From assembly GCA_947302535.1 (NCBI GenBank), contig CAMYVX010000004.1:221-64220 (forward strand): a DNA stretch of 64,000 nt. Reading direction: 5' to 3'. Origin of the DNA: an uncultured Bacillales bacterium (GTDB lineage: Bacteria > Bacillota_I > Bacilli_A > RFN20 > CAG-826). The notes under the pieces are model-generated. The model was not told where the DNA came from, ran no database searches, and saw only the letters and a program-made list of their open reading frames with translations. A program made the position numbers and the translations under genes. Below are positions 1-64,000 of the stretch, in pieces (the first letter of the stretch is position 1; each line of letters starts with the position of its first letter).

Positions 1-1052
1 TTCATTTCTCCAACGAATGCAAAGGTAACATCTTTGCTTCCCAGAGCCTTGATGGCAGCGTTAACAAATTCGCTGTTGAAAGAGACTCTGAGATTTTGTC
101 CTTCGAATTTGAATAAATCAATTCTTTCAGTAGCGGATCCCATTTGTGAGCTCTTAGCGGAAACTTCAACGCCGTCTTCACTCATAGTGAGATCAACAAC
201 GTTTTCTCTGTCGATAGAAAGGATGTTGGCTCTATCAATGGCCTTTAATAAATCAGAGGCATTAACTTCTAGTGTGTAGTTAGTAATACGTGGAACAATG
301 TTCTTGGTATTTGGATATTCACCAGCAACCAAACGTGTAGCAACAACAGTTCTATCTAAGGAGAACAATGCTTTCTTATCGCTAAAAGCGATATGCACAG
401 CATCAACACCATCTAATAAGTGATTAACTTCCACCATCATCTTGGCAGGAACGTTAGCAACGAAAGAAACATCTTCTTCAATGTTGATGGTCTTTCTTGC
501 CATTCTTGCGGAGTCAGTGGCAGTTGCTGTTAATAATCCATCGGCCGCTTCTAAATTTAAAGCGGTAAGGATTGGCCTTTGTTCTTTGGTTGAGGCCGCA
601 AAAGCTGTTTGAGTAACCAATGAGTCAAAAACTTCTCTAGAAAGAACAATTTCTGTTCCGCTTGGAATTAAATCAAGGTCTGGATATTCTTCTGGTCTAA
701 TGCAGTTAAGTTTATATTCAGAGCGGTTATCTGCGATAGTAGCAATTGTGGAGTCAATAACATCAAAGGTAATTTCTTCAGATTCAATTTTACGAGCAAT
801 GTCGGTAATGATTTTGGCATTGATTAATGTCGCACCTTCTTTGTAATTACGGATAATTTCTACTCCGTTAAAAGAATAAGGAATAAATGTGCGGATAGAG
901 ATTTCATAATTTGAACCAGTAATAAATAATCCATTTTCATTTAATTCAATTTTTAAATTAAGCAAAACCGGAACAGCGGCTTTATTGGCAACAGCTCTAC
1001 CAGCAATGGTTAAGCCTTTTAAAAATTCTTCTCTTTTGATCGTAAATCTCAT
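1..1052 (-). CDS. dnaN: DNA polymerase III beta subunit (sliding clamp), partial; C-terminal part runs off the window start
   Basis: Reverse-strand translation starts at ATG (complement of 1050..1052) as MRFTIKREEFLKGLTIAGRAV..., typical of beta clamps. It lies immediately downstream of dnaA on the same strand. The ORF is cut by the window edge. Confidence 0.9.
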   Translation of the reverse strand, partial: MRFTIKREEFLKGLTIAGRAVANKAAVPVLLNLKIELNENGLFITGSNYEISIRTFIPYSFNGVEIIRNYKEGATLINAKIITDIARKIESEEITFDVIDSTIATIADNRSEYKLNCIRPEEYPDLDLIPSGTEIVLSREVFDSLVTQTAFAASTKEQRPILTALNLEAADGLLTATATDSARMARKTINIEEDVSFVANVPAKMMVEVNHLLDGVDAVHIAFSDKKALFSLDRTVVATRLVAGEYPNTKNIVPRITNYTLEVNASDLLKAIDRANILSIDRENVVDLTMSEDGVEVSAKSSQMGSATERIDLFKFEGQNLRVSFNSEFVNAAIKALGSKDVTFAFVGEM

Positions 1053-1094
1053 ATCAATTCCTTCTTTCTTTTATATATTAATAGTTATTATGCC

Positions 1095-1113
1095 TGTGGA
1101 TAATGTGGATAAC
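1095..1113. promoter_or_regulatory. Two DnaA boxes (TGTGGATAA x2) in the dnaA-dnaN intergenic region
   Basis: Exact 9-mers TGTGGATAA at 1095..1103 and 1105..1113, each the complement of the TTATCCACA consensus. Confidence 0.7.
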
Positions 1114-1193
1114 TCTATTTTTCTTTCAAACCCCGATACAAATAGATTCTATCATATTTGTTTTAAATTTAATATTTTTTTCAAAAATAAAAT

Positions 1194-2564
1194 TTATTGT
1201 GGCTTTATCATGGCTTGAAGTTCATCAACAGCGGTCCTTAGTGACTCATCAGTTTTCAACTCTTTATCCACCTTTGAGATGGCAGACATTACTGTTGTGT
1301 GATCTTTTCCCCCGAAGATAATCCCAATTTTTTGAAGCGAGACATCTAGATTGTTTCTAATTAGATACATAGCGATGTGTCTAGCTAACGCAATTTGACC
1401 AGTTCTTATTTTCCCGGTTAATTGAGACGGCACAAGATTATAGTAGTCAGCGACAATATTGATAATCTTGTTTTCGTTAATTTCGTCCCCGATGGATTTG
1501 TTTCCGGTAATGGATCCGATGGCTTCCACCGCATCATCAAGCGTAATTCTCTCTTCGTGATTAAGATTAATAATTGTGTAGAATATTAACCTATTTAAAG
1601 CACCCTCAAGGTCACGAACATTAGAGGAGAATTTATCAGCGAAAAATGTAAGCACAGATTCATCAAATCTAGTGAGGTCTAAACCGTTGGCAACGACCTT
1701 CTTTTTTAATATCTCAATACACGTATTTTTATCAGGTTCGTTAATTTTTACCGTTAATCCACGGCTAAATCTAGTAACAAGCCTTTCTTCTAGACCGCTT
1801 AATTCTGAGGGTTGTTTATCAGCGGTAATGACAATTTGTTTACCATGATTTGTCATATTCTCAAAGATAGAGAAAAATAACTCTTCTGTTTTATCCCTCT
1901 TTGCTAAAAATTGAACATCATCAAATAAGAGTACGTCAAAGCCTAGAACATAGTCTTTAATGGTTTCAGAATCCTTTTCCCCACGCACATATTTCACATA
2001 CTCTTCTAAGAATTCCATTGCCTGTACGTATAGCACCCTAGCACCAGGGCGCGAAACCTTTTGAATATAATTTCCAATCGCGTGTAATAAGTGAGTCTTT
2101 CCTAAGCCCGAATCCGAGTAGATGAATAAAGGATTAAACATCATACCTGGTTTAGATGCAATCATTAAAGCAGCTTGCGAAGCCTCTCTATTAAAATCAC
2201 CCACAACAAAACTTTCAAAAGTTAAAGTGTTTTTGATCTCTGCATCAGAGAAATAAACAGCCTTCTTTAAAGTTGAAGTAGTTGTGGATTTCTTTTGGAT
2301 TTCGTTTTCAAGTACAAATTCTAATTTGTAGTTCGTCTCTGTAAGTTCTTCAATGACTTCAGCGACTATGTCGTAATATTTCGTTTTAATGAGATTGGCG
2401 CCTAATTGGGAGTTGACCACTATTTGAATTGTGTCAACGTGTATTTCATTGATGTAAGACCCAGCGAAGAACGAATCGAATAATTGTTTCTCACCAAGTC
2501 TTTCTTCTATGCGTTTGAGAGCGCGATCCCATAGCTGTGTAATTTCTGATATTGATTGACCCAT
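1194..2564 (-). CDS. dnaA: Chromosomal replication initiator protein DnaA
   Basis: 456-aa ORF with the AAA+ Walker A motif (GDSGLGKTHL) and a C-terminal DnaA-box-binding helix-turn-helix. Canonical dnaA-dnaN arrangement. Confidence 0.97.
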   Translation of the reverse strand: MGQSISEITQLWDRALKRIEERLGEKQLFDSFFAGSYINEIHVDTIQIVVNSQLGANLIKTKYYDIVAEVIEELTETNYKLEFVLENEIQKKSTTTSTLKKAVYFSDAEIKNTLTFESFVVGDFNREASQAALMIASKPGMMFNPLFIYSDSGLGKTHLLHAIGNYIQKVSRPGARVLYVQAMEFLEEYVKYVRGEKDSETIKDYVLGFDVLLFDDVQFLAKRDKTEELFFSIFENMTNHGKQIVITADKQPSELSGLEERLVTRFSRGLTVKINEPDKNTCIEILKKKVVANGLDLTRFDESVLTFFADKFSSNVRDLEGALNRLIFYTIINLNHEERITLDDAVEAIGSITGNKSIGDEINENKIINIVADYYNLVPSQLTGKIRTGQIALARHIAMYLIRNNLDVSLQKIGIIFGGKDHTTVMSAISKVDKELKTDESLRTAVDELQAMIKPQ

Positions 2565-3025
2565 AATACAAAACCTAATTTTTGTGTCTACATTATATAG
2601 AAATCCACCAAGAAAAAATATGAGAAAATGGATAATTTTAAGTTTTCCACAAAAAATAGATTATTTACTAATAAGATTAAAGAGTTTTCCACAGTTTCCA
2701 CAATTTGCTTTTTGTGGATAAACCTGTGGATAAGTCGATATAATTGTGAAAAATGTGAAGTGCTATAAGAAGTTGATGTATAATGTAACAAAGTTACAAT
2801 TAAGAAAACCTACATTTTTAGTGTTGTAGTATAAAGGTATGTGGAAAACTCATTTTTTGACCATTTTTGACCTTTTGTTCGACTTAATTAAGCGACCCTT
2901 TCCCACAAAGTTGGTTCGTTTTCTATTTTTATTACACCTACACTTGCACGCACATATTTGTTGACTTTTAACTTGTTAAGCATTTATACTTTTAGACGCT
3001 ACGTTTACGGAGGAAATTATTTATT
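2565..3025. promoter_or_regulatory. oriC-like AT-rich region between dnaA and rpmH, with a DnaA box cluster and a candidate rpmH promoter
   Basis: TGTGGATAA at 2713..2721 and 2726..2734. Near-consensus boxes TTTTCCACA at 2643..2651, around 2686..2694 and around 2840. The rest is AT-rich. Candidate rpmH promoter: TTGACT at 2961..2966, an 18-nt spacer, then TATACT at 2985..2990. Confidence 0.75.
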
Positions 3026-3160
3026 ATGAAAAGAACTTATCAACCAAGCAAAATCAAACATCAACACAAAGCTGGTTTCAGAGCCAGAATGAAAACTGCT
3101 AACGGCAGACGTGTTTTAGCTCGTCGTAGAGCAAAAGGCAGAAAAGTCTTAACTGCTTAA
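3026..3160 (+). CDS. rpmH: 50S ribosomal protein L34
   Basis: 44-aa [47 protein letters not shown]. It is below the size cutoff of the ORF track. Canonical position upstream of rnpA. Confidence 0.95.
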
Positions 3161-3169
3161 TTTCCTTTT

Positions 3170-3508
3170 ATGAAAGTCATTAATCGAATTAAAAAAACCG
3201 ATGACTTTGTAATTGCGATTAGAAAAGGTAGAACTTATCGTAACGACGCATTTATTATTCACGTTATTCAAAACCACCAAAACAACACGAGAGTGGGAAT
3301 ATCAGTGTCTAGTAAATTAGGTAACGCGGTAGTTCGTAACCGCATTAAACGTCAATTAAGAGCGATGTGCGATTCCTTGATTGACTATAATGCTCAGACT
3401 TTAGATATTGTTATTGTTGTTAAAAACAAGTTTTTAGAAGATAGTTTTACCAATAACAAACACAAACTAGAAACAATTTTTGTTTCAGAGATAGGAATTA
3501 AACAATGA
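3170..3508 (+). CDS. rnpA: Ribonuclease P protein component
   Basis: 112-aa basic protein between rpmH and yidC. Conserved synteny. Confidence 0.9.
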   Translation: MKVINRIKKTDDFVIAIRKGRTYRNDAFIIHVIQNHQNNTRVGISVSSKLGNAVVRNRIKRQLRAMCDSLIDYNAQTLDIVIVVKNKFLEDSFTNNKHKLETIFVSEIGIKQ

Positions 3509-5049
3509 AGAGAAGTGCAAAGATAGGATTAGGTGCTGCCGCGCTTTTCATGGCCGCAACCTTTTTGACTGGATGTACTGCATCTTTCTGTAATGTTAAC
3601 GATAAAGCACACATGCTATTCATGTTTGACCCAGGCGTCACTATTTATACAAATAGCGAAACCCGTGTGGTTGACGATGAAACAGTTAATAACAAACAAT
3701 TAGTCATTGATGGAGTTGTTGTTGATGGTATTTATACATATACCAACTTCGACGCCAACAAATCTCTTAATGAAATTAAAGCCACTACTGATAAGAACGG
3801 ATTACGTTTCCCTTCAATAGATTATTGGGCGGCTTTTGACCAAATTGTTTTAGAAGAAGCTTTTAAGGCTAGTAATAAATCTATCGATAGCATTAAGAAA
3901 GCTGAAGACATCACTACTTATGATGCCCCAGAACTTTATAAAGAAGGGACTAGGGGATTTCTTGATGAATACGGCTATTTAAAATTTGGTGATGATGCCG
4001 AAAAAGATCAAGAACTTTGGGTGAATTGGGACAATATTAACGACAAGATTTATGTTGATGCCTCAACAAACCATAGCGAGAAATACAATGTTTACATTGA
4101 CGAGCTTCCAACTAGTGATTTTATCGCTCAATACAAAAAGAGCATGAATAACTACATTGCTAGCTACCGTTCATGTTTAGCTATTGAAGATGGTTATTAC
4201 GGTACATATGGTAAGAACGAATTACCAATTAAGATTGAAGGCAAGAAATGGACTGATTGGAATGGTCTATTAGAATTCTTGTTTGTCTGGCCAATTGGTG
4301 CGTTTGTTGACGTTTTAACAAGCGGCATGATTGGTGGCGGTGTGGCTAACGGCGCTGCCCAATTATTGGCTATTTTAATCGTCACTGTTGTTGTGAGAAG
4401 TATCATGCTTCTTATCACATTTAGATCAACCAGAACTACGGCAAAAATGAATGAACTACAGCCAGAAATAGCGAAAATTCAAGCAAAATACCCGAATTCT
4501 AACACGAATAATTATGAAAGACAGAAGATGGCGCAAGAAATGCAACGCCTCTACAAGAAGAACCGTGTTAATCCGCTTAGCTCATTATTAGTGATGATTA
4601 TTCAGTTCCCTGTCTTCATCTGTGTTTGGGGTGCTTTACAAGGTTCCGCTTGGTTATCAACCGGATCATTCTTAGGCTTACAACTTAGCAGTTCTATTAG
4701 CTCTGTTTTATTCTCCGCTGAGGGCTGGAGAACTGGCGGTGCTGCTACGGCATTAGTGCTCTTCTTATTGATGTCTATTGCTCAAGCTATCGCTATGCTT
4801 TTACCTCAATGGATTCAAAAACGCAAAGCTAAGAACGTCGCTAAACTTGGAAGAAACCCAGCTCAAAAATCACAAAACAATAAAATGAAATGGTTCACCT
4901 ATATTATGTTGATCATGATTATTATCATGGGCTTCTCTCTTGCTTCCGCTATGGGTGTTTATTGGTTTGTCGGTGCTTTATTCTCCATCGCTCAAACTTT
5001 AATTATGGAAGCTATCAATGCTAAAAAAGCAAAAAGGAGTAACAAATAA
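3505..5049 (+). CDS. yidC: Membrane protein insertase YidC/Oxa1 family, lipoprotein type with a long N-terminal extracytoplasmic domain
   Basis: Signal peptide with lipobox LTGC. C-terminal core carries the YidC TM helices (…RSTRTTAKMNELQPEIAKIQAKY…). Canonical position after rnpA. Confidence 0.9.
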   Translation: MKRSAKIGLGAAALFMAATFLTGCTASFCNVNDKAHMLFMFDPGVTIYTNSETRVVDDETVNNKQLVIDGVVVDGIYTYTNFDANKSLNEIKATTDKNGLRFPSIDYWAAFDQIVLEEAFKASNKSIDSIKKAEDITTYDAPELYKEGTRGFLDEYGYLKFGDDAEKDQELWVNWDNINDKIYVDASTNHSEKYNVYIDELPTSDFIAQYKKSMNNYIASYRSCLAIEDGYYGTYGKNELPIKIEGKKWTDWNGLLEFLFVWPIGAFVDVLTSGMIGGGVANGAAQLLAILIVTVVVRSIMLLITFRSTRTTAKMNELQPEIAKIQAKYPNSNTNNYERQKMAQEMQRLYKKNRVNPLSSLLVMIIQFPVFICVWGALQGSAWLSTGSFLGLQLSSSISSVLFSAEGWRTGGAATALVLFLLMSIAQAIAMLLPQWIQKRKAKNVAKLGRNPAQKSQNNKMKWFTYIMLIMIIIMGFSLASAMGVYWFVGALFSIAQTLIMEAINAKKAKRSNK

Positions 5050-5648
5050 TGAAATCATACGCTGCTAAGACAGTGGAAGAAGCATTAGAGTTTGCTGCTA
5101 ATGATTTGAATACCCCTGTTGAAAATTTAATCTATATTGTCTCTGACAAGAAAAAAGGCATCTTTTCAAAGAAAGTTGTTGTGGATATTTATGATCTTCC
5201 TGATGTCATTAAATACGCCGAAGATTATTTACTTCACATCACTGATGAATTAGGTGTTGAAAGTACAGTTAATACTCGTTTAGACGACGATATTATTCAT
5301 ATCACTATTGATTCCACTCATAATCCAATTTTAATTGGTAAAGGTGGTAAAACACTTCAAGCTTTCACTGAATTAACTAAGCTTGCTGTCTCTAACCATT
5401 TCCATAAGAGATTTAGAATCTTAATCGACGTTAATGGTTATAAGGATGTGAAGTATTCTCGCTTAAATAAATTAACTCGTAGACTTGCTCGCGAAGTGGC
5501 AAAGACAAAGGAAACTTATGTTTTCGAACCAATGCCAGCTGATGAAAGAAGAATCATTCATAACGCTTGCACAGGTATCGCTCATGTAAGAAGCGAATCC
5601 ACTGGTGAAGGACCACGTCGTAGAGTCCAATTAATTTACGTTGATTAA
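5049..5648 (+). CDS. jag: Jag/KhpB RNA-binding protein (KH plus R3H domains)
   Basis: 199 aa with a KH-like core (ILIGKGGKTLQAF) and a C-terminal R3H-like region. Canonical position after yidC, with a 1-nt start/stop overlap. Confidence 0.88.
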   Translation: MKSYAAKTVEEALEFAANDLNTPVENLIYIVSDKKKGIFSKKVVVDIYDLPDVIKYAEDYLLHITDELGVESTVNTRLDDDIIHITIDSTHNPILIGKGGKTLQAFTELTKLAVSNHFHKRFRILIDVNGYKDVKYSRLNKLTRRLAREVAKTKETYVFEPMPADERRIIHNACTGIAHVRSESTGEGPRRRVQLIYVD

Positions 5649-5657
5649 AATGAAATT

Positions 5658-5685
5658 CACCCTTTAGGGTGTTTTTCGTATTTAT
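5658..5685 (+). terminator. Intrinsic terminator or attenuator hairpin between jag and mnmE
   Basis: CACCC-TTTA-GGGTG stem-loop followed by TTTTTCGTATTT. Confidence 0.6.
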
Positions 5686-5689
5686 TGAT

Positions 5690-7012
5690 ATGTTTGAAAC
5701 AATTGTGGCGCTTGCTACCCCGCCAATGAAGGGTGCCTTAGGAATAGTACGTCTTTCAGGAGATGACTGTTTTGAAGTTGTCAGTAAAGTCTTTTCTAAG
5801 GACATAAGGAAGATAGATAAAAGAACTCTTTTGGTTGGCACTATAAGAGCGCAAGGAGAAAAGATTGATGATGTTGTTTTAGCGGCTTATAAAGGACCTA
5901 AGAGTTTTACTGGAGAAGATTCTGTTGAAATCATTTGCCACGGCTCTATGCTTGTTGCTAATCAGATTATAGAAGCATTGTTACAGAGTGGAGCTCGTAT
6001 GGCCACAAACGGCGAATTCTCTTCTCGTGCTTTTTTACATCAGAAGATCGACTTGGTTCAAGCAGAATCAATTAACGATTTAATTAACTCCACCACTAAC
6101 GAATCAAAAAAGATTTCTATGATGTCCTTAGATGGTAAAGTTAGTTCGGTTGTAAGACCAATCAAAAAATCTTTAGCGGATCTTTTGTCTTTAATTGAGG
6201 TTAACATTGATTATCCTGAATATGAAGACATAGAAGTCGCAAATAAAAACAAAATTGTCAAAGATGTAGCCGATATTAATGGAAAAATCGTCAAAATGAT
6301 TGGCGATGCTGAAAAAGCAAGAATAATCAAAGAAGGGTTAAAAATCGCTATTATTGGTAAACCTAATGTTGGTAAATCTTCTTTACTAAACGCTCTTCTT
6401 GGACAGGATAAAGCCATCGTTACAGATATTGCGGGTACTACTCGTGATATTGTTGAGGGCGATTTCTTATTAAAAGGTATTGTTGTTCATCTTCTTGATA
6501 CTGCTGGAATACGTGAATCAAATAATGTTGTTGAATCTTTTGGTATTGAGAAGAGTAAGAAAGCCATTGAAGAAGCAGATTTAATTATTGTTGTTTTAGA
6601 TGGTTCTCGTGAATTTTCTAAAGAGGACCAAGACATCATTGATTTATGTGGAGAGAAAAAGACCATTATTGTAAATAATAAAGCAGATATTATTAAGAAA
6701 AAAAATGCACTAAATATATCCGCGTTACACAAAGATATAGAACCTCTATTGAATGAGATGTATAAAGCTATTGGTTTAGAAGAAGATTCTTTCTTTAACC
6801 CAGCATTAAACAATGCACGTCAAATTGGTTTGCTTAAACAAGCCAAGGAAGCATTAGATAAAGCCAAAGAAGATGCTTTAAATGATCTTCCTGTGGAATT
6901 AATTGCTGTGTCTTTAAATATCGCTTATTCTGCGATTTTAGAAATTCTTGGTGAATCCAATCAAGTTGATTTTTCTAAAGAAATATTCTCACGCTTCTGC
7001 GTTGGTAAATAA
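5690..7012 (+). CDS. mnmE: tRNA modification GTPase MnmE (TrmE)
   Basis: N-terminus MFETIVALATPPMKGALGIVRLSG is the MnmE signature. G-domain motifs GKPNVGKSS and DTAG are present, and the protein ends in C-terminal CVGK. The ORF track starts at a GTG at 5669 that lies inside the terminator hairpin; the ATG at 5690 is more plausible. Confidence 0.93.
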   Translation: MFETIVALATPPMKGALGIVRLSGDDCFEVVSKVFSKDIRKIDKRTLLVGTIRAQGEKIDDVVLAAYKGPKSFTGEDSVEIICHGSMLVANQIIEALLQSGARMATNGEFSSRAFLHQKIDLVQAESINDLINSTTNESKKISMMSLDGKVSSVVRPIKKSLADLLSLIEVNIDYPEYEDIEVANKNKIVKDVADINGKIVKMIGDAEKARIIKEGLKIAIIGKPNVGKSSLLNALLGQDKAIVTDIAGTTRDIVEGDFLLKGIVVHLLDTAGIRESNNVVESFGIEKSKKAIEEADLIIVVLDGSREFSKEDQDIIDLCGEKKTIIVNNKADIIKKKNALNISALHKDIEPLLNEMYKAIGLEEDSFFNPALNNARQIGLLKQAKEALDKAKEDALNDLPVELIAVSLNIAYSAILEILGESNQVDFSKEIFSRFCVGK

Positions 7013-7014
7013 TT

Positions 7015-7782
7015 ATGCTTTTTGATACTCACTGCCATTTAAATGACGAAAAGTTGCTCGACCGTGTTGATGAAGTGATTTTGGACGCTAATAAAGCCGG
7101 AGTAACTCATTTTCTAGTTGTTGGTTGGGATAAAGAAAGCTCTTTTAAAGCTGTAGAGATTACCGAACAACACGAAAACGTTTATGCGATTATTGGCTTT
7201 CATCCGGAAAACGTCTTCGATGTTAGTGAAGAAGACTTTAACGAAACATTAGAACTATATAAGCACCCTAAGGTTGTTGCTATTGGAGAAATAGGCCTTG
7301 ATTACCATTGGACGAAAGATCCTATTAAAAGAGAAATCCAAAAAGAATATTTTATTAGGCAAATACAATTTGCTAACCACGTAGGTATGCCTGTATCCAT
7401 TCATAATAGAGAAGCGTTCGAAGACTGTTTAAATATCTTAAAAGAATATAAACCTCTATACGGTGGAGTTATGCATTGTTATTCAGGTAGTGTTGAACTA
7501 TTAGAAGACGTTTTAAAACTTGGTTTATACATTGGTTTAGATGGACCGTTAACCTTCTTAAACGCAAAAACCCCAAAGGAAGTATGCGAAAAAGTTCCTT
7601 TAGATAGATTACTCTTAGAAACTGATTGTCCCTACTTAGCACCACACCCGTTAAGAGGCACTATTAACGAACCTAAGAACATAGGATTAATTTTAGATGA
7701 AGTGGCAAGATTGAAAAATCTATCGAAAAAGCATATCGCTGATATCACGAGCCGGAATGCTAAAAAATTGTTTCACGTGTAA
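7015..7782 (+). CDS. tatD: TatD family metal-dependent DNase/hydrolase
   Basis: 255 aa, N-terminal DTHCHL motif, TIM-barrel hydrolase signature. Confidence 0.88.
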   Translation: MLFDTHCHLNDEKLLDRVDEVILDANKAGVTHFLVVGWDKESSFKAVEITEQHENVYAIIGFHPENVFDVSEEDFNETLELYKHPKVVAIGEIGLDYHWTKDPIKREIQKEYFIRQIQFANHVGMPVSIHNREAFEDCLNILKEYKPLYGGVMHCYSGSVELLEDVLKLGLYIGLDGPLTFLNAKTPKEVCEKVPLDRLLLETDCPYLAPHPLRGTINEPKNIGLILDEVARLKNLSKKHIADITSRNAKKLFHV

Positions 7783-7785
7783 ATT

Positions 7786-8319
7786 ATGAAACCAAAATTA
7801 GATTGTGTTTTAGTGGTTGAAGGGACACAAGACGCTTCCCTAATCTCTTCTTTATACGATGTTTGTATAGTGACCACAAATGGATACGAATGTCCTAAAG
7901 CTGAAATTGACTTTTTAAATAGGGCCAGTAGACTCTATCCAATTGTTATTCTTACTGATAGTGATGAGGCTGGAGAGAGTATACGAGTTAAACTGTCATC
8001 TATTAATAACACACAGCATGTTAGAGTAGATCCAAGTAAGTGTGACAAAAGGAATAAACACGGTGTTGCTGAATGTGATATTTACGAAATTAAGCGCGTT
8101 TTATCGCAATTTTCACATCAAAAGACGCAAAATTTTAGTTCAAACATCGAATTAAATGATTTAGCAAATATCGGATTGGATAAAGCAAAAAGAGAATATG
8201 TAGCCACTAAATTGAGTTTAGGTAAATGTAATAGCAAAACATTCATTAAACGAGTCAATTTGCTTGGAATTACATTAGACAATATAAAGGATGTATTAAG
8301 GGAATATGATAATCGATAG
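7786..8319 (+). CDS. rnmV: Ribonuclease M5 (Toprim domain)
   Basis: Toprim motifs VVEGTQD and LTDSDEAG. Conserved neighbour of ksgA in Firmicutes. Confidence 0.85.
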   Translation: MKPKLDCVLVVEGTQDASLISSLYDVCIVTTNGYECPKAEIDFLNRASRLYPIVILTDSDEAGESIRVKLSSINNTQHVRVDPSKCDKRNKHGVAECDIYEIKRVLSQFSHQKTQNFSSNIELNDLANIGLDKAKREYVATKLSLGKCNSKTFIKRVNLLGITLDNIKDVLREYDNR

Positions 8320-9106
8320 AAATAATATTAATGAGATTATTAATAAGACAGGGATAAGACCAGATAAAGATTATGGCCAGAACTTTTTAAGTGATTCTAA
8401 TACCTCCAAATTAATAGTGGATTCTTTAGAAATAAAAAGTGACGATTATGTACTTGAAGTTGGTCCTGGCTTAGGCTCACTAACTCATTTTATTTTGGAA
8501 AATCATGCAAAAACAGCGATTATAGACGTTGATGAAAGAATGATTAGTTTTCTAAATGCCGTTTATAAAGATAATAAAGATTTAGAAATCATAAATGAGG
8601 ATATTAGAAGAGTAAACATTCAAGATTTTACGAAAATTATTAGTAACCTACCTTATAATATTACAACTGAATTGGTTAATTACTTTTTAATCTATGGTAA
8701 AAAAGCAGCAACAATGGTGTTTATGTGCCAGAGCGAAGCATATCCTAGATTCTCTGATTTAAAAGGTAAAGAATATGGACCTAGTTCTATTCTTGTTCAT
8801 CTTTTGGGAACTATTGAAAAAGTTAAAGTTGTTCCACCCGGATCTTTTTACCCATCTCCTAAATGTACATCTACTGTTTTTAAAATTTCTATTAACAATC
8901 ATGATAGAGAAAAAGCCATCAATGTTTATAAGCTTTCTAAGCAACTATTTTTGAATAGAAGAAAGACAATTTATAACAACTTATCTACATATTTAAAAGA
9001 TAGAGAAAAGGCTTTATCTATACTAGAAAAAGCAAGCCTAAAGCCTAATCTTAGACCTGAAGAAATTGAGTATTCTAAGTTTATAGAATTATTTGATTTG
9101 ATTTAA
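8306..9106 (+). CDS. rsmA: 16S rRNA (adenine1518/1519-N6) dimethyltransferase
   Basis: SAM-binding motif VLEVGPGLGSLT plus the KsgA C-terminal domain. Synteny with rnmV. Confidence 0.92.
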   Translation: MIIDRNNINEIINKTGIRPDKDYGQNFLSDSNTSKLIVDSLEIKSDDYVLEVGPGLGSLTHFILENHAKTAIIDVDERMISFLNAVYKDNKDLEIINEDIRRVNIQDFTKIISNLPYNITTELVNYFLIYGKKAATMVFMCQSEAYPRFSDLKGKEYGPSSILVHLLGTIEKVKVVPPGSFYPSPKCTSTVFKISINNHDREKAINVYKLSKQLFLNRRKTIYNNLSTYLKDREKALSILEKASLKPNLRPEEIEYSKFIELFDLI

Positions 9107-9144
9107 CTTGTAGTTAAAATGTCCTAAATGTAATATTAAAGTGC

Positions 9145-9999
9145 ATGAAAAAGTTATCAATTCGCTCACACGCTAAAATTAATATTTGTCTCGACATCAA
9201 AGGAAAGAGGGAAGATGGTTATCATATTCTAGATATGATTATGGTTCCTCTTGAACTTCATGACACGCTTTTGTTATCCGAACTTCCTGCTGGTCATGAC
9301 AACTTTGTTACCATTGATGATTTCTCTATTGCTCCAATTAAATATAACTTAGCAACGTTTGCTATTGATTCGTTGGCGTTTAAATATGGCTTTAAAGACA
9401 AATTCAGAATTACTATTCACAAAGTCATTCCAATGCAAGCTGGTTTAGGTGGTGGTTCATCTAACGCCGCGAACACATTAAAAGGTGTTAATAAATATTT
9501 GAATCTTTCATTGAGTGATGATGAATTAATCGAAGTGGCTAAGAAACTTGGAGCGGATGTTCCATTCTTTATTAAGAATGTTCCCGCAAGGTGTCGTGGT
9601 ATTGGGGATGAGATAGAGCCCATTACCATTAAAAACAATTATTATTGTTTATTAATTAAACCAAATGAAGGATGCGCTACTTCTGACGTATATGCTAAAG
9701 CTGATGAGATTACTCTAATTACCGGAAGTGTTGACGATGTTGTTAAAGCTTTGGAAACTGGCGATGATGAATTATTAGAGAAATCTATATTCAATGTTTT
9801 GCAAGAACCCGCTATCAGTGTTGTTGGTGAGATACAAACCATTATCAATAATTTAAAAAACGACGGGCTTAAGATTGTACAAATGTCTGGATCTGGAAGT
9901 TGTGTCTTCGCTTTAAGCACCGATCTTAAATTATTAAGAAAGATTGCTCGTAAATATGAGGACGATTACTTCGTTGAAGTAACAAGGATATTAAAATAA
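9145..9999 (+). CDS. ispE: 4-diphosphocytidyl-2-C-methyl-D-erythritol kinase (GHMP kinase)
   Basis: N-terminus AKINICLDI plus the GHMP ATP motif PMQAGLGGGSSNAA. Confidence 0.9.
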   Translation: MKKLSIRSHAKINICLDIKGKREDGYHILDMIMVPLELHDTLLLSELPAGHDNFVTIDDFSIAPIKYNLATFAIDSLAFKYGFKDKFRITIHKVIPMQAGLGGGSSNAANTLKGVNKYLNLSLSDDELIEVAKKLGADVPFFIKNVPARCRGIGDEIEPITIKNNYYCLLIKPNEGCATSDVYAKADEITLITGSVDDVVKALETGDDELLEKSIFNVLQEPAISVVGEIQTIINNLKNDGLKIVQMSGSGSCVFALSTDLKLLRKIARKYEDDYFVEVTRILK

Positions 10000-10235
10000 T
10001 GCTTATCGTTGATTGTTTTGGTCATAACATTATCATTAATGATAATATAGTCGGGTATATTAAGGATAACGAGTTAATCATTAACAAGAAAACATTTGCA
10101 ACAATTACTGATGACGGCGTCATCTATTTAGATGGAATAGAACGCGGATTTGTCGATGATGATGGTTCAATCATCATTAATGGCAATGAAGTTGGATATA
10201 TAAATGGAAATAACGATTTTGTATTTTACAAATAG
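9999..10235 (+). CDS. Small hypothetical protein with internal V-G-Y-I repeats
   Basis: 78-aa ORF. Its ATG overlaps the ispE stop by one base (translational coupling). It contains repeated motifs (NIVGYIKDN / GVIYLDG / NEVGYINGN). Confidence 0.5.
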   Translation: MLIVDCFGHNIIINDNIVGYIKDNELIINKKTFATITDDGVIYLDGIERGFVDDDGSIIINGNEVGYINGNNDFVFYK

Positions 10236-10246
10236 GAGGAATAAAT

Positions 10247-11191
10247 ATGGTTGCTATTGGTATTGATATTGGCGGTACTTCAATTAAAGGAGCAGCGGTC
10301 ACACCTGATGGAAAAGTTCTTGATGTCTTTTCTCTACCAGTAGATAAAAACGATAATCAAGATCAAACAATTGATAAACTCATTGTTGTCTTAAAGAATT
10401 ATTTAGCTGAACATCATTACGATAAGAGCAATGTTCTTGGAATTGGTTTAGGCATTCCAGGAAGTATCGATTCTCCAAAAGGTATTGTTTCTTATTCCAA
10501 CAACTTAAAATGGGAAGACCTCCATATTGTTGAAAAAATCGAAAAAGAACTCGGAATTAGGGCAAAAATTACTAATGATGCGAATGCTGCAACATTAGGT
10601 GAAGCCAAATTTGGAGCTGGAAAAGAATATAAGAATTTGTTAATGGTTACCCTTGGAACCGGAGTAGGCGGAGGCATCGTAATTGATGGTAAACTCTACG
10701 AAGGTAACGAAGGTAAAGGAGCAGAAATTGGTCATTCTGTCATTGTGTTAGATGGTAGACCATGTACATGCGGTAGAAAAGGCTGCTTAGAAGCTTATGC
10801 CTCTGCAACCGGATTAATCTATGACACAAAGATTGCTATGGAAGAGCACAAAGATTCTTTAATGTGGAAAGTGGCAGAAAAACTTGGAAAAGTTGATGGT
10901 CGTGTGGCTTTTGAAGCCATGAGACAAAATGATAAATACGCTAAAGATGTAGTTAACAACTACATAAAGTATTTAGGCGAAGGATTGATGAACTTCTTTA
11001 ATGTCCTTAGACCTGACGCGGTTATTTTGTCTGGTGGTATTGCAAACGAAGGCGATTACTTAGTTACTCTTCTTGATAAATATTGTCGTGACCGTAATTT
11101 TGGATATAACTGCACCCCTGAAGTTAAGATTCTTATTTCTAAACTTGGTTACGATTCAGGCAAGATTGGCGCAGCTGCATTGTTCTTCTAA
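10247..11191 (+). CDS. glcK: ROK family glucokinase
   Basis: N-terminal IGIDIGGT ATPase motif, ANDANAA motif, and the ROK zinc motif CTCGRKGCLE. Confidence 0.9.
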   Translation: MVAIGIDIGGTSIKGAAVTPDGKVLDVFSLPVDKNDNQDQTIDKLIVVLKNYLAEHHYDKSNVLGIGLGIPGSIDSPKGIVSYSNNLKWEDLHIVEKIEKELGIRAKITNDANAATLGEAKFGAGKEYKNLLMVTLGTGVGGGIVIDGKLYEGNEGKGAEIGHSVIVLDGRPCTCGRKGCLEAYASATGLIYDTKIAMEEHKDSLMWKVAEKLGKVDGRVAFEAMRQNDKYAKDVVNNYIKYLGEGLMNFFNVLRPDAVILSGGIANEGDYLVTLLDKYCRDRNFGYNCTPEVKILISKLGYDSGKIGAAALFF

Positions 11192-11206
11192 TATTAGGTA
11201 TTAAGT

Positions 11207-12325
11207 ATGGTTTTAAAAAATTTAAAAGTTGTCACAAAAGACACTGTTATAGAGAATGGTTATATTGAAATTGAAAACGGTTTAATCAAATCTATTGGCA
11301 GCAATTACAAAGGAGAAGGGAAAGATTGTTCTGGTCTTATTGCTATGCCTGGATTCATTGATATTCATATTCATGGATCAGCCGGCATTGATTTTATGGA
11401 TGCTAAGGCCAAAGATTATAAAACAATTGCGGACTCTTTATACAAAGAAGGCGTAACAACCTTTTTAGCTACGACATTAACAAGCGATAAAGAATCCTTA
11501 ATGAGAGTTTGCAAAACAGTAGCGGAAGTTAAAGAAAGTATTCCTTCTTTAGGAGGAATTCATTTTGAAGGACCGTATATTAATGAAAAACATAAAGGCG
11601 CTCAAAATGAAAAGTTCATTAGAGATCCTAATTTAGAAGAATTTATGGATTTACAAGAAGCGAGCAACAACAACGTTCGCTATATTTCTTTAGCTCCAGA
11701 AAGAAATGGAGCCCTCCCATTTATTAAAGAGATTACATCTAAGGGTGTCGTTGTTTCTGCAGGACACACGGATGCAACATTTAATGATGTCGAGAAAGCA
11801 ATATCTTGTGGGTTAACTAATACTACCCACACACATAATGCGATGTCTGGACATCACCATCGTAATCCAGGTGTTGTTACCGCTGCATTTTATTTTAATC
11901 AATTATTTACTGAATGTATCTGCGATAAGATTCATGTTTGCCCAGATACATTAAAGACATTCTATAAGATTGTTGGTCCAGATAGATTTATAGTTATTAC
12001 TGACGCTTTAAAGATTAAGAATTCTGATATCCAAGAATTCAAATTGTTTGGTTTAGATTGTGTTAGAAAAAATGGAGCTGCATATTTACTTACTGGTCCA
12101 TTAGCAGGATCTTTGTTAACAATGGATCAAGGCCTAAGAAATGTTAAAGAGATAACTGGGGCTAGTTTAGTTGATTTAGCCAAAATTACATCAAGAAATG
12201 CGGCAAAAAGTATGCATTTCGATGATAGAGGTGAATTACTCGCTGGTAAATTAGCGGATATAGTTCTCCTTGATGATGAGCTTAAAGTTAAAGAAGTTTA
12301 TAAACTTGGAAAGAAGGTATGTTAG
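11207..12325 (+). CDS. nagA: N-acetylglucosamine-6-phosphate deacetylase
   Basis: Metal-binding motif GFIDIHIHG near the N-terminus, amidohydrolase fold, about 372 aa as expected for NagA. Confidence 0.85.
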   Translation: MVLKNLKVVTKDTVIENGYIEIENGLIKSIGSNYKGEGKDCSGLIAMPGFIDIHIHGSAGIDFMDAKAKDYKTIADSLYKEGVTTFLATTLTSDKESLMRVCKTVAEVKESIPSLGGIHFEGPYINEKHKGAQNEKFIRDPNLEEFMDLQEASNNNVRYISLAPERNGALPFIKEITSKGVVVSAGHTDATFNDVEKAISCGLTNTTHTHNAMSGHHHRNPGVVTAAFYFNQLFTECICDKIHVCPDTLKTFYKIVGPDRFIVITDALKIKNSDIQEFKLFGLDCVRKNGAAYLLTGPLAGSLLTMDQGLRNVKEITGASLVDLAKITSRNAAKSMHFDDRGELLAGKLADIVLLDDELKVKEVYKLGKKVC

Positions 12326-13708
12326 ATGAAGAAACCAGTATTAGATGCGAATTTTAAGCCGGCAATTGTCGAATTAAGAAGCTTCTTTTCAGATGTTAGT
12401 AAATGTGACAAAAAACAGCACTTAATTATTGCCATTGAAAGAGCGGAAGGATGTGTTTATCGTCGTGAATTTGATATCTTTGCGGATGGTATTGATGACG
12501 AAAGAAATACATTCATTGCCGAAAGATTTATTAAGTGCATTTTATGGGTTGTTGGAGGATTTAAAATCTTTATCGCTGGCTCCCATGTTGTTTATGAAAA
12601 TATTAAAGATTATTATAGACCAGGTGGGTTAAGAGACTTTGACTATCACTTCATGTCTACTGTCTTTGAAAGACCTATGGAAGTTGTTGAATGTGATTAT
12701 GATAATATTCCAAAAGAAAAGAATCTCCCAGTTTCTATTGGTGGTCATTTAGATGGCAAACGTATTGGCTTTGACGCTGGTGGTAGTGATATTAAAGTTT
12801 CCGCTGTTGTTAATGGAGAGACCATCTATTCTGAAGAAATTGTTTGGTTACCCAAATTACAAGAAGACATTAATTACCATTACGAAAAGATTTATGAAGC
12901 TTTTAAAGTTGGTGTTAATCATTTAGGTGGAGATATTGATGCGATTGGTATTTCTACAGCTGGAGTTTTAGTTAGTAATAAGCCAATGGTCTCGTCTTTA
13001 TTTATTAAAGTTCCTAAAGCTGATTTTGAGGCTGTGAAATACGTTTATATCAACTGTGTTAAACGCTTAAGCGAAGAGTTAGGACACGAAATTCCATTCG
13101 TAGTCGCTAATGATGGTGATGTTACCGCTTTAGCGGGTGCGTTTGATTTAAAAGATAATGGTGTTTTAGGTATATCAATGGGTACGAGCGAAGCTGTTGG
13201 TTATGTTGATAAAAACGGAAATCTTACTGGTTGGTTCTCTGAACTTGCTTTTATGCCTGTTGACTTTGATGTTAATTCAGAAGTTGATGAATGGTCTAAA
13301 GACTTTGGTGTTGGTTGTAAATATTTCTCTCAAGATGCGGTTATCAAATTATTAGATAAAGCAAATATAAAGATTGATCCAAACCTCACTCTTGCTGAGA
13401 AGCTTAAAGCCGTGCAAGCACTTCTTGAGCAAGGCCACGAAGGCGCAGAAAAGATATTTGAAACGATTGGAACTTATTTAGGATATACAATTCCATTCTA
13501 TTGTGAGTTCTATGATATTAAACACATTATAGTTTTAGGAAGAGTTACTTCTGGCCGTGGTGGAGACATCATCTTAGAGACATGTAAGAAGACATTAAAA
13601 GAATGTTTCCCTGAATACGCTCATATCGATATTGGAATGCCAAGTGAATATATGAGGCGTGTTGGCCAATCAGTTGCCGCTGCTTCCTTAGCGGAATCGA
13701 AAAAATAA
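12326..13708 (+). CDS. Atypical ROK/ASKHA-family sugar kinase-like protein with a ~150-aa N-terminal extension
   Basis: 460 aa. It has ASKHA-like motifs (DAGGSDIKV, ANDGDVTALAGAF, GISMGTSEAVGY) but lacks the ROK CxCGxxGC zinc motif. Confidence 0.5.
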   Translation: MKKPVLDANFKPAIVELRSFFSDVSKCDKKQHLIIAIERAEGCVYRREFDIFADGIDDERNTFIAERFIKCILWVVGGFKIFIAGSHVVYENIKDYYRPGGLRDFDYHFMSTVFERPMEVVECDYDNIPKEKNLPVSIGGHLDGKRIGFDAGGSDIKVSAVVNGETIYSEEIVWLPKLQEDINYHYEKIYEAFKVGVNHLGGDIDAIGISTAGVLVSNKPMVSSLFIKVPKADFEAVKYVYINCVKRLSEELGHEIPFVVANDGDVTALAGAFDLKDNGVLGISMGTSEAVGYVDKNGNLTGWFSELAFMPVDFDVNSEVDEWSKDFGVGCKYFSQDAVIKLLDKANIKIDPNLTLAEKLKAVQALLEQGHEGAEKIFETIGTYLGYTIPFYCEFYDIKHIIVLGRVTSGRGGDIILETCKKTLKECFPEYAHIDIGMPSEYMRRVGQSVAAASLAESKK

Positions 13709-13712
13709 AAAA

Positions 13713-13745
13713 ATATGGCGAATTTGACCGCCATATTTTATTTTT
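13713..13745. terminator. Bidirectional intrinsic terminator between the convergent ROK-like gene and nahK
   Basis: ATATGGCG-loop-CGCCATAT hairpin flanked by A-run/T-run. Confidence 0.65.
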
Positions 13746-14823
13746 CTAACACTTTTTTGGTAATTTTATTTAATTCATCAAGATTCTCGATAACATCTTT
13801 TGCTAAGGCTATTTGAGTTCTTGCTCTTAGTAAGTTATGAGCTTTTTTACTAACGTGGAAATAGACATCACCTTTAAGATAATCTTCCAAGAAACGACAC
13901 GCCAACTCAATGGCGATGATATATATGCTCATAGGAAGAAGCTCTTTTTCTCTACGAGTTAAATCATTCTTCATTCTCGACGCATATCCCTCTAAGTAGG
14001 CTTGATAAATTTCCTTGTTCACTTTGAGTTTGCTCAAGTCTTCGCTATCTTCATTATCGCCAGTAAATAATGATCTAAGAGCGTCACCGAAGTCATATAA
14101 GCAACTTCCTGGCATAATGGTGTCTAAATCGATAACGCACTTTACTGAACCATCGTTTTTATCAAACAAGACATTATTAATCTTTGGGTCATTGTGGGTA
14201 ATGCGCATAGGAATGGTCTTATTCTCAATACCTTTAATGATTTGAGAAATACCATCTTTTTGTTTTGTTAAATATTCGACCTCTTCTTTACAAGAATCTA
14301 GACGTCCAAAACTATTCTCTTTAACCGCCTTCATGAGATTTTTATATCTTATAGGGGTGTTATGGAAATCTTTAATGATTTCAAAAATGAGTTTTGGATC
14401 TAATGTTGATAATTTGACATGTAAGTCACCAAACGCTTCACCGGTTTTTTTGACTAATGATAAATCATTGATTTCTTCGTAACACACAGTGTCTTCCACG
14501 AATGTGTACATACGGAAATAATGTAATTTATCAGAATAATAATTCGCTCCATCAAAAGTTTTAACAACTTCCAAAGTCGTAGAACCATGGTTGGCTAAAT
14601 GTTTGGTAACAATATTAATATTTCTCATCAACATCTCAACATCGCCAAAAGCATAGGAGTTAATGATTTGATAGATATAACGATTTTCTGTTGTCTCAAT
14701 CAAAAAAGTTTTGTTAATGTGGCCGTTGCCATACTCCTTAACATTGGTTATTTTTCCGTTGAAGCGGAAGAAGAATATAGATGTTGTAATTAAATGATTT
14801 AATGTCATGACTCGTTCTCGCAA
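13738..14823 (-). CDS. nahK: N-acetylhexosamine 1-kinase-like phosphotransferase (APH/choline kinase fold)
   Basis: Motifs GNGHINKTFL, RITHNDPKINNVLFD and IDLDTIMPGSCLYDFGD closely match, from memory, the Bifidobacterium longum NahK motifs GDGHINTTYL, RVTHNDTKLNNILMD and IDLDTIMPGSMLFDFGD. Confidence 0.75.
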   Translation of the reverse strand: MRERVMTLNHLITTSIFFFRFNGKITNVKEYGNGHINKTFLIETTENRYIYQIINSYAFGDVEMLMRNINIVTKHLANHGSTTLEVVKTFDGANYYSDKLHYFRMYTFVEDTVCYEEINDLSLVKKTGEAFGDLHVKLSTLDPKLIFEIIKDFHNTPIRYKNLMKAVKENSFGRLDSCKEEVEYLTKQKDGISQIIKGIENKTIPMRITHNDPKINNVLFDKNDGSVKCVIDLDTIMPGSCLYDFGDALRSLFTGDNEDSEDLSKLKVNKEIYQAYLEGYASRMKNDLTRREKELLPMSIYIIAIELACRFLEDYLKGDVYFHVSKKAHNLLRARTQIALAKDVIENLDELNKITKKVLEK

Positions 14824-14919
14824 GTGTTTAAATCTTAATAAATATTATTTAATAATGCAAACAAATAAACCAACACATGAATGATTTATGTAAAATATAA
14901 ATATAAAGGAAGTACAAAT

Positions 14920-15819
14920 ATGCAATTAGTAATTTTAGCAGCGGGCATGGGATCACGTTTTGGCGGCCTCAAACAAATGGAACCAATGGATGAAGCCGGG
15001 AATTTCCTTCTTGACTATTCCGTTTATGACGCCAAAAAAGCCGGATTTGATTCTGTTGTCTTTATTATCAAAAAAGAGTTTTATGAAGCTTTCAAAGAAT
15101 CTATTGGAAGGCGTGTCGAAAAGATTATTAAAGTCGAATATGCTTTCCAAGATTTAAATGATTTACCAGAAGGCTTTACTTGCCCAGAAGGAAGAGAAAA
15201 ACCATGGGGAACCGCTCATGCGATTTATGCAGCAAGAAAATTCATTAAAGATGATTTTATCATCATTAACGGTGATGACTTCTATGGTCAAGAAACATAT
15301 AAAGTGGCGTACAACTATTTAGCCTCATTACCAAAAGGCAGTGTTGGTAAATACGCTAATGTGGCCTTCTTAGTGAAGAACACTATGACTGAAAACGGTT
15401 CAGTTAAACGTGGTGTTGTCTTTGCTGATGAAAATAAATTCATGACTACATTAATTGAATCTAATATTGAAAAGGTTAATGGAAAGATTATTGCTACACC
15501 TCTTGAAAAAGGTGAACCATTTGAGATTAAAGAAGATCAATTAGTCTCTATGAACTTATTCGCTTTTAATAAAGATTTAATTGCTCGCTTAGAAGAGAAA
15601 TTCCCACTTTGGTTAAAGGAAAATATTTCTAATCTTAAAGCTGAATTTTTAATCCCAACAGTAGTGGATGAATTAGTCAAAGAGAAAAGAGCAACATTAC
15701 AATTATTAGACACTCCATCAGCTTGGTTTGGTGTCACGTATAAAGAAGATAAACCTGCAGTTGTGAAGGCTCTACAAAACCTTGTTGATAAGGGCGTTTA
15801 CAAAAAAGGATTATATTAA
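14920..15819 (+). CDS. Sugar-1-phosphate nucleotidyltransferase (UDP-HexNAc/UDP-sugar pyrophosphorylase-like)
   Basis: N-terminal LAAGMGSRFGG nucleotidyltransferase motif and a PWGTAHA motif. The start at 14920 is preferred because of the RBS AAAGGAAG at 14905..14912; the ORF track starts earlier at 14881. Confidence 0.7.
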   Translation: MQLVILAAGMGSRFGGLKQMEPMDEAGNFLLDYSVYDAKKAGFDSVVFIIKKEFYEAFKESIGRRVEKIIKVEYAFQDLNDLPEGFTCPEGREKPWGTAHAIYAARKFIKDDFIIINGDDFYGQETYKVAYNYLASLPKGSVGKYANVAFLVKNTMTENGSVKRGVVFADENKFMTTLIESNIEKVNGKIIATPLEKGEPFEIKEDQLVSMNLFAFNKDLIARLEEKFPLWLKENISNLKAEFLIPTVVDELVKEKRATLQLLDTPSAWFGVTYKEDKPAVVKALQNLVDKGVYKKGLY

Positions 15820-15854
15820 AAACTAGTTAAAAACCATTTATTTTAAAGAAAAAA

Positions 15855-15888
15855 GCCTCTAGATTTGAGTTCTAGAGGCCTTTTTTTT
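15855..15888. terminator. Bidirectional intrinsic terminator between the nucleotidyltransferase gene and ppdK
   Basis: GCCTCTAGA-loop-TCTAGAGGC hairpin followed by TTTTTTTT, with an A-run on the other side. Confidence 0.8.
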
Positions 15889-15901
15889 GTTTTAGAATTT
15901 C

Positions 15902-18547
15902 TTATTTCTTTCTTGGGCTTCTGATGGCGGCTTGAGCAGCAGCTAAGCGAGCAACAGGAACTCTGAATGGGGAACAAGAAACGTAATCTAAACCAGCATC
16001 ATGATAGAATTGGATAGAGTTTGGTTCACCACCGGTTTCACCACAAACACCAATATGGAGGTTTGGTCTTGTCGCTCTACCATTCTTGACGGAGAATTTG
16101 ATTAATTGTCCGACACCAGCTTGGTCAAGAGTCTTGAATGGATCTTCTTCTAAGATCTTATTCTTGTAGTAGTCTGGTAAGAATTTGCTAGCATCATCAC
16201 GGCTGAAACCAAAGGTTAATTGGGTTAAGTCGTTGGTTCCGAAGGAGAAGAATTCTGCTTCTTTGGCAAGTTCATCAGATAATAAAGCGGCACGTGGAAT
16301 TTCAATCATGGTACCAACATGATATTTCATGTTAACGCCAGCTTCTTTAATTAACTTATCAGCAGTTTCGGTAACGATAGCTTTGACGAATTTAAGTTCT
16401 CTTAACTCTAAGGTTAATGGAATCATAATTTCAGGTTCAATCTTGATACCTTTTCTCTTGCTGACTGCTAAAGCAGCTTTAATAATAGCGTTTGTTTGCA
16501 TGACAGCGATTTCTGGATAGGAAACGTCAAGACGGCATCCACGGTGACCCATCATTGGGTTGAATTCGTGGAGGTCAGCAATACGTTTGTTGATGAATTC
16601 AACAGTGTGTCCAGTAGCTTTTGCTAATTCAGCAATCTTATCTTCTTCTTGTGGTAAGAATTCATGTAGTGGTGGGTCGAGTAAACGAACGTTAACACTT
16701 AATTCGCCCATTTCTTCAAATAAACCTTCGAAGTCTTTTTGTTGTAATGGTTCGATTTCTGCTAAAGCAGCGACTCTTTCTTCTTTAGTTTCAGCAAGAA
16801 TCATCTTTCTGAAGGAGAAGATTTTGTCTTTATCGAAGAACATATGTTCTGTACGGCATAAACCAATACCTTGAGCACCGAAGACTTTAGCTTGGTGAGC
16901 ATCTCTTGGTGTATCAGCGTTAGCTCTGACTTTTAAATCTCTTCTTTCATCAACCCACGCCATTAAGCGGCCGAAGTTACCACTGGAGAGATCTGGTGCT
17001 ACTTTCTTAATGTCACCAACATAGACAGAACCTGTAGAACCATCTAAGGATAAGACGTCTTGATCGGTGTAGACTTTACCATCAATGGTTAAAGTTCTCT
17101 TTTCTTCATCAATGAGAGCAGCAGCGCAACCTGTGATACAACATTTACCCATACCACGAGCGACAACGGCTGCGTGTGATGTCATACCACCGCGCATTGT
17201 GAGAATACCTTGGCAAGCAATCATACCAGCAAGATCTTCTGGAGATGTTTCGGCACGGACTAAGACAACCTTTTCACCAGCGGCATTACGTTTTTCTGCT
17301 TCTTCAGCAGTGAAAGCGATTTTACCTGTACCAGCGCCTGGGCCAGCAGGATTGCCTTTGGCAATTAAACGATTTTTAGCAGCGGCTAATTCGTCTTTAT
17401 CAAAGTTAGGTAATAATAATTTATCGAAGGAGACTGGATCAATTCTTAAGACAGCTTCGTCTTCAGTAATTAAACCTTCATCAACCATGTCACAAGCCAT
17501 CTTTAAGGCTGCGGCAGGAGTACGTTTTCCAGAACGTGTTTGTAAGAAGTATAATTTTCCTTCTTCAACAGTGAATTCCATATCTTGCATATCGCGATAG
17601 TGGAGTTCCATTGTCTTAATGGTTTTTTCAAATTGAGCGTAGACATATGGCATACGTCTTTTGAGTTCGTCAATGTGAAGTGGTGTACGAATACCAGCGA
17701 CGACGTCTTCACCTTGAGCGTTTGGTAAATATTCAGCAGAGATGGCTTTTTCACCAGTAGCAGCGTTACGAGAGAAGGCAACACCTGTACCGGAAGTTTC
17801 ACCTTTGTTACCAAAGGCCATAGATTGAACGTTAACAGCAGTACCCCAAGAATATGGGATAGAGTATTGCATACGGTAAATGTTAGCACGTGGGTTGTCC
17901 CAGCTTCTAAAGACCGCGGCAACAGCTTCCATTAATTGGACTTTTGGATCACTTGGGAAATCTTCACCAAATGTCTTCTTGTAGTATTCTTTGTAACGAG
18001 CAACTAAATCTCTTAATTGTTCGGTTGTGACTTCAGTATCTAACTTATAGCCATTCTTTTCTTTTAATTCATCGAGCATTTTATCCATAGCATCACGTGG
18101 GTGACCTTTGGCAATGTTTGTGAACATTAAGATGAAACGACGATAAGAGTCTAAAGCGAATCTTTCATTATTTGTTTCTCTTGCTAAAGCAGCACAAGTA
18201 ACATCATTTAAACCTAAGTTTAAAATGGTATCCATCATACCAGGCATACTCACACGAGCGCCAGAACGGACGGACACTAAGAGTGGTTTCTTATCTCCTC
18301 CAAACGCTTTTCCGGTTTTCTTTTCGATACCTTTAATAGCGTCAAAAATTTGTTTTTGAACAAATTCTGGAATGGCTTTTCCACTTTCATAATAAAGAGT
18401 ACAAGCTTCGGTAGTAATGGTGAATCCTTCTGGAACAGGAACACCAATGGATGTCATTTCCGCCAAGCCTGCACCTTTACCGCCAAGAAGTTCTTTGCCT
18501 AAGCCATGAGCTTCTTCAAAGGCGTAAACATATTTTTTTTCAGCCAT
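15902..18547 (-). CDS. ppdK: Pyruvate, phosphate dikinase
   Basis: 880 to 888 aa with PEP-utilising enzyme motifs (GGMTSHAAVVARGMG, GTNDLTQ). Preferred start is MAEKKYVY (complement of 18545..18547), which has the RBS AGGAGG about 6 nt upstream. The track start at 18568 has no RBS. Confidence 0.95.
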   Translation of the reverse strand: MAEKKYVYAFEEAHGLGKELLGGKGAGLAEMTSIGVPVPEGFTITTEACTLYYESGKAIPEFVQKQIFDAIKGIEKKTGKAFGGDKKPLLVSVRSGARVSMPGMMDTILNLGLNDVTCAALARETNNERFALDSYRRFILMFTNIAKGHPRDAMDKMLDELKEKNGYKLDTEVTTEQLRDLVARYKEYYKKTFGEDFPSDPKVQLMEAVAAVFRSWDNPRANIYRMQYSIPYSWGTAVNVQSMAFGNKGETSGTGVAFSRNAATGEKAISAEYLPNAQGEDVVAGIRTPLHIDELKRRMPYVYAQFEKTIKTMELHYRDMQDMEFTVEEGKLYFLQTRSGKRTPAAALKMACDMVDEGLITEDEAVLRIDPVSFDKLLLPNFDKDELAAAKNRLIAKGNPAGPGAGTGKIAFTAEEAEKRNAAGEKVVLVRAETSPEDLAGMIACQGILTMRGGMTSHAAVVARGMGKCCITGCAAALIDEEKRTLTIDGKVYTDQDVLSLDGSTGSVYVGDIKKVAPDLSSGNFGRLMAWVDERRDLKVRANADTPRDAHQAKVFGAQGIGLCRTEHMFFDKDKIFSFRKMILAETKEERVAALAEIEPLQQKDFEGLFEEMGELSVNVRLLDPPLHEFLPQEEDKIAELAKATGHTVEFINKRIADLHEFNPMMGHRGCRLDVSYPEIAVMQTNAIIKAALAVSKRKGIKIEPEIMIPLTLELRELKFVKAIVTETADKLIKEAGVNMKYHVGTMIEIPRAALLSDELAKEAEFFSFGTNDLTQLTFGFSRDDASKFLPDYYKNKILEEDPFKTLDQAGVGQLIKFSVKNGRATRPNLHIGVCGETGGEPNSIQFYHDAGLDYVSCSPFRVPVARLAAAQAAIRSPRKK

Positions 18548-18724
18548 AATTTTCCTCCTATTAGGCATTATTCGAGATGATTACATCTCCTCAACATTTT
18601 TATGCTACCATATCTTGAAGTAAATCAGTAATAAAATTCTTTAAATTTTAAACAGAAAAACAACTAGCAATGAAATAAATGTAGAAAAAAGAGAATAAAA
18701 ATTGTGTAAAATTAATAGGTAATT

Positions 18725-20275
18725 ATGGAAAGCAAACAACTTGTACTAACAATGGATTTTGGAACCCAGTCCTTAAGAGCGGCTCTTGTAAATAAAAATG
18801 GTGATTTTCTTGCGCTTGTAAAAAGAAAATATGAGCCTGCTTATTTTTCTAAACAAAAAGGATATGCGGAACAAGATCCAAATTATTATTGGAATACTTT
18901 AATAAATGCTTTAAAAGAATTAACCTCAAATAACTCAGATTTATTGCCGAATATTATAGGGGCTACTATCACAACTTTTAGAGATACTTCAGTACAGTTA
19001 GATAAGAATTTAAAACCGATAAGAAAATCAATATTATGGTTAGACCAAAGAATGGCAAAAGCTAAGGAAAAACTGCCATTTTTGCATAGAATATTATTTA
19101 AAATGGTGGGAATGAAGGACACTATTGAGCTCAATAGAAAGCGCACTGTTGCCCATTGGTTAAAGGAAAATGAACCAGATACTTGGTCTAAAACTTATAA
19201 GTATGTAAATATATCTGGCTATTTAACCTATAAACTTACTTGTAATCTTGTTGATTCTGTTTCTAGTTTAACAGGTCACTATCCTATTAATTTTAAAAAG
19301 AGAAAATGGTATAAGAAGGGGGCTATGAAAGGAAGGATATATGGTATTCCTCCTTACATGCTTTGCGACTTAAAATTACCTGGAGAACAACTTGGAGTTA
19401 TTCAAGATGAAGTTTGTGAATTAACGGGTCTTCCTAAAAACATCCCACTTATTGCCTCCGGCTCAGATAAATCTTGTGAGACTTTAGGCCTTGGAGCTTT
19501 GGATCATAACGTAGGTGCGGTTTCTTATGGAACAGCTTCTACTATTGAAGTTACAAATAAAAGATTTCATAACCCCGAGAGGTTTTTACCAGCTTATCCT
19601 TCTGTAGTTCCTAATCGTTACAACATGGAAGTACAGATATATCGTGGTTATTGGATGATTAACTGGTTCTCTCATCAGTTCGCTAATGATTTACAAGATA
19701 AATCTATTGATTTAGATAAACCTATCGAAGATATTTTAAATTCACATCTAATGGATGTACCTCCAGGATCAGACGGATTAGTTCTTCAACCTTATTGGGG
19801 ACCAGGATTATCTCGTCCTTTATCTAGAGGTGCGATTGTGGGCTTCTCAGATGTACATACTCGTGAGCACTTCTACCGCGCGATTGTTGAAGGTATTGCT
19901 TATGCTTTAAGAGAAGGCCTTGAAGGTATTGAATTATCCCAAAAACGATTTGTTAAACAACTTCGTATTTCTGGGGGTGGTTCACAAAGTGACGCGATTT
20001 GTCAAATTACCGCGGACATCTTTGGTTTACCTGTTTCTAGGGTACAAACATTTGAAACAACATCTTTAGGTGCGGCTATTGCTACTTTTACTGCCCTAAA
20101 GGTTTATCCAGATTATGAAACCGCTGTTAAAAAGATGAGTCATATTTCTCGTACTTTCTATCCTAATGAAGTATGTCATCAACAATACGATTACTTATAC
20201 AAGAAAGTTTATTTAAAACTTTTCCCAAGACTAAAGTATATCTATAAAGATATAAAAGGATTCGCAAATAAATAA
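18725..20275 (+). CDS. FGGY-family carbohydrate kinase (xylulokinase/ribulokinase-like)
   Basis: N-terminal MDFGTQSLRAAL motif and 516 aa length fit the FGGY N- and C-domains. Confidence 0.8.
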   Translation: MESKQLVLTMDFGTQSLRAALVNKNGDFLALVKRKYEPAYFSKQKGYAEQDPNYYWNTLINALKELTSNNSDLLPNIIGATITTFRDTSVQLDKNLKPIRKSILWLDQRMAKAKEKLPFLHRILFKMVGMKDTIELNRKRTVAHWLKENEPDTWSKTYKYVNISGYLTYKLTCNLVDSVSSLTGHYPINFKKRKWYKKGAMKGRIYGIPPYMLCDLKLPGEQLGVIQDEVCELTGLPKNIPLIASGSDKSCETLGLGALDHNVGAVSYGTASTIEVTNKRFHNPERFLPAYPSVVPNRYNMEVQIYRGYWMINWFSHQFANDLQDKSIDLDKPIEDILNSHLMDVPPGSDGLVLQPYWGPGLSRPLSRGAIVGFSDVHTREHFYRAIVEGIAYALREGLEGIELSQKRFVKQLRISGGGSQSDAICQITADIFGLPVSRVQTFETTSLGAAIATFTALKVYPDYETAVKKMSHISRTFYPNEVCHQQYDYLYKKVYLKLFPRLKYIYKDIKGFANK

Positions 20276-20277
20276 TT

Positions 20278-20409
20278 ATGGAAAAAAGAAGAAAAAGAAA
20301 ACATAGATATCTAACTGGGGAAGATATCGATATGTTTAAAGAAAGAGAATACGAAAACAAAAAGAAAAAAGAACTTCCAATATGTGATACTCATATTGAT
20401 GGAGCATAA
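20278..20409 (+). CDS. Small basic hypothetical peptide (43 aa)
   Basis: ORF MEKRRKRKHRYLTGEDIDMFKEREYENKKKKELPICDTHIDGA, 3 nt after the FGGY kinase stop. No homology is recognised. Confidence 0.25.
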   Translation: MEKRRKRKHRYLTGEDIDMFKEREYENKKKKELPICDTHIDGA

Positions 20410-20451
20410 TTTCTTATCTTTTGTTGTATAGAATGCTAAAATATTAGAAGT

Positions 20452-20961
20452 ATGGTTTCACAATTCGTCAAGATTTATAATTACAACCCTTGCTGGCCTG
20501 AATGTTATGAGAGATCAGTGAAGAAAATTAAAAAGTTTCTTCCTACTCATATTAAGACCTATTTTATGCATGTTGGTTCTACTTCTATTCCAGGTTCTTT
20601 AACTAGTGGTAATCTTGATATCGCTTTAGGAATTAGAAATGTTTTAGATTTAATTACCATCCGCGATATTATGGTGGCTCATGGTTATAAGATTGATGTG
20701 AAGAATTCGAAAATGCACCACTATGTGGTAACACGTGGCATTAACGGAACATTAACTGTGAAAGTTCATATTATTGTGGTCAATTCTGAACCATGGAGAA
20801 GAATGGCGTTGTTTAAAGATTATTTAATCCATAATAATCAAGCTAGAGATGCCTATTCCAACCTCCGTTATTCTTTGTATAAGAACGAAACTATTACCTA
20901 CACAGAATATTCATATCAAAAACGATTATTCCAAGACGAAATATTAGCAAGAATTAAGTAA
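20452..20961 (+). CDS. GrpB family protein (UPF0157)
   Basis: HVGSTSIPG motif and a length near 170 aa, typical of GrpB. Confidence 0.7.
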   Translation: MVSQFVKIYNYNPCWPECYERSVKKIKKFLPTHIKTYFMHVGSTSIPGSLTSGNLDIALGIRNVLDLITIRDIMVAHGYKIDVKNSKMHHYVVTRGINGTLTVKVHIIVVNSEPWRRMALFKDYLIHNNQARDAYSNLRYSLYKNETITYTEYSYQKRLFQDEILARIK

Positions 20962-20996
20962 TGTTACACCTGTAACGTTATATTTAAATTTAAAAG

Positions 20997-21020
20997 TAGA
21001 ATTTCGATTCTATTTTTTTT
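20997..21020 (+). terminator. Intrinsic terminator after grpB
   Basis: TAGAAT-TTCG-ATTCTA hairpin followed by TTTTTTTT. Confidence 0.6.
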
Positions 21021-21049
21021 AATCTTCTAGTGTTGAAAGGAAGACCAAT

Positions 21050-21973
21050 ATGTCAAAATATCAAATTTTTACAGACTCATGTAGTGACTTACCAACATCA
21101 TTACGTCATGAAAATGGAATCGAATATTGCCAAATGCATTGTGTCATCGATGGTGAAGAAAAACCTGCAGATTTAGACTGGAAACTTTATTCTCCAGAAG
21201 AATTCTATGGTTGGATGAAAGAAGGAAAACACATGAAAACCACCCAAGTTCCTTACGAGGAATTTGTAAGGTGTTTAACTCCATACTTAGAAAAAGGTAT
21301 TGATGTTCTTTACATTGCTTGTTCCCATAAATTAACTGGTTCGATGAACATCTTTAATTTAGTTACTCAAGAATTAAAGGAAAAATATCCTGATCGTAAA
21401 ATGGTGGGCGTTGATTCTTTAAGTGCTTCTGCTTGTGAAGGCGCAATTACTTTGGAAGCCGCGAGATTACAAAAAGAAGGAAAGAGTCTTGAAGAAGTGG
21501 TGGCCTGGATTGAGGCTAATAGGAATAAATTCAACCAATTCGCCACTGTGGAAACATTAACTTATATTAAAAACGCTGGCCGTATTAAAGGTTCAAAAGC
21601 TCTCTTAGGAAATTTATTCCACAAAAAGCCAATCTTTATCTCTGATGCTCATGGTGATAACTATACTTTAGGTACAGTTACCGGGACAAAGAACGCTGAT
21701 AAACTTCTTTTAGAAGGTATCATTAAGAGAATTGATAAAGAAAACTGCCACCGTGTTGTTATCTACCAAGGTATGGCTCAAGAAAGAGCGGAAAAACTTA
21801 AACAATCCATTATGGAAGCTCTTAATATTGAACCAGAAATTTGGTGGATTGGGCCTATCATTGGTACCACATGTGGTCCTGGTGTCTTAGCCGTTATGTG
21901 CTATGGTAAAGAAGTTACCATTTACGATGGAGATGGACAACCAACACCACTTGATTATTCAACTCTTGGTTAA
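21050..21973 (+). CDS. DegV family fatty-acid-binding protein
   Basis: N-terminal IFTDSCSDLP motif and a length near 300 aa, characteristic of DegV/EDD. Confidence 0.85.
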   Translation: MSKYQIFTDSCSDLPTSLRHENGIEYCQMHCVIDGEEKPADLDWKLYSPEEFYGWMKEGKHMKTTQVPYEEFVRCLTPYLEKGIDVLYIACSHKLTGSMNIFNLVTQELKEKYPDRKMVGVDSLSASACEGAITLEAARLQKEGKSLEEVVAWIEANRNKFNQFATVETLTYIKNAGRIKGSKALLGNLFHKKPIFISDAHGDNYTLGTVTGTKNADKLLLEGIIKRIDKENCHRVVIYQGMAQERAEKLKQSIMEALNIEPEIWWIGPIIGTTCGPGVLAVMCYGKEVTIYDGDGQPTPLDYSTLG

Positions 21974-21978
21974 AAGAA

Positions 21979-22003
21979 AGGCGGGAAACCGCTTTTTCTT
22001 TAT
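21979..22003 (+). terminator. Intrinsic terminator after degV
   Basis: GGCGGG-AAA-CCGC hairpin followed by a T-run. Confidence 0.6.
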
Positions 22004-22033
22004 TTTAGTATAACTAAAAACTATAATAGTCAC

Positions 22034-22918
22034 ATGACTGGCTTAATTATCACAAATCAAGAAATAGGACATAATCAATATAAGGTTAATAGGTTCTTAG
22101 AAGAGTTTAAGAAAAAGGGAATCCTTTTATCCGTCATTAAGAACGATGGAACCTTAGCGGAGATTACTAATAACGATATTAAAATCAACTTACCGGAAGT
22201 CGACTTTGTCCTTTATCTTGATAAAGATATCTATTTAGCAAGAATGTTAGAAAAGGCTGGATATCGCTTATTCAATAGAGCCGATTTTATTAAGATGTGC
22301 GATGATAAAACATTGACATTTATTAGATGCGCAAACGAAGGTATCCCTATGCCTTTAACTATAGCCGCCCCTCTTGTTTATACTTCATCCACTGATATTC
22401 ATATTGAATTCTTAGATGAAGTGATTAAGAAAATAGGGTTACCAATGGTAGTTAAAAAAGTCTATGGCTCATTAGGAGAAGGTGTATTTTTAGCAAATAA
22501 CAAAGAAGAGTTAATCAAGTTATATAAAGAGATTTGTCATAGCCCAATACTCTTCCAAAAATATGTCAAAACTTCTAAGAGTAAATCCATTAGAGTCCTT
22601 GTTATAGACCATAAAGCATTTGGCTGTTTCGCTCGCGTTAACAGCAAAGATTTTAGAAGCAATTACGGCGATACCGCTGGTGGACTAGATATACAAAATA
22701 AGCAAAAATATCTCGATTTTGCACAAAAAATCGCTGATAAATTAGATATTGAATATGCTGGAATTGATTTATTAGATGATGAAAATGATGAACCAATTCT
22801 CTGCGAAATTAATTCCAATGCATTCTTTGAAGAATTTGAAAAAGTGACAGGACTTAATGTTGCTGAAGCATATGCCGAAATGGTCATAAAGGAGATTAAG
22901 AAAAATGAACAAAATTAA
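22034..22918 (+). CDS. ATP-grasp family ligase (RimK-like)
   Basis: ATP-grasp motifs (VVKKVYGSLGEGVF) and about 290 aa. Confidence 0.6.
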   Translation: MTGLIITNQEIGHNQYKVNRFLEEFKKKGILLSVIKNDGTLAEITNNDIKINLPEVDFVLYLDKDIYLARMLEKAGYRLFNRADFIKMCDDKTLTFIRCANEGIPMPLTIAAPLVYTSSTDIHIEFLDEVIKKIGLPMVVKKVYGSLGEGVFLANNKEELIKLYKEICHSPILFQKYVKTSKSKSIRVLVIDHKAFGCFARVNSKDFRSNYGDTAGGLDIQNKQKYLDFAQKIADKLDIEYAGIDLLDDENDEPILCEINSNAFFEEFEKVTGLNVAEAYAEMVIKEIKKNEQN

Positions 22919-23249
22919 TTTTAATGAATATCAAAAACAAGCTTATGAACTTATTAGTGAAGATGGAAAAAAGGATATGATCACTAATGGGGTTTTAGGT
23001 TTAGCTGGTGAAGCTGGTGAGTGCTGCGATATTGTGAAGAAATATAAATATCAAGGACATGAACTTAATAAAGAAAAACTCCTTGATGAACTTGGCGATG
23101 TTCTTTGGTATATCGCCGAAACAGCTTCTGGACTTGGTGTTACTTTAGAAGAAGTAGCTCAGTACAACCTTGATAAACTCCACAAAAGATATCACGGTAA
23201 CAAATTTAATAAAGATGATTCTATCAATAGACCCGAATACAAAAAATGA
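22905..23249 (+). CDS. MazG-like nucleotide pyrophosphohydrolase domain protein
   Basis: Motif LGLAGEAGE…ELGDVLWY typical of the MazG/YpjD all-alpha NTP pyrophosphatases. Confidence 0.7.
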   Translation: MNKINFNEYQKQAYELISEDGKKDMITNGVLGLAGEAGECCDIVKKYKYQGHELNKEKLLDELGDVLWYIAETASGLGVTLEEVAQYNLDKLHKRYHGNKFNKDDSINRPEYKK

Positions 23250-24154
23250 ACAAAAATAAAAAGCGATTCGAAAAACATAGTAAGGATTATAAAGATGCAA
23301 AAGAATATCCAGTTACTCATCCATGTGAGTTGCTTGCTTTTCTCTTTGAGATTTTTCCTTCTCAATCAAGGAATTCAGTAAAATCTTTATTAGCTTCGCA
23401 TCGCGTTAGTGTTGATGGGGCTCCAACTAGTCAGTTTAACTTTAAACTATTCCCTGGTGATACAGTCATCATTTCGAAAACAGCCATAAGAAAGAAGACA
23501 AGAAGCAATCTACCCATTATCTATGAAGATGATGAAATCATTGTGATAAATAAACCTAGTGGTCTGCTTTCTATTGCCTCTGATAAAGAAAAAGGCTCTA
23601 CTGCTTATCGTATGCTTTCTGACTATGTTCAACAAAAAGATAAACATAATCGTATTTTTGTTGTTCATCGTTTAGATGAGGATACCTCCGGAGTCTTAAT
23701 GGTGGCTAAGAATGTTGACATTCAAAAAGCTTTGCAAGACAACTGGAATGATTTGGTCAGTAAGCGTGGATATTACGCGATTGTCGAAGGAAGAATGGAA
23801 TCTCTTAATGGAACAGTTAAAAGTTATTTAAGAAAGAATGCACAGAATATGATGTATTCAGTTAAAAGTCCTAAAGATGCTCAATTAGCTATTACGCATT
23901 ACAGAGTAATGAAAGAAAATGATAAATATACTTTATTAGATGTCAATATTGATACGGGAAGAAAAAATCAAATCCGTGTTCATATGGGAGACTTAGGTCA
24001 TAACATCATTGGAGATGATAAATACGGTAATCCTTCTAATCCACTTCATCGCTTAGGATTACATGCTTATTGTTTAGAATTGACCCATCCATTCACAAAG
24101 AAAAAGATGACCTTCAAAGCTCCAATGCCAAAAGAATTTGAGTCGCTATTTTAA
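23246..24154 (+). CDS. rluD: RluA-family 23S rRNA pseudouridine synthase (RluD-like)
   Basis: Catalytic motif HRLDEDTSGVLMVAK and an N-terminal S4-like domain. Confidence 0.88.
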   Translation: MNKNKKRFEKHSKDYKDAKEYPVTHPCELLAFLFEIFPSQSRNSVKSLLASHRVSVDGAPTSQFNFKLFPGDTVIISKTAIRKKTRSNLPIIYEDDEIIVINKPSGLLSIASDKEKGSTAYRMLSDYVQQKDKHNRIFVVHRLDEDTSGVLMVAKNVDIQKALQDNWNDLVSKRGYYAIVEGRMESLNGTVKSYLRKNAQNMMYSVKSPKDAQLAITHYRVMKENDKYTLLDVNIDTGRKNQIRVHMGDLGHNIIGDDKYGNPSNPLHRLGLHAYCLELTHPFTKKKMTFKAPMPKEFESLF

Positions 24155-24207
24155 ATTTTTGAAATTAGACTAAAAATTTACCTCTTGTTTGTTTACAATA
24201 TATACCT

Positions 24208-25779
24208 ATGACAAAGAATCGTTATATTAATGCTTTAATATCCGCAACGTTCTCCATCACACCAATTGTGTTGATTGTTTTAGTTTTGTCATGGGTCAAT
24301 CTTTCCCCACTTAACTATAATCGTGGAGATTATCTTTTACTTGCTATTGGCGCAATTGTGTTGATTGTTGGTATGGCTATTTTTCAAATTGGTGCGGGTG
24401 CATCCTTAACCAAAGTTGGAGAATATATGGGTGCTTCTTTATCAAAACAAAAGAACCTCTTAATCGTTGTTTTATTTGCTTTAGTATTAGGAACTCTTAT
24501 TACTACAGCTGAGCCTTCTATCATGATTGTCTCTAAGCAAGTTAATATCAATTCTGGTTTACTGATTGGTGGCATCGCTATTGGTGTTGGTATCTTTTTA
24601 GTAATTGGAATTTTACGTATTATTTTTCAAAAATCCCTGAAAATCTGGTATTTATTTTTCTATTTTGTCACTTTTATGCTTCTTTTTATTGTCCAACTAG
24701 ACGAGAGTAAAAAGATGTTTCTTCCCTTCATTTTTGATTCGGGTGGTGTGACTACTGGCTCGGCGACCGTCCCATTTATCTTGTCTTTAGGATTTGGTAT
24801 TGCGATGGTTCGTGGTGGTAAAAACGCGAAGAATGAATCGTTTGGTTTAGTTGGTTTAGCCTCTATTGGACCTATTATTACCGTTGCTCTTTTACTTATT
24901 ATTTTGCCTACTAGTGGAGACTTTGTTCCTACTTACTACGATATTACTGCTCATGGGAATTTAAATATTCTTGAGATGTTTGCCCACGCTTTGTTCCCGA
25001 CTTCAGGTGGCTTAGGCACAATGATTCAAGTTGCCATCGCTTTAGCGCCTACTCTTCTTATTTTCCTTATTTATAATTTCATCTATATCAAACTTCCTAA
25101 GAAGAAGATTTCTCAATTACTATTTGGCTTTCTCTTAACATATGTTGGATTAATGGTTTTCTTAGCTTCTACTGATGCGGTTATGACTCCGTTAGGCAAT
25201 TACGTTGGTAAGTGTTTGGGCTTAAAAGATAATTGGGTTATTATCTTCATTGCCTTCATCATTGGTTTAGTGACTATTCTTTGTGAACCTGCGGTTCATG
25301 TTCTTACTGGTCAAATGGAAACTATTTCTGATGGTCACATTAAAAAGATTACAGTTTTATTAACATTATCTATTGGTGTTGGTATTGCTATTGGGTTAGC
25401 CGCGATTAGAACTGTTTATAATTTCTCTATCATGTATTACATGATTCCAGGATATTTATTATCAATCGGATTGATGTTTATTTGTCCTGATATTTATACC
25501 GCGATGGCATTTGACTCTGGTGGTACAGCTTCTGGACCAATGTCTTCTTCATTTGTCCTCCCCTTATTAGTGGGTGTAACCGCTTCTTTAGGCATTAAGA
25601 GTGAAACTGATCCAAATTATTATGACCAATCTTTTGGTATTGTTGCTCTTATCGCTTTAACTCCAGTTATAGCTATTCAAATTTTGGGTGTTGTTGAAAG
25701 ATTTAAAACTATACGCGCCCACCGTATTATGCGTCAATTCATCTATACTGAAGAAGATGCACAGATTATTCATTTTTAG
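24208..25779 (+). CDS. Polytopic membrane protein with two internal repeats (DUF1538-like)
   Basis: 523 aa, highly hydrophobic, with two homologous halves each containing a FDSGGxTxG motif. It is immediately followed by two P-II-like genes. Confidence 0.7.
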   Translation: MTKNRYINALISATFSITPIVLIVLVLSWVNLSPLNYNRGDYLLLAIGAIVLIVGMAIFQIGAGASLTKVGEYMGASLSKQKNLLIVVLFALVLGTLITTAEPSIMIVSKQVNINSGLLIGGIAIGVGIFLVIGILRIIFQKSLKIWYLFFYFVTFMLLFIVQLDESKKMFLPFIFDSGGVTTGSATVPFILSLGFGIAMVRGGKNAKNESFGLVGLASIGPIITVALLLIILPTSGDFVPTYYDITAHGNLNILEMFAHALFPTSGGLGTMIQVAIALAPTLLIFLIYNFIYIKLPKKKISQLLFGFLLTYVGLMVFLASTDAVMTPLGNYVGKCLGLKDNWVIIFIAFIIGLVTILCEPAVHVLTGQMETISDGHIKKITVLLTLSIGVGIAIGLAAIRTVYNFSIMYYMIPGYLLSIGLMFICPDIYTAMAFDSGGTASGPMSSSFVLPLLVGVTASLGIKSETDPNYYDQSFGIVALIALTPVIAIQILGVVERFKTIRAHRIMRQFIYTEEDAQIIHF

Positions 25780-25788
25780 AGGTAATTT

Positions 25789-26169
25789 ATGGCAAGAAAC
25801 AAAGTTGGAAAATCATTACCTTATGATAGAGAACACGAGATAAAGAAATTGTCTTTATTTATTACTGTCGTTAGTCGTGGCCAAGGCGGAGCGATTATTA
25901 AGATTTGTGAAAGAATGGGCGCTAGTGTTCAATTCGTTCACAATGGTCAAGGAACTGCTCAAAGAGAAATTCTAGATATTCTTGGTATTAGTGATAATTC
26001 TAAAGAAGTTATTTTCTCTTTAATTAAGAAAGACAATATCTTTGACTTAAAAAGAGAACTTGAAGCATTCTTTATGGCGGCTAAAAGAAACCAAGGAATT
26101 GCTTTCTCTATACCTCTCACGACAGTCGCGGGTGTTCGAGTATATGAGTTTTTAACGAATAGTTTATAG
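25789..26169 (+). CDS. P-II (GlnB-like) family protein
   Basis: 126 aa with a GlnB-like fold signature (…RGQGG…GIAFSIP…). Confidence 0.6.
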   Translation: MARNKVGKSLPYDREHEIKKLSLFITVVSRGQGGAIIKICERMGASVQFVHNGQGTAQREILDILGISDNSKEVIFSLIKKDNIFDLKRELEAFFMAAKRNQGIAFSIPLTTVAGVRVYEFLTNSL

Positions 26170-26180
26170 GAGGCTTATTT

Positions 26181-26531
26181 ATGGTTAAACATGAAGTCAT
26201 ATTTGCATTAATTAATACAGGCTTTTCCCAAGTGGCAATGGAAGCCGCAAAAGAAAGTGGAGCTCGTGGTGGTACGATCATGCACGCTCGTGGAACTGGA
26301 GATAAGAGTTTAGAGAAAAAATATAATATTGTTATTACTCCAGATAAAGAAGTTTTGATGATCCTTGTCGAAAGCAGAATCCGTGATAAAGTTTTGGCCT
26401 CTATTTATAAAGCTGTGGGGCTTGGAACACCTGGGCAAGGCATTGCTTTCTCTCTTCCAGTAGAAGATGTCGTTGGACTAAAATTCTCTAGCGAAGACGA
26501 AAGCGAAGAAGATACAGAAAATAAAAAATAA
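26181..26531 (+). CDS. P-II (GlnB-like) family protein
   Basis: 116 aa, a paralogue of the preceding gene (…ARGTGDKS…GIAFSLPVEDVVGL…). Confidence 0.6.
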   Translation: MVKHEVIFALINTGFSQVAMEAAKESGARGGTIMHARGTGDKSLEKKYNIVITPDKEVLMILVESRIRDKVLASIYKAVGLGTPGQGIAFSLPVEDVVGLKFSSEDESEEDTENKK

Positions 26532-26556
26532 TCCGCAAAATCGGATTATTTTTTTG
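26529..26556. terminator. Bidirectional intrinsic terminator between the P-II gene and typA
   Basis: ATCCG-CAAAA-CGGAT hairpin with a T-run and A-run on either side. Confidence 0.7.
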
Positions 26557-26565
26557 TAAAAGCGT

Positions 26566-28398
26566 TTATTCCACTAGATCTCCACGTTTAACATGGGAAT
26601 CGTATTTCTTTCTATCAGCTGTATTAAGAATCTTCTTTCTCATGCGATAAGCATTAGGTGTAATCTCCACTAACTCATCGCTGTTAATATAATCTAAGCA
26701 AGCTTCTAGAGACATTGTTCTTGGTGTTTTTAAGACGACTGTATTGTCTTTAGTAGCGCTTCTAACGTTAGTCAAATTTTTCTTTAAAACTACGTTAACG
26801 GCTAAGTCGATTGAATAACGGTTTTCACCGACAATCATACCTTCATAAACCATTGTTCCAGGATAGATGAACATTGTTCCTCTTTCTTCAACGTGCTCAA
26901 TAGCGTATGGGGTTGCCTGTCCTGCTTCTGTAGCCACTAAGACACCGATTTGTCTTTCTCCTAAATTTGTCGCACCTAATGGACGATATTCTCTATAGGT
27001 ATGTGATAAGATTCCATAACCTTTGGTTAAGGTCATGAAATGAGTCATATAACCAAGTAAGGCACGGGATGGAGAAATATATTGCAAGATGGTGACTGTT
27101 TCTTTCGCATCCATAGAGACTAATTCAGAATTGTTAGCCCCGAATGTAGTCATAACATCACCGACAAATTCATTAGGAACGTCGATAGTTAAGTCTTCGT
27201 AAGGCTCGTATTTAACTCCATCGATTTCTTTTATAATTACTCGTGGTTTAGAGACTTCTAATTCAAAACCTTCCCTTCTCATATTCTCTATGAGAATGCC
27301 AAGGTGAAGTTCGCCTCTACCAGAGACAATCCAGCTTTCAGAATTTGGCACTCTTTGGACTTTTAAAGCCACGTCTTTTTGCGTTTCTTTAAATAATCTT
27401 TCTTCAATCTTTCTTGCGGTTAGAAGTTTTCCATCTTGACCAGCGAAAGGAGAAGAGTTTGTACCAAAGGTCATTTGTAGTGTTGGTTCATCAAGACGTA
27501 TTGGAGGAAGGGGCTCAACGTTTGCTGTATCACAAATAGTTTCTCCGACGTTAATATCAGTTAAACCTGCAACCGCAACGATTTCGCCAGCGCTAGCCTC
27601 CTCTATTTCTAGTCTTTTTGTGGCTTGATAGCCAAATAGTTTCATAACTTTAAATTGTTTTACAGTTCCATCTAAACGTGCACATGAAACAACTTGATCT
27701 ACTTTGATTGTTCCTCTTTTGATGGTGCCGATACCAATACGACCAACGAAGTCGTTATAGTCAAGTAAAGCAACTTGAAGTTGTAAACCACCCTCTTTAT
27801 CAATCTTTGGAGCAGGAATCTTATCAATGATAGTCTGTAAAACAGCGTCCATACCTGGCTTTTGTGTACTAGGATCCTTATCGTAGGAACTCGTTCCTTT
27901 TAAAGCTGAAGCGTAGACAACATCAAAATCTAAGAATTCTTCTGGAGCACCAAGTTCAATAAATAAATCTAAAACCTCATCCAATGTTTTATCGATATCT
28001 GCATTGCTTCTATCAATTTTATTGATAACAACGATGGGCTTGATATGGGCTTGCAAGGCTTTTTTCAAAACAAAGCGAGTTTGTGGCATAGTGCCTTCAA
28101 AGGCGTCAACAAGAAGAAGACAACCATCAACCATGTTCATGATTCTTTCAACTTCTCCACCGAAATCAGCATGGCCTGGAGTGTCTAAAATATTAATTTT
28201 AGTATCTTTATAAATTAAGGAAGTGGTTTTCGCTAAGATAGTAATTCCTCTTTCTCTTTCGATATCATTACTATCCATAACTCTATCGGACACTTCTTCG
28301 TTACTACGAAAAGCCCCTGATGTTTTTAATAATTGGTCAACAAGAGTGGTTTTGCCGTGGTCGACGTGAGCGATAATTGCAATATTTCTCATTTCCAT
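26566..28398 (-). CDS. typA: Translational GTPase TypA/BipA
   Basis: N-terminal G domain ([21 protein letters not shown]) and 610 aa, EF-G-like. Confidence 0.95.
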
Positions 28399-28487
28399 AA
28401 TTTAGCCCTCCTTAGAAAAAAAGCCTTAAAAATATTAAGACTAATCAATGATTAAAATCAAGAAAATTACACTTTTCTTGAGAATTT

Positions 28488-29333
28488 CTACTTCTTATGA
28501 ACTTTGTTATACAAAACGTTTTTATTTATTTTATAGATTTTAGCGCTTACTTCGATAGCGTCTTTAGTGGTTAAACCTTTACCGATTAATTCATTAACGG
28601 TATTAAGAGCCTCTTTATCATCGATTGTGGCTACTTCATCATTTCCTTTAATAACGATAACCATTTCGCCTTTTAAAGTTACTTCATCTATATCTGTTAA
28701 TTCTTCTAAAGTTCCAGAAATGAATTCTTCATTTATTTTTGTTAATTCTCTTCCAATAACAGCTTCTCGATTACCAAGAACATCATAGAGAGTACAAAGT
28801 GTTTTATGTATACGATGAGGACTCTCATAAAAGATTAACGTATCTTTAAAAGATTTAAGATTCTCTAATTCACTAATTGCTTCATTATTCTTCACTGGTA
28901 GGAAGCCATAGAAATAGAAATGATTAGTAGGTAATCCAGAAGATACAAGAGCGGCTAAAAAGGCTGAACTACCCGCGACAGTAGAAACTTTAATTCCTGC
29001 ATTTTTGGCGTTTTTAACTAATAGGTATCCAGGGTCGGAAATTCCAGGGTATCCGGCATCGGAAATATAGGCAATTTTCTTTCCTTGTTTTAAGAGCGAA
29101 ATAAGATGTTCAGACGCTTGATTTTCGTTATGTTCACGCAAAGAAAACATCTCTTTTCTTATAGAAAACTTTTCTAATAAAGCAAAAGAATTACGTGTGT
29201 CTTCTGCGGCAATAATATCGGCATCGGCAAGAATCTCAAGTGCTCTAGGCGTCATTTCTTTAAGGTTACCAATTGGGGTAGCGACAAGATAAAGTAGAGG
29301 TTCTTTGCCTTCAAAATTCTTATTTCTTTTCAT
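28488..29333 (-). CDS. rsmI: 16S rRNA (cytidine1402-2'-O)-methyltransferase
   Basis: Tetrapyrrole-methylase fold with motif LYLVATPIGNL…AAEDTR. Confidence 0.9.
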   Translation of the reverse strand: MKRNKNFEGKEPLLYLVATPIGNLKEMTPRALEILADADIIAAEDTRNSFALLEKFSIRKEMFSLREHNENQASEHLISLLKQGKKIAYISDAGYPGISDPGYLLVKNAKNAGIKVSTVAGSSAFLAALVSSGLPTNHFYFYGFLPVKNNEAISELENLKSFKDTLIFYESPHRIHKTLCTLYDVLGNREAVIGRELTKINEEFISGTLEELTDIDEVTLKGEMVIVIKGNDEVATIDDKEALNTVNELIGKGLTTKDAIEVSAKIYKINKNVLYNKVHKK

Positions 29334-30207
29334 TATTTTCTCTATTATCGCGTGACTTAAGAAAACGAGCTGATTTCTTTAAGTCTTCATAAGGAACAAA
29401 TTTAATATCTTCAGGATTATCAATTCTTACTAAACCAGAAAGAATATTGATGTTAGCAATAATGTATTCTTTATTATCGTAAATGAGCTTACTTCCAAGT
29501 TCAGGGTATTTGGCTCTTTCTTGACTATAAGCCTCATCTTCATATTTTAAACAGCAAATAAGCTTACCACATTGACCAGAAAGTTTAGGGATATTGATAA
29601 CAAGCATTTGATTTTTAGCTCGACCAATTGAGATGCCGTCAAACTCATTTAAGAAGGTAGAACAACAAAGAGGAAGGCCACATAAACCTAACCCACCAAC
29701 GGCTTTAGCTTTATCACGTGGTCCAATTTGACGTAATTCAATACGAGAATGTAGACGAGATGCTAAAACCTTAAGAAGTTCTCTAAAATCTACACGATCA
29801 TCTGCTAAATAAGAGAAGAGAACTTTTGATTTATCTAATGAGTACTCACAAGATATAAGATGCATGTCTAAGCCAAGGCGTTTTACTTCATTTTTACAAA
29901 TTTCAAATGCATATTTGGCGTCTTTTTTATTTAATTCGTACATTTTTAAATCAATATCAGTGGCTTTTCTGATAATTGGTTTTAGCGCTAGTGAGCTTTT
30001 ATATTTTCCGATTTCAATAGGTTCAAAGGCAATTTGACCAACTTCAATTCCTTTGCTTGTTTCAACTACAACCATATCATCTAGAACGATGTCTAAATCT
30101 TTATAGCCAAAAAAATACGCTCTTGGAGTAGTTGCAAATTTAACCCCCACATAATGGGAGTACATGGAATTATCTATAACTTGATTTTCGTTTTGATTAT
30201 CTAACAT
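29320..30207 (-). CDS. ricT: PSP1 domain protein (YaaT/RicT-like)
   Basis: Cys-rich PSP1 C-terminal region. Conserved position between holB and rsmI. Confidence 0.8.
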   Translation of the reverse strand: MLDNQNENQVIDNSMYSHYVGVKFATTPRAYFFGYKDLDIVLDDMVVVETSKGIEVGQIAFEPIEIGKYKSSLALKPIIRKATDIDLKMYELNKKDAKYAFEICKNEVKRLGLDMHLISCEYSLDKSKVLFSYLADDRVDFRELLKVLASRLHSRIELRQIGPRDKAKAVGGLGLCGLPLCCSTFLNEFDGISIGRAKNQMLVINIPKLSGQCGKLICCLKYEDEAYSQERAKYPELGSKLIYDNKEYIIANINILSGLVRIDNPEDIKFVPYEDLKKSARFLKSRDNRENNEKK

Positions 30208-31280
30208 AATGGCTCCTTTACAAGAGAAAGAAATAGGTGATCTAATAAGGAAGAAAGACTCACTCTTAGATTAATCATATTTCTCGCTTTGAGAATGCTA
30301 AGTATATCTTTATCAACATGATTCATTTTATTTGCTAAATCAAATAATGAGTCTTGATAACTGGTTAGTATTATATCTCTACCATTTTGAACATTCAAAA
30401 TATCTTCGTATAACTGAGCAAGCATATCTAAAAAGAATCTTGCAGTTTCTTTATCGTTAACTTTAGGTACTATTCTTGTTTGATAATAATAGATTAATTC
30501 TCTATCATCGTTATTTTTCAATACTTCAATAAGGTCAACTAGGATTTGTTTAGCCTCTTCATAAGTCTCTTTGTTTTCGTTATGAGCCTCGGCTTCTTTA
30601 TTATATTCGCTGATTCTTTCTTTTTCGTCAGGATTAGATGATTTTTTTAATGTTGTTTTAGTAACTAAAACATCCACAATTAATTCACTGGAATTGTAGA
30701 AGTAAGATAATAGTTCTGCATCTTCTCTTTCTACTCCTAGTTCAATGGCTTCATTGATAACTTGTTTACGATCAATTTGTTTTAAATGTAGAGTTTGGCA
30801 ACGTGAAATAATAGTGGGCAAAATAATGCTCTCATTATTCGTGGTTAAAAAGGCATAGATGTTACTTTCGGGTTCTTCTAAGAACTTAAGGATACTGTTT
30901 GTGGCTTGTACGTTCATATTCTCCACTAAATGGATGATATAAATCATAATGCCTTTACTTTCAAACGCCTTCTTTTCAAAGCGGGTTTCTATTTCTTCAA
31001 CTGCCCCTTTTTTGATTTCTTCTTTTGCTCCGTCATAGACAATAAAGTCTGGGTAATTATCATCATCAATTCTTAAACATGTAATACAGTTATTACACGC
31101 TAGTGGAGATGGGTCATCACATAAAATAGATTTAGCTAAATAAATAGCCACTTCCTTTAAAGGAGTGCCAGGATTGCCACTTATTAAATAAGCATGAGAA
31201 AGTTTCTTTTCTTTTAAAGAATTTAAAAACGTTTTATATATGATTGGTTGATATGTTTTAAGGTATTTCTCTATTTGCAT
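30201..31280 (-). CDS. holB: DNA polymerase III delta-prime subunit
   Basis: AAA+-like clamp-loader fold with an SRC motif (ISRCQTLH). Conserved position after tmk. Confidence 0.85.
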   Translation of the reverse strand: MQIEKYLKTYQPIIYKTFLNSLKEKKLSHAYLISGNPGTPLKEVAIYLAKSILCDDPSPLACNNCITCLRIDDDNYPDFIVYDGAKEEIKKGAVEEIETRFEKKAFESKGIMIYIIHLVENMNVQATNSILKFLEEPESNIYAFLTTNNESIILPTIISRCQTLHLKQIDRKQVINEAIELGVEREDAELLSYFYNSSELIVDVLVTKTTLKKSSNPDEKERISEYNKEAEAHNENKETYEEAKQILVDLIEVLKNNDDRELIYYYQTRIVPKVNDKETARFFLDMLAQLYEDILNVQNGRDIILTSYQDSLFDLANKMNHVDKDILSILKARNMINLRVSLSSLLDHLFLSLVKEPLC

Positions 31281-31891
31281 AAACGAGATAATATTGCCTC
31301 AATCGTTGCTCTAGCAACATCATCTCTAGATTGACTAGCGTCAATAATGACATATCTATCGGGATATTGTTTTGCAAGTTCGAGGAAAGTGTTTCTCACT
31401 TTCTTATGGAAATCTAATTTTTCTAAATCAAGACGATTAACTTCACGAGAAGCATTCGCACTGATTCTTTGTAGACCGATTTCTGGGTCTATATCAAATA
31501 ACAAAGTTAAATCAGGAAATGTTCCTTCGGTAGCGAAGGAGTTAATATTCAAGATATTGTCAATGCCTAATCCTCTTGCTCCACCTTGATAAGCTAAAGA
31601 AGAATCTAAATAGCGATCACAAATGACAATTTTGCCCTCTTTAATAGCGGGCCATACTTTTTCAACAAGGTGTTGCCTTCTACTAGCAGCATAAAGAAGA
31701 GCTTCAGTTCTTGGATCCATTTTAGTGTTTTCTTTATCCAAGATAACATTTCTAATTTGTTCACTAATTGGTGTTCCACCGGGTTCTCTAGTTCTAACAA
31801 TTTGATAGCCCATTTCTTCTAAACGAGTCACAGCTTTTTCAACAGCGGTAGTTTTGCCTGAACCTTCAGGTCCTTCAAGTGTAATAAACAT
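31271..31891 (-). CDS. tmk: Thymidylate kinase
   Basis: P-loop FITLEGPEGSGKTT and the DRY motif. Confidence 0.93.
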   Translation of the reverse strand: MFITLEGPEGSGKTTAVEKAVTRLEEMGYQIVRTREPGGTPISEQIRNVILDKENTKMDPRTEALLYAASRRQHLVEKVWPAIKEGKIVICDRYLDSSLAYQGGARGLGIDNILNINSFATEGTFPDLTLLFDIDPEIGLQRISANASREVNRLDLEKLDFHKKVRNTFLELAKQYPDRYVIIDASQSRDDVARATIEAILSRLCK

Positions 31892-31902
31892 AGTATAGCT
31901 CC

Positions 31903-32499
31903 TTAAATTTTCCTTCTGCCTTCCAAGGCTTTTGATATTGTCATTGAGTCTGTGTAATCTAAATTACCACCCATTGGTAATCCATAAGCAATACGGGTTA
32001 CGTTAAGTGGATATTTTTCTAATATTTTTGCTAAATATAAAGCAGTTGTTTCTCCATCAATAGTGGGATTTGTTGCGATGATAACTTCTTTAAAGTTACC
32101 TTCTTCAATTCGTTTAATTAAAGGATTGATTGATAAATCTTCAACACCTTTTCCTTTACTTAAGGAAATTGTTCCACCTAAAACATGATAGAGGCCATGG
32201 AAACCTTCCGCTTTTTCAAAAGCGAGTAAATCCTTAGGATGAGAAACCACTAATAAAGTGGATTGATCTCTTGAAGTATCAGAACAAATTTCACAAATCT
32301 CATCTTCAGTGAGATTGCCACATATAGGGCAAACGTGAATCTTTTCTTTTAGTTCTTTTATCGCAAGTGAAAACTCTTCCAAACTGTCTTCATCCATATC
32401 AAGCATCGCGTAGGCCATACGCTCGGCGGATTTTTTACCAACACTTGGAAGCTTCGCTAGTGATTCTTCAACTCTTTCTAGGGATTTAAGTTTTTCCAT
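31903..32499 (-). CDS. recR: Recombination protein RecR
   Basis: C4 zinc finger (CPICGNLTEDEICEIC) plus a Toprim domain, 198 aa. Confidence 0.93.
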   Translation of the reverse strand: MEKLKSLERVEESLAKLPSVGKKSAERMAYAMLDMDEDSLEEFSLAIKELKEKIHVCPICGNLTEDEICEICSDTSRDQSTLLVVSHPKDLLAFEKAEGFHGLYHVLGGTISLSKGKGVEDLSINPLIKRIEEGNFKEVIIATNPTIDGETTALYLAKILEKYPLNVTRIAYGLPMGGNLDYTDSMTISKALEGRRKI

Positions 32500-32801
32500 T
32501 ACATTCCTAATCCGGTTCTACTACCAGTAATACGTTCATTGATGTCGCCCTTTTCTTTATCGATAAGAGCAATGGCTTCATTGATAGCCATTTTAATCAT
32601 GTCTTCAATCATTTCTTTGTTCTCTTTTTCAAGAGCGTCTTCTTCAATATTGATAGAAGTGATTTCATGATTACCTAACATAGTGATACTTACTGCTCCG
32701 CCTTTAGAAACAGTAAATTCTTTTGCGTTAAGTTCATTGATTGCTTTAGCAAGTTCTCTTTGCATTTTTTGAGCTTGCATCATCATTTGTTGCATGTTCA
32801 T
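32499..32801 (-). CDS. ybaB: Nucleoid-associated protein YbaB/EbfC
   Basis: 100 aa. Conserved position between dnaX and recR. YbaB-like composition. Confidence 0.85.
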   Translation of the reverse strand: MNMQQMMMQAQKMQRELAKAINELNAKEFTVSKGGAVSITMLGNHEITSINIEEDALEKENKEMIEDMIKMAINEAIALIDKEKGDINERITGSRTGLGM

Positions 32802-32805
32802 AAAG

Positions 32806-34554
32806 TTATTCTCCTATAAATTCTAAAGTAATATCGGCGATTTTAGGTAATTTGTTTAGTTGTGCTAAGTCCATATATTTCTTTTGTAAACGTACTGAGT
32901 TACTTCTATCGACGGCGTAGATAAACATCTTCATACCAAAGACATTAAAGATAACATCTTGTAAGTTCTTTTGATTTTCTTTGTTGTTAATAAAGTCCAC
33001 TGATTTCGCAAGTGGGACTTCCACGATAAGAATCTTTTTATTAGCGACGAGTGGATGGGCATCCGCTAAAAGGGAAGCAGCCTTTCCTAATTCTGGATGA
33101 GCAATAATACGTTTAATATCTTTCCAACCATCCAAGAGTTTGTTTTTGGTTTCCTTTTTACTAGCCACCATTATGTCGATCATAAGTAAATCATCAATTT
33201 CAAAAGTGGTGTCTTTTTCGGTATGTTTAAGGATTAGTGTATCTTTTGAAAGGACAATTTTCGGAAGTGGTTTTTCCTCTTCTTTTGGTGCATCAAATAG
33301 TGATAATTGTTCTTCTTCAATTATTGGTTTTTCTACTGGTTTTTCCTCTTTTTGTGGGGTTTCTACAGGTTTATTAAAGACAATGTCCTCGATTTTTTCT
33401 TCAATCGGCTTCTTAATAATGCTCTCTTGTACTGGCTTTACTGGGTCAACTTTTTTCATCGTGATTGGCGTGGAAGAATTTTCTAAAGCCGCCATTTTCA
33501 GAAGTGTCACTTCGAATAAAGGATTGATGGAAGTCACATTCTTATAATCACGAGTAGTGTCCATTAATGTTTGCACCATTGATAAAACTTTCTTGTTATC
33601 TATTTGACTCCCTAATGCCATTGCCTCTTCCTCATTAAGAACTTCTAGATAATCAGGCATACGGCATGTTTGATAAATCAGTACATCCTTTAACATGATG
33701 AGTAAGTCATCTGTTAATCTTTTAATATCTGTGCCACGAGAAATATAGTGGTTTAATCTAGCAAGGACATCAGATACATCTGATTTATTAATAGAATTAA
33801 CTAATGCGATTTTTTCTTCTTTAGATTCAAGTGCAAAGATATTTAAAACATCTTCCACGGTTAAATCTCCACCTGTATACGCGAGTACTTGATCAAGAAT
33901 GGATAAGGCATCGCGCATTCCGCCATCAGCTAAGTTGATAACCAAGTCAATAGCCTCCTCATTAAAAGAAATACCTTCTTCATCTAAAACAACTTTTATT
34001 CTTTCTTTAATATCCTCATTGCTTAATCTTGTGAAGTCATATCTTTGGCATCTAGAAAGAATAGTGGGGAGAATCTTATGAGGTTCAGTTGTTGCTAGGA
34101 TAAATATGACATGTGCAGGAGGTTCCTCTAATGTCTTTAATAAGGCATTAAATGCTCCAGCAGAAAGCATATGAACTTCGTCAATAATATAAACTTTATA
34201 ACGGCCTAAAATACATCCATATTTAACACGGTCAATTAAGTCACGGATTTCATCAACACCGTTATTACTAGCCGCGTCTAATTCTAAAACATCTGGATGA
34301 GAGCCATCGTTGATAGCTTTACAGTTTTGACATTCATTACATTGCTCACCAATGCCTTCATCACAGTTTAAAGCCTTGGCTAATAATTTAGCCATTGTGG
34401 TTTTGCCTGTTCCACGAGGCCCAGCGAATAAGTATGCATGAGCAATCTTGCCTGTGGCTAAGGCGTTTTTTAATGTTCTCATGATATGTTGTTGACCAGC
34501 GACCTCGTCAAATGTGGTTGGTCTATATTTTCTATATAATGCTTTATATGCCAT
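32806..34554 (-). CDS. dnaX: DNA polymerase III subunits gamma/tau
   Basis: AAA+ clamp-loader motifs (GPRGTGKTT, DEVHML). Preferred start is MAYKALYRKY (complement of 34552..34554). The ORF track extends to a GTG at 34581. Confidence 0.93.
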   Translation of the reverse strand: MAYKALYRKYRPTTFDEVAGQQHIMRTLKNALATGKIAHAYLFAGPRGTGKTTMAKLLAKALNCDEGIGEQCNECQNCKAINDGSHPDVLELDAASNNGVDEIRDLIDRVKYGCILGRYKVYIIDEVHMLSAGAFNALLKTLEEPPAHVIFILATTEPHKILPTILSRCQRYDFTRLSNEDIKERIKVVLDEEGISFNEEAIDLVINLADGGMRDALSILDQVLAYTGGDLTVEDVLNIFALESKEEKIALVNSINKSDVSDVLARLNHYISRGTDIKRLTDDLLIMLKDVLIYQTCRMPDYLEVLNEEEAMALGSQIDNKKVLSMVQTLMDTTRDYKNVTSINPLFEVTLLKMAALENSSTPITMKKVDPVKPVQESIIKKPIEEKIEDIVFNKPVETPQKEEKPVEKPIIEEEQLSLFDAPKEEEKPLPKIVLSKDTLILKHTEKDTTFEIDDLLMIDIMVASKKETKNKLLDGWKDIKRIIAHPELGKAASLLADAHPLVANKKILIVEVPLAKSVDFINNKENQKNLQDVIFNVFGMKMFIYAVDRSNSVRLQKKYMDLAQLNKLPKIADITLEFIGE

Positions 34555-34694
34555 TTGTGTACACCTAGTAAGATTATACACAATCTACAAGATTTAATGA
34601 AACATTAATATTAATATTAACTAAAAATATTTGTTTCTTTTTCTATTATCGTGGTTATGATACAATATCAAACGCGAAATTGAGGATTTAATTT

Positions 34695-35771
34695 ATGGAA
34701 GAAAGCATGTATCAACGTTTAGAGGTCGCGATTAAACGATTAAAAGAAATTGATGAAGAACTCATGGATGAAAATGTCATGAAGGACATCAAGCATTTTC
34801 GTGAGATTTCTAAAGAAAGAGCTGTTTTAGAACCACAAGTTGAAGCCTTTACTCGTTATAAACAAAATATTGAAGATTTAGCTGGGGCAGTGGAAATGTC
34901 CCGTGATAATGATCCTGAAATGTCTGAGATGGGTAAAGAAGAAGTTAAACGCATTGAAGAAGAGCAGGAAAAACTAGAAGAAGAATTAAAGGAATTACTT
35001 CTTCCTAAAGATCCTAATGATGATAAAAATATCATTGTGGAAATCCGTGGAGCGGTTGGTGGCGATGAAGCCAATATTTTTGCTGGTGACCTTTTTAGAA
35101 TGTATACAAGATATGCAGAAAGCCAAAACTGGAAGATTCAAATGCTTGATGAAAACCCATCTGAAGCTGGTGGCTTTTCCTTAGTATCTTTTAAGATTAG
35201 CGGCAAGATGGTTTATTCTAAATTGAAATTTGAAAGCGGAGCGCATCGTGTACAACGTGTTCCTAAAACTGAAGCTAGTGGACGTATTCATACATCCACC
35301 GCGACAGTTTTGGTCATGCCTGAAGCTGAAGAAATTGATGTAGAAATTAATCCTAATGATTTACAAGTTGATACATACCATTCTCAAGGCGCTGGCGGAC
35401 AAAACGTTAACAAAACCGAATCCGCGGTAAGAATTACACACGTTCCTACTGGAATTGTCGTGGCGTGCCAAACTGAAAAATCACAAATCCAAAACCGTGA
35501 AATTGCTATGCAAATGTTAAGAGCAAAGATGTACGCAACCCTTTTATCAGAACAACAGGAAGCACGTGGTAATGAAAGAAAATTGAAGATTGGTACCGGT
35601 GAAAGAAGCGAAAAGATTAGAACCTATAACTACCCACAAAATCGTGTTACTGATCACCGTATTGGTTTTACTATTCAAAAGCTTGACCGTGTAATGGAAG
35701 GCGAACTTGACGAAGTCATCAACGCTTTAATCCATTACGATCAATCACAAAAGATGGCGGGTGAAGAATAA
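34695..35771 (+). CDS. prfA: Peptide chain release factor 1
   Basis: GGQ motif ([20 protein letters not shown]) and an RF1-type PxT region. The start could instead be the ATG at 34707 (MYQRLE…). Confidence 0.95.
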   Translation: MEESMYQRLEVAIKRLKEIDEELMDENVMKDIKHFREISKERAVLEPQVEAFTRYKQNIEDLAGAVEMSRDNDPEMSEMGKEEVKRIEEEQEKLEEELKELLLPKDPNDDKNIIVEIRGAVGGDEANIFAGDLFRMYTRYAESQNWKIQMLDENPSEAGGFSLVSFKISGKMVYSKLKFESGAHRVQRVPKTEASGRIHTSTATVLVMPEAEEIDVEINPNDLQVDTYHSQGAGGQNVNKTESAVRITHVPTGIVVACQTEKSQIQNREIAMQMLRAKMYATLLSEQQEARGNERKLKIGTGERSEKIRTYNYPQNRVTDHRIGFTIQKLDRVMEGELDEVINALIHYDQSQKMAGEE

Positions 35772-36628
35772 TGCCCACGAATCGTGAAGTATATTTCTCT
35801 CTTATAAATAAGAAAGATAAATATCTCACTAGACTAGTTGTTAAAAGTTTATTAGAGGATGCGAATGGTTTCTCTTCTCCTATGGACTTATATAAATACT
35901 TTGATATGGAATGTCTTCATTATGATGATTTGATGGTTAAAGTTAATCGAGTCATAAGTGGAGAGCCATTTCAGTATGTTATTGGATATGCGAATTTTAT
36001 CGACCGCTTTTTTAAAGTGACTCCTGATGTTTTAATTCCAAGACAGGAAACAGAACAGCTTGTAATTAATGTTAAAGGCATGATTGAAGGCGGGTTTAAA
36101 AAAGACGCTCCGATAGTTATTGCAGACATTGGTACAGGGTCTGGTGCTATTGCTATTTCCTTAAAAAGATACTTCCCTAACGCAATTGTTTATGGCGTGG
36201 ATATTGATGAAAAATGTTTAGCGGTTGCACGCGAAAACTCAGCAAATCTAGGACAAAAAGTTGAGTTTTTGCAAGGAAATATGCTAGAACCATTAATTCA
36301 AAACAATATTAAAGTTGATGTTCTTGTCTCAAATCCTCCCTACATTGAGAAGATAGCAGAGATTGATGAACAAGTGTATAAATATGAACCTCATAAAGCT
36401 CTTCTTGCTTCCCCTTGCACTAAGTTTTATGAAGAGGTTTTTAAAAGAGCGAATGAAGTTTTAAAAGACGATGGAGTAATGGCTTTTGAAATAGGTGAAG
36501 ACATGGAAGAAGCTTTAACTGATTTAGTTTATAAATATTTCCCAACATGTAATATTTTATTTTCTAAGGATATATATAATAAGACACGTTTTTTATATAT
36601 AATTGATAAAGGAGAGATTCAATTATGA
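35771..36628 (+). CDS. prmC: Release factor glutamine N5-methyltransferase (HemK)
   Basis: NPPY catalytic motif (VSNPPYI) and SAM motif DIGTGSG. Directly follows prfA. Confidence 0.9.
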   Translation: MPTNREVYFSLINKKDKYLTRLVVKSLLEDANGFSSPMDLYKYFDMECLHYDDLMVKVNRVISGEPFQYVIGYANFIDRFFKVTPDVLIPRQETEQLVINVKGMIEGGFKKDAPIVIADIGTGSGAIAISLKRYFPNAIVYGVDIDEKCLAVARENSANLGQKVEFLQGNMLEPLIQNNIKVDVLVSNPPYIEKIAEIDEQVYKYEPHKALLASPCTKFYEEVFKRANEVLKDDGVMAFEIGEDMEEALTDLVYKYFPTCNILFSKDIYNKTRFLYIIDKGEIQL

Positions 36629-37059
36629 GAATTGCTATTGGTTCAGATCATGGTGGCTTTGAAGCCAAAGAAAAAGTTGTTGCTTATTTAAAAAATAAGG
36701 GGCACGAAGTAATTGATGTTGGCACTCATTCATTAGATTCTTGTCATTATCCAATCTATGGAGAAAAGGTGGCAAGATTAGTTGCTAGTAAAGAATGTGA
36801 GTACGGCGTTGTTATTTGCACTTCTGGTGAAGGCATTATGATGGCGGCAAATAAAGTTCCTGGAGTCCGTTGTGGTCTAGCTTATAACGATGAAGTAGCT
36901 GCTTTGATGAGACAACATAATAACGCGAATGTTATTTCCTTCGGTGCGAAGTTTATGGCGGTCCCAGATATTATTAGAAGAATTGATATCTTCCTTGAGA
37001 CAAAATTCGAAGGTGGACGTCACCAAACTCGTGTAGATTTAATTGATAATATTAAATAG
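36625..37059 (+). CDS. rpiB: Ribose-5-phosphate isomerase B (RpiB/LacAB family)
   Basis: N-terminus MRIAIGSDHGGF and length 144 aa. Confidence 0.88.
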   Translation: MRIAIGSDHGGFEAKEKVVAYLKNKGHEVIDVGTHSLDSCHYPIYGEKVARLVASKECEYGVVICTSGEGIMMAANKVPGVRCGLAYNDEVAALMRQHNNANVISFGAKFMAVPDIIRRIDIFLETKFEGGRHQTRVDLIDNIK

Positions 37060-37067
37060 ATAAAATT

Positions 37068-37092
37068 TCCATGCTTTGCATGGATTTTTTTC
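37068..37092 (+). terminator. Intrinsic terminator after rpiB
   Basis: TCCATGC-TTTG-CATGGA hairpin followed by TTTTTTTC. Confidence 0.75.
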
Positions 37093-37166
37093 TTTTATAA
37101 AAATCGTATGTTTTCGCCCTCTATTAATTTATAGAAGGTTTTTTATTTTTATTAAGGAGGGAAAGT

Positions 37167-38321
37167 ATGAATACATATGTATGCCCAGTGTGTGGGAACG
37201 CTGATACAAGAGCGATCGGATTTTTGAATAACAAACCATATTGCCGAAAATGTTTAACATTTAAAGGGCAAGAAGCGAAGAAGGATTACCAAGTTAATAC
37301 AAAAGGCGATTTATATCTCTCTTATCCTTTAACCGAAGATCAAAGCAAGATATCCGCTCAACTGATTGAGAACTTCAAAAACAAAGAGAATTCTTTTGTC
37401 GCGGCTATATGTGGAAGCGGTAAGACCGAAATAATACTAGGAGCTATACATTATTGTTTAACTAACGGTTTGCATGTGGGCTTTTGTGTTCCACGTCGAG
37501 ATGTTGCGATTGATTTATATGATCGTTTTAAAACTATCTTTAAAGATAATAGTATTGCCTTAGTGTACGGAGGCCATACCACTTTAATCCAAGCCGATAT
37601 CATTTGTTGCACAACCCATCAACTATTCCGTTATAAAGATTATTTTGATTTATTAATTGTTGATGAAGTGGATGCCTTCCCATTTCATAACAATGAAACA
37701 CTTAATTCGATATTCTATCGTTCTATAAAAGGCAACTATATTATGCTTTCTGCGACAGCCTCCGAAGCTTCATTAAAAGAATTTGAAAAAGAAGGCGGAA
37801 AAGTCTTATATCTTAATGAAAGATTCCATCGTTATCCTTTACCAGTTCCAGAAGTAAAAACAGGAAATAGATTTGCTTTATTATTTAAACTATATAGGTT
37901 AATTAGAATTTTTGAAAAACAAGAAAAACAAGTATTCATTTTTACCCCCACAATTAAAGAATGCGAATCGATTTATCGTTTTCTTCATATCCTTGTTAAA
38001 AAAGGAAATTATGTTCATTCAAAAAGAGATAACCGAGAAGGAATTATTCAAGATTTTAAAGATAAAAAATATATGTATCTTGTAACAACATCAGTACTAG
38101 AAAGAGGAGTAACAGTTAAAGACTTACAAGTTGTGATTTTTAATGCTTCTCATTCTATTTATACAAGTGAAACTTTGATTCAGATTTCAGGAAGAGTGGG
38201 AAGAAAAATGGACGCTCCTGAAGGAAAGGTGGTGTACTTAAGTGAAAGATATAATGAAGCGATTCAAGAATCTATCGCAAGCATTAACAAATCAAACAAA
38301 AATCTGCAGAATTTGTTTTAA
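37167..38321 (+). CDS. comFA: Competence protein ComFA-like DEAD/DEAH helicase
   Basis: N-terminal Cys4 zinc finger (CPVCGN…CRKC), Walker A motif GSGKTE, DEVD box and SAT motif. Confidence 0.8.
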   Translation: MNTYVCPVCGNADTRAIGFLNNKPYCRKCLTFKGQEAKKDYQVNTKGDLYLSYPLTEDQSKISAQLIENFKNKENSFVAAICGSGKTEIILGAIHYCLTNGLHVGFCVPRRDVAIDLYDRFKTIFKDNSIALVYGGHTTLIQADIICCTTHQLFRYKDYFDLLIVDEVDAFPFHNNETLNSIFYRSIKGNYIMLSATASEASLKEFEKEGGKVLYLNERFHRYPLPVPEVKTGNRFALLFKLYRLIRIFEKQEKQVFIFTPTIKECESIYRFLHILVKKGNYVHSKRDNREGIIQDFKDKKYMYLVTTSVLERGVTVKDLQVVIFNASHSIYTSETLIQISGRVGRKMDAPEGKVVYLSERYNEAIQESIASINKSNKNLQNLF

Positions 38322-38919
38322 AAATCTGATAAATAAAGGTATTTTCGAATTATTTAATCCAAATTATTGTTTGTGTGATGATTGTCGTAACGCCTTTAAA
38401 ATTAAGTATCACCGCTTTAAAGTAAAAGCATATCCAGCCCTTGCTTTATATGATTATGATGAGTGGATAAAGAAGAACCTCTACCAGCTCAAAGGTTGTT
38501 ACGATATTGAACTAGCTCCAGTATTTTTAGAGAAGATGTTATTACTTTTAAAGATTCGTTATAAAGGATATAACATTGTTCCTGTACCTTCTAGCGATGA
38601 CGATGATAAGGAGCGTGGTTTTAATCACGTGAAAGAGATTTTCTCATCTTTAAAATGTAAATTTCTTCCGATTATTAAAAAGAAAATACATTATAAACAA
38701 TCAGACCAACATATAGATCAAAGAGGAAGAATTAAAGATATATTATTCATTAAAGAAAATGTAGATTTGTATGGTAAACATATTTTAATAGTGGATGATG
38801 TTTTTACTACCGGAAACACAATTAAAGCAATGGTGGATTTAGTTGAACAACTTCATCCAAAAAAGATTAAGATTCTTCTTATTGCGAAAACCACTTTTGT
38901 AGAGAGGAGAAATGTTTAG
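38242..38919 (+). CDS. comFC: ComFC-like phosphoribosyltransferase-domain protein
   Basis: N-terminal Cys cluster (CRIC…CLCDDC) and the PRTase motif ILIVDDVFTTGNT. As called it overlaps the comFA 3' end by 80 nt, so the true start is uncertain. Confidence 0.75.
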   Translation: MKDIMKRFKNLSQALTNQTKICRICFKNLINKGIFELFNPNYCLCDDCRNAFKIKYHRFKVKAYPALALYDYDEWIKKNLYQLKGCYDIELAPVFLEKMLLLLKIRYKGYNIVPVPSSDDDDKERGFNHVKEIFSSLKCKFLPIIKKKIHYKQSDQHIDQRGRIKDILFIKENVDLYGKHILIVDDVFTTGNTIKAMVDLVEQLHPKKIKILLIAKTTFVERRNV

Positions 38920-39033
38920 GCTATATATTTTTAAACATATAGACTAAATTTGACATTTTTGATAGAATAATCAAGCGATTGTTTTAATCGATTTATTTTA
39001 TAAAGGAAGGCGCTGAATGCGTTGGTGAAATGA

Positions 39034-41430
39034 ATGGGATTTTTTGATAAAAGAATGCTAAAAAGATATAGCAAAGAAGCTGAGAAGGTTTTAGCACTTG
39101 AAGAAACAATGAAAGCTATGAGCGATGAAGATTTAAGAGCAAAGACTCCTTACTTCAAAGATTTATTAGCTCATGGAAAAACTTTAGATGATATTAAAGT
39201 AGAAGCATTCGCAGTTGCTCGTGAAGCTGCGAGAAGAACATTAGGCGAATTCCCTTACAAGGTCCAAATTATTGGTTCATTAGTTCTTCACGCTGGTGAT
39301 GTTGCAGAAATGAGAACCGGTGAAGGTAAAACCTTAACCGCCACAATGGCTGTTTATTTAAATGCTTTAGCAGGCAAAGGTGTTGAAGTTGTTACTGTAA
39401 ACGAATACTTATCAAAGCGTGACGCTGAATGGATGGGTCAAATTTATCGTTTCTTAGGTTTGACTGTTGGCGTTAACTTACGTGAAAAAACCACAAGTGA
39501 AAAACGCGAAGCTTATCTTTGCGATATTACATATACCACTAACTCTGAATTGGGTTTCGATTATCTTAGAGATAACATGGCGGTTGATATGGCACACCGT
39601 GTTTTAAGAGGGTTGAATTTCTGTATCGTCGATGAAGCTGACTCAATCTTAATCGATGAATCACGCACTCCTCTTATTATTTCTGGCGGTGCTCGTACTA
39701 GCGCATCCCAATACACAGTCGCTGATAGATTCTGTAAAGCCCTCAAAAAAGAAGTTGACTATGTGATCGACATTAAAGAAAAAACTGTCAATTTAACTGA
39801 AGAAGGTAATGCAAAAGCAGAAAAAATGTTCGGGATTAAGAATCTTTATGATCCAGAATACGCGGATTTAGTGCATAGAATTCATAACGCTTTAAAAGCC
39901 AACTACATCATGATTCGTGATGTTGATTATTTAGTTGATGGTGAAGGACAGGTGCAAATTATTGACCAATTCACAGGACGTGTTTTACCTGGCCGTGAAT
40001 GGTCTGATGGTTTACACCAAGCTGTTCAAGCTAAAGAAAACGTTACTATCAAACAAGAAACAGTAACTATGGCCACCATTACATATCAGAACTTCTTCCG
40101 TTTATTCAAGAAGGTTGCTGGTATGACTGGTACTGCAAAAACTGAAGAAGAAGAATTCCGTAAAATTTATAACATGCGCGTTATTTGCATACCTACGAAT
40201 AGACCAATCATTCGTAAAGATGCTTTAGACTATGTCTATGCCCATAAAGAACCAAAATTAAGAGCTTTAATTAAAGAGGTCAAAGAAAGACATGAAAAAG
40301 GTCAACCAATCTTAATTGGTACCGTTTCAGTCGAATCTTCTGAAGAGATTTCTAAAATGTTAACAGAAGCAGGATTACCTCATGAAATGTTAAACGCAAA
40401 AAACCATGCTCGCGAAGCGGAAATCATTGCTGATGCTGGTAAGAAAGGTCATATTACCTTAGCTACCAACATGGCTGGTCGTGGTACCGATATTAAGATT
40501 GATGACGAAGTCAGAGCCCTTGGTGGTTTATGTGTTTTTGGAACTGAAAGACATGAATCCAGGCGTATTGATAATCAGTTACGTGGACGTTCTGGACGTC
40601 AAGGTGATCCAGGATTCTCTCGTTTCTATGTTTCTTTCGATGACACTTTATTGGTGAGATTCGGTCAAGACAAAATGCGTGATTTTATCCAAAAACATTT
40701 TGGAGACGAAGCACTAGAAATGAAAACAGTTACTAACTTTATCACAAGCGCGCAGAAGAGAATTGAAGGTATGAACTTTGATACTCGTAAAAACTTACTT
40801 GATTACGATGATGTTTTAGCTAAACAAAGACAAATTGTCTATGACAAACGTGATCGTATCATCGAAGGCAAAGATATCAATGATATTATTGAAGAAGTAT
40901 TTGATACCACTGGTAAATTCTTAGCCGAAAAGGCAGTTCCTGTCGGTAGTAGTTCTAAAGTTGTTTCCGGTGAATTATTAGTCAAACAATTAGAACCACG
41001 TTTCTTACCCAATGGGTCAATTGTTAAAAGTTTATATGATGAAGCTCCAGTTGAAGATGTCGGAGCGGATTTAGGTGTTGTTTTACTCGATAGATATATT
41101 GAAAGACGTAGAGAATGGCCACAAGATATGGTCGAGAAAGTAACCCGTTCTATTGTTTTACACTGTATTGACCAAAACTGGACCAAACATATTGACGCGA
41201 TGGCGAGATTAAGAGAAGCCATTCACTTAAGAAGTTACGCTAACGTAAACCCACTTCAAGATTACGTCAATGAAGGTTATAGAATGTTTAAAGAATGTTT
41301 AGAATTAGCTTCTGTTGATGCTGTTTTAAATCTCTTAAATGTGAAGATTGAACCACGCCCAGTTGAAGAAGAGAAAAAAGACGTAGTTGCGGAAGTCGAT
41401 CCTAACGAAAAGAAGGATGAAGAGAAATAA
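39034..41430 (+). CDS. secA: Preprotein translocase ATPase SecA
   Basis: 798 aa with SecA motifs (MRTGEGKTLTATMAVYLNAL, DEADSILIDE). Confidence 0.97.
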   Translation: MGFFDKRMLKRYSKEAEKVLALEETMKAMSDEDLRAKTPYFKDLLAHGKTLDDIKVEAFAVAREAARRTLGEFPYKVQIIGSLVLHAGDVAEMRTGEGKTLTATMAVYLNALAGKGVEVVTVNEYLSKRDAEWMGQIYRFLGLTVGVNLREKTTSEKREAYLCDITYTTNSELGFDYLRDNMAVDMAHRVLRGLNFCIVDEADSILIDESRTPLIISGGARTSASQYTVADRFCKALKKEVDYVIDIKEKTVNLTEEGNAKAEKMFGIKNLYDPEYADLVHRIHNALKANYIMIRDVDYLVDGEGQVQIIDQFTGRVLPGREWSDGLHQAVQAKENVTIKQETVTMATITYQNFFRLFKKVAGMTGTAKTEEEEFRKIYNMRVICIPTNRPIIRKDALDYVYAHKEPKLRALIKEVKERHEKGQPILIGTVSVESSEEISKMLTEAGLPHEMLNAKNHAREAEIIADAGKKGHITLATNMAGRGTDIKIDDEVRALGGLCVFGTERHESRRIDNQLRGRSGRQGDPGFSRFYVSFDDTLLVRFGQDKMRDFIQKHFGDEALEMKTVTNFITSAQKRIEGMNFDTRKNLLDYDDVLAKQRQIVYDKRDRIIEGKDINDIIEEVFDTTGKFLAEKAVPVGSSSKVVSGELLVKQLEPRFLPNGSIVKSLYDEAPVEDVGADLGVVLLDRYIERRREWPQDMVEKVTRSIVLHCIDQNWTKHIDAMARLREAIHLRSYANVNPLQDYVNEGYRMFKECLELASVDAVLNLLNVKIEPRPVEEEKKDVVAEVDPNEKKDEEK

Positions 41431-42534
41431 TGAAAGACATTGCTACTTTAAAACAAGAGCTTTGTGCTGTTGGTGAGTTAATCCATCAACTCGGGTCTTC
41501 TCTTTGACTTCGATAAGTTTGAAAAAGAAATAAATGAATTAACCATAATCAGCGAGAAAGAAGACTTTTGGGACAATTCAAAAGATGCTTTAAGCACGAT
41601 TTCTCGTTTGAATTATTGCAAAGATATTGTAGGAAAAATGTCCAAATTACGGTCAAATTACCAAGATTTGGAAGAATTATTGTCTCTTGATGATGATTCG
41701 ATTTTAGACCAACTTGAAGTTTCATTAAACCAATTAAAAGAGGAAAGTAAAGACTTTGAACTTCAGATTCTTTTCACTGGTGAGTTTGATGATTTAAATG
41801 CAATTTTAGAAATCCATCCAGGTGCTGGTGGAACAGAGGCGCAAGACTGGGCAGACATGCTTTATCGTATGTATACGTTTTATGCTGAGTCTCATAAATT
41901 GAAGATATCATTAATCTATTTAGAGGCTGGTGAAGAAGCTGGAATTAAATCTGTTACATTTAAAATTTCAGGTAAACACGCTTATGGTTTACTTAAAGGA
42001 GAAAAAGGCGTACATAGGTTAGTTCGTATATCTCCATTTGATGCGAATAAACGTCGTCATACATCTTTTGCTTCTGTTAATGTTGTTCCTGAATTTAAAA
42101 ACGACAGCATTGATATTCAAATTGCTGATAGCGAACTTAAAATTGATACCTATAGGAGTGGTGGAGCAGGCGGCCAAAATGTTAATAAAGTGGAAACTGC
42201 TGTCCGTATTACCCATCTTCCGACAGGTATTGTTGTGTCATGCCAAATTGAACGTTCTCAATTACTCAACAAAGAGACCGCTATGTCGATGCTTAAAGGT
42301 AAACTGTATCTTCTTGAATTAGAGAAAAGACAAAATAAGCTTAATTCAATTGTGGGAGAGAAAAAGAATATTGAATGGGGTAGTCAAATCCGTTCATATG
42401 TTTTCTGTCCATACACATTAGTGAAAGATAACCGCACTAATTACGAAGAGACCGATGTTGATAATGTTATGAATGGTGGTATTGATAACTTTATCTATGC
42501 ATATCTACAAATGGAGGCAAAGAATAATGTCTAA
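41430..42534 (+). CDS. prfB: Peptide chain release factor 2, made by a programmed +1 ribosomal frameshift
   Basis: Frame 0 (41430..41504) encodes [25 protein letters not shown] and runs into CTT TGA C at 41502..41508. The +1 frame from 41506 continues [12 protein letters not shown]… into the 308-aa RF2 body, which carries the GGQ and SPF motifs. The ATG shares its A with the secA stop codon (overlap at 41430). The expressed product is join(41430..41504,41506..42534). Confidence 0.92.
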
Positions 42535-43474
42535 CATCAAAATGTATTTAAAAAAGAATATGACTGGATTCATTTATGTCCTTTTAGGTTCTATCCTTTT
42601 AGCTTTTGGCACTGCTATCTTCTTAACAAACTTAGAGATTAATGCTGGTGGTCTTAGTGGACTTGGTATTGTTATTCAAAAGATCATCAATCATTCCACT
42701 GGTAGCAATACAAAGATTATTGACTTCTTTGTTTTGGGGTTAACATGGGTCTTCTGGTTTATTGGTTTAATCTTTATTGGTAAAGACTTTGCTTTAAAGA
42801 CATTGTTATCATCTATATTGTTCCCATTATTCTTATCACTATTCTATAGAATAGATATATTTAATTCTTGGTCTGAATCTATTTCTGGAATTGCTAATGG
42901 AGCCGCTCCTACACCTGGCAATTATTTATTATGTGCTTTATTCGGTGGCACTTTTATTGGAGCTGGTGTAGCTTTAACATTTATCGGTGGAGGTTCTACT
43001 GGTGGTGTTGATGTTTTAATCTTCCTTATGGAAAAACATTTAAGGATTAAAGAGTCAGTGGCTTGCTTCCTTATTGATGGAGTAATTGTTTTATTCGGTA
43101 TTATCGTATTTGCTATCTATAGAGAAAACTTAATTCCTTCATTATGTGGTATGCTTTCAGCATTTATTACAGCGTTGATGATTGAACATGTTTATATTGG
43201 CAATCAAACAAGCTATCAAGTTGATATCATTTCTGATAAGTGGGAAGAGATTTCTCGCTTTGCTCAAGATGAGCTTGAAAGAGGCGCGACAATTATCAGA
43301 GCGGAAGGTGGATATAAGGGTGACCCACGTGTTATTCTTCGTATTGTTTTCGATAAAAGACAATATAAATTAATCCGTCGTTACATCGCTAAAGTCGATC
43401 CAAAAGCCTTTGTTACATTTACTCAAACTAATGCTGTTTATGGTGAAGGTTTTAAGAAAAATAGCAAGGAATAA
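42527..43474 (+). CDS. YitT-family membrane protein (DUF161 plus DUF2179)
   Basis: Preferred start MSNIKMY has the RBS GGAGG upstream; the track start at 42473 overlaps prfB. Multi-TM N-terminal region and a C-terminal DUF2179-like domain. Confidence 0.75.
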
Positions 43475-43494
43475 TATAGTTTTTTTGATATTTT

Positions 43495-45468
43495 ATGCCT
43501 AAATTTGAGATAGTTTCTCCTTATAAACCAACTGGTGATCAACCTGAAGCCATTAATAAATTAGTTGATGGAATTTTAACCAAGAAACAATTTCAAGTTT
43601 TATTAGGGGCAACGGGAACTGGCAAAACTTTTACGATGGCTAACGTCATTGAAAGAGTGCAAAAACCAACACTTGTTTTAGTTCATAACAAAACCCTCGC
43701 GGGTCAGCTTTATTCCGAATTCAAAGAACTCTTCCCTCACAATAGGGTTGAGTATTTTATTTCTAACTTTGATTTTTATCAACCTGAAGCTTATATACCA
43801 TCAAGCGACACATATATTGATAAGAATGCGGTCATGAATGATGAAATCGAAATGATGAGAACATCTGCGATTAATTCAGTTTTAGAAAGAGAGGACACTA
43901 TTGTAGTAGCCTCAGTGGCCTCTATCTATGGTTTAACTGATCCTGATGAATATCGTAACTTAGTCTTTAATATTCGAGTGGGCGAAACTATCAATCGTAG
44001 TGAGTTTTTCAAAAAACTCGTTGATGCTCAATATAAAAGAAATAACATGGATGCTGCTCCAGGGACTTTTAGAGTTCGTGGGGATTTAATTGAAATCGTT
44101 CCCGCTAGTTTTGAAAATAATCACGTTATCCGAATCGATACTTTTGGAGACGAAGTGGAAAAGATTATGGAAGTTGATTTATTAAGTGGCCAAATCCTTC
44201 ATAGCTATCGTACTTATCCTATATTCCCTGCTTATGATCATGCTTCTACTAGAGAAAGAATTAAAGAAGCTTGCGTTGGTATTAAAGAAGAACTAAAAGA
44301 GAGATTAGTGTTCTTTAAAGAACAAGGCAAATTATTAGAGGCCGAAAGATTAGAAATGAGAACTAATCAAGATGTTGAAAATATGGAAGAATTTGGTATG
44401 TGCCCTGGTATTGAAAACTATTCACGTCATATCGATAAACGTCTTCCCGGGCAAAGGCCATTCTGTTTATTAGATTATTTTCCAAAAGACTTCCTGCTTT
44501 TTGTTGATGAATCTCATGTTTCCTTACCACAAGTTAGAGGTATGTATAACGGAGATAGAGCGAGAAAGACAAATCTAGTAGATTATGGTTTTAGACTACC
44601 TTCTGCTTTAGATAATAGACCACTTAATTTTGAAGAATTTGAATCATTAATGCCTCAAACCATATGTACAAGTGCCACTCCTGGAGATTATGAATTAGAT
44701 AAAGCTCATCATGAAGTAGTGGAACAAATCATTCGTCCAACTGGTTTATTAGATCCAAGGATTGAAGTAAGACCAACATTGGGTCAAATCAATGATTTGA
44801 TTAGCGAAATTCAAAAAAGAAATAAGAACAATGAAAGAACAATGATTGTGACTTTGACTGTTCGTATGGCGGAAGATTTAACTAACTATCTTAAAGAAAG
44901 AGGAATTAAGGTTGTTTATCTCCATCATGAAACTAAGACGCTTGAGAGAAGTGAAGTCATCTATCAATTAAGAAAAGGCAAATATGATGTCCTTGTCGGT
45001 ATCAACTTATTAAGAGAAGGTCTAGATATACCTGAAGTTTCTTTAATCTGTATTTTAGATGCGGATAAAGAAGGATTCTTAAGAAGCACAAGATCTTTAA
45101 TTCAGATAGTTGGAAGAGCTGCAAGAAATGAACATGGTTTAGTTATTATGTATGCGGATACAATAACTGATTCTATGAAAGAGGCTATTAATGAAACTCA
45201 AAGAAGAAGACAAATTCAAGCTGAATATAATTCCTTAAATGGAATTATTCCTCGAACTGTTTATAAAGAAATACGCGCTCCAATTCACATTAGTGATAAT
45301 GATGATTTCGAAGAAATGAACACTTTAATTAAGAAAGGTTCACGTCAAGAAATTAACGCGAAGATTAAAGAACTTGAAAAACAAATGAAGCAAGCCGCTC
45401 ATGATTTTGAATTTGAGCATGCCGCGGAATTAAGAGATATTATTTTGGAATTAAAAGCGAGTTTGTAA
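43495..45468 (+). CDS. uvrB: Excinuclease ABC subunit B
   Basis: 657 aa with Walker A motif GATGTGKT, helicase motifs and a C-terminal UVR domain. Confidence 0.97.
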
Positions 45469-45542
45469 TATAAAACATTTGATTTATCAAACACTTTTCT
45501 ATATGATTAATAACGCATTAAAGAAGAAAGGAAGTAGACCTT

Positions 45543-45767
45543 ATGCAATGGTATGATTGGATTTTAATCTCTATCTCAATTGGTATTATCATTCTTTGTT
45601 TATTGCAAGGTGGTAAATCCGAAGGTGCTTCTGGTGCGATTACAGGTGGTGGCCTTAACGTCTTTGTGAAAACAAAAGAAAGAGGTGCGGAGAAAGTTGT
45701 TTCTATTCTCACATTAATCGCCGTCGCTATCTTCTTCTTAGTGACACTCATCATTGAGTTACAATAA
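45543..45767 (+). CDS. secG: Preprotein translocase subunit SecG
   Basis: 74 aa, two TM helices, with the Gly-rich loop LLQGGKSEGASGAITGGG. Confidence 0.8.
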   Translation: MQWYDWILISISIGIIILCLLQGGKSEGASGAITGGGLNVFVKTKERGAEKVVSILTLIAVAIFFLVTLIIELQ

Positions 45768-45791
45768 AATTCGCTTCGGCGATTTTTTATT

Positions 45792-45832
45792 TATAAAAAA
45801 AGATCCATTTTATTTGGATCTTTTCTTTTTTG
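45792..45832. terminator. Bidirectional intrinsic terminator between secG and the convergent membrane-protein gene
   Basis: AGATCCA-TTTTATT-TGGATCT hairpin flanked by an A-run and a T-run. Confidence 0.75.
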
Positions 45833-46460
45833 TGATTTCCTTAGGTTCTTCTATAGCCTCTATTGGTTCATTATCTTTTGGCTTTCTAAATCCATAGAAT
45901 AATCCATAAACAAAGAAGACTAAACCAACTAGTGCAATAACCGCAGCGACTGAACCATAAATCCATTTTAAGGTATCGCTCTTATTATTAACTAAGATGA
46001 CACCTAATGTTAATGTAATAGCCCCAAAGACAAGATAAACAATCCAGGCTTTATAGTTTTGCCTTGTTTCTTCTCCCAAAAGGAGACACAAAGTAAGAAT
46101 CAAGCAAGCACCACCAATACCAATTAAGGTATATGGGACTAAATATAAAACAATGCTTTCAAGCCATGTAGAGACTTCTTCAAAACATAAGGTAATACCT
46201 AAACCAATGGATGAACCTGCGCTGATGAAGGCTCCAGCAGCTCCTGCTGTTTTACTTTTAAAAACATTAACGATTCCGGATAAAAGAAGGATGGTGGCGA
46301 ATAAGAAGAAATAAACGGCTAATAGAATGCAAAGAGCATAAGTAATCTTATGATTTTCATTTTTGGTTAAAACAAACCAAATAGCCAATCCTCCTAAAGC
46401 CATCAAAGCCGCTCCGAGAATTAAGAATAACCATTTATGTTTTAAAAATAAGTTTTTCAT
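45810..46460 (-). CDS. Hypothetical polytopic membrane protein
   Basis: 216 aa, about 6 hydrophobic helices, with a basic C-terminal tail. Confidence 0.55.
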   Translation of the reverse strand: MKNLFLKHKWLFLILGAALMALGGLAIWFVLTKNENHKITYALCILLAVYFFLFATILLLSGIVNVFKSKTAGAAGAFISAGSSIGLGITLCFEEVSTWLESIVLYLVPYTLIGIGGACLILTLCLLLGEETRQNYKAWIVYLVFGAITLTLGVILVNNKSDTLKWIYGSVAAVIALVGLVFFVYGLFYGFRKPKDNEPIEAIEEPKEITKKKRSK

Positions 46461-46545
46461 GTTTAAGATTATAATCTTTAAAAAATGATAATTCTATAAG
46501 ATGTAACAAAGTTGTTACAATATATGGGCATATGGAGGTGCATAT

Positions 46546-47772
46546 ATGAACCAAGAATTATTAAATGAATACGCAAAACTAATTGTTAACATTGGTGCTC
46601 ATGTTCAAAAAGGAGAAATAGTGTGGATTAATGCTCAATTAGATCAACCAGACTTTATCACCACATTAACTGAAGAATGTTATAAAGCAGGCGCTAAAGA
46701 AGTATTGGTAAGATGGAGTAGTGACCAAATTAGTAAACTCCATTATAAATATCAAAGTGTGGACACTTTAGGAAGTGTCGACTCCATGGCTTTAGCTAGA
46801 TATAAATACATGTTAAAGAAGTTACCAACAATGATTCATATCATCTCCGAAGACCCAGATGCTTTAAAAGGCGTTAATCAAAATAAATTAAGTAAGGCAA
46901 GACAAAAGTCATATCCAAAACTCAAGAAGTATTACGATATGATGGACGGCAAATATAAATGGTGTATCGCCGCTGTTCCAGGTAAGGCTTGGGCGAAGAA
47001 AGTCTTCCCTTCTTTAAATGAAAATGAAGCAATAGAAAAGTTGTGGGAATCTATTCTATTAACATCAAGAGTGGAGCCCAATAAAACGATAAGCAATTGG
47101 GAAGAACATAACAAAATTCTCATTGAAAAACGCGAAAAACTCATTAAAATGCGCTTAAAATCACTAAAATATAAAGAAAATAATGGTACAGACTTCTTTG
47201 TTGAACTTGATCCAAATAGACTTTGGGGAGCGGGTGTTGAAGTGGCGCCTAATAAGGGAGTATATAATCCTAATATTCCAACTGAAGAAGTATTTACCAG
47301 CCCAATTTGCGGAAAGTGTGAAGGTAAACTTGTTGCCTCTTTACCCCTTTCTTATAACGGGGAACTAATTGAAGATTTCACTATTACTTTTGAAAACGGA
47401 AAGGTCAAAGAAGTAACCGCTAAGAAGAACCAAAAACTTTTAGAAGAGATGGTCCATATGGATGAAGGGGCCTCAATGTTAGGAGAGGTTGCTCTTGTTC
47501 CTTTTGAATCACCAATTAATAAAACTGGCATTCTTTTCTATAATACTCTATTTGATGAAAATGCTGTTTGCCATGTGGCTTTAGGTAGAGGCTTTGTGGA
47601 GCTTGTTCCGGGTGGAGATAAGATGAGTCAAGATGAACTAAAAGCAGCAGGACTAAATTCCTCAATGATACATGTTGACTTTATGATTGGAACACGTGAT
47701 TTATCAATTATTGGTGTTACTGAACAAGGCCAAGAAATACAAATATTTAAAGATGGCACTTGGGCTATATGA
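46546..47772 (+). CDS. ampS: M29-family aminopeptidase (AmpS/PepS-like)
   Basis: 408 aa with an N-terminus (LLNEYAKLIVNIGAHVQKGE) typical of the thermophilic metalloprotease M29 family. Confidence 0.8.
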   Translation: MNQELLNEYAKLIVNIGAHVQKGEIVWINAQLDQPDFITTLTEECYKAGAKEVLVRWSSDQISKLHYKYQSVDTLGSVDSMALARYKYMLKKLPTMIHIISEDPDALKGVNQNKLSKARQKSYPKLKKYYDMMDGKYKWCIAAVPGKAWAKKVFPSLNENEAIEKLWESILLTSRVEPNKTISNWEEHNKILIEKREKLIKMRLKSLKYKENNGTDFFVELDPNRLWGAGVEVAPNKGVYNPNIPTEEVFTSPICGKCEGKLVASLPLSYNGELIEDFTITFENGKVKEVTAKKNQKLLEEMVHMDEGASMLGEVALVPFESPINKTGILFYNTLFDENAVCHVALGRGFVELVPGGDKMSQDELKAAGLNSSMIHVDFMIGTRDLSIIGVTEQGQEIQIFKDGTWAI

Positions 47773-48076
47773 TTTTTAAATCATATATTTCTGAGAATTT
47801 GATAGTCAAAGAATCAATAGTTAAAAGTTGATGATTAAAGGCGTCGACTTTTTTGATATATGTATTTATTTCGTTTTTACGGTTATTACGGAAATATTTG
47901 ATATTCACTTCTTCACCTTTATAATTGCTCAATATTTCATTAATCTCTTCCGCTCTTTCGTTTGAGATAAGAGGTTTAGTTTCTACATTCTTCTTATTAG
48001 CGGTTTTGCTTAAGGAGTCCTGCTGTTCGACAAGTGACTTATAAGCATTCCATTTTTTAATTCCGCGGTCACTCAT
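47765..48076 (-). CDS. YolD-like protein
   Basis: 103-aa ORF. Its start overlaps the stop of the upstream Y-family polymerase gene. Confidence 0.6.
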   Translation of the reverse strand: MSDRGIKKWNAYKSLVEQQDSLSKTANKKNVETKPLISNERAEEINEILSNYKGEEVNIKYFRNNRKNEINTYIKKVDAFNHQLLTIDSLTIKFSEIYDLKII

Positions 48077-49314
48077 CTTTTGTGCCCTCCTATTTGTCCA
48101 TGTCTTTCTTTAATCGTGCTATTCTCCGTTAAGGCGCTAGCTCTTAATAATATATTGTTACCATAAATCTTCTTAGCTTTATCAATAGCTAGTTGCAGAT
48201 TGTAATTATCAATTTGATCTTTTAAATCTTCAAAGACATTGAGCTGTTGATAGTGGGCTTTACTTAAGTGAGAAAAGCCTAAATGTACCCCTCTAATAGG
48301 TTTATCTTGTATATGTTTTTTAAATATTTCCATTAATGCTTTATAAAGTACATCTTGGTCACTTGTTTGTGAAAGAAGCGACATTTGTGAAGAAAATCCC
48401 CCAGAATTGCCGGAATATTGAATAGTTAATGATACTACCCCAGCGGTTTTATTCTCGTTTCTAAGACGGAAAGTTAAGTCATCACACATCTCACGAATGA
48501 TAAGTGGAATATTCTTTTTGTTATAGTCTTTGAAGAGGACTTGTCCGATGGATAAACTTTTTTCAGCTGGTTCATATTCTTCATGCATGTCTGATTCATC
48601 GTTTCCATTAGCGTGTTCATATAACTGTTCACCCATGATACCAAATTTCATAATGAGATAATCTTTTTCAGAATTAGCGATATCACCCACGGTGAATAGA
48701 CCTAATTGGTTAAGCTTTCTTTCGCTTCGTTCACCTATACCCCAAACTTTGTTTAAAGGAGTGATGGGCCAGAGTTTAGTTTTTATCTCATCCTTATGAA
48801 GGATACCGATCCCTTCTTTATCTTTTTTAGCGTATATATCTAGAGCCACTTTTGCTAAGAACATATTGTCTCCAATTCCGGCTGTAGCAAATAGGCCTGT
48901 CTTTTCTTTAATTCTTGCTAATATTGTTTTTGTGAGTGCGAGCGCGTCTTTTTTGTAATAGGAAAGATAAGTAGTGATATCTAAGAATGCTTCGTCGATT
49001 GAGTAGACATGAATATCTTCTTCAGAGACAAATTCTAAAAAGACATTAATGACTTCACACGATCTTTCTATATACCTCTCCATCCTCGGTGTTGCATAAA
49101 TATAGTCATATCCAGGAGGTAGTTCCTTTACTCTTAATCTAGAAGGAATGCCTTTAGATTTTAAAAATGGAGAGACGGACAAAACAATCGTGTTTTTTCC
49201 TCTTTCTTTATCCGCGACCACTAAAGGAGTAGTCCAAGGGTCTAGACCACGGTCAAGACATTCCACAAAGGAATAGAAAGCTTTTAAATCAATAACAATA
49301 ATTGTCCTCTCCAT
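48073..49314 (-). CDS. Y-family translesion DNA polymerase (UmuC/DinB-like)
   Basis: N-terminal IDLKAFYSFVE motif of the ImpB/MucB/SamB family, 413 aa. Confidence 0.85.
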   Translation of the reverse strand: MERTIIVIDLKAFYSFVECLDRGLDPWTTPLVVADKERGKNTIVLSVSPFLKSKGIPSRLRVKELPPGYDYIYATPRMERYIERSCEVINVFLEFVSEEDIHVYSIDEAFLDITTYLSYYKKDALALTKTILARIKEKTGLFATAGIGDNMFLAKVALDIYAKKDKEGIGILHKDEIKTKLWPITPLNKVWGIGERSERKLNQLGLFTVGDIANSEKDYLIMKFGIMGEQLYEHANGNDESDMHEEYEPAEKSLSIGQVLFKDYNKKNIPLIIREMCDDLTFRLRNENKTAGVVSLTIQYSGNSGGFSSQMSLLSQTSDQDVLYKALMEIFKKHIQDKPIRGVHLGFSHLSKAHYQQLNVFEDLKDQIDNYNLQLAIDKAKKIYGNNILLRASALTENSTIKERHGQIGGHKR

Positions 49315-49534
49315 AGTGTCAATATTATATAGAAAGAAGAATAATTTTACATTAGTAAACTCTCTTATTTGTCATAATTCATTAAACAAAATAACCTTCA
49401 TTATCAATGTCTCTATATAAACGAAACAACATACATTGAAATATATAAAATTTATACAGTGAAAAAGTTTTCAAAAAAGATAAAAAGAGAGCCTTAAGAT
49501 TGCTATAATGTTAACAAGCATTTTGGAGGTCTTT

Positions 49535-50755
49535 ATGGAAATTATCATCATCGTTCTTTCTATCTTAATTCTTATAGGCTTAATCGTTATTTTTGTTTTA
49601 CTTCTTAAGAACAACAAGAAGAGTGTTGAAGTCACTCCTTCTAGTGTTGATTTAAAAGAACTTGGGGCGATTCAAAAGCAGATAGAGCTTCTATCTAACC
49701 AAATGAAAAGCGATATTGAACTTGCTGTTTCTAAAGAGATGAATAAAGTTAATGAACAATCATTAAAGACTAGTGAAAACCAAAATGAGAAGCTTGAAAG
49801 ATTTCAAAGAAATATCAATGAGTCTTTTGAAATGAAGTTTGAATCTTTAAATCGTCAAATTAACGACAAGTTAAAAGAGATGAATGAAAAGGTCGATAAT
49901 AAACTCGCTGAAGGCTTTAAAGGGACAACAGAAACCATTGCCCAAGTTAGAGAAAGACTCCAGGCTATTGATGACGCGCAAAAGAATATTGAAAATCTCT
50001 CTAAGGATGTTGTTTCCTTAAAGACTGTTCTTGAAGGTAACCAAAGCCGTGGACAATATGGAGAATATCAGTTAAGCATGGTGCTTCACAATGTCTTTGG
50101 CGACACGATTGGTTGCTATGAAGAACAATATACGATGAAAAGAGTCAAAGATGGAAATGATGTCCGCGCGGACGCAGTGGTGTTTATGCCTGAACCAAAT
50201 AAAATGATCTGTATTGACTCTAAATTCCCATTCCAAGATTACTCTCGTTTACTCGACGCTGATAGTAGTGAAGAAAGAGAAAACTTAAAAAAAGAGTTCG
50301 GAAATGCCGTAAAAAAGCATATTACTACGATAAAAGACAAATATATTGTGGAAGGTAAGACCGCTCCTGAAGCATTAATGTTTATTCCTAATGATGGTGT
50401 TTTTGCCTTCATTCATCATGAGTTAGAAGATGTTGTTGACTATGCCCGAGAAAGAAGAGTCATTCTCACCTCTCCTAGCACATTGCCCGCTATTCTATTG
50501 ACTATTAACATGGTGAAGATTGAAGTTGAAAGAGCAAAGAATGTAAGAGAGATATCTAAACATCTTAGTCGTTTAGGAAAAGACTTTGAAATGTTTGGAC
50601 GTGAGTGGGAACAATTCTCTAGCCAATTAGCGCTCGCTGGTAGAACTCGTGAAAAACTTAATACTCGCGTAGAGAAGATTTCCTCAAAATTTGAAAGTAT
50701 CTCTTCTTCCTCCCCTATGCTAGAAGACAATCTTTCTGATGATATCAATGATTAG
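49535..50755 (+). CDS. rmuC: DNA recombination protein RmuC
   Basis: N-terminal TM helix, coiled-coil region and a C-terminal RmuC nuclease-like domain. Preferred start is MEIIII… at 49535 with the RBS GGAGG upstream; the track starts at 49508. A TATAAT box lies at 49504..49509. Confidence 0.8.
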   Translation: MEIIIIVLSILILIGLIVIFVLLLKNNKKSVEVTPSSVDLKELGAIQKQIELLSNQMKSDIELAVSKEMNKVNEQSLKTSENQNEKLERFQRNINESFEMKFESLNRQINDKLKEMNEKVDNKLAEGFKGTTETIAQVRERLQAIDDAQKNIENLSKDVVSLKTVLEGNQSRGQYGEYQLSMVLHNVFGDTIGCYEEQYTMKRVKDGNDVRADAVVFMPEPNKMICIDSKFPFQDYSRLLDADSSEERENLKKEFGNAVKKHITTIKDKYIVEGKTAPEALMFIPNDGVFAFIHHELEDVVDYARERRVILTSPSTLPAILLTINMVKIEVERAKNVREISKHLSRLGKDFEMFGREWEQFSSQLALAGRTREKLNTRVEKISSKFESISSSSPMLEDNLSDDIND

Positions 50756-50825
50756 CAAGCAACTTGCTGAAGCGTAATAAATATTGTAGATATTTTTGTT
50801 CAAATATCTTAAGATTATATGCGCT

Positions 50826-50901
50826 GGGTCTGTAGCTCACCTGGGAGAGCGCATCGTTCGCAACGATGAGGCAGCCGGTTCGATCCCGGTCAGATCCACC
50901 A
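50826..50901 (+). tRNA. tRNA-Ala with anticodon CGC
   Basis: Manual fold of the 76-nt sequence GGGTCTG TA GCTC ACCTGGGA GAGC G CATCG TTCGCAA CGATG AGGCA GCCGG TTCGATC CCGGT CAGATCC A CCA. It has the G3:U70 wobble pair (alanine identity element), discriminator A73 and an encoded CCA. The anticodon loop is TTCGCAA, reading anticodon CGC. Confidence 0.85.
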
Positions 50902-51097
50902 GAAATACCCGCTACCAGCTTTGCTGGTAAACATAGATAAGAAGTCAATCTACGGGAAAGATTTCAAAACACAAGAAGGATGATAATCCATCCTTGGTAA
51001 GTATAGCCCCCATTTATGTAACTATACGAAAGCATTTGAGTCATAGAGATTATTCGCTAGCTTGTTGGGGCAAGCGGCTTGATGCGAAATCATCTTC

Positions 51098-51289
51098 CTA
51101 TTTGGAAGATTTTTTCTTTTCAAGAACGTCAATTAACTCCTCGTCTTCTTTTGATAAATGCCAATTGAGAAATGGCTTGGAGAAATACTTTTGGGGAATG
51201 TTTTCAATCCTAACGACGCAAAGATAAGCGGGGCTGTCATCTTTAGGGTTTGGATTACTATTCATCTGAATATATGTGTCGTCGGCCAA
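51098..51289 (-). CDS. Doubtful small ORF abutting repeat A1
   Basis: 63 aa from a TTG start that lies inside the repeat boundary. No recognisable domain. It may be a gene remnant or spurious. Confidence 0.15.
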   Translation of the reverse strand: MADDTYIQMNSNPNPKDDSPAYLCVVRIENIPQKYFSKPFLNWHLSKEDEELIDVLEKKKSSK

Positions 51290-51698
51290 ACTCGTTTATT
51301 CGGTTTTGCACAAAACGACTTATCCAACATAGATGAGGCCTCCGTGTGAGGTCTTTTCTTGTGTCTCAGACCAGGCTCGAACTCCCGACCTCTTGCGAAC
51401 GATGCGCTTTCCCAGCATGAGCTAGCCATATTCGAGTTCTAAGGAACGTTTATATAAATATAAAGCATTTACTTGCTTGCCTGATTTCTATGTCCCAGAT
51501 GGCTTGTTTTTCAAATGTCTCTCATGGTGTGACAAAAAGAGCTGTCTATATAACGTATAGTATTGATGTGAGCAATCGAAGTAGCCTCACGCCTCATTAT
51601 AAACTCCATCTCACATATTTTAAGTTCATTTTACCAAAGCGCATATCTAAAGCTGGCCTACTTGCTACTTCAGGGCTGGCTTTTTCTTTGCTTTAACA
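51277..51698 (+). repeat. Repeat A, copy 1 (about 420 bp)
   Basis: Near-identical to 53039..53462, and its first 92 bp also recur at 57905..57996. It contains the palindrome GTTTTGCACAAAAC, a CCTC-CGTGT-GAGG hairpin followed by TCTTTTCTT, and at 51368..51428 (reverse strand) a degenerate tRNA-Ala-like segment that shares the 15-mer GCGCATCGTTCGCAA with the real tRNA. The track ORF 51490..51696 (MSQMACF…) lies inside it and is probably non-coding. Confidence 0.85.
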
Positions 51699-52085
51699 TT
51701 GTTAACGATGCTTACACTAGGTATGCTATGTAGTTGTGGGGGATATGTTAAGAATTATTCTGCAACCATTTTGATTACTTCTTGTCAAGGTGATGAAGCA
51801 AGTATGAAATTTGATACATTTAATGGAACGTATAATTTCAAATTAAGAAGAGATAATATGGCTGAGTATACACTTGATTATGAAGCAAGTCTAGCTGAAG
51901 GTGAAATGAGTGTTTATATCGGAGTTGATGGTGAAAAAGAATTATTATTTGTAGTTAAGGGTGGAGAATCCTACGACGAAACGATTACACTTCATAATAA
52001 ATATGATAATGAAAAAACAATCTACATTATTCTTGAATCGACAGGTAAATGTGTAGATGGTGATTTTGAGTTTGAGTACAATTAA
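51699..52085 (+). CDS. Hypothetical small secreted or lipoprotein-like protein
   Basis: 128 aa with a short hydrophobic N-terminus containing Cys residues (MLTMLTLGMLCSCGG). The called start is TTG; an ATG lies at 51708. It begins exactly where repeat A1 ends. Confidence 0.45.
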   Translation: MLTMLTLGMLCSCGGYVKNYSATILITSCQGDEASMKFDTFNGTYNFKLRRDNMAEYTLDYEASLAEGEMSVYIGVDGEKELLFVVKGGESYDETITLHNKYDNEKTIYIILESTGKCVDGDFEFEYN

Positions 52086-52134
52086 TTTAAGTGAAACAAA
52101 CAAATAAATTAGAATTTGTAAAGGAGAAACAACG

Positions 52135-52917
52135 ATGAAAATTGACGTTAATGAATTGTTTGAAGAACTTGGAAGCCTTTCGCAAGTAGAAGCGATTGCT
52201 CTTGGTGGGTCAAGAGCGACTGGTAGAAATGATGAAAAATCAGATTACGATGTGTATGTGTACATAACAAGCAGTATTGATGAAAATGTGCGAAGAAATA
52301 TTCTGGAAAAATACTGCAGATATATGGAAATCGGGAATTCCTTTTGGGAACTTGAAGATGATGTTACCTTAAATGATGGAATTGATATGGACATCATTTA
52401 CAGAAATATGCAGGATTTTGAAGACATGGTTTCCTCTGTTGTAATAGACTGTGTGCCATGTAATGGCTATACCACTTGTATGTGGCATAATCTCATTACC
52501 GCTAAAATTGTAATAGATAAAAATGGAAAACTGAGCGCTCTACAGGAAAAATATCGGATTCCATATCCAAAGAAGCTAAAGGAGAAGATCATATCCAATA
52601 ATCTAAAGCTTCTTAGTGGTATGTTACCGTCATTTGATATGCAGATAAAAAAGGCAGAGAATAGAGGGGACCTTGTAAGCGTCAATCATAGGGTTGCTGA
52701 ATTCCTCGCAAGTTATTTCGATATTATTTTTGCACTGAATGAGATGACACACCCTGGGGAGAAGAGAATGCAAAGTATTTGTTCTGAGGAATGCAAGATT
52801 TTGCCTAATCGCTTTGACGAAAATCTGAACAGATTATTTGCAGGAATGTTCAGAGAGAGTATATCAGATGTAATAAATGATATGATAATTGAGATAAAAA
52901 CGATTACGAAGATGTAG
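52135..52917 (+). CDS. Pol-beta superfamily nucleotidyltransferase with a C-terminal helical domain (LnuB/ANT-like architecture)
   Basis: N-terminal motif LGGSRATGRNDEKSDYDVYVY (GS…DxD) and a downstream DMDIIY motif, 260 aa. This is the architecture of lincosamide and aminoglycoside nucleotidyltransferases. Confidence 0.6.
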   Translation: MKIDVNELFEELGSLSQVEAIALGGSRATGRNDEKSDYDVYVYITSSIDENVRRNILEKYCRYMEIGNSFWELEDDVTLNDGIDMDIIYRNMQDFEDMVSSVVIDCVPCNGYTTCMWHNLITAKIVIDKNGKLSALQEKYRIPYPKKLKEKIISNNLKLLSGMLPSFDMQIKKAENRGDLVSVNHRVAEFLASYFDIIFALNEMTHPGEKRMQSICSEECKILPNRFDENLNRLFAGMFRESISDVINDMIIEIKTITKM

Positions 52918-53038
52918 TCAAATTCCTATTTATCGATTAGATATTATTATTAAACGATTACAAGCAGGTGGTTTCATTATTAAACGATTATATTTAAATT
53001 GTATTAATATTGTCGTACCTTGCCACATAAGTAAATCA

Positions 53039-53462
53039 TGTCGTTGGTCAAACTCGTTTATTCGGTTTTACACAAAACGACTTATCCAACATAGATGAGG
53101 CCTCCGTGTGAGGTCTTTTCTTGTGTCTCAGACCAGGCTCGAACTCCCGACCTCTTGCGAACGATGCGCTTTCCCAGCATGAGCTAGCCATATTCGAGTT
53201 CTAAGGAACGTTTATATAAATATAAAGCATTTACTTGCTTGCCTGATTTCTATGTCCCAGATGGCTTGTTTTTCAAATGTCTCTCATGGTGTGACAAAAA
53301 GAGCTGTCTATATAACGTATAGTATTGATGTGAGCAATCGAAGTAGCCTCACGCCTCATTATAAACTCCATCTCACATATTTTAAGTTCATTTTACCAAA
53401 GCGCATATCTAAAGCTGGCCTACTTGCTACTTCAGGGCTGGCTTTTTTTCTTGCCTTTAACA
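53039..53462 (+). repeat. Repeat A, copy 2
   Basis: About 98% identical to 51277..51698, differing by a few substitutions and a small indel near the 3' end. The track ORF 53252..53473 is the same frame as in copy 1. Confidence 0.85.
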
Positions 53463-53506
53463 TAGTTAACTAAAATAGCATTCAGTACCCCGTGCGATCA
53501 TCAGTG

Positions 53507-53594
53507 TTTTCTTGTTCGCGAATGGATTGAATCACGACATAATACGGATAGTGACTTTTAGACAAAACTGAATGGATGAGTTTGTACAACTACA
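53507..53594 (+). repeat. Repeat B, copy 1 (about 88 bp)
   Basis: TTTTCTTGTTCGCGAATGGATTGAATCACGACATAATACGGATAGTGACTTTTAGACAAAACTGAATGGATGAGTTTGTACAACTACA. Related copies lie at 59027..59114, 63144..63231 and, partially, 63953..64000. Its 3' 49 bp is an imperfect inverted repeat of the 5' 49 bp of repeat A. Confidence 0.8.
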
Positions 53595-54063
53595 ATATGA
53601 TTTTGGATAATCTAACATTTTCTTAATATCATGTGTAATCATGTAACCATTTAATTTTGTTTTTGAATTCTCGCTTCTTGTTTCTACTAAAACGACGATA
53701 AATGGATGATGGCCATTTCTTCTATAAAAACGAAAATGATACTTGTCGTGGCCATTATACTTTCTGTATCTAGACATATAAAAAATCACCTTCCTATATA
53801 TCGTTCCTTAAGAAAGAGTTGTGATTGGGGGGAACGATATATTTAGGCAATTAAACAATATAGTGCAGCGATTGTTCCTAATGTTTGTACATATAGAGTA
53901 CTTTGGGAATAAAGCAATAGCAATAAAAACTTTGTATTTATTGAATGTTAGCAAAAATAAGCTTGTTACATAGTAACAATTAGCAGTATTGCGTCGTGAC
54001 TGCTTGCTTCCTCTTCTTCTTCTTATAATTTGACTATAAAAATATAAGGGAAGCCTATAAATC

Positions 54064-54810
54064 ATGCTGTTTTGTCTTTTCAAGCAAAACACCATGAAAA
54101 AAGTTGTTATGAAAACGCTATTAGAAAATATACTTTCAAATATCATCAATTTAGGAATTGTTTTTACAAACGAATTAGAATTTCAGTTTTATCTTGCTCA
54201 AGAATTGAAATCAAATTCAACTGTAAAAGATGTTCTATTTGAGGTTCCTTCTTTTTCAAAACCTTGGTCTATTGTTAGTAAAAATTTAAAATCAATATCA
54301 AAAAAGGATAAACAATATACAGATTTGATTGCTTGTTTAAAAAATGGAATGCATGTAGCAATTGAATTAAAATATAAAACACCTAACAAAGCACATATTT
54401 ACTTGACTTCTAATGGCCCTGTGCTAACAATGGCACAAGGCGCTTATTATTTAGGTGCTTATTCTTTTCTGAGAGATGTTGAAAGACTAGTTAATGTTAT
54501 CTCAAAGAAAAGATTTTATGTAAACAATATTACCATTGATGAAGCTTATGCTATTTTTTTAACGAACGATTCAAATTACAGGAATAATTCTTTCACTAAA
54601 GGAAGTGGCGTTTGGAAGAAATTTGCGATTAATGATGGTGCAACAATCCCAAATAAGATTTTAACGACCCCTAGTAGTTATAATAAATTACATTTACCAC
54701 AATTAAATCTTTCTGGTTTAAAAACGAAGGGGGTTTTTAATTGGACTCCAAAATCCACTATAACTAATAATTCTTCTGATTTTGCATATATAGTTTTGGA
54801 GGTTAAATAA
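54064..54810 (+). CDS. Hypothetical protein with a PD-(D/E)xK nuclease-like motif
   Basis: 248 aa with D…(hydrophobic)xELKYK arrangement (YTDLIACLKNGMHVAIELKYK). The true start may be MKKVVMK at 54094. Confidence 0.5.
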   Translation: MLFCLFKQNTMKKVVMKTLLENILSNIINLGIVFTNELEFQFYLAQELKSNSTVKDVLFEVPSFSKPWSIVSKNLKSISKKDKQYTDLIACLKNGMHVAIELKYKTPNKAHIYLTSNGPVLTMAQGAYYLGAYSFLRDVERLVNVISKKRFYVNNITIDEAYAIFLTNDSNYRNNSFTKGSGVWKKFAINDGATIPNKILTTPSSYNKLHLPQLNLSGLKTKGVFNWTPKSTITNNSSDFAYIVLEVK

Positions 54811-54813
54811 AAC

Positions 54814-57540
54814 ATGAAAAACAAAAAATGTATTTTAGGTATTAGTATAATTGGATCAGTTCTGCTAGCTTGTTCAACTCTCTCATTGATTATTAATACA
54901 AATTTTTCTATTGATTTTTCTTACGCGGGTAATACAACATATGGTATCTCTTTTAATTCCTCGAAAAATAAATTTCACTCATATACAGGCAACACCGCTT
55001 ATGATGGTGAGGCCACAATTAAAACAGAATTAGATAATGATGTTAACTTCTCTTATTACCAGATTAAAGGTGTGACCACTACATGGCACGTTTTAGGTAG
55101 TGGTGGTTATTTTTATAACACCGATCCAATTCACGGAATTGAAAGTATCACGTTGAATTTCAAAACCAACAATGCCGATTATGATATTCTCTATTCCTAT
55201 GATAAAAGTTTTGATCATTCTCAATCATTTGTCTCATCTACTACAGGTGGTACGACATATAGTTTTGATGGATATAAGCCAAACTATTTTAAAGTAGTTA
55301 ATAATAGTGGCGCTAACTTTAATATTTCTTCAATCGATATCGTCTTATCTTGTTTGAATAATTATCCAACCTTATCTATCAGTAGTGAGAACCCAACAAT
55401 GGGCACTGTTTCTGGTGGAGGAGTTAAGATTCAAGGAACACAAACCACAATTGTGGCCACTCCAGATCAAGGCTATAGATTTGTTGGCTGGTATGATGGA
55501 GAGACTCTAATTTCCTCTCAATCATCATATACATTCACTATTGAAAATGATGATGTAACTTATGTTGCTAGATTTACATATCAAACATATAACTTAGTGG
55601 TTCAATCTGAATCGTCAACAAAAGGGACTGTTTCTGATTCCACAGGACAATATGATTATCTAACCCCAGTTACTATTGAAGCCACACCAAAACCAGGTTA
55701 TTCATTCAATGGCTGGTACGAAGGAAATAATCTTGTTTCTAACAGCAACCCATATAATTTCACAATGCCTTATACAAACAAGACATATACCGCTAAATTT
55801 AGTACAAATTCCTATGAATTAACTCTTGTGAACGCTAATAGTGAGCTAGGTAGTATTACTGGAGCGGGAACTAAAACATATGGTAGTAGTGTGACTATTA
55901 CCGCCACTCCTAATACCGGTGTATCTTTCCTAGGCTGGTACAATAGTGGTGATAATCTAATCTCTTCTTTAACATCCTATACATTCAATATGCCTTATGA
56001 AGATTTAACATATACAGCTAAATTTGCATGGACTCCATATTCAGTTAGTTTAAGCATTAATGATGATTCTATGGGCTCTGTCAGCGGCAGTGGCTCTTAT
56101 ACTTATGGACAAGAAGTATCTTTAGTGGCCACTCCTAACGAACATTATTCATTCTTTGGTTGGTATGATGGAGAAACATTATTATCTCAAAAAACAACAT
56201 ATGTATTTGATATGCCTGATAACTCATTAGATTATCAAGCTAGATTTGTCCAAAACCATAGCCTCTATATTTATAGCGAAGACGAATCTAAAGGAACCGT
56301 TTCTTATCCAAATGAATGGGGGGAAGGGTTAGAAGTAACTATAACTGCGAACGCGGATACTGGATACGCTCTCGACTACTGGTATGATGAAGATTTAAAC
56401 CCAGTTTCCTATGATTTTTCTTATACATTTATCATGCCAAATAATGATGTTACACTCTGGGCAGCATTTACCCAAGGATATACGTTAACAGTGATATCTA
56501 GTGATGAAACAAAAGGCGCTGTCACTGGTAGCGGACAATATGTTGCAGGCAGAAATGTCACTGTTACAATGAACTATCTTTCCGGAACATTTAAGGGCTG
56601 GTTTGATAGTAATAATCAATTAGTTAGTATAGATAATCCTTACACATTTGTTATGCCAACCAACAATTATTCTCTTGAAGCTAGATTTATAACGCAAGAA
56701 GAAGAATGGAATATAGCCCATGGTGTAACACCAATTATTTCTAATGATGGAAAAACAATCACATATGGTTTATACCCTCAAACAAATATTGATGATCCTT
56801 CATTGATATCCACACTTAATGGTTTAACCACTCCTGAAACGAATGGATGGTACTTATACGAAGATGAATACTATGCAAAAACAAGCGCCCATCCATATTT
56901 TTCGAATTATAAGTTTGATAATGGTGAAACAATTGTAAGTGGTACAACTTATTGGTTTAAATGTGAGCCTATCGTTTGGAATGTTTTAAGCAACAATAAC
57001 ACAGAGTATTCTATCCTCTCATCTTTATTAATAGATTCACATAGATATAACGAATCTTATGATGGCACTAAAGATGGCCATTATGCAAATAATTACAAGT
57101 ATTCGGAAATAAGAAGCTGGTTAAATGATGACTTTTATAATTCTGCATTTGCTCTAGACAATAGTTATATCCAAACAACAAACGTCGATAACAGTGCTTC
57201 CACTACAGATAGTTCAAGTAATCAATATGCCTGTGAGAATACAAATGACAAGGTATTCTTACCTAGTTATAAAGACTATCTTAATAGCTCATACGGATTC
57301 TCAACATCAACCAGTTCAACCAGTTCTAGATACTGCAGAACTACTGACTGGGCAAGAGCAAGAGGCTCAAGCTATTACAGTGGCTCTTATCAATATAATG
57401 GCGAATATTGTACCCGTTCTCCTTACAGCTACGGCCCCTACTATGCGTGGATTGTCTATGGCGATGGTAGTCTCCGCACCAACGACATCTGTTACAATGG
57501 TCGCAGTGTTCGCCCCAGCCTTTCACTTCATATTGCGTAG
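54814..57540 (+). CDS. Large surface lipoprotein with about 8 tandem InlB-B/Listeria-Bacteroides-type repeats and a distinct C-terminal domain
   Basis: Signal peptide with lipobox LLAC. Repeated modules of about 90 aa carry the signature G(S/T)VSG…TATPN.GY.F.GWYDG…YTF.MP…Y.A.F. The C-terminal domain of about 290 aa ends …YNGRSVRPSLSLHIA, reminiscent of FISUMP/DUF1566-like C-terminal domains. Confidence 0.8.
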   Translation: MKNKKCILGISIIGSVLLACSTLSLIINTNFSIDFSYAGNTTYGISFNSSKNKFHSYTGNTAYDGEATIKTELDNDVNFSYYQIKGVTTTWHVLGSGGYFYNTDPIHGIESITLNFKTNNADYDILYSYDKSFDHSQSFVSSTTGGTTYSFDGYKPNYFKVVNNSGANFNISSIDIVLSCLNNYPTLSISSENPTMGTVSGGGVKIQGTQTTIVATPDQGYRFVGWYDGETLISSQSSYTFTIENDDVTYVARFTYQTYNLVVQSESSTKGTVSDSTGQYDYLTPVTIEATPKPGYSFNGWYEGNNLVSNSNPYNFTMPYTNKTYTAKFSTNSYELTLVNANSELGSITGAGTKTYGSSVTITATPNTGVSFLGWYNSGDNLISSLTSYTFNMPYEDLTYTAKFAWTPYSVSLSINDDSMGSVSGSGSYTYGQEVSLVATPNEHYSFFGWYDGETLLSQKTTYVFDMPDNSLDYQARFVQNHSLYIYSEDESKGTVSYPNEWGEGLEVTITANADTGYALDYWYDEDLNPVSYDFSYTFIMPNNDVTLWAAFTQGYTLTVISSDETKGAVTGSGQYVAGRNVTVTMNYLSGTFKGWFDSNNQLVSIDNPYTFVMPTNNYSLEARFITQEEEWNIAHGVTPIISNDGKTITYGLYPQTNIDDPSLISTLNGLTTPETNGWYLYEDEYYAKTSAHPYFSNYKFDNGETIVSGTTYWFKCEPIVWNVLSNNNTEYSILSSLLIDSHRYNESYDGTKDGHYANNYKYSEIRSWLNDDFYNSAFALDNSYIQTTNVDNSASTTDSSSNQYACENTNDKVFLPSYKDYLNSSYGFSTSTSSTSSRYCRTTDWARARGSSYYSGSYQYNGEYCTRSPYSYGPYYAWIVYGDGSLRTNDICYNGRSVRPSLSLHIA

Positions 57541-57904
57541 TTTACAAAACAATAATCGACCACTTATCAAAAGCAAAAGAGGTGGCATTATGCAAGAAAG
57601 AAAAATAAAATGATTAGCAATGGATTAAAGAATAAACCTCTATGATACCGGCAAGCAAAGTCAATTGTCCCGTTTTTGTATAATGATTTGAAAAGCGATG
57701 ATAAGTGACAAAAACTGCATAAATAATAGCATTTTCGCCGCAAAACCCTAATATTTTAAAATTTTATTGTAACTTATATATGGTGTAGAAGCCAGAATAA
57801 TACACTAGCTCAATTAAAAACAGGACATTGAGTTCTCCTGTCCCGAAAATATAAGAGGTAGCATGTTATTATCGTAGCGCTTCAGATCCACCATAAATAT
57901 GAAC

Positions 57905-57996
57905 TGTCGTCGGCCAAACTCGTTTATTCGGTTTTGCACAAAACGACTTATCCAACATAGATGAGGCCTCCGTGTGAGGTCTTTTCTTGTGTCTCA
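57905..57996 (+). repeat. Repeat A, copy 3 (5' 92 bp only)
   Basis: Identical to the first 92 bp of repeat A, then diverges into a GACCTC-CTCGT-GAGGTC hairpin followed by TTTTT (58005..58026) and a CATTGTTCGAAACAATG palindrome. A 12-nt copy of the tRNA-Ala 3' end (TCAGATCCACCA) lies at 57883..57894. Confidence 0.8.
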
Positions 57997-58065
57997 AACT
58001 CGCCGACCTCCTCGTGAGGTCTTTTTCATTGTTCGAAACAATGTATAATTACTATTGAAAGCAAA

Positions 58066-58938
58066 ATGATTAGATTTGTAAATTTTCAACATTGTTATTA
58101 TCAACAAGTTTGTGATTTTTTGATTGAAATTAACAAAGAGAATAATTATCACAACAATTGGAATTGGGCGCGATTTGAATGGATGTATGAGCACCCTTTA
58201 ACCCAAAAAGAACTACTACATTATATGGGTCTATGGTTTGATGATAATCATCTTGTGGGTGCGGCTTTAATCGATATGTTTTTTGGTGAAGCGTTCGTTG
58301 GTGTACTAAATAAATATCAAAGCTTATATCCAGAAGTATTAAAATACGCTTTTGATAATTTAAAAGATGATCAAGGCTTAGGCATATCTTTCCGCGATGA
58401 AAATATAGATGAAATTAATGAAGCGATTAAACAAGGCTTTAGTAAAGTTGAAGTAGAAGAAATAGATTGTGAAATTAATCTTGATAAGGAATTTGCTATT
58501 TCCTTGCCTGAAGGATTTAGTGTTGAAACGTTTGATGCTGAAAAAAACGCTAAAGAAATAGAATGGTTATTTTATCAGGGTTTTGATCACGGAAATGATA
58601 AAGAAGAATTTCTAAAACAACATAAAGAGCCAACAGGATCTAGACCTCATTTTAATCCATATCTGTGTATTGTTATTAGAAATAAACAAGGTGAACTGGT
58701 GGCTAGCGCCTCAACTTGGTATGACCCAAGAACTGATTACGCTTATGTAGAACCAGTTTGTGTCATTCCTGAATGTCGAAAGATGGGCTTAGGAAAGGCT
58801 GCGGTCTACACCGCGATTAATCACGCTAGAGAATTAGGTGCAAAAAGAGCAATAGTTAATTCTGGACAAGAATTCTACCAAAGGATAGGTTTTAGAAAGA
58901 AAAACCATTACTCCTTCTATTGGAAAAAAGAACTATAA
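58066..58938 (+). CDS. GNAT family N-acetyltransferase
   Basis: C-terminal GNAT motif A (VIPECRKMGLGKAAVYTAINHARELG), 290 aa. Confidence 0.75.
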   Translation: MIRFVNFQHCYYQQVCDFLIEINKENNYHNNWNWARFEWMYEHPLTQKELLHYMGLWFDDNHLVGAALIDMFFGEAFVGVLNKYQSLYPEVLKYAFDNLKDDQGLGISFRDENIDEINEAIKQGFSKVEVEEIDCEINLDKEFAISLPEGFSVETFDAEKNAKEIEWLFYQGFDHGNDKEEFLKQHKEPTGSRPHFNPYLCIVIRNKQGELVASASTWYDPRTDYAYVEPVCVIPECRKMGLGKAAVYTAINHARELGAKRAIVNSGQEFYQRIGFRKKNHYSFYWKKEL

Positions 58939-59026
58939 AGTCACCCTTAAACATTTCTACATTTACACTTTTTCAAAAATAACATAATCAAAGTAAAAGA
59001 ATTGGTCGAGTGAAATATCTCGGTTT

Positions 59027-59114
59027 TTTCTTGTTCGCGAATGAATTTAAACACGACATAATACGGATAGAGACTTTTGTGCAAAACAAGATGGATGAGT
59101 TTGTGTAACTACAG
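59027..59114 (+). repeat. Repeat B, copy 2
   Basis: TTTTCTTGTTCGCGAATGAATTTAAACACGACATAATACGGATAGAGACTTTTGTGCAAAACAAGATGGATGAGTTTGTGTAACTACA. It follows the GNAT gene. Confidence 0.8.
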
Positions 59115-59168
59115 AAAATCCCCCCGTTTATTGGACCGTTTCGGTACAATGATTTAGGGGGGTTTTTA

Positions 59169-59762
59169 TTACTCTTTGTAGAGAAAATCAATCTTAAAGA
59201 GGTTGGTCTTTAAGTCCGCCATAAGCTGTTTAATCTCGGCTTTATAGGATTGATTTTTGTGATGGATTAAATATGTTAATGCAGAGACAAAACCACCATA
59301 GATGAATGATGCGGTGACTGGGATTGAATACTTAAATGGTCTAATCTTATCGATTTCCACTAATAGTTCACTGATACCATCTTCACAGACTCTGGTTATG
59401 ATGTTGATGAGTTCAAAACTGTAGTTCTTTTCTAGTGAACGGATATATTCAATATTTGTTTCAATATATTCGATAACCTTACCCAATATACTGATGAGGT
59501 ATTCAGCAATATCATCGATTGATGTTGTTTGTTTCTTTGGAACCTGATTCATGATGCTATCTTTGATTTCGTTAATCGCATCATCTAATAGGAGATACTT
59601 ATCTTCATAATACTTATAGAATGTCATCCTATTAATCAGCGCGTGCTCGCATATATCTTTAACTGTAATCTTCTCTAATGGACGATCCTTTAATAATGCG
59701 AGAATTGATTCTCTTAATACCTTTCTAGTCTTTTGAATTCTTAAGTCTTCTTTGTACTGCAT
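59169..59762 (-). CDS. TetR/AcrR family transcriptional regulator
   Basis: N-terminal helix-turn-helix (ITVKDICEHALINRMTFYKYY), 197 aa. Divergent from the MMPL transporter gene. Confidence 0.85.
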   Translation of the reverse strand: MQYKEDLRIQKTRKVLRESILALLKDRPLEKITVKDICEHALINRMTFYKYYEDKYLLLDDAINEIKDSIMNQVPKKQTTSIDDIAEYLISILGKVIEYIETNIEYIRSLEKNYSFELINIITRVCEDGISELLVEIDKIRPFKYSIPVTASFIYGGFVSALTYLIHHKNQSYKAEIKQLMADLKTNLFKIDFLYKE

Positions 59763-59946
59763 AATTGATACACTTCCAATCTTTTGTATTAATAACTCTA
59801 CAATTACGGGTATTTATATACCCTATGTTTTTTGAATTGCTTGATTAATTAATGTTTTATACTAAAATGATTTACGAATCAATAGAAAATAATACAAGTG
59901 TATTGTTAAGTCTATTGCAGTATTAGTTTTAGGAGGACCAAATTAC

Positions 59947-62900
59947 ATGAAAAAAATTTGTTCATTCATTGTAAGGTTTAGATATTGGCTCTTAGGCTTA
60001 TTCGCTATCTTAGTTGGTTCATCTTGCATTCTCATGCAACACGTGAATATCAACTATAACTTAATGCAATATCTAGACAAGGGTTCATCATCCACAGTGG
60101 CGTTAACTGTCATGGAAGATGAATTCGGAAGTGTCGGTCAATGTCAAGTATTAGTGACCCACCTCACCTATCAAGAAGCAGAAGAAGCCAAAGACAAGAT
60201 TGAAAGTGTCGAAGGTGTTGCTTCTGTTGTCTTCGCTTCCAGTGAAGCAGATTCTGATTATTACAATCCTGTGACAGGTGACGCTTTATACAAAGTGTTC
60301 TTAACCACAAGTAACTACGATAAAGCGACATATAAAACACTAGATAGGATTAGAGCGGAATTAAAAGATTACACAATCTCATTAAATGGTGGTTCAGTTG
60401 AATCTGAATTCTTAACTAAGGCACTCGCTAGAGATATGACGATTATTCTAACAATTGTTGTAGTGGTGGTTTTGGGTATTTTATTACTCACATCATCTTC
60501 ATATGTTGAACCACTTATCTTCTTATTTGTCGCTGGTGGTGCGATTCTCATCAACCTCGGTACAAACATCCTATTGAACGCAATTCCATATATCGGTAAT
60601 TCCATGTCATTCATCACGAAGAGCATTGCCGCGGTTATGCAATTAGCGTTATCCATGGACTATGCGATTATTCTCCTTCATACGTATAAAGAAGAAAAAG
60701 AACATTACGATGACAATAAAGAAGCGATGAAAGCCGCTTTAAGAAGAGCGTTCGCTCCTGTATCCTCATCATCCATTACCACAATCGCTGGTTTAGTGGC
60801 CTTGATGTTCATGAGCTTCTCCATCGGATTTGACGTTGGTCTAGTTCTCGCAAAAGGTATTTTACTCAGCTTATTATGCGTGTTCTTATTCATGCCTGCA
60901 TTATTACTTACATTTGATAAATTACTCGCAAAAACCTCGCAAAAACCAATCGATCGTATCATTATTGGCAAAATCAAAGCCCATCACTTAAAGAGAAAAC
61001 AACAAGGTAAGAAAGTCCATTCAATGGCTTCCTTCCAAAAGAAAACAAGAATCGTTGTTCCTCTTTTAGCGGTCGCCTTATTCGGTGTAGCTGCGGTGTT
61101 CAATTTCACCTCAACTTATAGCTTCACCCTTCAAGCATCAACGGATGCGAATTCCACGATTAACGTTGATGATAAAAAGATTACAGATGAATTCGGTACA
61201 CAAAATACCTTAGTCGTCTTAATTGAAAAGAAGGATAGACAAAAATCCGAAATCAAAGTGGAAGAAGAGGAAATCATCAACTACTTAAAGAACTATGAAT
61301 ACAATGGTGAAAAGGTGATTAACTCCGTTCAAGGTTATAGCACATACGGTGTATATAATGATTTAACCGCTGAACAATTCGCTGGATTATATCTCGATGC
61401 GGATATGTATAACGCAAACGTCAGAGGCGTTACAGTGTTATATCAATATCTCCAAGCCAGTGGATTAGCCTATCTCGATAGTGAAAATAACTTAAGAGCA
61501 AACGTTTATAACGTCGTTGCATTCGCTAAAGAGAATGAAGGTGCGAAAAAGATTACCGAACAATCTCAAGCCTTAATGGATAAAGTTGCTTCAGCCTATT
61601 ATGTGGAATTAACCAAAGAACAATTCGCTGCTGCGAACAATATCAACGCCACAATCGTTGAAAACATCTACTCCACAATGTCAGTGGAAAAAGCGACAAC
61701 ATATGATGTCTTAAAGTTCGTCCATGATAATAATTATGCTGTTGCAGCATTCACCAATATTCAAAACAACATCAATTCTTCTTATGAAGATTTGAAGACC
61801 AATGGTGTATTTAACGCTGATGGTTCAGTCAATGAAACCGTTGTCGGTGGTATGAAAGCATATTGTGATGCTTATGAAGCTGGTCAAGTTGATACAACAG
61901 ATCCTGCAAATCAACAAAAATATGCAACCTATAAGAAGATTGTTATTGAATTCAATAAAGAACAATTAATGGCTCAATACCCATTCATCACTGAAGATAC
62001 CGCTTCTGCCTTATTACAAGGTAAAGAAACAGTTCCTAACTATTTAGTGGTTCAAGCTTCTTCTCTTAACAATATCCCTGCTCAATATGGACAAGGTATG
62101 CAAGGGGTGATTAACGCTAAATATGCGGAAATCCCTGTTAAAGATGAAGTCATCACCAAAGAAGACGCCAAGATGAACTATGGTGTTGATGACCAAACTC
62201 TTGCTGCACTATATCAAAGTGGTGATATCACCAATGGTGTCTTATTCAAATTCTTAAGCGATAACAAATACTACACCAACGAACAATATCAAGGTCAAAT
62301 GCAAGCTAGATTCGATGCCAGCTATGAAGCATTCGCAAACTTTGAATCTGATAACTACATCAGAGTCATCTTCAACTTCAATATGCCAACATCTAGCAAA
62401 GACTCCTTCAAAGCAATTAACGAAATTAGCAATCACTTATATGGCACATATGATGATGTTAAATTGGTTTCGGAAACATTCGTGTATTCACAAATCAAAC
62501 AAGTCTTCAACCGTGACGTTGTCATCGTTAACATCATCTCATTCGTCGCTATCTTATTAATCATCGCTGTCACATTCAAATCAGCGTTCACCCCAGTATT
62601 ATTAACATTATTAATCCAAGGTGCTATCTGGTTCACAATGGGTATCTCCACAGTGTTTGGAAAAGAAATCTTCTTCATCTGTTACATCGTGGTTATGTGT
62701 GTCCAAATGGGTGCGACAATTGACTATGGTATCTTATTAACTAATAACTATATTCAAAATAGAAAGAAATATAGTAGAAAAGACTCTATGGCTTTAGCGA
62801 TGAACTCATCCATCGCCACAATCTTGACCTCTGGTTCAATTCTCGTCTTAGCAACATTAATCATTGGGTTAGTTTCTAAGGTTTCCATCGTTTCAGACTT

Positions 62901-63114
62901 AGGTATGCTCTTATCAAGAGGCTGCTTAATCTCCTTATTGATGATTATCTTCGTCTTACCACAGTGCTTAATTATCTGTGATAAGGTGATTGAAAAAACA
63001 TCAGTTAAGACCAAGTTTGCTGATCCAAATAATGATGTCTTAGATGAAGACCTCATTGAAATTGATGATAATGGTGAAACCAAACAAATCGAATCTCATG
63101 AAGAGAGTAAATAA
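59947..63114 (+). CDS. MMPL-family (RND superfamily) membrane transporter
   Basis: 1055 aa with two TM bundles, each followed by a large extracytoplasmic domain, as in MMPL/YdfJ. Paired with the TetR regulator. Confidence 0.85.
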   Translation: MKKICSFIVRFRYWLLGLFAILVGSSCILMQHVNINYNLMQYLDKGSSSTVALTVMEDEFGSVGQCQVLVTHLTYQEAEEAKDKIESVEGVASVVFASSEADSDYYNPVTGDALYKVFLTTSNYDKATYKTLDRIRAELKDYTISLNGGSVESEFLTKALARDMTIILTIVVVVVLGILLLTSSSYVEPLIFLFVAGGAILINLGTNILLNAIPYIGNSMSFITKSIAAVMQLALSMDYAIILLHTYKEEKEHYDDNKEAMKAALRRAFAPVSSSSITTIAGLVALMFMSFSIGFDVGLVLAKGILLSLLCVFLFMPALLLTFDKLLAKTSQKPIDRIIIGKIKAHHLKRKQQGKKVHSMASFQKKTRIVVPLLAVALFGVAAVFNFTSTYSFTLQASTDANSTINVDDKKITDEFGTQNTLVVLIEKKDRQKSEIKVEEEEIINYLKNYEYNGEKVINSVQGYSTYGVYNDLTAEQFAGLYLDADMYNANVRGVTVLYQYLQASGLAYLDSENNLRANVYNVVAFAKENEGAKKITEQSQALMDKVASAYYVELTKEQFAAANNINATIVENIYSTMSVEKATTYDVLKFVHDNNYAVAAFTNIQNNINSSYEDLKTNGVFNADGSVNETVVGGMKAYCDAYEAGQVDTTDPANQQKYATYKKIVIEFNKEQLMAQYPFITEDTASALLQGKETVPNYLVVQASSLNNIPAQYGQGMQGVINAKYAEIPVKDEVITKEDAKMNYGVDDQTLAALYQSGDITNGVLFKFLSDNKYYTNEQYQGQMQARFDASYEAFANFESDNYIRVIFNFNMPTSSKDSFKAINEISNHLYGTYDDVKLVSETFVYSQIKQVFNRDVVIVNIISFVAILLIIAVTFKSAFTPVLLTLLIQGAIWFTMGISTVFGKEIFFICYIVVMCVQMGATIDYGILLTNNYIQNRKKYSRKDSMALAMNSSIATILTSGSILVLATLIIGLVSKVSIVSDLGMLLSRGCLISLLMIIFVLPQCLIICDKVIEKTSVKTKFADPNNDVLDEDLIEIDDNGETKQIESHEESK

Positions 63115-63125
63115 CAACATTCATT

Positions 63126-63150
63126 AGCCACCTCACTGGTGGCTTTTCTT
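63126..63150 (+). terminator. Intrinsic terminator after the MMPL gene; its T-run is the start of repeat B3
   Basis: AGCCACC-TCACT-GGTGGCT hairpin followed by TTTTCTTG. Confidence 0.7.
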
Positions 63151-63231
63151 GTTCGCGAATGATTATAAACACGACATAATACGGATAGAGACTTTTGTGC
63201 AATTCTTGATAAGTGAGTCTGTGTAACTACA
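63144..63231 (+). repeat. Repeat B, copy 3
   Basis: TTTTCTTGTTCGCGAATGATTATAAACACGACATAATACGGATAGAGACTTTTGTGCAATTCTTGATAAGTGAGTCTGTGTAACTACA. Confidence 0.8.
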
Positions 63232-63325
63232 AGTTAGAAGGTCGCTAGTAATGGAGACTTTTTGTGTGGCACTTTTGTGATAGTTATTTGATATAATGAA
63301 ATCACTTATTCAAGGAGAAAAAGTT

Positions 63326-63613
63326 GTGAAAAAAGAATTACTAAAAGGTCTTAGCAATGAACAAATCGCTAAAATTGAGAAATGTAAAAACACAGACGAA
63401 ATATTAGCTTTAGCTAAATCTGAAGGCATTGAACTTACCGATGAACAATTAGAAGCTGTCAATGGCGGATGTGGTAAATCAAAAGAATGGTACGAAATTG
63501 ACAATATGCAATGTCCAGAATGTCTTAACAGCCACTGTATGGAAAAAGTCTCAGACGCATGGTATAGATGCAAGTACTGTAATAAAATTACAGTCAATAA
63601 AAATCTTCAATAA
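63326..63613 (+). CDS. Nif11-like leader, double-glycine, Cys-rich precursor peptide 1 (putative RiPP/bacteriocin precursor)
   Basis: Leader (V)KKELLKGLSNEQIAKIEKCKNTDEILALAKSEGIELTDEQLEAVNGG, then core CGKSKEWYEIDNMQCPECLNSHCMEKVSDAWYRCKYCNKITVNKNLQ with 6 Cys. Preferred start is GTG at 63326 with the RBS AAGGAG at 63313..63318; the track ORF starts at 63296. Confidence 0.7.
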   Translation: MKKELLKGLSNEQIAKIEKCKNTDEILALAKSEGIELTDEQLEAVNGGCGKSKEWYEIDNMQCPECLNSHCMEKVSDAWYRCKYCNKITVNKNLQ

Positions 63614-63630
63614 ACGATAAAGGATTTGTT

Positions 63631-63921
63631 TTGAACATGAAACAAGAATTATTGAAAGGTTTAACCAAAGAACAAATTGAAAAAATTAAAGCGTGTAAGA
63701 ATCAAGAAGAATTATTGGCGCTAGCCAGAGCTGAAGGAATCGAACTTACTGACGAACAACTCACCGCTATTAATGGTGGTGGTGCTTGTAGTGTTATTTC
63801 AGATATTGGAGATTATATCAATCCATATGATTGTCCAAGATGTGGCAGTAATAATATTAAAGACAAAGGCACCTATTATATCTGCCAAAGCTGTGGCTAC
63901 AAAATTGAAAATTACGATTAA
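63631..63921 (+). CDS. Nif11-like leader, double-glycine, Cys-rich precursor peptide 2 (paralogue)
   Basis: Leader MNMKQELLKGLTKEQIEKIKACKNQEELLALARAEGIELTDEQLTAINGGG, then core ACSVISDIGDYINPYDCPRCGSNNIKDKGTYYICQSCGYKIENYD, which has a zinc-ribbon-like CPRC…CQSC pattern. Confidence 0.7.
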   Translation: MNMKQELLKGLTKEQIEKIKACKNQEELLALARAEGIELTDEQLTAINGGGACSVISDIGDYINPYDCPRCGSNNIKDKGTYYICQSCGYKIENYD

Positions 63922-63934
63922 ACAAACGAGTATA

Positions 63935-63957
63935 ACCGAGCTTAGCTCGGTTTTTTC
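63935..63957 (+). terminator. Intrinsic terminator after precursor peptide 2
   Basis: ACCGAGC-TTA-GCTCGGT hairpin followed by TTTTTTCTTG. Confidence 0.7.
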
Positions 63958-64000
63958 TTGTCTGAGCCATCGTGCGAACGATGAGCGAGTTAAAACCCCC
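63953..64000 (+). repeat. Repeat B-like element (variant), truncated by the window end
   Basis: TTTTTTCTTGTCTGAGCCATCGTGCGAACGATGAGCGAG… Same TTTTCTTGT entry point as the other B copies, then an anticodon-arm-like CATCG-TGCGAA-CGATG resembling the tRNA-Ala anticodon arm. Confidence 0.55.

What the first reader, a model, noticed from the sequence alone, without database searches (positions are those of the whole stretch)
63296..64000. Two tandem Nif11-leader, double-glycine precursor peptides with Cys-rich zinc-ribbon-like cores, truncated by the window edge
Both peptides have the Nif11-like leader architecture (…EQI.KI..CKN.(D/E)E(I/L)LALA(K/R)(S/A)EGIELTDEQL.A(V/I)NGG) ending in a GG cleavage motif. 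From memory, this matches the cyanobacterial ProcA-type leaders (…VVAIAKAAGF.IT.EDL…GVAGG). Nif11-type leaders are characteristic of RiPP precursors (prochlorosin-type lanthipeptides, ranthipeptides and others) exported by peptidase-containing ABC transporters. Here the cores are about 45 aa with 5 to 6 Cys arranged as CxxC pairs (CPEC…CKYC and CPRC…CQSC). That looks like a zinc ribbon rather than a typical lanthipeptide or SCIFF core, which is an unusual combination. They lie downstream of a TetR plus MMPL transporter pair and between repeat-B elements, i.e. they appear to be a mobile cassette. Any maturation or export genes would lie beyond 64000.
Basis: partly seen in the sequence, partly recalled or inferred. 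Interest (0 to 1): 0.8.

Follow-up and report, generated by a model that had tools for sequence, protein, structure and literature searches.

The report
Exported zinc-ribbon miniprotein precursor genes
Two complete small genes at the window's end belong to a large, uncharacterised family from rumen bacteria: a conserved cleavable export leader is attached to a tiny, probably zinc-binding protein, and relatives keep these genes next to, and under the same promoter element as, a leader-cleaving ABC exporter.

Summary
The two genes are real and complete, not truncated: pepA 63326-63613 (95 aa, GTG start) and pepB 63637-63921 (94 aa). They form one unit between two terminator-like hairpins.

Each has a 48-aa helical leader ending in L(-12)..L(-7)..V/I(-4).GG. 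The 46-47-aa core starts with a Cys and contains a CPxC...CxxC module.

The Nif11 leader model (TIGR03798) is the top hit but stays below its cutoff: 20-22 bits against 32.3.

The family is large: 1,882 clusters at 50% identity, at least 74 core types, and up to 19 or more distinct cores per MAG. It comes from uncultured rumen Erysipelotrichaceae/Bacilli. Leaders are 68% identical between core types and cores 25%.

In eight MAG lineages, family genes adjoin an NHLP/Nif11-type peptidase ABC exporter. A shared operator (TGTGGCAC-N4-TGTGACA plus an extended -10) precedes the peptide genes and, in four of these loci, the exporter cluster. It occurs once in the window, before pepA.

A radical SAM/SPASM gene is present in six of those lineages but absent from a close relative.

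Best reading: PCAT-exported zinc-ribbon miniproteins, RiPP-like in build but probably not modified.

The window ends inside an IS200/IS605 element. The "mobile cassette" idea is not supported.

The parts
63126..63144 (+). Terminator-like hairpin ending the upstream MMPL gene. It marks the 5' boundary of the pepA-pepB unit.
   Evidence: 7-pair stem followed by a T-tract
63144..63231 (+). D1 intergenic repeat, second copy; the first is at 59026-59113. It starts right after the terminator T-tract ...TTGT and contains a degenerate half of the family promoter (GAGACTTTTGTGCAA..TTGATAAGTG). Probably a small inserted element, not part of the peptide genes.
   Evidence: also found in L001, L013, L014 and L035
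63265..63282 (+). Family-specific operator TGTGGCACTTTTGTGATA (consensus TTGTGGCAC(A/T)TTTGTGACAA). It is the only copy in the 64-kb window.
   Evidence: 1 match, 0.01 expected; present in 131 of 244 distinct upstream regions of family genes; 130 of 172 matches in 1.12 Mb lie within 130 nt upstream of a family gene
63289..63297 (+). Extended -10 element TGaTATAAT, 6 nt after the operator.
   Evidence: sequence; the same TG.TA..(A)T element follows the operator in 116 of 131 upstream regions. Inferred promoter; no transcript data.
63313..63317 (+). Ribosome-binding site AGGAG, 8 nt upstream of the GTG start of pepA
   Evidence: upstream consensus AAAGGAGAA across the family
63326..63613 (+). 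pepA precursor gene, 95 aa, GTG start. Leader is residues 1-48 (63326-63469) and ends in ..ELTDEQLEAVNGG. Core is 47 aa (63470-63610): CGKSKEWYEIDNMQCPECLNSHCMEKVSDAWYRCKYCNKITVNKNLQ, with 6 Cys.
   Evidence: The pepA type comprises about 52 clusters (at 90% identity) that are 68-97% identical to pepA. Within the type the core is 89% conserved and the leader 76%.
63637..63921 (+). pepB precursor gene, 94 aa, ATG start. Leader is residues 1-48 (63637-63780) and ends in ..ELTDEQLTAINGG. Core is 46 aa (63781-63918): GACSVISDIGDYINPYDCPRCGSNNIKDKGTYYICQSCGYKIENYD, with 5 Cys. It has no promoter of its own (23-nt gap), so it is probably co-transcribed with pepA.
63934..63952 (+). Terminator-like hairpin ending the pepA-pepB unit
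   Evidence: 8-pair stem with 5 G-C pairs, followed by a T-tract
63962..64000 (+). End of an IS200/IS605-family insertion sequence (CTGAGCCATCGTGCGAACGATGAGCGAGTTAAAACCCCC..., with a subterminal hairpin), inserted right after ...TTGT. It is unrelated to the peptides and explains why assemblies break here.
   Evidence: The same sequence occurs in 8 metagenome contigs, 7 of them within about 110 nt of a contig end. In L090 it continues into a 168-aa Y1_Tnp transposase (PF01797, E = 2e-39). Similarity to relatives stops at about 63956-63964.

Best explanation
pepA and pepB are precursors of exported, metal-binding miniproteins.

Proposed sequence of events:
1. They are transcribed together from a promoter that carries a family-specific operator (inferred).
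2. The 48-aa helical, acidic leader ends in a canonical double-glycine signal: L(-12), L(-7), V/I(-4), G(-2)G(-1).
3. A peptidase-containing ABC transporter of the NHLP/Nif11 export class is encoded elsewhere in the genome. Its C39 domain binds the leader and cleaves after GG, and the transporter pushes the 46-47-aa core across the membrane (inferred from relatives).
4. The released core starts with a Cys-Ser/Thr-rich stretch. It then folds as a four-Cys zinc ribbon (CPxCG, about 17 residues, CxxCG plus an aromatic residue) (predicted).

The genes are two of dozens of paralogues per genome. All share the leader, and they fall into many conserved core types, so the cell secretes a repertoire of different miniproteins through one exporter, as one regulon.

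In some lineages a radical SAM/SPASM enzyme in the exporter cluster may modify the Cys next to the cleavage site, or only a short one-Cys peptide encoded beside it. It is dispensable in at least one close relative.

The extracellular role (antagonism, signalling or surface function) is not established.
For: Shown by sequence and tools:
- Both ORFs are complete, with an RBS before pepA and terminators on either side.
- Across 262 distinct family peptides, L(-12) occurs in 254, L/I(-7) in 254 and V/I(-4) in 248. This matches the experimentally defined PCAT recognition code (PMC6959990).
- TIGR03798 is the top hit, and the cleavage motif matches the N11P motif of PMC2887384.
- Between core types, leaders are 68% identical and cores 25%.
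- The exporter cluster is a HipA_C-like protein, sometimes a radical SAM/SPASM enzyme, an HlyD-like fragment, a PCAT (TIGR03796, 838 bits), a second ABC protein (TIGR03797, 656 bits) and STAS. It lies next to family peptides in L009/10, L044, L051, L062, L070, L071 and L082.
- The PCAT has the C39 residues, in ...ECGAASL... and ...HFVVL....
- The same operator precedes the peptide genes. It also precedes the HipA-like gene (L044, L017, L022) and the HlyD-like/PCAT operon (L062). It occurs once in the window, before pepA.
- In RUG14536 the pepB orthologue (94% identical), a pepA orthologue, 11 other precursor genes in that array and the exporter lie within 22 kb. A homologue of the window's 908-aa ORF lies upstream.

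Zinc ribbon:
- Pfam Zn_Ribbon_TF scores 26.3 bits.
- The family profile matches the TFS4 zinc ribbon at E = 2.9e-5.
- AF2 cores have pLDDT about 80-84 with beta strands, and the GG region is disordered.
- The best Foldseek matches are zinc ribbons at 1.0-1.4 A over 28-31 residues.
- 243 of 247 long cores have two or more CxxC pairs. Of those 243, 92% have CPxC, about 80% have Gly after each knuckle and 94% have an aromatic residue after the second.
Against: - The window holds no exporter or maturase gene, and the rest of this genome could not be read.
- No member reaches the curated TIGR03798 cutoff.
- Foldseek E-values are not significant (at least 0.13) because the domain is tiny, and whole-model pLDDT is only 63-73.
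- Metal binding, cleavage and export are all untested.
- PCAT cargo is thought to travel unfolded (PMC6959990), so the zinc site would have to form outside the cell.
- No immunity-like genes are evident beside the peptide arrays. This weakens a bacteriocin role and leaves the function open.
- The invariant Cys next to the cleavage site is not explained by a four-Cys ribbon.
Confidence: 0.68

Rival explanations
1. They are true RiPPs. Before export, a radical SAM/SPASM maturase turns the core cysteines into thioether cross-links of the sactipeptide or ranthipeptide kind. On this reading the CxxC pairs are cross-link donors, not zinc ligands.
For: - A 465-aa radical SAM/SPASM gene sits inside the exporter cluster in L009/10, L044, L051, L070, L071 and L082, at 66-78% identity between lineages.
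- Its closest solved relative is the sactisynthase SkfB (E = 3.4e-11), followed by SuiB and PqqE.
- Its NCBIfam hits include the peptide maturases WgkB, DynA, PapB and StsB, all far below their cutoffs.
- The cores are Cys-rich, and Asp or Thr often lies 3-5 residues after the first Cys (CSVISD, CSNTD). This resembles ranthipeptide CxxxD/T motifs, which I recall from memory.
Against: - The radical SAM gene is absent from the otherwise intact cluster of RUG14536, a close relative of the window organism with 18 distinct zinc-ribbon cores. Only 166 bp separate the HipA-like and HlyD-like genes there.
- In three rSAM-bearing clusters (L044, L051, L082) the gene immediately upstream of the radical SAM gene is a short one-Cys peptide with its own leader subtype (DDVxDLxQLAKDEGVEL).
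- Conservation of Pro and Gly in CPxCG and CxxCG, and of the following aromatic residue, is a hallmark of a folded zinc knuckle. It is not needed for thioether donors.
- Within a type, the core is conserved like a folded domain (89% in the pepA type).
- No RRE/PqqD domain was detected in the enzyme by Pfam.
Confidence: 0.2
2. They are intracellular small zinc-ribbon proteins, for example nucleic-acid-binding regulators, with an N-terminal Nif11-like helical domain. On this reading the GG motif is incidental and they are never cleaved or exported.
For: - Zinc ribbons are typically cytoplasmic nucleic-acid- or protein-binding modules.
- AF2 predicts a four-helix N-terminal region.
- Leader-model hits are sub-threshold.
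- The window itself has no exporter.
Against: - The positions PCATs read (L-12, L-7, V/I-4) are near-invariant in 262 peptides.
- The segment around GG is predicted to be disordered.
- The same leader is fused to at least 74 unrelated core types, including short non-ribbon cores.
- Family genes are physically linked to, and share an operator with, an NHLP/Nif11-type PCAT cluster.
Confidence: 0.07
3. They are exported as in the best explanation, but the conserved Cys next to the cleavage site is a covalent attachment point (lipid, cell wall or an intermolecular disulfide). The miniproteins would then form a variable cell-surface coat rather than diffusible molecules.
For: - A Cys lies 1-5 residues after GG in 262 of 262 cores. 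It is followed by a Ser/Thr/Asp-rich linker of variable sequence and then the folded domain. This resembles the Cys(+1)-linker-domain layout of lipoproteins, which I know from general knowledge.
- The operator also precedes several lipoprotein or signal-peptide genes.
Against: - The leader has no hydrophobic h-region; the longest hydrophobic run is 5 residues. The classical Lgt/Lsp route therefore does not apply.
- No candidate transferase is conserved in the cluster.
- This is purely an analogy.
Confidence: 0.05

Closest known systems
Nif11-derived leader peptides (N11P, TIGR03798) with the NHLP/Nif11 export system (TIGR03794/03796/03797), as in prochlorosin ProcA precursors (Haft et al. 2010, PMC2887384)
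   Same: - A helical acidic leader ending in ELxDEQLEAVxGG.
- Large paralogous expansions, with a conserved leader and divergent cores.
- Precursors scattered far from the processing genes.
- Adjacency to a peptidase ABC transporter, a second ABC protein and an HlyD-like gene.
   Different: - The leader is shorter: 48 aa against about 69 in the model. All tested members score below the TIGR03798 cutoff.
- The hosts are rumen Erysipelotrichaceae/Bacilli and some Lachnospiraceae, not cyanobacteria or nitrogen fixers.
- No LanM or cyclodehydratase is present.
- The cores are 46-50-aa zinc-ribbon-like domains conserved within types, not short Cys/Ser/Thr-rich peptides.
- The HlyD-like partner is only a 127-aa fragment.
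PCAT1 and its 90-aa substrate CtA from Clostridium thermocellum (PMC6959990)
   Same: A PCAT processes and exports a small protein-sized cargo (66 aa for CtA, 46-47 aa here) after a double-glycine leader with L(-12), L(-7) and a specificity residue at -4. No modification enzyme is required.
   Different: - The CtA leader is 24 aa, not a 48-aa Nif11-like leader.
- CtA is a single substrate, not a family of dozens.
- CtA is not reported as Cys-rich or zinc-binding.
- Here there is a two-ABC NHLM-type system.
Class II (unmodified) double-glycine bacteriocins and pheromones of Gram-positive bacteria (TIGR01847-type leaders; Blp/Com/Pln regulons)
   Same: - GG leader cleavage coupled to ABC export.
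- Multiple peptide genes under one shared promoter element.
- A short pheromone-like peptide encoded beside the exporter.
   Different: - The leader is twice as long and Nif11-like.
- The cargo is a metal-knuckle miniprotein rather than an amphipathic or hydrophobic peptide.
- No histidine kinase/response regulator pair and no immunity genes were seen. A HipA_C-like protein and STAS proteins are present instead.
Sactipeptides and ranthipeptides (SkfA/SkfB; SCIFF/CteB; PapB substrates)
   Same: Cys-rich precursors, and a radical SAM/SPASM enzyme whose nearest solved relative is SkfB. That enzyme sits in the same cluster as the exporter in several lineages.
   Different: - The enzyme matches no curated maturase family (all NCBIfam hits are far below cutoff).
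- It is absent in a close relative.
- The core Cys pattern is that of a zinc ribbon.
- No thioether has been demonstrated.
Zinc-ribbon domains (TFIIB/TFS N-terminal ribbon, ribosomal L37ae/eL43, PhnA/YjdM N-terminus)
   Same: CPxCG...CxxCG knuckles about 17 residues apart, a predicted three-stranded sheet, and sequence and fold matches to these domains.
   Different: Those are intracellular parts of larger nucleic-acid machinery. Here the ribbon is a stand-alone cargo behind a secretion leader, with an extra conserved N-proximal Cys.

Membership tests
Nif11-like leader peptide family RiPP precursor (NCBIfam TIGR03798; Pfam PF07862 Nif11) | Score at or above the curated cutoff of the leader model (32.3 bits for TIGR03798; 23.8 bits for PF07862) | tested here: not met
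   - pepA scores 20.2 bits and pepB 21.6 bits on TIGR03798, and 15.5 and 20.6 bits on PF07862.
- 49 of 61 relatives hit TIGR03798 at E <= 0.01, but the best E-value is 2e-5 and the highest score listed is 24.7 bits.
- It is the top-ranked family throughout, so these are Nif11-like outliers rather than members by the curated rule.
- NCBI nevertheless names one pepA-type protein (MBQ2493791.1) this way.
Nif11-like leader peptide family RiPP precursor (N11P) | Gly-Gly cleavage motif of the form ELSDEELEAVAGG at the end of the leader | tested here: met
   pepA has ELTDEQLEAVNGG and pepB has ELTDEQLTAINGG. The motif is taken from PMC2887384, Table 3.
Nif11-like leader peptide family RiPP precursor (N11P) | Paralogous expansion with a conserved leader and variable core, and association with the TIGR03794/03796/03797 transport genes | tested here: met
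   - At least 19 distinct cores occur in one MAG.
- Leaders are 68% and cores 25% identical between types.
- A TIGR03796-like PCAT (838 bits against 853) and a TIGR03797-like ABC protein (656 bits against 709) adjoin family genes in eight MAG lineages.
- This was met in relatives. It could not be tested for the window's own genome.
RiPP in the strict sense (post-translationally modified core) | A modifying enzyme that acts on the core, and a modified product | tested here: inconclusive
   A radical SAM/SPASM gene is present in six or seven cluster lineages. It is absent from the RUG14536 cluster, and no maturase is in the window. The chemistry cannot be tested with these tools.
PCAT (double-glycine) secretion substrates | Leader consensus L(-12)xxxE(-8)L(-7)xxxxG(-2)G(-1) with a hydrophobic residue at -4 | tested here: met
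   L(-12), L(-7), V or I at -4 and GG are present in pepA and pepB. Glu is at -9 and Gln at -8. Frequencies are 254/262, 254/262 and 248/262. The consensus is from PMC6959990.
PCAT (double-glycine) secretion substrates | A cognate C39-peptidase ABC transporter in the same genome, and actual cleavage and export | not testable with these tools
   There is none in the 64-kb window. It is present near orthologues in RUG14536. The rest of the window genome is not available: contigs end at the IS.
Zinc ribbon fold | Two CxxC knuckles (typically CPxCG) on beta hairpins about 10-30 residues apart, with four Cys ligands | tested here: met
   Pfam Zn_Ribbon_TF scores 26.3 bits against a 29-bit cutoff, which is sub-threshold. 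The profile matches PDB TFS4 at E = 2.9e-5. AF2 strands have pLDDT about 80. Local superposition on zinc ribbons is 1.0-1.4 A.
Zinc ribbon fold | Actual binding of one Zn(II) by the four cysteines | not testable with these tools
   This needs metal analysis or spectroscopy of the purified core.
Sactipeptide / ranthipeptide precursors | A dedicated radical SAM/SPASM thioether synthase of a recognised family next to the precursor | tested here: not met
   There is no radical SAM gene in the window. The relatives' enzyme scores far below every curated maturase model, for example PapB 74 bits against 340 and StsB 75 against 625. It is absent in RUG14536.

The most novel reading that the evidence does not exclude
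Rumen Erysipelotrichaceae-like bacteria secrete a repertoire of dozens of stand-alone zinc-ribbon miniproteins. Secretion runs through one Nif11/NHLP-type peptidase ABC exporter, under a dedicated regulon that also includes a pheromone-like short peptide, a HipA-like protein and STAS proteins. This would be a previously unrecognised class of extracellular, metal-stabilised effectors: a new cargo class for PCATs and a new biological setting for the zinc-ribbon fold.
Probability: 0.4. Interest if true: 0.8.

Novelty: new variant of a known kind. Interest (0 to 1): 0.62.

Why it matters
Double-glycine and Nif11-type leaders with PCAT export are well known. The cargo here is not. It is a conserved, stand-alone zinc-ribbon-like domain, diversified into at least 74 types with dozens of copies per genome, in uncultured rumen bacteria.

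If the cores are exported and bind metal, three things follow:
- The zinc-ribbon fold would have an extracellular role.
- PCATs would gain a new class of natural protein cargo.
- A large set of small, stable, naturally diversified scaffolds would become available, all sharing one leader and one exporter. That is attractive for peptide engineering and for studying interactions between rumen microbes.

The shared operator gives a direct handle for finding the regulator and the conditions of expression. No curated model or paper I could find covers the family. Current annotation leaves most members unnamed.

Tried and rejected
- **Extending past 64000.** Exact-protein look-ups for pepB and pepA returned only short contigs of 701 and 5,190 bp. 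The longer one stops 12 nt beyond the window's last base, and the 50-200-kb contigs on record were not returned. A locus-specific 33-mer found nothing in the JGI metagenomes. A 25-mer from the last bases showed that the window's end is a multi-copy IS200/IS605 end.
- **Maturase or exporter in the window.** tblastn with the L009 radical SAM, PCAT, ABC2, HlyD-like, HipA-like and STAS proteins found nothing in the window.
- **Other family copies in the window.** None were found.
- **Rfam.** The only hit in the window is a tRNA. No known RNA overlaps the repeats or the leader region.
- **Mobile cassette idea.** Rejected, because the D1 copies bracket TetR-MMPL rather than the peptide genes. L035 has GNAT, a 147-aa ORF, D1, unrelated genes and then a peptide array, with no TetR or MMPL.
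- **Sigma-54 promoter reading of TGGCAC.** Rejected. The spacing gives TGAC where TTGC is required, and a proper extended -10 follows.
- **Classical lipoprotein signal.** Rejected, because the leader has no hydrophobic core.
- **Membership via the NCBI name.** The named protein itself scores worse than E = 0.001 with TIGR03798.
- **Literature.** Seven searches combined Nif11, rumen, Erysipelotrichaceae, zinc ribbon, double-glycine, SPASM and PCAT. None found a description of this family.
Full report
**1. What is in the sequence**

The last 700 bases of the window hold two complete + strand genes.

- pepA most likely starts at the GTG at 63326 and ends at 63613 (95 aa).
- An AGGAG lies 8 nt before the GTG, and the family's N-terminus is MKKELLKGL.
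- pepB runs from 63637 to 63921 (94 aa), 23 nt after pepA.
- Terminator-like hairpins lie at 63126-63144 (after the MMPL gene) and 63934-63952 (after pepB). Two were found against 0.4 expected in shuffles.

The two genes therefore form their own small unit. Neither is truncated.

**2. Anatomy of the peptides**

Both have a 48-residue leader:
- pepA: MKKELLKGLSNEQIAKIEKCKNTDEILALAKSEGIELTDEQLEAVNGG
- pepB: MKQELLKGLTKEQIEKIKACKNQEELLALARAEGIELTDEQLTAINGG

The cores are 47 and 46 residues:
- pepA core: CGKSKEWYEIDNMQCPECLNSHCMEKVSDAWYRCKYCNKITVNKNLQ (6 Cys)
- pepB core: GACSVISDIGDYINPYDCPRCGSNNIKDKGTYYICQSCGYKIENYD (5 Cys)

The two are 49% identical overall, nearly all of it in the leader.

**3. 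Leader family test**

- TIGR03798 (Nif11-like leader RiPP precursor) is the best NCBIfam hit for both. It scores 20.2 and 21.6 bits against a cutoff of 32.3.
- Pfam Nif11 gives 15.5 and 20.6 bits against 23.8. NHLP (TIGR03793) gives 16 bits against 50.9.
- Among 61 relatives, 49 hit TIGR03798 at E <= 0.01 and none reaches the cutoff.
- A profile comparison with a ProcA-type leader, written from memory, aligns IAKV...ELLALAK.EGIELTDEQL with IAKV...DVVAIAKAAGFSITTEDL (59% probability). This is a lead only.
- The cleavage-site motif ELTDEQLEAVNGG nearly equals the N11P motif ELSDEELEAVAGG published by Haft et al. (PMC2887384).
- It also fits the experimentally defined PCAT code L(-12)...L(-7)...x(-4)...GG (PMC6959990).
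- In 262 distinct family peptides, L(-12) is present in 254, L/I(-7) in 254 and V/I(-4) in 248.

The leader works like a Nif11/double-glycine leader. By the curated rule it is an outlier, not a member.

**4. The family**

- pepB has 564 and pepA 442 homologues in the 90%-clustered database.
- An exhaustive profile search finds 1,882 clusters at 50% identity with E <= 0.001, and 253 with E <= 1e-10.
- In reference genomes the family is confined to uncultured rumen Erysipelotrichaceae/Bacilli MAGs, with some Lachnospiraceae and Pseudobutyrivibrio. 271 stretches encode a relative, and 74 loci were fetched.
- Single MAGs hold at least 19 distinct cores, and up to 12 genes lie in one 20-kb locus.
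- The 269 distinct peptides in the fetched loci fall into 74 core types.
- Between types, leaders are 68% identical and cores 25%.
- Within the pepA type the core (89%) is better conserved than the leader (76%). Within the pepB type the values are 58% and 78%.

The picture is therefore many discrete, conserved miniprotein types behind one common leader, not random hypervariation. Public sources leave almost all members unnamed. JGI calls one 'bacteriocin-like protein', and NCBI calls one pepA-type protein 'Nif11-like leader peptide family natural product precursor'.

**5. The cores look like zinc ribbons**

- 243 of 247 long cores have at least two CxxC pairs.
- Of those 243, the first pair is C-P-x-C in 92% and is followed by Gly in 80%. 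The second is followed by Gly in 78% and by an aromatic residue within four positions in 94%.
- The spacer between the pairs has a median of 17 residues.
- pepB scores 26.3 bits on Pfam Zn_Ribbon_TF against a 29-bit cutoff.
- The family profile matches the zinc ribbon of archaeal TFS4 in the PDB at E = 2.9e-5.
- AlphaFold2 gives a four-helix leader and a disordered stretch around GG. The beta-structured core has pLDDT about 80-84. Whole-model pLDDT is 63 for pepB and 73 for pepA.
- Foldseek's best matches are zinc ribbons (TFS4, L37ae/eL43, PhnA, TFIIB). For pepB they superpose at 1.0-1.4 A over 28-31 residues. E-values are not significant for so small a domain.

Metal binding itself is untested.

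**6. Link to an exporter**

The window has no exporter or maturase. In relatives, a conserved cluster lies beside family genes, with these components:
- a 386-aa protein with weak HipA_C similarity;
- in most lineages, a 465-aa radical SAM/SPASM enzyme;
- a 127-aa HlyD-like fragment;
- a C39-peptidase ABC transporter (TIGR03796, 838 bits against 853);
- a second ABC protein (TIGR03797, 656 bits against 709);
- one or two STAS proteins.

It is seen in L009/L010, L044, L051, L062, L070, L071 and L082. TIGR03794, TIGR03796 and TIGR03797 are the NHLP/Nif11 export system defined by Haft et al.. The PCAT has the C39 catalytic motifs.

In RUG14536, a close relative, one 35-kb contig carries, in this order:
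- a homologue of the window's 908-aa ORF;
- the pepB orthologue (94% identical);
- twelve more precursor genes, including a pepA orthologue;
- the exporter cluster, about 15 kb downstream of the pepB orthologue.

**7. A shared operator**

- Nucleotide similarity between paralogues begins about 60-75 nt upstream of the start codons.
- The conserved element is TTGTGGCAC(A/T)TTTGTGACAA, then 6-8 nt, then TGATAAnAT.
- Its 8-mers are 30-50-fold enriched.
- A strict pattern occurs in 131 of 244 distinct upstream regions. Most of the rest are operon-internal genes.
- 130 of 172 matches in 1.12 Mb lie within 130 nt upstream of a family gene.
- Most of the remaining matches precede family genes that my pattern missed.
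- Others precede the HipA-like gene (L044, L017, L022), the HlyD-like/PCAT operon (L062), or signal-peptide and lipoprotein genes.
- In the window it occurs once, at 63265-63282 before pepA, against 0.01 expected.

This ties the scattered precursor genes and the exporter into one putative regulon. The regulator is unknown.

**8. Is it a RiPP?**

The only candidate maturase is the radical SAM/SPASM enzyme. Its nearest solved relative is the sactisynthase SkfB (E = 3.4e-11). It fits no curated maturase family.

Three observations argue that the zinc-ribbon peptides are not its obligatory substrates:
- The gene is missing from the otherwise intact RUG14536 cluster. Only 166 bp separate its neighbours, and that genome has 18 distinct zinc-ribbon cores.
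- In three clusters (L044, L051, L082) the gene immediately upstream of it encodes a short one-Cys peptide, for example ACSNTSTKERPKFES, with its own leader subtype.
- The Pro, Gly and aromatic conservation of the knuckles is what a folded metal site needs, not what thioether donors need.

One feature remains unexplained. Every core, including the short ones, has a Cys 1-5 residues after GG, followed by a Ser/Thr/Asp-rich stretch. This could be the radical SAM target, a fifth ligand or an attachment point.

**9. Surroundings and the 'cassette' idea**

- The 88-nt repeat D1 (59026-59113 and 63144-63231, 89% identical) brackets the TetR-MMPL pair, not the peptides.
- TetR-MMPL is absent next to orthologues in other MAGs.
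- L035 has the same GNAT gene (92% nucleotide identity), then a 147-aa ORF, a D1 copy and unrelated genes, and only then a peptide array.
- The last 39 bases of the window (63962-64000) are the end of an IS200/IS605-family element.
- The same sequence occurs in eight metagenome contigs, seven of them near a contig end.
- In L090 it continues into a Y1 transposase (PF01797, E = 2e-39).
- All copies sit right after a terminator T-tract ending in TTGT, and none of the other sites has family peptides.

This explains why assemblies stop here.

**10. Verdict**

These are Nif11-like, double-glycine precursors whose cognate machinery in relatives is an NHLP/Nif11-type PCAT system, and the cores are zinc-ribbon-like.

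The best-supported mechanism is leader-dependent cleavage and export of small metal-binding proteins. Radical SAM modification appears optional or directed at another peptide.

I found no curated model or paper that describes the family. I rate it a new variant of a known kind, of moderate to high interest.

Noticed in passing
window 63962-64000 (continues beyond the window); L090 7814-8460; L086-L093: The window ends inside the end of an IS200/IS605-family insertion sequence with a Y1 transposase (PF01797, E = 2e-39). In 9 of 9 sites the element sits immediately after an intrinsic-terminator T-tract ending in TTGT. Its multi-copy nature explains the contig breaks.
   Followed up: yes
window 59026-59113 and 63144-63231; L035 about 6390-6490; L001, L013, L014: D1 is a repeat of about 90-95 nt (TCGCGAATGA..AACACGACATAATACGGATAGAGAC..AACTACA). 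It also starts right after ...TTTTCTTGT, the same target context as the IS200 element. It may be a non-autonomous derivative or a decayed promoter copy. The two window copies bracket TetR-MMPL.
   Followed up: partly
window 63265-63297; upstream of family genes in L004-L085: Conserved operator TTGTGGCAC(A/T)TTTGTGACAA plus an extended -10, defining a putative regulon. The regulon covers precursor genes, the HipA-like/PCAT cluster and several signal-peptide or lipoprotein genes (for example L030 8992, L052 18668, L060, L020 3229). The regulator is unknown.
   Followed up: partly
L009 10436-10621; L044 about 6533; L051 about 9673; L082 about 2059; L062 about 10282-10509: Short-core family members with a single Cys and a basic tail (VCSSAEKKRKIES, ACSSDNNKDENGKRKIDS, CDNTKPKKKIIED) are encoded inside or near the exporter cluster. 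In L044, L051 and L082 they lie directly upstream of the radical SAM gene and have a distinct leader subtype. They could be a pheromone or the enzyme's true substrate. A third core class, acidic and ending in P(I/V)xNPF, appears among the database representatives.
   Followed up: partly
L009 12386-13546 and 19818-20111; L062 10583-11782 and 16714-17304: A 386-aa protein with weak HipA_C similarity (20.9 bits, sub-threshold) and one or two STAS (anti-sigma antagonist-like) proteins are conserved parts of the exporter cluster. Their role is unknown.
   Followed up: no
L062 11782-11948 (RUG14536) compared with L009 13576-14973: The radical SAM/SPASM gene present in six other lineages is cleanly absent from the RUG14536 cluster. 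The 166-bp gap there holds an operator copy instead.
   Followed up: yes
L003, L004, L009 flanks: Peptide arrays often lie among toxin-antitoxin and defence-type genes (AbiEii, HepT/MNT, ParE/PhD, RhuM) and beside paired Peptidase_S41 genes. This suggests variable genomic islands.
   Followed up: no
window 59169-59762 (-) and 59947-63114 (+): A TetR-family regulator and a 1,055-aa MMPL-family transporter are divergently arranged just upstream. The pair is not conserved next to family genes in other MAGs and is probably unrelated to the peptides.
   Followed up: partly
window 50826-50898: A single tRNA gene is the only Rfam match in the window.
   Followed up: no
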